Source: Candidatus Thorarchaeota archaeon
GTDB lineage: Archaea > Asgardarchaeota > Heimdallarchaeia > Hodarchaeales > Hodarchaeaceae
Reading direction: 5' to 3'
Length of the DNA stretch: 32,000 nucleotides
NCBI GenBank assembly: GCA_048882505.1
Contig: JBHLRO010000016.1
Location: 62,554 to 94,553, forward strand
In this document: one piece after another, positions 1 through 32,000 of the stretch
Layout: each line of letters opens with the position of its first letter
How positions within the stretch are numbered: position 1 is the stretch's first letter
Translations under genes and position numbers: made by a program
Notes under the pieces: model-generated
What the model was told of the DNA's origin: nothing
Database searches by the model: none
What the model saw: the letters and a program-made list of their open reading frames with translations, nothing else

Positions 1-513
1 TTTGCACGAGAAAACTCGCCGAGTATACTTTTCATTGACGAATTAGATGCTATCGGAAGTAAACGATTAGACATTGCCACCAGTGGGGATCGGGAGGTTC
101 AGCGAACTTTGATGCAATTACTTAGCGAATTGGACGGATTCTCCCCTCGTGGTGATGTCAAGATCATTGGAGCCACAAATCGGGTAGACATTCTAGATCC
201 TGCACTCCTACGACCAGGGAGATTTGATCGACATATTGAGGTACCGCTCCCCAATCTGGAGGAACGATTAGAGATTTTTAAGATCCATAGTCGTTTCATG
301 AATGTGAGTAAATCCGTTAGGTACGATTTTTTGGCCAATGAGACCGCTGATGCTTCAGGGGCGGATATTCGTGCTATAACCCAAGAAGCAGGGATGTATG
401 CAATCCGAGAGAGGCGGACCATTGTGAATTTTGAGGATTTCAAGGATGCTATCGATAAGGTCTTATCAAAAAGGCATGGTGAAATTCTCGCATCTAGGAA
501 CGAATATTTCTAA
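1..513 (+). CDS. pan: Proteasome-activating nucleotidase (AAA+ ATPase), 5'-truncated by the window edge
   Basis: Frame 1 is open from base 1: Walker B ILFIDELDAIG, SGDREVQRTLMQLL, second region of homology IIGATNRVDILDPALLRPGRFDR, C-terminal HbYX-like EYF. Confidence 0.92.
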   Translation, partial: FARENSPSILFIDELDAIGSKRLDIATSGDREVQRTLMQLLSELDGFSPRGDVKIIGATNRVDILDPALLRPGRFDRHIEVPLPNLEERLEIFKIHSRFMNVSKSVRYDFLANETADASGADIRAITQEAGMYAIRERRTIVNFEDFKDAIDKVLSKRHGEILASRNEYF

Positions 514-546
514 CTCCTTCGTTCTACTTTCATTTAAAGGGGAATC

Positions 547-1038
547 CTATTCATCCGAGAGAAGAGTGGAATGCTTGGTTTGGAATAAGACGTCTAGCAG
601 GTTTTTGAATGCATTAACGGCAACTAGGTGTTCTTCACGAGGGTGATGGAGTAGTTCTGGTTTCAACTGGGAAACAAGGGGGGTAACGAATTCATCCAAA
701 CTCACTGAACCATGTATCCAAAAGAAGAGAATCAATGCTTCAACACGATCAGCCACAAAGTCCTTTCTCCCGCGTAATCCCAATGTCTCCAGCCATAATG
801 ATTTTCGGTATGCTTCGGATAGTATTGAGTCCGAGACTTTAGTTCCAGTTGTCTTCTTAAGTACCAGACTTTTTGCGATAGAGTAAATTAGGTTAACTAA
901 TGCATCTCCGAGTTTGGCGTTACCTCGGTCGAGAATAAACCCAGTTAAATCCCTATGCTCGCGCGAAGATAAAGTAATATTGCCGAGAGTGGCCCTATGT
1001 TCTTGAAGATCTGTGAATGTTGCCACCCTCGACTCCAA
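547..1038 (-). CDS. Archaeal minimal RNase III-like protein (Ribonucleas_3_2 / Mini-III-like)
   Basis: AKLGDALVNLIYSIA matches the RNase III signature (LGDA); later VEALILFFW resembles the second catalytic helix; no dsRBD. Assignment from recalled similarity to Thermococcales PF0609-type proteins. Confidence 0.65.
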   Translation of the reverse strand: MESRVATFTDLQEHRATLGNITLSSREHRDLTGFILDRGNAKLGDALVNLIYSIAKSLVLKKTTGTKVSDSILSEAYRKSLWLETLGLRGRKDFVADRVEALILFFWIHGSVSLDEFVTPLVSQLKPELLHHPREEHLVAVNAFKNLLDVLFQTKHSTLLSDE

Positions 1039-1049
1039 ACTTGGAAATG

Positions 1050-1331
1050 TTAAGACTCGGAGATTTTGGTTTCAAAAACCTTCAATAGATCATCACATTT
1101 CCTAACGATCGCATCTGCGGCGTTTTGAAGAGCCACAACGGGATCTGTTCCAGCAGTTTGGAGATAAAAAATCGGATTCTCGAGGATGGGATGCGGTATA
1201 CGATACGCGGCAAATAGAACCCCTGGCTGATCCTTTAAGGATTCGCGGAGCATACTCAGAAATGTGTGGTTTTCTCCTATTATTTCAAACTCTAATAAGC
1301 TCTCTTCTTTACGTAATATCTTTGTTTGCAT
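1050..1331 (-). CDS. rpoL: DNA-directed RNA polymerase subunit L (Rpo11)
   Basis: GENHTFLSMLRESL...AAYRIPHPILENP motif. ATG at 1331 is preferred over GTG at 1340 because the SD-like GAGGTG overlaps the GTG. Confidence 0.93.
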   Translation of the reverse strand: MQTKILRKEESLLEFEIIGENHTFLSMLRESLKDQPGVLFAAYRIPHPILENPIFYLQTAGTDPVVALQNAADAIVRKCDDLLKVFETKISES

Positions 1332-1529
1332 AAAATTCACCTCGATCTTGATGCCCCGAAAGAATCACTGAAAGACCTTTTTGCTTGAATGATGGTTTTC
1401 GGAAGGAAACAGAGCTCATTCGGCTATTTTACGCAGTGTTTTGGATCTCTCTTTCAATTTTTTGGTGATTTTGATAATACATAGAGGGAAAACGCAGATG
1501 ATAAGCCGCCGAGAGTAGCAAAGATTCTA

Positions 1530-2516
1530 TTAGAAATAATGCGTATTTCTATTTACAGATTGAGTTTCTACATTAAGAATTTGTCCTGCAATTGCTTTAC
1601 TCAAATGAGGTGGAACACTCTCTCCTACCTGGTTAAAACAGGAGTCCAAATTTCCATAGAAACAAAAATCATCGGGATAGCTCATCAAACGAGCATGTTC
1701 GCGTACTGTACAAAGACGGGGTAAAAATGGATGGATAAAACGGGATTTTCCCATCACCGTAGGGCTAGGTTGGTCTAATAATAGGCGAATATAGTTTTTC
1801 AGATAGGTTCTATCCTGACTTCCCCTAAAATACACCAGAGCTCCGCCAGGAGGTGTTTTAGATATCTTACGTTCGAATGATGAAGGTGGAGGGACAAAAT
1901 CATGGTTCGGGATTCTTCCTGTGGATTGGGGAAGTGACCAAAAAGCATTGTTTACAGTTGAAACCTTGAAGCTCCTTTTGGCGGAAGGCGATCTGATCGG
2001 AACATTTGAAATAAAAACACGTTTTCGGTAACTCGGAATTCCAAATTCAACTGCCTCCAAAACATTGAATAAGATCTCATAACCCGAATGACCGAATTCA
2101 TGTCGAATTAGGCTTTGCATCTCAAGTGAAGCGACATTAACAACGTTTTCTATTATAAAGAACGATGGGCTCAGATCCGAGATTATTCGGATGGCGTGTA
2201 GCATCAAACGACCACCTTCATCATTATACAGTTGGTTATAAGCTGACTGTTTTCGGTCAGGATTGGCAGCGGAGAACGACTCGCATGGAGGAGAGGCTAT
2301 TACAATATCAGGAGACTTGCCGTTTAATAGCTCTAGGATCTCTAGAGAGTGAAGTTCTTGAACATCGCTTTCGATGACTTCTTCGACAGGAATGTTTGCC
2401 TGATAGGTCTCCAATGCTCGATAATCATGATCAATGGCGATTTTGATTTTCAATTTGGAGATTCCCTGTAGGAAACCGAATGAAAAGCCTCCGCATCCTG
2501 AAAAAAGATCAATCAA
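1530..2516 (-). CDS. DNA (cytosine-5) methyltransferase family protein
   Basis: Motif I DLFSGCGG, motif IV SPPC (catalytic Cys), motif VI ENV, motif VIII SYRKRVF, motif IX/X REHARLMSYPDDF...QVGESVPP. TTG start overlaps the upstream stop. Confidence 0.9.
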   Translation of the reverse strand: MIDLFSGCGGFSFGFLQGISKLKIKIAIDHDYRALETYQANIPVEEVIESDVQELHSLEILELLNGKSPDIVIASPPCESFSAANPDRKQSAYNQLYNDEGGRLMLHAIRIISDLSPSFFIIENVVNVASLEMQSLIRHEFGHSGYEILFNVLEAVEFGIPSYRKRVFISNVPIRSPSAKRSFKVSTVNNAFWSLPQSTGRIPNHDFVPPPSSFERKISKTPPGGALVYFRGSQDRTYLKNYIRLLLDQPSPTVMGKSRFIHPFLPRLCTVREHARLMSYPDDFCFYGNLDSCFNQVGESVPPHLSKAIAGQILNVETQSVNRNTHYF

Positions 2517-3015
2517 ATCGACCTTCTTCGCTCTCCTGTTTATCCAATAATCTTACTTTCTGAACTAATCCGTTTAAAAAAAGTGCCGTGAGCGCGATAG
2601 GATTAATATTAGAGCTGATCTCTTTCATATAAATACAGTCTCCTAAATCTAATTCCCTTCGGGTAAGACCCGGCGAAGAACCACCAACAGCTACTAAAAC
2701 CTTTTTAGTTTTTAAATTCGTGATAATCTGGTCATAAGGTACTGGTATCTGACTATAACGAGGAGCTACAAGTAAATAAACAATCTGGGGATCCAATGTT
2801 TCGATGATATCCTCGATACTTGAGAAAAAAAGTAGGTTTCCTCCAGCAGAAAACACCGTTTTTTGGGCCTCTGGGATTCCAATTGAGGCAGCTGCCGCAG
2901 TAATTTTGCTGTAGACTATATTTTTGCAGGATAACCCAATACATGTGTCGGCAAAGTATTTGACCGCCCTACGACTATTTGAATTATGAAATGCCATGAA
3001 CAAGTGCTTCAACAT
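2509..3015 (-). CDS. DUF2122/COG4080-like protein (predicted SPOUT-class RNA methyltransferase, often mis-annotated as RecB-family nuclease)
   Basis: FHNSNSRR..., AAASIGIPEAQK, VGGSSPGLTRRELDLG, INPIALTALFL match the recalled DUF2122 consensus (LHN..S, AAQ.GVP.AQK, GxEPGxxxREL). Confidence 0.68.
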   Translation of the reverse strand: MLKHLFMAFHNSNSRRAVKYFADTCIGLSCKNIVYSKITAAAASIGIPEAQKTVFSAGGNLLFFSSIEDIIETLDPQIVYLLVAPRYSQIPVPYDQIITNLKTKKVLVAVGGSSPGLTRRELDLGDCIYMKEISSNINPIALTALFLNGLVQKVRLLDKQESEEGRFD

Positions 3016-3146
3016 CCTATGACCTCCGAAAAAACATAAGTTTGAGTTGGTTTATTAACACAGTTTTATGGCAAGAACTTTAATTTGGAAAGAAAAAGGA
3101 AAGAAAACCACTCAAAAGGCGACCTAGGGAACGCCTTCAACAAGAT

Positions 3147-3260
3147 GTCGGGATATCCAAGCCTGGTATGGAGCCAGCCTGCTAAGCTGGTGAGTTTAAA
3201 TTCAATATGACTAATCGTATAGGAGAACATCTCTCGGGGGTTCAAATCCCCCTCCCGACG
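3147..3260 (+). tRNA. tRNA-Ser(GCT) with a 31-nt intron (3200-3230) in the variable-arm loop
   Basis: Acceptor GTCGGGA/TCCCGAC, anticodon arm CCAGC-CT GCT AA-GCTGG, T-arm GGGGG-TTCAAAT-CCCCC, discriminator G, no encoded CCA. BHB: central helix GTTT/GAAC, bulges AAA and ATC. Spliced length 83 nt. Confidence 0.92.
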
Positions 3261-3325
3261 TCAATCATTTCAAATGTTCAAGCACCGATTTTTCATACTA
3301 AATCAATGACTGAAGAATGACAAGA

Positions 3326-3476
3326 CGGGCCCGATGAGATTCGAACTCATGACCCCTGCGTATCTCCAAGGCCAGATTTTCCGGCCATTTCCGCAGCGCA
3401 GTACTCTAACTGGGAATAAATACGGACGTACTGAAAAAATCACGCCGCATAAATATCCAGGCTAAGCCACGGGCCC
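3326..3476 (-). tRNA. tRNA-Arg(GCG) with two introns: D-loop 20a/21 (3408-3454, 47 nt) and canonical 37/38 (3362-3390, 29 nt)
   Basis: Acceptor GGGCCCG/CGGGCCC, D-loop AGCCTGGATA with Arg identity A20, anticodon stem CTGCG/CGCAG, loop CT GCG GA after splicing, T-arm ATGAG-TTCGAAT-CTCAT. Spliced length 75 nt. Confidence 0.88.
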
Positions 3477-3564
3477 AGGTTCTGGGTATCACAAACTGGG
3501 ATCAGATTTAAGGATCTTACGACAACTTATGATTGATAAGCATTAATCTTATGATTTCTTTGTT

Positions 3565-4887
3565 TCAGCTTAGATCATTTACAATTCCGACTGCTATTGT
3601 TTGCCCCGAGTATCTGAGGATAAGCCGCCCAAGTTCGGGAAAATCTGCAAATTTCTCAACCACTAGGGGATTTTCCAAGATGAGGTCGACATCTACGAGT
3701 TCGTGTTCAAAAGCGATTGTTAACCTCCCTTCAAATTCGCGCGCGAAATTTTCATGTTGTGGATTTTTCCTAAGAATTTCATGAATCTTCGAGATCTGAG
3801 CAGGAGCATATGATGCGCCGCAATGCATGACTACAGAGGAGCCTGGAACAAAAGTACCTTCTAAAATGAGCAATCGTGCGCGTACAGTATATTTCAAAGA
3901 ATAATTTTGCCCTTGAGGGGCAAGAACTATCCCCTCTTCCAATTTATCCTTGTCTGTGTATCTCAAAAGAATGGAACCATGCTCGCCTGGATGGAGAGAA
4001 TCGGCTTTCGCAGTTTGGATCCAAATCTCCTTGATTTCATCATTCTCTCCAGATGGTAGGATCATTACGGGATCACCATTGCTTAACGTTGCGCCAATCA
4101 TTTTTCCCATTAACAACGTGCCAAAACCATGACGTTCGTCAAGATCATACACGATAAATCTCCCAGTGGAATTACTATTTGCAGCAATCCCTTCCAACGA
4201 GTTTAAGGCCTCGATCAGGGTAGGCCCCTTATACCATTGAAGGTTATCTGATGGTTGAGTTAAATTGTCTCCTGAGAACCCACTGATGGGGACGATGGGG
4301 ATCCTATCCAAATATTTTGTCCAAGGGGATTGAATTTCCAGTATAAACTGCTTTATCTTTGTTGCTGCGTCTGTGAAGAGTTCTTCACGAAAATCCACGA
4401 GATCCATTTTGTTTATTGCCACAATCAACTGGCTTATCCCTAATACCGATGCCAAGATAGCGTGTTCACGAGTTTGGCCCCCGGGACTTTGATCCTCTCC
4501 TATCTTCAAACCAGATTTCAGGTCGTTCGGAACTGCGCTAACTACCAATACACAAGCATCAGCTTGAACCGCGCCTCGAATCATATTTTTCACGAAATCA
4601 CGATGCCCAGGGGCATCAATGAGCATAAATCTGCGTTCCGAAGTTTCAAAGGGGAAAAAAGCGATATCTGACGTAATCCCACGTTGTCTTTCTTCAGGAA
4701 GAGAATCTAGGACGTATGCCCATTGCCACGAGTCCATATGATATTGAGTGGCTTCTTCTTTCAGTTTTTCCACCAATCTAGCATCTATGACGCCAATTTG
4801 AGCTAACATATGACCTAGTGTTGTGGATTTTCCATGATCTACATGGCCAATCCAAACCAAAGAAATGGTGGGCTTTTTTTTTACCAT
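3565..4887 (-). CDS. EF1A-family translational GTPase paralog (440 aa; Hbs1/eRF3-like degenerate domain II)
   Basis: GHVDHGKST, EERQRGITS, DAPGHRDFVKNMIRG, GQTREH, NKMD, SGFSGDNL, WYKGPTL; C-terminal ELGRLILRYSGQTIAVG. Lacks the conserved ETHH/GDNIGF pocket of domain II. Confidence 0.88.
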   Translation of the reverse strand: MVKKKPTISLVWIGHVDHGKSTTLGHMLAQIGVIDARLVEKLKEEATQYHMDSWQWAYVLDSLPEERQRGITSDIAFFPFETSERRFMLIDAPGHRDFVKNMIRGAVQADACVLVVSAVPNDLKSGLKIGEDQSPGGQTREHAILASVLGISQLIVAINKMDLVDFREELFTDAATKIKQFILEIQSPWTKYLDRIPIVPISGFSGDNLTQPSDNLQWYKGPTLIEALNSLEGIAANSNSTGRFIVYDLDERHGFGTLLMGKMIGATLSNGDPVMILPSGENDEIKEIWIQTAKADSLHPGEHGSILLRYTDKDKLEEGIVLAPQGQNYSLKYTVRARLLILEGTFVPGSSVVMHCGASYAPAQISKIHEILRKNPQHENFAREFEGRLTIAFEHELVDVDLILENPLVVEKFADFPELGRLILRYSGQTIAVGIVNDLS

Positions 4888-4981
4888 AAAACATTACCGA
4901 TTTGCTAGAGAAACGGTTCAAAAGTAGAAATCTAAATTATCCTAATGTAAAAAAAGGGAAAAAGGAACTGGGAAAATGGCG

Positions 4982-6511
4982 TCAGGAGGTGTATTTTCCT
5001 CTCTCTATTTTCTGTACTACGCCCACAGCAACGGTTTTTCCCGAGTCTCTTAAGGCAAAACGACCTAATGCAGGCGATTTTGCCAATGGTTCAACCACAA
5101 GTGGACTCAATGGAGTCATCCATATCATTCCTCGCTGCTGAGGAAGGAGCTGATCCGCTTCTTGGATTTGTGTCACACGACAGGCGACTTGAGCGGTGCC
5201 ACAATGCACGACAGGAGAATAATTTGTATGTATTCCCCACGCAACTTCCCCTTTCTTCTTCGCTTTTCCAAGTCCCCGAACAACAAGGACAAGAGACAAA
5301 AATCCGTCAACATTGGGTCTTAAAGCTTGCGCTGGGTCATTAGGATCACTAAGTACTGCACCACGAATTATGTCCTTGGCTCCAACATTCTTAGCTTTGA
5401 TGCTAAAGCCAATGTTGTCACCAGGAATGGCCTGGGGAAGAGTCTTATGAAATTCCTCGATAGTTTTAACGGAGATAGGTACTGGTTCTATCGACTGTTT
5501 TGTTGGTGAAACAACCATTTCTGTGTTTGGTTTTAAGACTCCACTCGAGACACGCCCAGTAAGAACCGTACCAACGCCACTTATGTTAAGAGTCTGCTGG
5601 ATTGGTAATCTAACAGGCTGTTTCATCAAAGCTTCTTTTCTTACGGCAGGAGACTCTAGGAGATCAAGAGCATCCAATAATGCGGGGCCTTCATACCAAG
5701 ATAACGCATCGAAACCCGCCTTAACATCCTCGATTTCCTTGTCAAGAGAAGCTATAAATTCCGCATCTCCACTTCCAGCCTTGGCAGCAGCAACATGGCC
5801 TTCTAGGTTTTTGAGTGTAGCTTCTTTCGAAAGGAGATTAACCCCAACCAAACCGCTAGTAGGAACATAATTGATTGCGTCTAGGTAGCGTTCTTTGTTT
5901 TCGATCTGTAGGGCACCCATTAATGTGGAAAAAGTTTGATGGATCGCAGTTTTGATCTGTTTAAACCTTTCTTGATCCCAATTAACATCATCCATCTTGT
6001 TAATTGCAACTACTATGTTGGTCACTCCAAGGGAGGTGAGAAGGAGCATATGCTCGGTAGTCATGCCAATAACGTTAGCGTATTTACCAGTTGCCTCTCC
6101 AGTTCTTTTTGTACCATCCTCAAATTCCCCTTTCCGGGCTGATACGACCAGGATAGCAGCATCTGCTTGGGATGCACCTGTAATCATGTTCTTAATAAAG
6201 TCACTATGGCCTGGCGCATCGATGAGATTGTAAACGTATTTCTTGGTCTTGAATTCCTGGAAAGAGATGTTAATCGTGAGGCCCCGTTCCCGTTCATCCA
6301 TCAGAGGATCCAAAATCCAGGCATACGACCAACTTGCCATTCCTTGGGTTCGACTATCCTTGTAGTATCTTTCTGCGATCCGCCAAGGTTGTCTTTTCTT
6401 TTTGGGATCATGGATCTGACCGAGTAAGAACAACATGTGGCCCAGACCAGTTGATTTTCCATGGTCGACGTGTCCTGTGACCACCAAATTCATTCTTTCG
6501 AGATCTGCCAT
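4982..6511 (-). CDS. EF1A-family translational GTPase (509 aa; divergent EF-1alpha or paralog with large insertions)
   Basis: GHVDHGKST, ERERGLTI, DAPGHSDFIKNMITGASQADAA, NKMD, ISGVGTVLTGRV, PGDNIGF, LGRFALRDSGKTVAVG; SD-like GGTGA upstream of the ATG. Confidence 0.9.
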   Translation of the reverse strand: MADLERMNLVVTGHVDHGKSTGLGHMLFLLGQIHDPKKKRQPWRIAERYYKDSRTQGMASWSYAWILDPLMDERERGLTINISFQEFKTKKYVYNLIDAPGHSDFIKNMITGASQADAAILVVSARKGEFEDGTKRTGEATGKYANVIGMTTEHMLLLTSLGVTNIVVAINKMDDVNWDQERFKQIKTAIHQTFSTLMGALQIENKERYLDAINYVPTSGLVGVNLLSKEATLKNLEGHVAAAKAGSGDAEFIASLDKEIEDVKAGFDALSWYEGPALLDALDLLESPAVRKEALMKQPVRLPIQQTLNISGVGTVLTGRVSSGVLKPNTEMVVSPTKQSIEPVPISVKTIEEFHKTLPQAIPGDNIGFSIKAKNVGAKDIIRGAVLSDPNDPAQALRPNVDGFLSLVLVVRGLGKAKKKGEVAWGIHTNYSPVVHCGTAQVACRVTQIQEADQLLPQQRGMIWMTPLSPLVVEPLAKSPALGRFALRDSGKTVAVGVVQKIERGKYTS

Positions 6512-6637
6512 TAAAATTCACCAGATTACAACGCATTTTTCACAATTAGGATTAAATAAGATGATAAAGCCGGACTTTTCGCTTTAATCCCACGAAGGAG
6601 CAAGCAAGGAGAAGGTTTATCATTTTTTTCCGAGTGA

Positions 6638-6934
6638 TCAAATAGATAAAACTGGATAAATGCCAATAATTTTATCCAAATGATTTGTTCCTCTGATAAT
6701 GGATTCTTTGAACTTACGAAGTTCTCCAGCCATCAATTTCATACAATGCCTTTCAGCGGAATCGGAACATGCCACATATTGAGTCGTTATAAAGTTGTTG
6801 ACTATGTTGAAAGTAGCCCGAAAGTGATGGTCTGGCTTAAAACCATGACCCTCACAGAGAAACTCCCATGTACCCCTGTTTAGGGATCTACTTGAAAGAT
6901 CATTTTCGAGATGTTTATCGAGTAGAATCGTCAC
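6638..6934 (-). CDS. Hypothetical protein (98 aa)
   Basis: ORF fills the gap between two minus-strand genes; GTG start; no recognisable motif. Confidence 0.35.
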   Translation of the reverse strand: MTILLDKHLENDLSSRSLNRGTWEFLCEGHGFKPDHHFRATFNIVNNFITTQYVACSDSAERHCMKLMAGELRKFKESIIRGTNHLDKIIGIYPVLSI

Positions 6935-7201
6935 GGATATTTTAAAACTGGTAACTATGCTGCTTATTCTCTCTTACTGCTTTCTTGGATGGCACGATAA
7001 GGGAATTTTGATTACTTCTAAGAGTTTCACGATTTAATCTCTTTTTTAGATCATTCCCCGTCTTTATTTGATTATAAGCTAACAAATCATTAATCCCCCT
7101 GAAAACAGAGGTGAATGGCACCTATATCAGCCTCCAGCTCATCATTAGGTAAGGGGAGCGGTTTTTTTAAAGATCAGTCTGTCTTTATACTGGATGATAA
7201 T

Positions 7202-8296
7202 TCAACAAATTGCCAGATCAGTCTTGTTTTGTCCAGAAAAAGATTCCATTAGGGGTTTTGCCATGACTAGGTAATGTTCTCGAAGTGTAAATTCCGCGAT
7301 ATCCAAGATTCTTGCGATATGCTTTTGTGTCAATATTCCTCTTCGCGATTGTCGTGTGTAACATTGCGGAAAAAGAGAATGACGGGCCAGCAGGATATCC
7401 GATGCAACAATAATGGAAGCAGCGAGAATAAAGGGATTCCGGCCTCCCCGGGCTAGGAGAGGAAAATTCTGCAATAATTTTCTTGCACTTAGCCTCAAAC
7501 ATCTAAAATACTCACGTTGGTCTTTGATTCGCCTTGCAATTCGGCGAATAATACTTGGATCTCGCTCGAGACGAGATACTATATTTTCCAAATATTCCTC
7601 CGATTTCACATGACCTACCCGAATATGCACATGTTGTCTGATTAAGGCGGCTGCCTTTATGATATTCTTTCCTCTAATCAAGTATCCCTGGTTCTGTATC
7701 GCTGAAATCAATCGTGCTAGCTCAATATTTTCCTTTCTCGAACGTATTGCAAGGTATAATGAACCCAAAATAAGTTCTGAAAGCTTCAATTCCTTGTACA
7801 ATGAAAGATGGACTTTTTGATAGAGAAATATTGCATCAGCTTTAGCAGCATCTGTTATTTGAAGAGCAATACACATTCGAGTTAGGAGTTGATATGCTCG
7901 ATACTCTCTCTGTCTTCCTTGGAAATGAAGGTAAATATCATTTATAGATTTTAATCTTCGAAAATATCGCTTTGCAGAGATCTTAAGATTTTCTCCCTTC
8001 GCATCGTTTCTTAAACGTTTGCGATAACTACCCACATAAGTTCCTAACGTTTTCATGTTGCTTGGGCTTTCACTTATTGATGCATATTGGCTACCAAAGC
8101 TGTTTTCCGTATTTATTAACCGAATTGCTGGTTTTTCATATATCTGGTTTGCCACTAGCCCGCAGGCCATGCACACAACATCGGACTCGGTTTGTATGAG
8201 GTTTCCACCACATTCTAGGCATTTCGAGGTCACAATTTTCACCAAACATACCAAAATCAAACTTATATCTAAATAAAATACAGAAAGTGAGACCAA
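7202..8296 (-). CDS. tfb: Transcription initiation factor IIB (TFB) family, divergent paralog; probable start GTG ~8242
   Basis: Zn ribbon CLECGG...VCMACGLV, two cyclin-like repeats (GRNPFILAASII), C-terminal HTH LTQKHIARILDIAEFTLREHY. Confidence 0.8.
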   Translation of the reverse strand: MVSLSVFYLDISLILVCLVKIVTSKCLECGGNLIQTESDVVCMACGLVANQIYEKPAIRLINTENSFGSQYASISESPSNMKTLGTYVGSYRKRLRNDAKGENLKISAKRYFRRLKSINDIYLHFQGRQREYRAYQLLTRMCIALQITDAAKADAIFLYQKVHLSLYKELKLSELILGSLYLAIRSRKENIELARLISAIQNQGYLIRGKNIIKAAALIRQHVHIRVGHVKSEEYLENIVSRLERDPSIIRRIARRIKDQREYFRCLRLSARKLLQNFPLLARGGRNPFILAASIIVASDILLARHSLFPQCYTRQSRRGILTQKHIARILDIAEFTLREHYLVMAKPLMESFSGQNKTDLAIC

Positions 8297-8675
8297 AGTG
8301 AAAGCGACCGAAAAATGAAGTTGATATGAAAGAAAAAACCTGGTAATACAGAAGCCTAAATATCAAATACCATTACATACAGATATTAGAGAAATATTAC
8401 TGTATTACATTCTTTTCAAACCTAAGAAAGTCCCATTCTCGCCCTACAGATTACATTATCAAATTAACGGACAGTTTTTCATGTAAAGGGATGGTTCTGG
8501 GCTTGAAGAGAGTCTTATAGTAGGATAAGGTGAAAATCTGCATATTAACAATTTGGATCTCTGTCCTGGAGGCATTTGGTTGTAGTAAAGCAAGACAAAT
8601 TTAAAATGAAAATAAAGGATCTTGAGTAAAGCTTAAAATTGACTAAATAGCCAGATTATAGACTGAGGCGTCTCA

Positions 8676-9302
8676 TTGACAAAAAAACGCGATGTCCAAT
8701 CAAGACGAGGCCAAAAGAAAAAAACACAAAGGTACATTAACTATGGCGAATGTGTTGTAGTAGATTTTTATCCTCATGGAAAATCTTTAGGCCACGATCG
8801 GGTAGAAGAAGACAATCCATTAGCTGTGGTAATTACAAACAGATGGTTTCAATTGTTTGATGTAGTAGCCACATCTAATTTGAAATTAAAAGTTTTAGAT
8901 CATCTTATACTGACAACAAAAAACAAAGAGATCATATTTTTTCGACAAATACCATTCAAACAACTCTCAAATTCCGCGTTGGCTGTGCTACCAAAAATCC
9001 TTAACGATATTGTCTTTCGCTCCGAATCACGCTTCGTCTCATTCTTTAACAAAGCCCAACCTCTAACAAGTCAGATGCACCAACTGCAGTTGTTGCCTGG
9101 AATCGGACAAAAAAGAATGTGGGCGATACTTGGGGCGAGAAAAAATAGATTTTTCACCTCTTTTGCTGATTTCACTAGTCGAACGGGGATTTCAGATCCA
9201 ACTTCCATTCTTGTTGGTCGCGTTTTCGCTGAATTGGAGAATAAACCAAAGTACAGATTGTTTACAAAAGAATTTAAAGGGACAAGATCTGATTTAGGTT
9301 GA
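8676..9302 (+). CDS. DUF655 putative RNA-binding protein
   Basis: VVDFYPHG, LTSQMHQLQLLPGIGQKRMWAIL (HhH), KYRLF; conserved archaeal neighbour of ksgA. Confidence 0.85.
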   Translation: MTKKRDVQSRRGQKKKTQRYINYGECVVVDFYPHGKSLGHDRVEEDNPLAVVITNRWFQLFDVVATSNLKLKVLDHLILTTKNKEIIFFRQIPFKQLSNSALAVLPKILNDIVFRSESRFVSFFNKAQPLTSQMHQLQLLPGIGQKRMWAILGARKNRFFTSFADFTSRTGISDPTSILVGRVFAELENKPKYRLFTKEFKGTRSDLG

Positions 9303-10174
9303 AATTCACAAAGATGTTAATAGAGGGAGACCTAAAAGGCTATACTAAAATGATGATAAGAAAATATGCTATCTCTCCCCAGAAAAAATTGTCACAAAAC
9401 TTTGTAGTAAAAAAGAAAGTTATAGATGCAATTCTTGCAGGAGTAGCCTTGAAATCTTCAGATAAAGTCGTCGAGGTTGGAGGTGGACTGGGGACCCTAA
9501 CCTACTTTCTTCTCAATGGGTGTACCGAGGTTCTAACTTATGAAATTGATCCTCTTCTTTCGACTATTATTGTAAAAAACTTTATAGATCAGGCAAAAAA
9601 GTTAACTGTTGTATCTAATGATTTTTTAAAACAAAAAATCCCCGTCTATCCAAAACTAGTTGCCAATCTTCCATATAACATTTCTTCGCCGTTTATTAAG
9701 AAAATTACTACTTTAGATATCCCCCCACAGACCATTGCTGTTACAGTACAGAATGAATTCGCAAGACATCTCTGTGCAAAAGCAGGGGATGCCCATTATA
9801 GTCGCATTTCAGTGCTTCCTTCTTTTTTCTATAACTTCGAAATAAGAGAAACTTTCAACTCAAATTGTTTCTACCCCCAACCCAAGGTTAAATCAAGTCT
9901 GGTAATAGGTAAACGTACAAAACATATCCCTCCTCAGGTAAAAGAAACATCTTTTTTCACCTTTCTCACGAATCTATTTTGTCGGAAACATAAGAAAGTG
10001 AAAAACAATCTCTTGGTATACAAAAATTCGATTGATGATTCACAAAGGAAACAGTTCAAAAGTCAGCTCAAAAACCTAGAATTTTCGACTTTCCAAACCT
10101 TGAATCTCTCCCCAGAACAGATTTTAGGCCTTTATATACAATTCAAAGAGATGATGACCGAGCTTCAGAAATGA
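9299..10174 (+). CDS. ksgA: 16S rRNA m6,2A dimethyltransferase (KsgA/Dim1)
   Basis: KKLSQNF, VVEVGGGLG, YEID, VANLPYNISSP, FYPQPKVKS; 4-nt overlap with DUF655. Confidence 0.9.
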   Translation: MKFTKMLIEGDLKGYTKMMIRKYAISPQKKLSQNFVVKKKVIDAILAGVALKSSDKVVEVGGGLGTLTYFLLNGCTEVLTYEIDPLLSTIIVKNFIDQAKKLTVVSNDFLKQKIPVYPKLVANLPYNISSPFIKKITTLDIPPQTIAVTVQNEFARHLCAKAGDAHYSRISVLPSFFYNFEIRETFNSNCFYPQPKVKSSLVIGKRTKHIPPQVKETSFFTFLTNLFCRKHKKVKNNLLVYKNSIDDSQRKQFKSQLKNLEFSTFQTLNLSPEQILGLYIQFKEMMTELQK

Positions 10175-10190
10175 ATTGGTTTCAAATTTT

Positions 10191-10547
10191 TCAGGGAATA
10201 AACGGGTAGATTAGAGGAAGATTTGCTAGAATAAAGGGGACTGTGACCACAAGGAAAATGATTCCAGTTACCACCAAATTATACTCAAAATCCTTCTTAT
10301 GACGTAATAATTTATCTCCAAGTTGGATAATGAACACTGTTAGAGAGATGGCACGAACCAACCACGCCACCAGCACAAGAATTGTCCAAAAAAGAAGGTC
10401 ACCTGATTCAAGTAATAATTGCCAGCCGTGGATATATTCCTCCCATTGGCTTGTGATAAAAAGAAAGTTCATCATTTCCGTAAAGAAATCCCTCAAATTG
10501 CTTTTATACTCCCTAGTAATCTCTAAAAAAGCAATCAAGACTAGCAA
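10191..10547 (-). CDS. Hypothetical membrane protein (2 predicted TM helices)
   Basis: 118-aa ORF with hydrophobic segments LLFWTILVLVAWLVRAISLTVFII and LVVTGIIFLVVTVPFILA; fills the intergenic gap. Confidence 0.5.
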   Translation of the reverse strand: MLVLIAFLEITREYKSNLRDFFTEMMNFLFITSQWEEYIHGWQLLLESGDLLFWTILVLVAWLVRAISLTVFIIQLGDKLLRHKKDFEYNLVVTGIIFLVVTVPFILANLPLIYPFIP

Positions 10548-10697
10548 AAAGATTTAAAGATAACTTCGGTGAGGGTAATTTGAGTAAAATTCCTCTCTAG
10601 TGGAATTTTTGATGAAATAAGAAGAAAATCTCTAATTTTTTAGAACATAAACCGTTCTAATGAGAGAAAATTATATTGTATTATACGGTGATAATCT

Positions 10698-11495
10698 GTG
10701 GAACTAGAGATTATCGATCAGCATGAGAACTATCTTAAATTTGTACTTTCCGGCATTACTCCGACTTTTGCCAATACTTTACGTCGGATGGTTATGAGTA
10801 ACGTTCCCACGATGGCAATTGATGAAGTAATTATTATTGAAAATACAACACCTCTTTATGACGAAATAATCTCACACCGTTTGGGGCTTCTCCCTCTTAA
10901 AACGGATTTAGACAGTTATGTGGTCCCTGAAGAATGCACCTGTGGAGGGCAGGGGTGTACTTCGTGCGAAGTTTCTTTGACCCTTGAAAAATCTGGAGAA
11001 CTAGAGGTAGAAACTGTCTATTCCAGTGATTTACTGTCCCAAGATCCGAAAATAGTTCCAGTTTATCCGAATATACCAATCCTCAAGATGGCCAAGGATC
11101 AAAAAATCTTTTTAGAGGCTATTGCGCGACTTGGTCACGGTTTACGTCATGCAAAATGGCAACCTGTATCCACTGTGGCATATAAATATTTTCCAAACGT
11201 TCGTTTTAATCTAAATTGCACTTATTGTAATGATTGTGTCATCGCTTGCCCCCCAAGAATAATAAAAATCGAAGATGAGAAAATTTTTGTTACAAATGAG
11301 CTTGAGTGTACGCTCTGCAATCAATGTGTTGACGTCTGCGAAGTAGACGCTGTGACCGTCTCGACAACTGAAGAGGATTTTATTTTCACTATAGAGAGTA
11401 CAGGTTCACTTGGTATCAAAAATATATTAAATAAATCTCTAGAATTGCTTAAAAAGAAAGCAGAAGAATTTAAAGTTCATGTTGATGAATTCTAA
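10698..11495 (+). CDS. rpoD: DNA-directed RNA polymerase subunit D (Rpo3) with ferredoxin-like Fe-S domain
   Basis: ANTLRRMVMSNVPTMAID, HRLGLLPL, HAKWQP; CxxCxxCxxxC motifs CTYCNDCVIAC and CTLCNQCVDVC; SD-like GGTGA before the GTG. Confidence 0.95.
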   Translation: MELEIIDQHENYLKFVLSGITPTFANTLRRMVMSNVPTMAIDEVIIIENTTPLYDEIISHRLGLLPLKTDLDSYVVPEECTCGGQGCTSCEVSLTLEKSGELEVETVYSSDLLSQDPKIVPVYPNIPILKMAKDQKIFLEAIARLGHGLRHAKWQPVSTVAYKYFPNVRFNLNCTYCNDCVIACPPRIIKIEDEKIFVTNELECTLCNQCVDVCEVDAVTVSTTEEDFIFTIESTGSLGIKNILNKSLELLKKKAEEFKVHVDEF

Positions 11496-11871
11496 GGCCG
11501 AGATATCATTGAAAAAATCCAATATGACAGATCCAAACCGTTTAGCCCTCATTCGTTATTTAAGGAAGTTAAGTCAGGAAAAAAGCGGCCGCATATGGGC
11601 GGTATTGGCATCTGAATTGTCTAAACCAAATAAAAGACGTATTACTGTGAATCTATCCCGTCTAAATAGGTTAACTTCCCCCGATGAAGTTGTATTGGTA
11701 CCTGGTAAAGTCCTGGCAGGTGGAGCGCTTGAACACAAACTAGAAATTGCTGCCGAATCATTTTCCTCAGCAGCACGAGAAAAAATCAGAGTAAACGGTG
11801 GCCAATGCCTTTCTATTATAGAACTGGTTAAAAGAAATCCAACTGGATCTAGCGTTAGGATGGTTAAATAA
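11479..11871 (+). CDS. rpl18e: 50S ribosomal protein L18e (eL18); alternative start ATG 11524
   Basis: VNLSRLNR...VLVPGKVLAGG motif; follows rpoD as in other archaea. Confidence 0.93.
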   Translation: MLMNSKAEISLKKSNMTDPNRLALIRYLRKLSQEKSGRIWAVLASELSKPNKRRITVNLSRLNRLTSPDEVVLVPGKVLAGGALEHKLEIAAESFSSAAREKIRVNGGQCLSIIELVKRNPTGSSVRMVK

Positions 11872-11893
11872 ACGCACGCGCGAGGTAATAGAA

Positions 11894-12331
11894 ATGAAGA
11901 ATCTATTAGAAGAAAATGCTAGCATCATTAATGCGGAAAATACAGTTCTTGGTAGGTTGGCAAGCATCGTTGCAAAGCGATTGCTAAATGGTGAAAGAAT
12001 TATTATTACTAACGCTGATAAAATCCTAATTTCTGGTAATCACAGGGCAAATGTCCAAAAATATCAGCAAAGACGCAAAATAAGAACCAAATCCAATCCC
12101 CTTCGCGGCCCTTTCTACCCTCGTCAAAGCGATCAGATCGTCAGGCGAACGATACGAGGGATGTTACCACACCAGAAAGGCCGAGGAAAGGATGCCTACA
12201 ATCGATTGCTAGTGTTCAAAGATGTTCCTGCTGCCCTGAGCGAAAATACATTTGAAGAGATTCCTGAGGTAAAGAATTTTAACCCCAAATCTCCATACCT
12301 CACATTGAGAGAATTAAGTTCAAAAATCTGA
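11894..12331 (+). CDS. rpl13: 50S ribosomal protein L13 (uL13)
   Basis: LGRLASIVAKRLLNGE, GPFYPR, RRTIRGMLP; SD-like GAGGT. Confidence 0.95.
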   Translation: MKNLLEENASIINAENTVLGRLASIVAKRLLNGERIIITNADKILISGNHRANVQKYQQRRKIRTKSNPLRGPFYPRQSDQIVRRTIRGMLPHQKGRGKDAYNRLLVFKDVPAALSENTFEEIPEVKNFNPKSPYLTLRELSSKI

Positions 12332-12342
12332 GGATTCTTGTT

Positions 12343-12744
12343 ATGAAAAGCATCTTAAGAAGTGGCAAACGGCGGACAGCAATTGCTCGGGCAATAATCA
12401 AATCAGGCACTGGTCGTATTTTGATAAATGGAACACCGATTGAGATTATGGAGCCAGAAATTGTGCGTATGAAGCTGCAAGAACCTCTCTATTTTCTAGA
12501 TACGAAAACGCGGGAGAGTTTCGATATCAAGGTGAAAATTCAGGGAGGCGGACTTATGGGACAAGCAGAAGCTGCGAGAACGGCGATTGCTCGGGTTCTT
12601 CTCTCATGGACTGAATCAGAGCAATTGCGCGAAGCCTATACTCAATATGATCGTCATATGATTGTTGGTGATCCACGACGTCGGGAACCCAAGCATTTCG
12701 GGGGCCCAGGGGCTCGGGCAAAGTACACCAAAAGTTATCGATAG
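12343..12744 (+). CDS. rps9: 30S ribosomal protein S9 (uS9)
   Basis: SGKRRTAIARA, GGGLMGQAEAARTAIAR, DPRRREPKHFGGPGARAKYTKSYR. Confidence 0.96.
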   Translation: MKSILRSGKRRTAIARAIIKSGTGRILINGTPIEIMEPEIVRMKLQEPLYFLDTKTRESFDIKVKIQGGGLMGQAEAARTAIARVLLSWTESEQLREAYTQYDRHMIVGDPRRREPKHFGGPGARAKYTKSYR

Positions 12745-12853
12745 GATTTCAAGGATAGTTGAAGGGAGTCTGTGCGTCAAAAGGCCGCCACATTGCATAA
12801 AACTTATTTACAATTGCAGAAACATGGCTTGGTGTTCAAAGATTTAACAGTAA

Positions 12854-12958
12854 GGGCCCATGGCTTAGTCTAACGGGTTCGAGAACCCTTAGGAGAAGCC
12901 TGGTTAAAGCGCTCGGCTGATAACCGAGAGATCCCCGGTTCAAATCCGGGTGGGCCCA
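12854..12958 (+). tRNA. tRNA-Ile(GAT) with a 30-nt D-loop intron at 15/16 (12869-12898)
   Basis: Acceptor GGGCCCA/TGGGCCC, anticodon arm CTCGG-CT GAT AA-CCGAG, T-arm CCCGG-TTCAAAT-CCGGG. Removing the insert restores the D-loop AGCCTGGTTA. Relaxed BHB with inner hairpin CTAA/TTAG plus GGGTT/AACCC. Confidence 0.9.
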
Positions 12959-12967
12959 TATATCTAC

Positions 12968-12974
12968 TTTTTTT
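12968..12974 (+). terminator. Oligo-T tract, probable archaeal terminator for the rps9/tRNA-Ile transcript
   Basis: T7 run 9 nt after the tRNA end; the next gene is convergent. Confidence 0.45.
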
Positions 12975-13103
12975 CAATGAAATATTTAATCCAAGCCAAA
13001 AACATGCCGCAGGAGTAGCCAAGCAAACTCGATTCCAATTTGATACGCATATAAGGCTTCTGCTTAAGGTGAGGTGGAAGGATCTTCAGAAATTCTTCAT
13101 TTT

Positions 13104-14465
13104 CTACATTACTCTAAAAGGGGAAGATTCTTCATTTCTCGAGATTTCTTTGAGAAATATCAATTCGGAATTGGCAGTACTCGGTCCATTTTGGTTTTCA
13201 GATTCGTTGAATTGTAATTTGAATAGTTGAAGGGTCAGTGAAGTGATCTGAGAGGAAGTTAATCTTGAAGATGAAAGTTGAGTTAATTGGGCGAAGATAC
13301 AAATGAGTTGCTGGAGCGACAATTGGCGTTTTAGCTCGGAAAGTAGGTAGCTCTGCTTAGATCCATCCCTTTCTTCGATAATAGTCTCTAGGATCGAAAG
13401 GAAATTGGGACTACGCACTAATTTCAGACAAAACATGGATCTACGATGACATTTCTTTATTCTTTCGTTTAAAGGAATTTCTGGAGATTTAGGAAGATTA
13501 CACATTTCGGCACATATTTGATTCATCTTTTCTGCTGAAACGAGGTTCATTTCGTTAAGTATAGGTCGGGATAATTCATTTTGATCATCTTCGGGTACTT
13601 GACGATGACCAAGGGATTCCTGTTCTAAGGAAACTACCCCGTCTACTGTTGAATCTACTTTATGAGGAGTAAAATTATGACCAAGTTCTGAAGATGCCAT
13701 CAATATTGTTCTAATATATTGGACACCTTTTTCAAAGCTGATTTTTGATCCTTCATATACCAAATATCTCAACCTGAGCTTAACCAGCTCTGAAGGACTC
13801 AATATTGATTTTGTGTTGTATAATGCCGGATTAAAAGCTATTCTGCCAAGATACTCAAAGAAAGAACTGGCAGGAAACTTTGCAAGATGATAGATCTGAG
13901 TATTGCCCTTGTCTCCTTGATTAGTCTTAGACGATTGTGAAGAATCCGTGGAGTAGACTAATACGGTACTTGGAGAGTAATGTGATTCCTTTTCGTTTAT
14001 TGACTCATATCGTGGTATTAAAAAAGAACCCCCCTCCTTAAGAAAATGTCTCCCGCCGATCTTACAGATTTTTCTTGATTTGAGATCTCTAACGAGATCG
14101 CGCTCCGATTCAGGGCTGATGTCGGGAAAAATGGTATCTAAAATCGCTGAGTTGCTATTAATTCGGTCTATTAGCTCCCCGTAAGAACTTGCATACAGCA
14201 TTAACCTGATGACCTTCTTGTCAGAGTTTATCTCGATGGTGAATATTTGGAGATGCTGTAATTGGCTTAACTCATTTAACTGAATTCCATCTAAGGAATA
14301 ACTCACATAAAAGGCCATCCAAAGATTGTGTTTAGGGATGAAAACAATCCCTCTTCCCCTTATGGAAAAATCAATGGAAAATGAACTTCTGATGAATATT
14401 TGGAGTATCTCATATAAGAGTAATCCAGAGAGGATCAACGCGGGGATATAATGGAGCGGATTCAT
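13104..14465 (-). CDS. Hypothetical protein with an N-terminal membrane anchor (453 aa)
   Basis: Long ORF; hydrophobic N-terminus YIPALILSGLLLYEILQIFI; Cys-rich C-terminal patch CAEMC...C...C. Confidence 0.75.
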   Translation of the reverse strand: MNPLHYIPALILSGLLLYEILQIFIRSSFSIDFSIRGRGIVFIPKHNLWMAFYVSYSLDGIQLNELSQLQHLQIFTIEINSDKKVIRLMLYASSYGELIDRINSNSAILDTIFPDISPESERDLVRDLKSRKICKIGGRHFLKEGGSFLIPRYESINEKESHYSPSTVLVYSTDSSQSSKTNQGDKGNTQIYHLAKFPASSFFEYLGRIAFNPALYNTKSILSPSELVKLRLRYLVYEGSKISFEKGVQYIRTILMASSELGHNFTPHKVDSTVDGVVSLEQESLGHRQVPEDDQNELSRPILNEMNLVSAEKMNQICAEMCNLPKSPEIPLNERIKKCHRRSMFCLKLVRSPNFLSILETIIEERDGSKQSYLLSELKRQLSLQQLICIFAQLTQLSSSRLTSSQITSLTLQLFKLQFNESENQNGPSTANSELIFLKEISRNEESSPFRVM

Positions 14466-14514
14466 GAGATTTTTTCTCCTCTTAAAACACTTCGTAAATC
14501 CATACGGAAAGACA

Positions 14515-14530
14515 AAGGTTTTAAAACCTT
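14515..14530. promoter_or_regulatory. Perfect 16-bp intergenic palindrome, candidate operator
   Basis: AAGGTTTT|AAAACCTT, ~50 nt upstream of the 453-aa gene start. Confidence 0.25.
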
Positions 14531-14607
14531 GATTTGTATTTTAAGCTGCCAGTTAGCCACCATTTGGAGAATTCCCGCATCGATACCATTACTGGATTTG
14601 AAATCAT

Positions 14608-17600
14608 TTAGGTCTGTAGAATCGACATTCGTCTTCTTTTGATAAAATTCATGAGGAAAAGCCCTCCTAGGATTAGTATAGTGATGATCGTCGGGGTGAG
14701 ATATTCTAAATCCGTTAGAAGTGAAGATGGGTTATAAACCAAAAGTTCCATCAGGGTGTTGGTAATATTAACAGTGTTTATATTCCCCGCCCAGTCCATA
14801 GCTTTCAGACTAACGTTTTTAGAGAGAAAACTAGTTACTGGGATACTGAATACGTGGTAATTCGTGGTTAAGTTATTGGAAACCATTCTTCTACCGTTAT
14901 CCATAACTGAGACGTTTCTAATCCCTGAAGCCCGCTCAGGTTCAAATACAAAGGTATTAATCCTAATAAATTCGTCTGAAGCTTCAATTGAATATTTCAA
15001 CACCGGCATATATGGGTCTGTAATAGTGAAAGATTGTTCTCTGCTCCTGACAATGAACGTAGAGGAATACTCTACTTCTAATCTTATGGATACTGTTGAA
15101 TTCCAATTTTGGGGAGGTAAATGGGCTTCCACAAGAGTAGATCCGTTTGAAAATGTTTTATAACTCGTATTGAAACAGTTTAGTGAGTAGTGGCCTAATG
15201 AATAAATTACGGAGTACGAAAAATCAAGCGGGGAATGGAACAACCAGCTTCCCTTAATGGTTTCATTGTAAAAATAATTTCCCTGAAACGATTCCAACAC
15301 ATTGACGTTTAGATCAGCTAAGTATCCTTCCATATAATAGTTAATTGGAAGGCCTCCAATGATGTTAAGTCGTGATATGGAAATTTGGGTACCTTTAATG
15401 TTGATGGAGGTGGTTGAGGTAATGTCTCGGCCTAAAGTATCAAGGAGAGAGAGATTTAGAGGGATAAATCCCAAAAAACTAAGATCTAGACTTATTGTAA
15501 AGTTATTTACAGTTATAACAGAATCTAAGCTGATTTCGACCCGGAATTTCTCAGAAAATTCCACTAGGGAAATATATGCAGTAGGACTAGGTAGTTCGAT
15601 TACCAGGATATCAGTTGAAGAAACATTTCCATCAAGATTCCAAGATAAAACGCCGCTTCTAGAGTTAACCCCTACTATATAGTAGTCTCTCAGAATGAAA
15701 GCTGTTTTCATTTTTAGACCATAGGATGGTAAAGGAGTATACCAGCTGGAATCATTTGTGGGATATTCAATGGCATAATAGACGAAGAAAGATCCGTTTG
15801 AACCAACAGGTGACCGAGACAGTTCATAAATGTCTGCACGGGTTCCATTGGTTGATAAAGTACCATTTAGTATTGTAAAAATGATGGTTTGGAACTTCAC
15901 GAGACTTTCTTCTAAAAACCCTCCTATTCCAACGTACAATCGGTCTTCGGTTATACCAAGGTTTGCTTTGAAATCGATATCTGCATATCCTGCGGAGTTT
16001 GTCTGTCTTTCGCATTCTACGGAATTATTAATCCAAATCTTCACAGTAAGCCCTTGCAATATCTGAAGAGTACCTCCTTCAGGAGGTTGAAGATATGAAT
16101 AAAGCCTGAATACTACAGAATCATTAATGTAAATTCCAGTATTGAGATTTTCAAAACTCCATACTATTGATGATGATAGAATTTCAAGATTGATTTGCTT
16201 CTTTGCGAAAAAATTGCTGGTATCTGACGCAAGAATAAAAACGCTTATGTTTCCTGGCGCCCACATTATATTAGTGATGTTTAAGACAAAATCCTTACGA
16301 GGGGTTTGTGAAAAAAGGAGATTAGTGTTTCCTTTTGTTAAAAGAACGAGAGAACTATTTGCTGTATATTTCACACTGCCCAAAAATAAACTCAAATTTA
16401 TGAATAAAGGTTCATATTGGTATATGGTCACATTTTGTTGGGTATGGAGTACAATCATTGCAAATTCATTTGATTCATGAATGATGATGTCTTGCTTATA
16501 GAAACCAAATTCCCAATTGCTGGTCCAATTAACTTCTAGACGTAATAGACCAATTGGAAATACTTCTGTTATAGGGACGTCCGGAAATGAAAAGGATCCA
16601 TTTATCATTGGAAGAGTGGATCGATTGTAAACGAAGGTATTGTTCAAAAGGTATAGATAGAGGGCACCTGCTAAAGGAAATATCAAATCCCCTTTTACAC
16701 GAAGTATATCATCTGTATTGAGATCCGTTGGGGCAATTATTTTGACAAGATAGTTAGGAGCAAAAGCCTCAAGTACTGTCGGATCTAAATACTTCCCTTC
16801 AACACGGTATTGTTTCCCAGTCAGATACATGTTCAATGATTTTGTAACATTGATACTGTACAATTGGGTGCTTGCGTTAAGAATGCGCGGATCAGTCCAA
16901 TCTGTGGGAAGAAAAATCAGAATTTTATTTTTTATCAAGTTTTCACTGATATCTGGCATGCACATTCTCAGAAAAATCTTAACATGAGTGGAATTCCAGT
17001 ATAAACCAGATGAAAAGGCAGGGCGGGTCTGGACTCGTGTTATTGTCACATTTAGATAGGTTTCCAAACTCTTATTCCAGGGTGAATTATCTTGGACAGA
17101 GAATGTAAAGTTGCCAGATAATGGAGAAATTGCGACCGATCCATTAGTAGAAAATACTTCTGTAGTATCAATAAAATAACTGAGGGAGCCATTTAAAGGT
17201 AGATTCTCTGTGTAATATTCTAAATTATCGATATCTAGGGTGAATTGAGGTGATACAAGGGTGAACAGGAAAAGTGAAAGCTTGACTGCTTTAAGTTCAG
17301 AGAATAAAGGGTGTTTGCTTTTGGAAAAACAGGTGTTAATCATCCATGAAATATTAATGGAAATATGTCGCCATGATGAAGGGAGCGACCCATTATATAA
17401 AATATAAAGAGAACTTGAAGCGTTTCTCAGAATAAGGGAGGGATCGGTTCCTATTGGTCTCGAAATGGTTTCATTAATTGGATCACCGGGAAGATTTCCC
17501 CCTTTTGATAAATAAAATGTGATTGAGGTACTATTAACGAATTCAAACTCCAAGCTCAAGGTAGGAGGAGAATCCTGAAGATTCTGACCAACGAAGGGCA

Positions 17601-18183
17601 TTCGATAATCAAAGGAGATAAAAGTTGGAAAATTAGATGGCGGTGGAACTGTAGACATGTTGAATTTCACATTCTGGAGCCCTGCACTACTCTGATTATT
17701 AACCGTGAAATTTGCACGAAATGCCGTACCATTAAGGGTAGGAATCGTCGAGGTGACAACAGGACCATACCCGTTTACCCAATCCTGACTTTGATCCTCA
17801 GCATTAGAAATAATTTTATATGTAGAATTACTGATCTCCGATTCAATAGAAACAGTGGTATTTGGAGGTGATTTAATCTGCCTTGTTTGGTTGGTATGCA
17901 AAGGGAACTGTGAAACCTGAAACATATCAAAAAGGATCGGATCAGCGTTACTCGCGCTTTGATTGCTGACTTGAAATACTGATGACGAAGAAGAAAGAGG
18001 GGAACTTTCGGAAGTGCGTGGCTTTTCTAGAAGAGGTATTGAGAGCTTCTCAAAATCATTACCATCTACACCCGTTTCTATGTCCATGTTAATAAAAATC
18101 GGGATAATTGAAAAAACAACTAATAATATAAGAGCGGTATTCCTTATGGAGTGAAAATGTGAGGTAAATGCCCAGATGCCCAT
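14608..18183 (-). CDS. Large cell-surface glycoprotein / adhesin-like protein (1191 aa)
   Basis: N-terminal signal/TM (ALILLVVFSIIPIFI), C-terminal TM with basic tail (TIITILILGGLFLMNFIKRRR), many N-x-S/T sequons, beta-rich composition. Confidence 0.8.
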   Translation of the reverse strand: MGIWAFTSHFHSIRNTALILLVVFSIIPIFINMDIETGVDGNDFEKLSIPLLEKPRTSESSPLSSSSSVFQVSNQSASNADPILFDMFQVSQFPLHTNQTRQIKSPPNTTVSIESEISNSTYKIISNAEDQSQDWVNGYGPVVTSTIPTLNGTAFRANFTVNNQSSAGLQNVKFNMSTVPPPSNFPTFISFDYRMPFVGQNLQDSPPTLSLEFEFVNSTSITFYLSKGGNLPGDPINETISRPIGTDPSLILRNASSSLYILYNGSLPSSWRHISINISWMINTCFSKSKHPLFSELKAVKLSLFLFTLVSPQFTLDIDNLEYYTENLPLNGSLSYFIDTTEVFSTNGSVAISPLSGNFTFSVQDNSPWNKSLETYLNVTITRVQTRPAFSSGLYWNSTHVKIFLRMCMPDISENLIKNKILIFLPTDWTDPRILNASTQLYSINVTKSLNMYLTGKQYRVEGKYLDPTVLEAFAPNYLVKIIAPTDLNTDDILRVKGDLIFPLAGALYLYLLNNTFVYNRSTLPMINGSFSFPDVPITEVFPIGLLRLEVNWTSNWEFGFYKQDIIIHESNEFAMIVLHTQQNVTIYQYEPLFINLSLFLGSVKYTANSSLVLLTKGNTNLLFSQTPRKDFVLNITNIMWAPGNISVFILASDTSNFFAKKQINLEILSSSIVWSFENLNTGIYINDSVVFRLYSYLQPPEGGTLQILQGLTVKIWINNSVECERQTNSAGYADIDFKANLGITEDRLYVGIGGFLEESLVKFQTIIFTILNGTLSTNGTRADIYELSRSPVGSNGSFFVYYAIEYPTNDSSWYTPLPSYGLKMKTAFILRDYYIVGVNSRSGVLSWNLDGNVSSTDILVIELPSPTAYISLVEFSEKFRVEISLDSVITVNNFTISLDLSFLGFIPLNLSLLDTLGRDITSTTSINIKGTQISISRLNIIGGLPINYYMEGYLADLNVNVLESFQGNYFYNETIKGSWLFHSPLDFSYSVIYSLGHYSLNCFNTSYKTFSNGSTLVEAHLPPQNWNSTVSIRLEVEYSSTFIVRSREQSFTITDPYMPVLKYSIEASDEFIRINTFVFEPERASGIRNVSVMDNGRRMVSNNLTTNYHVFSIPVTSFLSKNVSLKAMDWAGNINTVNITNTLMELLVYNPSSLLTDLEYLTPTIITILILGGLFLMNFIKRRRMSILQT

Positions 18184-18241
18184 CTTGGTATCCCATTTCG
18201 ACGGTTGATTCCTTCGCTGGCCTCTAAGTTTGTATCAAAGT

Positions 18242-18257
18242 GGTGTTAAATAACACC
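18242..18257. promoter_or_regulatory. Intergenic inverted repeat, candidate operator
   Basis: GGTGTTA-AA-TAACACC, ~60 nt upstream of the 1191-aa gene start. Confidence 0.25.
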
Positions 18258-18319
18258 CCAAAACAAAGACCTTGAAGATGTATATGGATACCCAGGATCG
18301 TCCGGATTCGTGTTAATTT

Positions 18320-19852
18320 CTACACTAGTAGGTAATTACTGAGAAAAAATGTTCGGACAAGAAAGAAGATAACAAGAAAAAGGAAAACATGAAAACAAGC
18401 GATGATTCTGCCCATTGAAATTCGAATCTTTGTATGTGAGGTATTTAGAAAAGATCTTCGGCCGGGGAGAACACTCATGACTAATGCAATGGTAAGAAAA
18501 AGAATGTCAAAACTAGGATCAAGAGTTGGATTACTTAAATCCATGAAAGAATAGCTTAATGATGTTGAAACATAAAGAAAGAATGGACTGGCCCCCCCGA
18601 TAATTGCAAGCGATATAATTGACAGTAATTGGATGATCCCGTTTTGAAGGTCAGCTGCTTTCCGTTTGGCTTCTCCTCTATTCAATATTTGACTTGTCCT
18701 GTTTAATTCCTCTGTTATAATCAATAATTTTTCTCCTGCTACATATGGATCAATCTTACTAAACTTTTGGGTCAGAGTAACAAGTTGAATCGCGCGTTCA
18801 GATAAGAATTCTCGTAGAAATCTGGACTTTTGATCACTCCCTTGGTTTCCTCTAAGTAGGAATTTATTGAAATTGTTTACCTCTTTATCTATCGATTTAG
18901 CGATATTCCCAGGTGGATAATAGCCACCCAGGTTTAATGCAGAATTAAGGCTTTTTTCAAAGCTATTCCCTTTCATCATATTTTCAGCAAGTATAAGGAG
19001 CATTTGTATGGATTCGGAATCATTGGATATGGCAATCCGATTTTTTTCAGAAAATAATATCAGATATCTGTTTGGACTAACAATAAATGAAACTAGAATT
19101 ATTCCAAAGATTATAAGTGCTCCCCAAAAAAAGTTCATCAATCCAGTGATTAGTAATAAACATAAGAGTACAGGTGGGCTCAATAATGCTAATCCTGAGG
19201 ATAAGGCCACCCAGGTATCGATTTTTTCTATTTCTTCTACCGCCTTTACCGTAATTTGGTTGAGAATGTGTTTTTTTGAAAAATCCGCCAAGTTCCTACC
19301 ACTTTCCCATATGGAAATTATGTTTGAAAATAAATGAAGAATATTACCGCGTAATCGTTTTGTTATCTCCTTTTTCAGATTTACTTCAAGATTATCGCCA
19401 AAATGACTCTGTAAAAGCGCCTCTTCAAATATCTGTGAAAATACTGAGTAATTACCATGAATAATAAACATGCTGGCCTCCTTCAAGGATTTTGATGTTT
19501 CTAAAATCATTAAAAGCTCATTGACTACAAAATAGCCCAAAGTTTCGATCATTGTACTGTGTTGTTTAAACTGGCTATATATAATGAAGTGTAGCAGGCG
19601 TAGGATGAAAACAGCAAGAGTAATTTCTAATAAAAGGAGTTCAATTGGCCGAGGATACAATATAAAGAACTGGAATGCAAGAATGACAGACAATGTGACA
19701 AAAAACAGTGTAATAATACCGTAAAAACTTGTTTTGTCCATTCTATATCTGGATCTAAAGTATTCCTCAAAGCTATAATCGTCAAAAAAGGTATAATCTC
19801 CAAGGATAACGTTACCAATCATTTCCAGTAGTTGAACTGATACCTTTACCAT
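18320..19852 (-). CDS. Multi-pass membrane protein, TadB/TadC-FlaJ (T2SS-F)-like platform
   Basis: TM pair, cytoplasmic helical domain (ELLMILETSKSLKEA), TM pair, second domain (ILAENMMKGNSFEKSL), TM trio. This is the duplicated T2SSF topology, and the gene is divergent from a VirB11/TadA ATPase. Confidence 0.6.
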   Translation of the reverse strand: MVKVSVQLLEMIGNVILGDYTFFDDYSFEEYFRSRYRMDKTSFYGIITLFFVTLSVILAFQFFILYPRPIELLLLEITLAVFILRLLHFIIYSQFKQHSTMIETLGYFVVNELLMILETSKSLKEASMFIIHGNYSVFSQIFEEALLQSHFGDNLEVNLKKEITKRLRGNILHLFSNIISIWESGRNLADFSKKHILNQITVKAVEEIEKIDTWVALSSGLALLSPPVLLCLLLITGLMNFFWGALIIFGIILVSFIVSPNRYLILFSEKNRIAISNDSESIQMLLILAENMMKGNSFEKSLNSALNLGGYYPPGNIAKSIDKEVNNFNKFLLRGNQGSDQKSRFLREFLSERAIQLVTLTQKFSKIDPYVAGEKLLIITEELNRTSQILNRGEAKRKAADLQNGIIQLLSIISLAIIGGASPFFLYVSTSLSYSFMDLSNPTLDPSFDILFLTIALVMSVLPGRRSFLNTSHTKIRISMGRIIACFHVFLFLVIFFLVRTFFLSNYLLV

Positions 19853-20186
19853 CTTCTCTCATTCCTCGGCAAATCTGGCTGAGACAAACAAATGGTAGGA
19901 AAGAACCCAATTTGGAAATTGCTGCTCTATACTTTTGCGTTGGAGTACCATCGGAAATATCGATACAGATACGGGTTCTAGTGATTTATATTGCCTAGTT
20001 AAACCGCAGTTCTCATTGGAAGTCCGAACCTAAACATGAAAGTGGCATTCATTTGATCAATTACCCTTATTTAATATAAAATCCCCAATTCTCTCTAGGG
20101 AGGTTTCCTGAGTTCTCAATTAGACGGGTGTAGTCAGAACTCAATTCTATATCATATCCTCTAAATCTAGGGTTTTTTTATTCTTT

Positions 20187-20525
20187 TTGCAGGAAATCTT
20201 GTTGGTTAGTGAATTGGCTTTCTTACAAACACAGAGAACCATAATTCAAGTAAAATGCATAGCTTGCGGAAAAAAGGAAACTATCGTGATAACTGAAGAA
20301 GAATTGGAATATGCAAAAAAGGAACATGCCCTTATTACAAAAGCCGTTGCCCACACTCAAGCTGGGCATGTTTTGACACTGTATATAGATGGTCAGGGGA
20401 TAGTAAGAAGGAAATATTGTTTCGATATTGCAGAAAGTAAGCGCAATCTTTTCACTAATTCGTTGTCAAAGGATTTGGACTCCATTTTCGAGCAGATGCT
20501 TAAAGATGCCATGAAAGCTCAATAG
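20187..20525 (+). CDS. Small putative Zn-binding protein (CxxC...H...H-x-L-x-L-Y-I-D...R)
   Basis: CIAC...AH...GHVLTLYIDGQGIVR resembles a domain I recall as recurrent in Asgard proteomes; directly upstream of the secretion ATPase. Confidence 0.6.
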   Translation: MQEILLVSELAFLQTQRTIIQVKCIACGKKETIVITEEELEYAKKEHALITKAVAHTQAGHVLTLYIDGQGIVRRKYCFDIAESKRNLFTNSLSKDLDSIFEQMLKDAMKAQ

Positions 20526-20567
20526 CGAAATAGTAGATATCCAAGAACGACCATTTAACCGAGATTA

Positions 20568-21938
20568 TTGGTGAAGTCATTGGTTCCATCGATTCACTTG
20601 GCCCCCCATAATATTATTACCCAAATGGAACTTTTAGAGTCCTACAAATTTCGAAGCTACGTGGTAGAAGTTAATCAGGAGAAATCGACGAAGACTCTTG
20701 AACCCCTGTACCAAGTAAAATATGATGAGACAACCTACAAGAGTTTGAAAGACTTCTATTTATATGAAAAACAAATTAAGATGGCCTTAGAAGAGTTTGT
20801 ATCGCAAAACAAAGAATTTTGCACATTTAATCAACTTTTCAAATACCTAAACGAAATTATCCCTAACAAGGTTTACATTCCGAGTGGATTAATGGTTCCG
20901 ATCTTTTTTCGGGTACTTGGGCTTGAAAAGATCGGACCCCTGTTAATGGATGAGAATATTGACGAAATCTATATCGATTCGAGTCATAAAGCTATTTATA
21001 TTGACCATAATCGACATGGGCGGTGTAACACCTTCATTAAGCTCTCCAAAAAGGAAATTGATACTTTTGTAAGCCGAATTGCCCTTGAAAACGATTTTTC
21101 ATTAAGCCAAAGTAATCCTACAATGAAAGCGGATTTTACATCGCCCTTATTTCATACGAGGGTTACCGTTGATATCCCCCCACTTATTATTGAAGATGTA
21201 CACATTGATATTAGGAAATTTCACGCAGAACAATTACGTTTACCAGATCTAGTAGAGATTGGGAGTATTACGGGCGCACAGGCCGATTTTTTGAGGTATC
21301 TAATCCAAAACCAAACTTCACTCTCAATAATTGGACCACCCAATTCTGGGAAGACCACGCTACAAAACGCCTTAATTGAATATATTCCATCCCATTTACG
21401 ACTTCTTTCAATAGAAGATGTCCTTGAGAGTACAAATTTAAGACACGGTAATGTTGTGCGATTTCGACTTGGGTACGACCCTCATGAGGGCCATTTAATC
21501 TCTAAGTCAATGGAAGTTCAAAAGATTTTACATAGAAGTCCTGATTTTATAAATCTAGGTGAATTATCCTTAAAAGATCATTTTACAGCCTTTCTTAATG
21601 TGTTGTCAGTCGGTATACCATCAATTCAAACTATTCATGGGAAAAATCCCAATTTTCTTCTCCAACGACTAAAAGACATCTATCAAGTTCCTCTCGAAAT
21701 CCTCCAAACCTCAATCCCCCATGTATTTATCGAACTCGACGTTTTTTGGAAAAGGAATAAGAAAAACCGAATGCTTGTTAAAATTGCTGAATTAAATGAA
21801 CAAGGAGGTATTTCATCGATTTCTAATGAAGATATCAATCACTTTCTTACAAATGATCGCGAGAGTTCAAATATTTTCACGATTAGATACCTCCTGAACC
21901 GTAATCGTGCTGAAAACTGGCATAAAACAAATACCTAA
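20568..21938 (+). CDS. Type II/IV secretion ATPase (VirB11/CpaF-TadA/FlaI family)
   Basis: LLMDENIDEIYI, Walker A GPPNSGKTT, Asp box SIEDVLE, Walker B SPDFINLGE, His box QTIHG. Confidence 0.88.
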   Translation: MVKSLVPSIHLAPHNIITQMELLESYKFRSYVVEVNQEKSTKTLEPLYQVKYDETTYKSLKDFYLYEKQIKMALEEFVSQNKEFCTFNQLFKYLNEIIPNKVYIPSGLMVPIFFRVLGLEKIGPLLMDENIDEIYIDSSHKAIYIDHNRHGRCNTFIKLSKKEIDTFVSRIALENDFSLSQSNPTMKADFTSPLFHTRVTVDIPPLIIEDVHIDIRKFHAEQLRLPDLVEIGSITGAQADFLRYLIQNQTSLSIIGPPNSGKTTLQNALIEYIPSHLRLLSIEDVLESTNLRHGNVVRFRLGYDPHEGHLISKSMEVQKILHRSPDFINLGELSLKDHFTAFLNVLSVGIPSIQTIHGKNPNFLLQRLKDIYQVPLEILQTSIPHVFIELDVFWKRNKKNRMLVKIAELNEQGGISSISNEDINHFLTNDRESSNIFTIRYLLNRNRAENWHKTNT

Positions 21939-22154
21939 ATCACGACTCGTTCTTTGACGTATAATGATTGAATATTCTTCAATTCGGGTTTTTATAAGGT
22001 AAGCAGCATTAGAGCTATTGAACCAAAACAATGGTTTCATGGGATAGACTTGCAGCTTCTTTCGTTCCTTTGTTCTATCCCAGGCAGTTCCTGGGGTGTT
22101 ACGTTTTTTTCGTCTTTTATATTTGAAACGGCTCCAGATTCAAATAACAACTTT

Positions 22155-22565
22155 ATGATTCCTCTTTTCTCCGATTTATTAAGCGTAGCTATAATTATAT
22201 TGAACATTTCACTGTTATACGGTGGTATAGTATATTTATTGGAATTTGACGGTCGAAATGGTAAAATAATGGTAATTAGGTCAGTTGTGGTGTTTCTATT
22301 GTTGATTTCTCTTTTTTCCCCCGCGTATGATCCTGTTACATTCAATTTCCGCTATTTGGACAACATTTTTCCCTTAATATCATACATACTTGCATATTTG
22401 CTGTTTATATTTGCAGCATCCGCATTAATTCTGTTCATTGGCAATTTAGGATTCTATCTTCTGTCCTCACACCCCAGAAAAGGCGAGGGCCTGAAACGAT
22501 GTGGATTTTGTTTACTTTGTGTGCTCTTGCCGCTAGGGTTTCAATTTCCGAAATTCCCTTTGTGA
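22155..22565 (+). CDS. 4-TM membrane protein made of two VirB2/CedA1-like helix-hairpin units (ORF open from 22050; ATG 22155 preferred)
   Basis: Units ...LYGGIVYLLEFDGRNGKIMVIRSVVVFLLL and ...GNLGFYLLSSHPRKGEGLKRCGFCLLCVLL. Confidence 0.6.
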   Translation: MIPLFSDLLSVAIIILNISLLYGGIVYLLEFDGRNGKIMVIRSVVVFLLLISLFSPAYDPVTFNFRYLDNIFPLISYILAYLLFIFAASALILFIGNLGFYLLSSHPRKGEGLKRCGFCLLCVLLPLGFQFPKFPL

Positions 22566-22578
22566 ATGATGTGATCTG

Positions 22579-22806
22579 ATGTTCGACACGGTTCTTTGGC
22601 AGTTTATAACGACCCTATATCATCTTATATTATCTGTTCCATTCGGTGCCTTCCTCATTGTGATTGGTGCAATCATTTATGTTCCAACTGGGCACCGCTT
22701 AGGAAGATATTTTATTATCGTTGGACTTTTAATTTTCACCATCCAAAGCGGTATCATCTCAAGCGATCCGCTATGGAAGGAAGGCATCGTCTTACGATTT
22801 TTTTGA
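22579..22806 (+). CDS. Small 2-TM pilin-like protein (VirB2/TrbC/CedA1-like topology)
   Basis: 75 aa; FLIVIGAIIYVPTGHRLGRYFIIVGLLIF; starts 13 nt after the previous gene. Confidence 0.55.
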   Translation: MFDTVLWQFITTLYHLILSVPFGAFLIVIGAIIYVPTGHRLGRYFIIVGLLIFTIQSGIISSDPLWKEGIVLRFF

Positions 22807-22928
22807 GTAAAACAGTGAAAAATACATAAAGAAATCGTAGGTTTGCATTATCTAAGTATTCTTCGTGATTCTTGTCGTTGCCTCGCCCTAAGTTTTCTTT
22901 ATAAGCTGGCAATCCCGTTAACCTAATT

Positions 22929-25646
22929 ATGTGGAAATTGGCACTGGGAGAAAACATAATGTGGACACCAGAACTTAAGAAAATAAGCCAAATACAATTT
23001 GGAATCCTTTCACCTGATGAAATTCGAAAGATGGCTGTCACCAAAATTATCACAGCCGACACATATAACGAGGATGGGACTCCCATTGAGGGAGGTCTCA
23101 TAGACCGCCGTTTGGGGACAATTGAACCAGGTCAACGCTGCAAAACTTGTGGAAACCAGGTGGGAGATTGTCCGGGGCATTTCGGGATGATTGAGCTGGC
23201 TAGACCAGTTGTTCACGTTGGATATGCCAAAGCCATCATCTATAAGTTGTTACGATCCACCTGTAGAGCCTGCTCTCGTATTCTTTTAGATACTCATGCA
23301 ATGAAGAAATACCAAAAACTACTCGATAAGGCTGCCGAAGAAGAAGATCTGAAATCGTCCCAAGAAATCTACAAGGAAGTAGTTAAGGAAGCGCGTAAGA
23401 AAGGAGAATGCCCTCATTGCGAGAATCCACTTTTTAAGATCAAATACGAAAAACCCACGAGTTTTTATGAAGAAACACCAGAGGGATCAGTTCGTATCAC
23501 CCCCTCTGAAATCCAAAAGCGGTTTGAAGGGATTCCTACCCAGGATCTGGTGCTCCTTGGAATTGACCCGAACTATTCGCGTCCTGAATGGATGATCCTA
23601 ACCGTTTTACCTGTTCCTCCTGTTTCTGTTCGGGCCTCTATTACGTTAGAATCAGGCGTACGAAGTGAAGATGATTTAACTCACAAACTCGTTGATATAA
23701 TCCGCATTAACCAAAGATTACGGGAAAATGTTGAAGCTGGAGCACCACAACTCATTGTGGAGGACTTATGGGAGTTATTACAATACCACGTTACTACTTT
23801 CATGGACAATGAGGTTGCAGGAATCCCTCCAGCACGACATCGTTCTGGACGGGCATTACGTACACTTACTCAACGATTACGAGGGAAAGAAGGACGGTTC
23901 CGAGGAAACCTCTCTGGAAAACGTGTTGATTTTTCAGCACGTACAGTGGTTTCCCCTGATCCTAATATCTCTATCAACGAAGTAGGTGTTCCTGAGCAAA
24001 TAGCAAAAATTCTAACTGTTCCTGAACGCGTCACAGAGTGGAATATAGAAGAAATGAAAGAACTGGTGATGAATGGGCCAAATCCAGACAAAGAAGATAA
24101 AACAGGCGTGTCGAAAACCGGTTCAAACTATATAATACGCCCCGATGGCAAGCGAATCGACCTTCGTTTTGTCGGTGATTTGAATAACACCGCAGAGATG
24201 ATTGATCAAGGTTTCATTGTAGAGCGTCATCTTAGGGATGGGGATATGGTTCTCTTCAATCGTCAACCATCGCTCCATCGTATGTCTATTATGGCCCACG
24301 AAGTTCGTGTGATGCCCTACAAGACCTTTAGATTACATTTATGTGTCTGTACTCCCTACAATGCGGATTTTGACGGTGACGAGATGAATCTGCACGTCCC
24401 CCAGAGCGAGGAAGCGCGGGCTGAAACCCGAGTTTTGATGCGCGTACAGGAACAGATTCTATCTCCTCGTTATGGTGGCCCTATTATTGGGGCATTGCAT
24501 GATTATGTATCTGCCGCGTTCTTGTTAACTCGAAAGAAAACATTAATCTCGAAAGAAGATGTTTGGCAATTGCTCCTCGCTGGAAACTACGAGGGGGAGC
24601 TCCCACCACCAGCAATCACTCATCCAACAGAATTGTGGACTGGCAAACAGGTTTTTAGCCTCTTGTTGCCACCTGACGTCAATGTAACCACCAAATCCCG
24701 TACATGCCGAAAAAACGATGTGTGCAAGGGGGAACTGTGTGAAAATGATAGTTACGTTTACATCCGTGGAGGACAGCTACTTTCTGGAGTTATAGACAGA
24801 CGTGCAATTGGCGCTGATGAATCTGAAAGTGTTCTACATGTTGTAGTCAAAGATCATGGCAGCGATAGGGCCAGAGATTTCTTGGATTCTTTAACTCAAA
24901 TGCTTTTAGAATTCCTCTCGCACGAAGGATTCAGCTTGGGATATTCAAATGTTAACATGCCCGAAGAGGGGAAAAAACGGATCAAGACCTTGATTGAAAA
25001 TAATGAAAAACGGGCAAGCGAAATGATAGAATCTTATAGAAGGGGAGAACTGGAACCGCTACCTGGAAAATCCCCAGAAGAGACCCTTGAAATGAGGATT
25101 ATGAGTGTGTTGGCAACAGCAAGAGATAGTGCAGGCAACGTTGCAAACGATTATATGGGCATTTCAAATTCAGCGGTCGTTATGGCGTCAACAGGTGCAA
25201 AGGGAACAACTCTCAACATTGCTCAGATGGCTGCGTGTGTTGGGCAACAATCTATTCGCGGAGAGCGAATTTTGCGCGGATATCGTCAGCGTTCTCTGCC
25301 ACATTTTCAAAAAAATGATATAGGTCCAGTTGCCAGAGGTTTTGTAAGATCTAATTATCGAATAGGATTATCACCAACTGAATTCTTTTTCCATGCTCAG
25401 GGTGGCCGGGAAGGTCTTGTAGATACTGCGGTACGCACCTCTACAAGTGGGTATCTTCAACGAAGGTTGGTAAATGCACTCCAAGATCTTCATGTGAATT
25501 ACGATATCATTGTTCGCACAACAGAGGGAGATGTGGTTCAATTACGCTATGGAGAGGATGGAGTTGACCCGATGAAGTCGTACCATGGCAGACCAGTCGA
25601 TATCGAAGCCATTATAGAGGAAGTCATTTCCTCAGAAGAGAATTAA
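22929..25646 (+). CDS. rpoA1: DNA-directed RNA polymerase subunit A' (Rpo1N); alternative start ATG 22959
   Basis: CKTC...CPGHFG Zn site, GKRVDFSARTV, catalytic YNADFDGDEMN, TSTSGYLQRRL, YGEDG. Confidence 0.97.
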   Translation: MWKLALGENIMWTPELKKISQIQFGILSPDEIRKMAVTKIITADTYNEDGTPIEGGLIDRRLGTIEPGQRCKTCGNQVGDCPGHFGMIELARPVVHVGYAKAIIYKLLRSTCRACSRILLDTHAMKKYQKLLDKAAEEEDLKSSQEIYKEVVKEARKKGECPHCENPLFKIKYEKPTSFYEETPEGSVRITPSEIQKRFEGIPTQDLVLLGIDPNYSRPEWMILTVLPVPPVSVRASITLESGVRSEDDLTHKLVDIIRINQRLRENVEAGAPQLIVEDLWELLQYHVTTFMDNEVAGIPPARHRSGRALRTLTQRLRGKEGRFRGNLSGKRVDFSARTVVSPDPNISINEVGVPEQIAKILTVPERVTEWNIEEMKELVMNGPNPDKEDKTGVSKTGSNYIIRPDGKRIDLRFVGDLNNTAEMIDQGFIVERHLRDGDMVLFNRQPSLHRMSIMAHEVRVMPYKTFRLHLCVCTPYNADFDGDEMNLHVPQSEEARAETRVLMRVQEQILSPRYGGPIIGALHDYVSAAFLLTRKKTLISKEDVWQLLLAGNYEGELPPPAITHPTELWTGKQVFSLLLPPDVNVTTKSRTCRKNDVCKGELCENDSYVYIRGGQLLSGVIDRRAIGADESESVLHVVVKDHGSDRARDFLDSLTQMLLEFLSHEGFSLGYSNVNMPEEGKKRIKTLIENNEKRASEMIESYRRGELEPLPGKSPEETLEMRIMSVLATARDSAGNVANDYMGISNSAVVMASTGAKGTTLNIAQMAACVGQQSIRGERILRGYRQRSLPHFQKNDIGPVARGFVRSNYRIGLSPTEFFFHAQGGREGLVDTAVRTSTSGYLQRRLVNALQDLHVNYDIIVRTTEGDVVQLRYGEDGVDPMKSYHGRPVDIEAIIEEVISSEEN

Positions 25647-27166
<1,520 letters not shown>

Positions 27167-27180
27167 GGGGAAGGCGTCGG

Positions 27181-27621
27181 TTGTCAAATATACGCATGTC
27201 TCAAGAAGAACTGCGGTTCATTTCCATGCTTGAAGGATTGACTGGAGCCTTAGCTTTGGACTGTATCTGGGACAAAACAGAGAGTCGTGTGATTTTTGTT
27301 GTGAGACGGCATGATACAGGCAAAGTTATTGGCCGTGGGGGAACCACTATCCGTCGGTTACGAGAACATTTCCAGAAACAGGTGGATGTTGTTGAATATT
27401 CTGAACAGCTCGAAAAATTTGCTTCAAACACCCTTGCCCCTGCAAAAACGCAGAATGTTGAATTACATGAAAAGTCGGGTAAGAAAACAGTTGTAATTAC
27501 CGTAATACCTCAGGAAAAAGGAAAAGCTATTGGTAAAAACGGAAGAAATATTCAAAAGTCTCGTTTGTTACTTAAACGCCATTTTGGTGTTAATAATGTT
27601 ATAATCCAAACACCTACGTAG
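27181..27621 (+). CDS. nusA: Archaeal NusA (KH-domain transcription factor)
   Basis: Two KH GxxG loops (GKVIGRGG, GKAIGKNG); position after rpl30e. Confidence 0.93.
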   Translation: MSNIRMSQEELRFISMLEGLTGALALDCIWDKTESRVIFVVRRHDTGKVIGRGGTTIRRLREHFQKQVDVVEYSEQLEKFASNTLAPAKTQNVELHEKSGKKTVVITVIPQEKGKAIGKNGRNIQKSRLLLKRHFGVNNVIIQTPT

Positions 27622-27763
27622 CACATTCTGCCAATAATTACCCCATCCCTATATTATTATACCCTCTGCAAAACAAGCTCTTGGAGTTACCAACGATTGA
27701 TCGGATAGTTCTAAAACCTTTAATTCCGACCTTTCGGCTGGTATTTGAATTTAGTGGTTAAAG

Positions 27764-28207
27764 ATGACTGGTTTAAAATCACCACGTGGAGAGTTTGCGG
27801 CACATAAACTAGTTAGGAAGCGCAAAAAATTCCAGTGGAAAAGCACGACGTACAAACGTAAGGTTCTTCGCCTTAAAGAGAAGTTTGATCCTTTAGAAGG
27901 TGCCCCTCAAGCTCGAGGAATCGTGATAGAGAAGGTTGGGATTGAATCCAAACAACCAAATTCCGCGATTCGAAAGTGTGTTCGTGTACAGTTAATCAAA
28001 AACGGTAAACAAGTTACTGCTTTTGTTCCTGGTGACGGAGGGCTATTGTTTATTGATGAACACGATGAAATAACCATTGAAGGGATTGGCGGTGCTAAAG
28101 GAAGAGCTATTGGAGATTTACCTGGCGTAAGATACAAGGTCATCCTTGTAAATGGGGTCAGTCTCGAAGCCATGCTTTCGGGCAAACGTGAGAAAGCCAT
28201 GCGTTGA
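27764..28207 (+). CDS. rps12: 30S ribosomal protein S12 (uS12)
   Basis: [41 protein letters not shown]. Confidence 0.97.
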
Positions 28208-28336
28208 CTTCGAAGATACCGAAAAGGTCAGGGAATATTCCAAAGTCCTTTCCAGCTTTATTCCAAGTGTCTTGATGAAACTTCATGGTTATATGAAGAG
28301 CCCACGGAGACGAATTTATGGTGAATTTTTCCCTTT

Positions 28337-30490
28337 CTACCTTTCTAGAGGATTAAACCATAATTCTCGATATTTCTCGCGCAATCGTGCGTAAAATGGG
28401 GTGTTCTTGAGAGAATTGAGAACATGGGATCGTTGAACCTCAAAGGTAAAATTATTGGTTTGGAGTAATGTTACCTTACCGTTAACTGAAAGAATACAAC
28501 GTTGTCCAGTTGGCTCGATTTTTAGAAGGCTTCGAAGTTGTTCATAATCGGTTTTGCTCAAACCTAGAAGGTTAGAGATGGCGTAAGAATCATAATTGGT
28601 AAAAAAAATGACCAAAATACCTGTATTGGTTAGGATTGCCTGATCTATAATAGGGTCGGTACCCACGAATATCATCGATACATCATAAGCGCGCAGGGTC
28701 CATGGCCCACGACCAATCATGGAAGTTGGAGGTAGAGATCGATGATTATTAGTAGGAATGAGTTTCTGGGCCTCATCTAGGACAATCACGTTTTTTGGGA
28801 GGGAATCTTCTTTGTAAGGTAACCGAGAAGTTCTGATAAAATAATAAAGGAATTGAAAAACCACTTCAAGAAAGATTTGCCTACCTAATTGATCCTCCAT
28901 TGCCTCAAAGCCTGAAAGATCAATGATAGAATTCTTTTCCAATAGATCCCCGAGCTCAAAGGTTGTTTCACGAACTGTGAAACAACGTCCTGTGTTACCA
29001 AAGAAGAGTTTTTCAACACGGTTGATTATACCTGCCGATGTGTTCTCCAGATACGCCCCTTGAATACCTAGATCCTTAGGTGATTGAACCAATGAAACAA
29101 AGTGGTTGAAATCTCCACGATGTTTTACTGTTTCAATCACAGCCTGGTGCAGTACTCGACGCATCTGTGGCGAAACATTGTCACTATTTGCAAAAATATG
29201 TTCTAGAATGGAAACAACGAAAAGGATATGATCTTCCATAGGAATAAGGTCATCTCCTCTATTATCTTTCGGGATCTGAAAGATGTTTATTCCCCAGGGA
29301 AAAGTAGTAGATCCTGGTTTTATATAAATGAAATCCTCACAGAAAGATTTAACAGGCTGAATATATTCTCCTTTTGGGTCAAAAATGAGAAATTTGACCT
29401 TCTGACGGTAAAATTCCTTTATCACCCCATATATGAAGCGGCTTTTTCCCTCTCCGGTCATACCAAAAACTGCCATGTGTCTATTGAGATCGTTTCCTCC
29501 AAGTAATAAGGGGGTATTTGCCGTTCGGCCGCTAGTAATTGGCACACCGAGGTTGATAACAAACTTGGAGCCAGGACTGTTTAGTCTTGCTGATAAATTA
29601 TATTCGATCTTGTGTGGAACAAGGGAATAACCATTGTGTGAGTATTGCCGATGAGGCAGGGAAATAAAACCCATTAAGGAATAACCATCCAAAATAATAG
29701 GGGCAGCTAACTTCCGTTTTGAGATCATCCTCTTTAATCTTGTAAAGCGATTGAACCCCTTGGGGTAAATAGTGGTTCGAAATCCTTTAGATTCGAATAA
29801 AACGGACAGACGGGCTAATTTAGATTGGAGAGTTTGGCGATCTGTTTCGACAATTAGTACCCGTGGAGAAAATTCGTAACATCCCACTTCAGCCATAATA
29901 TTTCCTTTAATAGGGTTGATTCGTCTTTCAACCTTCCCCCCGTGTAAATCAAACCGAAATCGAGGAAGTGGTAGGTTAGACTCCCTAGGTTGGAATTCCT
30001 TAGGAACGTCGATAGAGTGAAAAACTAGCTGCGCAATAGCAAACTGCGGATTATCAGTCAAAACCTCTAAAAGGTCATCTGAAAAGGATCCCGCGGCTAC
30101 TGCGCCGTTATATTGGTGCTTTGGTGTAGCTACTATTCCTCCTGCATGAAAACTGCTAGGAAGACCCTCAATAGTCATTCTGCTTTTGAGCATTTCTAGC
30201 ACGATATGGATTGAGGGAGTATGAATTTTGAATAGATCCGGATGTAGCCCTAATGCAGACGCAAACTGCTTTATTACAGCTAAACCTCTTTCTTGATTAT
30301 TTTTCCCTAACCTACCTGCCCGTACAGGATACATGTCAATTTTAACCGTCTTCGGGGTAAAAACTGAATATTCTAACGAAAAAATCGAATCACTGTGCTG
30401 GAAAACAGAAATACTGGTTTTGTCATAATCCAACGGAACATACTCAAAGCTAAAGGCGGCTAATGACCTGGACATAGGACCATACATCAC
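28337..30490 (-). CDS. HerA/VirB4/FtsK-superfamily ATPase (DUF87-type) with ~300-aa unassigned N-terminus
   Basis: LNRHMAVFGMTGEGKS (Walker A), FDPKGEY, VIVLDEAQKL (Walker B). Confidence 0.82.
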   Translation of the reverse strand: MMYGPMSRSLAAFSFEYVPLDYDKTSISVFQHSDSIFSLEYSVFTPKTVKIDMYPVRAGRLGKNNQERGLAVIKQFASALGLHPDLFKIHTPSIHIVLEMLKSRMTIEGLPSSFHAGGIVATPKHQYNGAVAAGSFSDDLLEVLTDNPQFAIAQLVFHSIDVPKEFQPRESNLPLPRFRFDLHGGKVERRINPIKGNIMAEVGCYEFSPRVLIVETDRQTLQSKLARLSVLFESKGFRTTIYPKGFNRFTRLKRMISKRKLAAPIILDGYSLMGFISLPHRQYSHNGYSLVPHKIEYNLSARLNSPGSKFVINLGVPITSGRTANTPLLLGGNDLNRHMAVFGMTGEGKSRFIYGVIKEFYRQKVKFLIFDPKGEYIQPVKSFCEDFIYIKPGSTTFPWGINIFQIPKDNRGDDLIPMEDHILFVVSILEHIFANSDNVSPQMRRVLHQAVIETVKHRGDFNHFVSLVQSPKDLGIQGAYLENTSAGIINRVEKLFFGNTGRCFTVRETTFELGDLLEKNSIIDLSGFEAMEDQLGRQIFLEVVFQFLYYFIRTSRLPYKEDSLPKNVIVLDEAQKLIPTNNHRSLPPTSMIGRGPWTLRAYDVSMIFVGTDPIIDQAILTNTGILVIFFTNYDSYAISNLLGLSKTDYEQLRSLLKIEPTGQRCILSVNGKVTLLQTNNFTFEVQRSHVLNSLKNTPFYARLREKYRELWFNPLER

Positions 30491-30767
30491 GATCGGAAGT
30501 TCTGGTTCATAATATTGACCAGTCTCTCAAACCTGTTGTCCATGTTATCCTTATAATAGCCCCAAAATGTTTTGAGCAAAACAAGGGTTAACTCCCTCTC
30601 CATATAAAGGTACATCATATCTACAGCCGAACAGACACTAGATCCAATCTTATTAAATATGGGCTATTTTTTATCCCCATTTCTTTATCAGGGGGGTTCT
30701 ACGACCTTGCAATTTTTGGGGCACGCCACTCATACATGAGCAGCTTCAAGGCCACAGGGTTATGTTC

Positions 30768-30795
30768 GGTTTCGGCTGCCCTGGCAGCCAAAACC
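30768..30795 (-). other. Strong hairpin in the 16S 3' trailer (processing or terminator element)
   Basis: GGTTTTGGCTGCC-AG-GGCAGCCGAAACC, ~12-13 bp stem, ~27 nt after the 16S 3' end. Confidence 0.55.
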
Positions 30796-30819
30796 AGCTG
30801 GATTCCCAGCAAATTTGTA

Positions 30820-32000
<1,181 letters not shown>

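Follow-up and report, generated by a model that had tools for sequence, protein, structure and literature searches.

The window, a stretch of 32,000 nucleotides from a Candidatus Thorarchaeota archaeon (Hodarchaeales), carries a divergent seven-gene cluster that probably encodes motor and envelope components of a Tad/Flp-like type IV filament (T4F) machine, one that is strongly diverged and peculiar to the Heimdall class of Asgard archaea. Sequence comparisons indicate that its ATPase and platform belong to a class-wide clade, accompanied by a surface protein of 950–1190 aa, predicted to be N-glycosylated and membrane-anchored, and by a short Flp-like prepilin. A class-wide core-genome machine is thereby defined, composed of ATPase, platform, a short candidate prepilin and giant glycoprotein. 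We regard it as a variant member of the type IV filaments, to which the lineage has added accessories of its own; the original prediction, a hybrid of Tad-type and type IV secretion (T4SS)-like elements, is partly supported.

Gene order and conservation of the cluster

All seven predicted ORFs were found in the window by ORF calling, between the tRNA-Ile(GAT) gene (12883–12958) on the left flank and rpoA1 (from 22929) on the right flank. The left arm, on the minus strand, contains the genes of p453 (13104–14465; 453 aa), p1191 (14608–18183; 1191 aa) and p510 (18320–19852; 510 aa). The right arm, on the plus strand, contains those of p112 (20187–20525; 112 aa), the ATPase (20568–21938; 456 aa), p171 (22050–22565; 171 aa) and p75 (22579–22806; 75 aa). 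The original descriptions of a surface glycoprotein, a membrane-anchored 453-aa protein, a 4-TM protein and a 2-TM protein agree with the sequence features. The two arms are separated by 334 bp (19853–20186), which, judging from the divergent gene arrangement, presumably contain the promoters for both; an ORF scan of this region found neither a reading frame of at least 60 aa nor a short one resembling a pilin. A bacterial-type scan of the locus for sigma-70 promoters and terminators gave no enrichment, a result that is not meaningful for an archaeon.

The Pfam scan detected no archaellin, FlaH or mobility genes within the cluster. According to the family alignments, none of the seven proteins has a conserved [KR][GA]/ class III motif (the slash marks the predicted cleavage site), and PADLOC found no defence-system match among the cluster proteins. 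The order and orientation of all seven genes are kept in about 12 related genomes, and the seven genes are present in 19 of the 21 genomes of the window's genus; the two others have N-gaps exactly at the rpoA1 border. The conservation of the cluster exceeds chance. Its placement in the core genome, free of mobility genes, was predicted correctly, and its conservation as one unit in related genomes is upheld.

Divergent transcription, and the lack of a biochemical tie between the ATPase and either p453 or p1191, would be compatible with two unrelated arms, namely an orphan secretion ATPase operon on the right and surface or membrane genes adjacent to it by chance on the left. This is hardly probable, since ATPase, platform and large glycoprotein stay linked in at least four families despite rearrangements, and since the left arm encodes the platform, which ATPases of this kind need as their obligate partner.

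ATPase, platform, glycoprotein and prepilin

The ATPase matches the Pfam family T2SSE above the cut-off (E = 2.4e-17). Its best solved relatives are afGspE (2oap) and FlaI: the search against PDB sequences gave E-values of 9e-27 for afGspE, 7e-19 for FlaI, 2e-15 for CpaF and 2e-6 for VirB11, with bit scores of 97 for afGspE, 71 for FlaI and 28–30 for the solved VirB11 proteins. The top NCBIfam match is the 'VirB11' model TIGR02788, at 103 bits for a cut-off of 250; the models of FlaI (75 bits; cut-off 550) and BasE (54 bits; cut-off 1000) also score far below their own cut-offs. The protein has a long N-terminal region, as in archaeal GspE and FlaI, and is partnered with a T2SSF platform. Of the original assignment to VirB11/TadA, the TadA-type part is retained and the VirB11 part is not, since solved VirB11 proteins are more distant from it than afGspE, FlaI and CpaF are. 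These comparisons place the ATPase in the T2SSE superfamily, archaeal GspE/FlaI/TadA branch, where it appears as a diverged clade of its own, cleanly separated from the canonical paralogue (at least 380 bits versus 105–135 bits). The ATPase retains the Walker A motif (G-P-P-N-S-G-K-T-T), an Asp box (E-D-V-L-E) and the Glu of Walker B. Across the whole clade, other residues take the place of the first His-box His and of the Arg that follows the Walker B G-E. ATPase activity is not assured, because these two residues are conserved in most relatives.

The platform protein p510 is highly diverged in sequence searches: its profile gave just 66 matches among 1.84 billion representatives, and a PDB sequence-profile search gave noise only. 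However, 18 of 41 distant p510 matches carry Pfam T2SSF (best E = 3e-18), and a member of the p510 family, P0026, aligns to positions 2–118 of the 125 in T2SSF (E = 2e-4). The top Foldseek matches in the PDB are OutF/EpsF/PilC domains, the first six being OutF/EpsF cytoplasmic domains (prob at most 0.96, TM 0.62, E = 0.5, for an AF2 query model of low confidence, pLDDT 51). Comparison of the platform family with the genome's own TadB/TadC by hhalign was not significant, either for single sequences or for alignments of 19–30 relatives. In sister families, the platform is encoded by two ORFs directly downstream of the ATPase gene. The transitive profile link and the weak, concordant fold match indicate that p510 is a highly diverged, fused two-domain T2SSF platform of the TadB/TadC/FlaJ type. 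The 'T2SSF/TadC-like platform' first described from the sequence is thus borne out, although Pfam gives no direct match to p510, and a Tad-type ATPase with a TadC-type platform does form the core of the cluster.

The protein p1191 contains 47 N-x-S/T sequons (3.95 per 100 aa, as against 0.2–0.8 in the neighbouring proteins) and two hydrophobic segments, at residues 11–39 (N-terminal signal or anchor) and 1159–1183 (C-terminal TM). The C-terminal anchor and an R/K-rich tail ending S-I-L are conserved among relatives; the alignment reveals no conserved class III motif at the N-terminus. BLASTP detected colinear similarity to surface proteins of 948 and 970 aa from sister loci (E = 1.8e-7 and 0.002, respectively). 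The predicted product is a large, N-glycosylated, membrane-anchored surface protein.

The prepilin gene lies outside the cluster (G000:C34:23515-23748). It encodes a short protein with the motif [KR][GA]/S-P-L-V-E-E and one hydrophobic helix. Across relatives the motif reads [KR][GA]/SP..EE; the leaders are variable and the mature part, which begins right after [KR][GA], is almost invariant. The term Flp-like refers to architecture alone, as the prepilin matches neither the Pfam Flp/class III models nor, by sequence, any solved pilin in the PDB. In the source assembly the prepilin gene is found on a separate contig, C34, because contig C16, which carries the cluster, breaks inside the 16S gene. 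In about 12 genomes of the window's genus it shares a contig with the cluster at a distance of 9–14 kb, with the rpoA1-rpS12 block between them; the full gene order was read in G009. In other lineages the association is closer: the prepilin gene is immediately downstream of the platform gene in genus g7, immediately upstream of the TFB-ATPase genes in genus g5, and at most 6.5 kb from the ATPase/platform clade in g8 and f6. The gene beside the prepilin is KaiC-like and scores 33 bits with the ArlH model (cut-off 215).

Among 40 relatives (G001–G040), 33 have both the prepilin and the diverged ATPase and five (G025, G026, G030, G031 and G035) have neither, so that presence or absence is concordant in 38; the sequence of each of the two 'pilin only' genomes is interrupted by N-gaps at rpoA1. 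The canonical T2SSF pair occurs in 40 of 41 genomes. Adjacency in other families and this co-occurrence suggest that the prepilin belongs to the diverged ATPase/platform machine, but a canonical T4P locus elsewhere in the genome could use the short prepilin too. There is one PF01478 match for an A24 prepilin peptidase (G000:C18:13165-13440; 26.8 bits, cut-off 26.5). The original prediction had denied the machine class III pilins and had named beforehand their co-occurrence elsewhere with this ATPase/platform pair as evidence against itself. Such a co-occurrence was found, with a Flp-like prepilin that even adjoins the ATPase/platform clade in sister families, and a candidate prepilin for this machine has been identified class-wide.

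In Sulfolobus, proteins on the cell surface are organised by the bindosome assembly system, which has a T4F core. A comparable function without any filament could be imagined here, with ATPase and platform inserting, displaying or remodelling p1191 and other surface proteins and the Flp-like peptide being merely a short pseudopilus or piston. The large glycoprotein is indeed the sole non-core partner retained with ATPase and platform across families, the His box and Walker B region of the ATPase are atypical, and BasE is among its weak NCBIfam matches. We nevertheless consider this reading quite unlikely: the BasE score is far below the cut-off, p1191 is not a pilin-like substrate, since it has a C-terminal TM anchor and lacks any conserved class III signal, and the mature prepilin is conserved to an extreme degree, as fits a polymerising subunit.

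In the filament-forming machine that we favour, an ATPase hexamer would dock on the p510 platform, and the A24 peptidase would cut the prepilin at [KR][GA]/S-P, leaving a mature subunit of about 47–53 residues with Glu at +5. The machine might then pull mature subunits out of the membrane and polymerise them into a thin surface filament, possibly used in adhesion or cell–cell contact, with p1191 as a putative envelope partner (anchor, sheath or adhesin). The mature peptide of about 47–53 residues, the 1191-aa glycoprotein and the VirB4-N-domain-like protein described below are concrete targets. In a census of archaeal type IV filaments, Asgard components were scattered and hard to assign (PMC13705601); a platform as diverged as p510 would probably escape the census models.

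Accessory proteins and the nearby HerA-type ATPase

The window's genus would have gained four accessory genes, those of p112, p171, p75 and p453. The last encodes one N-terminal TM helix in the window and two in relatives, followed by a domain at about residues 28–267, a disordered linker and, at the C-terminus, a helical domain in which cysteines are conserved (C318, C322, C339, C346 and C389); there are two sequons only. By sequence, p453 has no Pfam or NCBIfam match, and homologues were found by this query in the window's genus only. The AF2 model has a pLDDT of 70 overall and of 85–92 across residues 30–260. VIA-align matched it to TrwK/VirB4 (Z 9.9–10.4 across 219–239 residues) and to EccE3 (Z 7.3–9.1), with unrelated matches starting from Z of about 6; residues 28–267 superpose on TrwK 16–404 at a sequence identity of 7–9%. 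In AFDB, p453 matches EccE and the TraC N-terminal family, and in the ESM Atlas VirB4/TrbE/CD1110 clusters dominate the matches. The relationship surfaced only via VIA-align, AFDB and Atlas; Foldseek against the PDB gave nothing at E < 0.04, and the Atlas's own p453 model is poor and its matches are uninformative. With a Z of about 10 and consistent matches in four libraries, the modelled N-domain is assigned, at the level of fold only, to the VirB4 N-terminal-domain/EccE fold. One accessory of the machine thus appears to carry a fold that is familiar from secretion systems of types IV and VII and not from elsewhere. From its sequence, p453 is predicted to be a membrane-anchored cytoplasmic protein with no ATPase domain. 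The VirB4 N-domain holds VirB3 and, by analogy, p453 could speculatively be a membrane-proximal scaffold that holds small membrane proteins.

This fold speaks in favour of a hybrid exchange organelle, in which the T4F motor and a Flp filament would join cells, while p453, p171 and p75 (the last two taken as hairpin proteins of CedA/CedA1/VirB3 type), together with a HerA/VirB4-superfamily ATPase, would form a Ced/Ted-like conduit for DNA or protein. Such an organelle would parallel Ups and Ced in Sulfolobales, with both systems combined in a single locus. The Sulfolobales proteins CedB and CedD have TM helices and partial VirB4 N-domains, and they act with Ups pili (PMC11868833), an arrangement compatible with the layout of p453. 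On the other hand, p453 has no ATPase domain, no longer fused form of it was found (weak evidence), and its sequence is unrelated to that of the N-terminal part of the HerA-type ATPase encoded nearby. Both p453 and p112 are also unrelated to the product of the TFIIB-like gene that lies upstream of the ATPase gene in sister families.

The small membrane proteins had been predicted to be pilins of the VirB2/CedA1 type. Alignment and hydropathy show that p171 has four hydrophobic helices, arranged as two helix–basic loop–helix hairpins; both K/R-rich loops are presumably cytoplasmic. Only the genus has the full-length form; in family f4, hairpin 1 is matched by proteins of about 96 aa whose genes are unlinked. 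The p75 protein is a two-helix hairpin membrane protein with the conserved motif G-x-I-x-Y-x-P-T-G-x-R-x-G-K; its gene, which overlaps or abuts the p171 gene in relatives, is present in 19 of the 21 genus genomes and was found in no other of the 61 class genomes searched. Thus p75 and both halves of p171 share the helix–basic loop–helix topology of VirB2/CedA1, and the missing signal peptide is no objection because CedA1 is an unprocessed pilin (PMC9905601). Beyond this topology the pilin assignment found no support: neither protein matches a solved VirB2, TraA, CedA1 or TedC, or anything else in the PDB, at E ≤ 10, nor any Pfam or NCBIfam model; p171 has no Atlas relative, and the best Atlas score of p75 is 0.85 for a mark of 0.9. 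VirB2/CedA1-type families lack mutual sequence similarity (PMC9905601), so membership of the VirB2 type would be compatible with the absence of matches. The hhalign comparison of the p75 and p171 profiles was not significant, and the view of p75 and the two p171 halves as three copies of one hairpin unit is a topological remark only.

The fourth accessory, p112, has the invariant residues C24, C27, H47, H56, H61 and C78 and the conserved motif Y-I-D-G-x-G-x-V-R-R-K-Y-C-F, and its stop is located 42 nt upstream of the ATPase start. It has no Pfam, NCBIfam or PDB sequence relative, and appears to be a small cytoplasmic protein, probably metal-binding.

An ATPase that could drive the conduit is encoded at 28337–30490, 5.5 kb from p75 (717 aa; DUF87, HerA/VirB4 superfamily). 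However, G009 and L016 lack it at this position, and its homologues are usually beside another partner gene elsewhere. It scores 60 bits with the CedD model (cut-off 600), less than another HerA paralogue of the genome, and its VirB4 matches are far below cut-off and again weaker than those of another paralogue. In G022 the homologous gene abuts the prepilin gene, and the homologous gene is followed by a two-TM ORF of 61 aa. This ORF resembles p75 by eye, but its score of 7.6 bits is within genome noise, and no p75-like ORF was found downstream of the HerA-type gene in 12 genus genomes. The HerA-type ATPase is generic, not syntenic with the cluster and outside the conserved unit. The only candidates for a polytopic channel of the VirB6/CedA type are p171, with four TM helices and no matches, and p510, which is instead assigned to the T2SSF platforms; no channel protein of VirB6/CedA size was recognised. 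Taken with these observations, the exchange organelle appears unlikely. Of the predicted hybrid with a T4SS-like element, what stands is the VirB4-N-domain fold of p453, a gene that had not been suspected; VirB11 is not retained, and the pilin reading of the small proteins is supported by topology only.

Few known archaea are as closely related to eukaryotes as the Hodarchaeales, and their surface contact with partner cells is central to models of the origin of eukaryotes. The locus, the prepilin and p1191 might together constitute a contact organelle specific to Hodarchaeales, with the Flp filament coupled through the p453 scaffold and the hairpin proteins to an exchange conduit; we judge this distinctly improbable. 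If true, it could underlie the unexplained knob-tipped filaments seen in cultured Hodarchaeales on protrusions at the interface with syntrophic partners (bioRxiv 10.1101/2025.02.26.640444).

Comparison with known systems

The diverged Tad/Flp-like machine shares with the Ced/Ted systems small two-TM proteins adjoining a polytopic membrane protein and VirB4-N-domain-like modules joined to TM helices; functional coupling to a type IV pilus (Ups in Crenarchaeota) would be a further shared trait. In contrast to these systems, the conserved unit has no ATPase of the CedB/VirB4/TedB type, and p75 and p171 have no detected similarity to any Ced or Ted protein. As in EccE and in VirB3–VirB4 fusions, the VirB4-N-like domain of p453 comes after N-terminal TM helices; unlike TrwK/VirB4, p453 is without an ATPase domain. 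The cluster also differs from T4SS in having no recognised VirB6, VirB8 or VirB10 and in that the p453 domain sits in a T4F locus.

With the archaeal T4F cores (FlaI/ArlI-FlaJ, AapE-AapF, UpsE-UpsF and afGspE) it shares the logic of an ATPase plus a platform and, presumably, the dependence on a class III peptidase. It has no Aap or Ups pilins and, unlike the archaellum, no archaellins or ArlF/G/H/X genes; all NCBIfam scores of its ATPase are far below cut-offs. The Bas system, a BasE/BasF core with class III sugar-binding proteins, differs as well: genes for binding proteins are missing here, the glycoprotein has no conserved class III motif, and the BasE score is far below its cut-off.

The cluster differs from Tad/Flp in its platform, invisible to Pfam and fused in the window's genus, in the ATPase, where two residues are replaced (the first His-box His and the Arg following the Walker B G-E), and in the short prepilin, which matches no Flp model and whose gene lies beyond the rpoA1-rpS12 block, away from the motor genes. 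It has no TadZ, TadE/F/G or secretin genes, and it has in addition the p1191 glycoprotein, the Cys/His protein p112, two hairpin proteins and the VirB4-N-domain-like p453. As in Tad/Flp and the related archaeal Epd pili, the T2SSE ATPase adjoins the T2SSF platform protein or proteins. The platform is encoded by two genes in sister families, like TadB/TadC, and the A24 peptidase gene is located elsewhere in the genome. The prepilin is, as in Tad/Flp, very short, with a basic leader, a predicted cleavage site behind G/A, Glu in position +5 and a single hydrophobic helix.

Organization and conservation of the locus

The seven open reading frames (ORFs) of the cluster are present at 13104–22806, as originally predicted, flanked by tRNA-Ile(GAT) (12883–12958, 76 nt, called by ARAGORN) and by rpoA1 (from 22929). 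The window corresponds to G000:C16:62554–94553; its close homologues bear the names Heimdallarchaeota, Hodarchaeota or Hodarchaeales archaeon, with ‘Candidatus Hodarchaeum mangrovi’ as one relative, which identifies the source as an Asgard archaeon of Hodarchaeales type. The left arm (− strand) encodes the membrane-anchored p453, the surface glycoprotein p1191 and the platform protein p510; the right arm (+ strand) encodes the Cys/His protein p112, the ATPase and the hairpin membrane proteins p171 and p75. We favour, with moderate confidence, the view that this cluster represents a type IV filament machine that is Tad/Flp-like but diverged and includes lineage-specific accessories. Rfam aligns the tRNA only over model positions 9–63 (12897–12950, 33.8 bits), which would fit the unusual insertion (intron or D-loop) that had been noted earlier.

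About a dozen relatives have all seven genes in the same order and orientation, bounded by rpS9 and rpoA1. Within the genus, 19 of 21 genomes encode the platform, and the same count holds for p171 and for p75; both genomes that lack them are scaffolds in which 100-N gaps fall precisely at the border with rpoA1. The cluster is rearranged in genome G007, and at locus L018 five core genes are kept and the right flank differs. This flank (L018:338–4039) carries, instead of rpoA1, a eukaryote-like ubiquitin module composed of a ubiquitin-like protein, ThiF/E1, UQ_con/E2 and a JAB deubiquitinase.

The ATPase and the platform

The ATPase matches Pfam T2SSE (E = 2.4e-17). Among solved structures, Archaeoglobus GspE (2oap) is the closest (9e-27), followed by FlaI (7e-19) and CpaF (2e-15), whereas VirB11 proteins reach only 2e-6, which argues against the VirB11 part of the VirB11/TadA label first given to it. 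All NCBIfam scores are far under their cut-offs, the best being that of the TIGR02788 ‘VirB11’ model (103 bits versus 250). A class-wide search revealed two well-separated groups, the clade of the cluster ATPase (at least 380 bits) and the canonical type IV pilus (T4P) ATPase (105–135 bits). In the former clade the Walker A and Asp-box motifs and the Glu of Walker B are conserved; two other residues, the Arg following G-E in Walker B and the initial His of the His box, are replaced throughout.

Searches of Pfam, NCBIfam and PDB sequences returned no match for p510, and only 66 relatives emerged when 1.84 billion representatives were searched with a profile. Pfam T2SSF is carried by 18 of 41 distant p510 profile matches (best E = 3e-18), and P0026, a clear member of the p510 family (E = 3e-72), matches T2SSF positions 2–118 of 125 (E = 2e-4). 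The AF2 model has low overall quality (pLDDT 51; 65–83 across residues 40–190). When this low-confidence model was compared with the PDB by Foldseek, the best six matches were GspF/EpsF cytoplasmic domains (probability up to 0.96, TM 0.62, E = 0.5), with TcpE and PilC domains further down the list. The counterpart of p510 in other families is a pair of ORFs directly 3′ of the ATPase gene, split like TadB and TadC. From the transitive profile link, the weak fold match and this split form, we conclude that p510 is a T2SSF platform protein, fused and very diverged.

A putative prepilin outside the cluster

The conserved class III motif is absent from all seven cluster genes. The premise that the machine has no class III pilin is nevertheless not supported, because a short Flp-like prepilin adjoins the same ATPase/platform clade in sister loci and co-occurs with it. 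These loci carry an ORF of 60–80 aa whose product has a basic leader followed by [KR][GA], S-P-(I/L/M)-(I/L/V)-E-E and one hydrophobic helix. It lies directly 3′ of the platform gene in genus g7, directly 5′ of the genes for the ATPase and a TFB-like paralogue in g5, and within 6.5 kb of the machine genes in genus g8 and family f6. Leaders vary freely, and the mature 47–53 residues, starting right after G/A, are almost invariant, as would be expected if a prepilin is cleaved there and has Glu at position +5. No Pfam or PDB entry matches the pilin.

In the genome studied here, which has one A24 peptidase gene, the pilin gene is at C34:23515–23748 (E = 7e-14); elsewhere in the genus, about 12 genomes carry it on the contig of the platform gene, 9–14 kb away. 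The order in G009 is pilin, KH, RIO1, Rrp4-like, methyltransferase, rpS12, NusA, L30e, rpoA2, rpoA1, p75, p171, ATPase and p112, then p510, p1191 and p453 on the opposite strand. Although syntenic in relatives, the gene is on another contig in this assembly because contig C16 ends inside the archaeal 16S rRNA gene (30822–32000, − strand, truncated). Among the 40 relatives searched (G001–G040), the diverged ATPase and the pilin are both present in 33 and both absent in five (G025, G026, G030, G031 and G035, from three genera), all five of which retain the canonical pair.

That canonical T2SSE + T2SSF pair is found in 40 of 41 class genomes searched. In the genome studied here it forms an ordinary T2SSE and two-T2SSF locus (L013, G000:C15:36000–54000) that also includes several pilin-like genes of class III type; the locus encodes a 502-aa ATPase and separate TadB-like and TadC-like proteins, and at least five proteins there have class III-type N-termini. 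Genes of type IV filaments (T4F) in Asgard archaea are reported to be scattered and hard to assign (PMC13705601).

A conserved operon diverges from the pilin gene (L087:7863–12495 on C34; also L118, L098, L105 and L143). It encodes a Ras-family small GTPase, a single-domain KaiC-like ATPase with an ArlH score of only 33 bits, a 155-aa protein, a FIST-domain protein and a 492-aa protein, and possibly serves to regulate the filament.

Accessories and comparison with secretion systems

p1191 has 47 sequons and a hydrophobic N-terminal helix; its C-terminal anchor, which bears a basic tail, is conserved. It is colinearly similar to proteins of 948 aa at the g5 locus (E = 1.8e-7) and 970 aa at the g7 locus (E = 0.002), homologues of which are also found at the g8 and g4 loci. 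These similarities make p1191 a class-wide partner of the machine.

Four accessory proteins, p112, p171, p75 and p453, are specific to the genus. p112, in which six Cys/His positions are invariant, is without known relatives. Sister families have at this place, adjoining the diverged ATPase–platform genes, a TFIIB/TFB-like paralogue bearing a zinc ribbon at its N-terminus (L083:11426–12640, L084:11859–12899, L134:16700–17764, L135:12012–13079, L136:17012–17998); profile comparison indicates that it is unrelated to p112.

p171 and p75 have K/R-rich loops and show no significant similarity to each other. Both were originally read as VirB2/CedA1-like pilins, a reading that their topology fits; no relatives were found in any library searched. 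CedA1 and TedC, which are VirB2-like pilins, share no sequence similarity with each other, and CedA1 does not undergo processing (PMC9905601). In family f4 there are stand-alone ORFs of about 96 aa with homology to hairpin 1 of p171 (e.g. G033:C6:62204–62395 and G037:C69:84520–84717); they are unlinked to the machine and occur also in genomes without the diverged ATPase.

A HerA/FtsK-superfamily ATPase (717 aa, DUF87; 28337–30490, − strand) gives weak matches to CedD, VirB4(-like) and TraD models. Only this strain and its nearest relatives have the gene at this place, flanked by rpS12 and the 16S gene. In most genomes of the genus one or two copies are located elsewhere, usually adjoining a partner gene of 340–430 aa; in G022 the homologue is directly adjacent to the pilin gene and has a 61-aa two-TM ORF after it. 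We regard the HerA-type ATPase as lying outside the unit, since G009 and L016 lack it here and it usually lies beside another partner and is outscored with the CedD model by a paralogue of the same genome.

The p453 model is good across residues 30–260. This domain matches the TrwK/VirB4 N-terminal domain (Z = 9.9–10.4 over 219–239 residues) and EccE3 (Z up to 9.1), the next, unrelated matches being at Z of about 6. An AFDB search led to EccE and to the TraC N-terminal family, and an ESM Atlas search mostly to VirB4/TrbE/CagE and CD1110-type clusters. p453 is without an ATPase domain and has conserved cysteines in its C-terminal domain. This accessory is thus predicted to have a T4SS/T7SS-type scaffold fold. 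It is the one T4SS-like piece that the analysis supports, and it lies in a protein not suspected at first; the VirB11 identity and the absence of a pilin are not supported. A hybrid T4SS machine is possible but unproven: the TrwK/VirB4 match speaks for it, and the lack of the HerA-type ATPase in the conserved unit speaks against it.

Cultured Hodarchaeales carry unexplained surface filaments 15–25 nm thick, thicker than pili (bioRxiv 10.1101/2025.02.26.640444). In the Ced system, CedB and CedD have TM helices joined to partial VirB4 N-domains and act together with Ups pili (PMC11868833).
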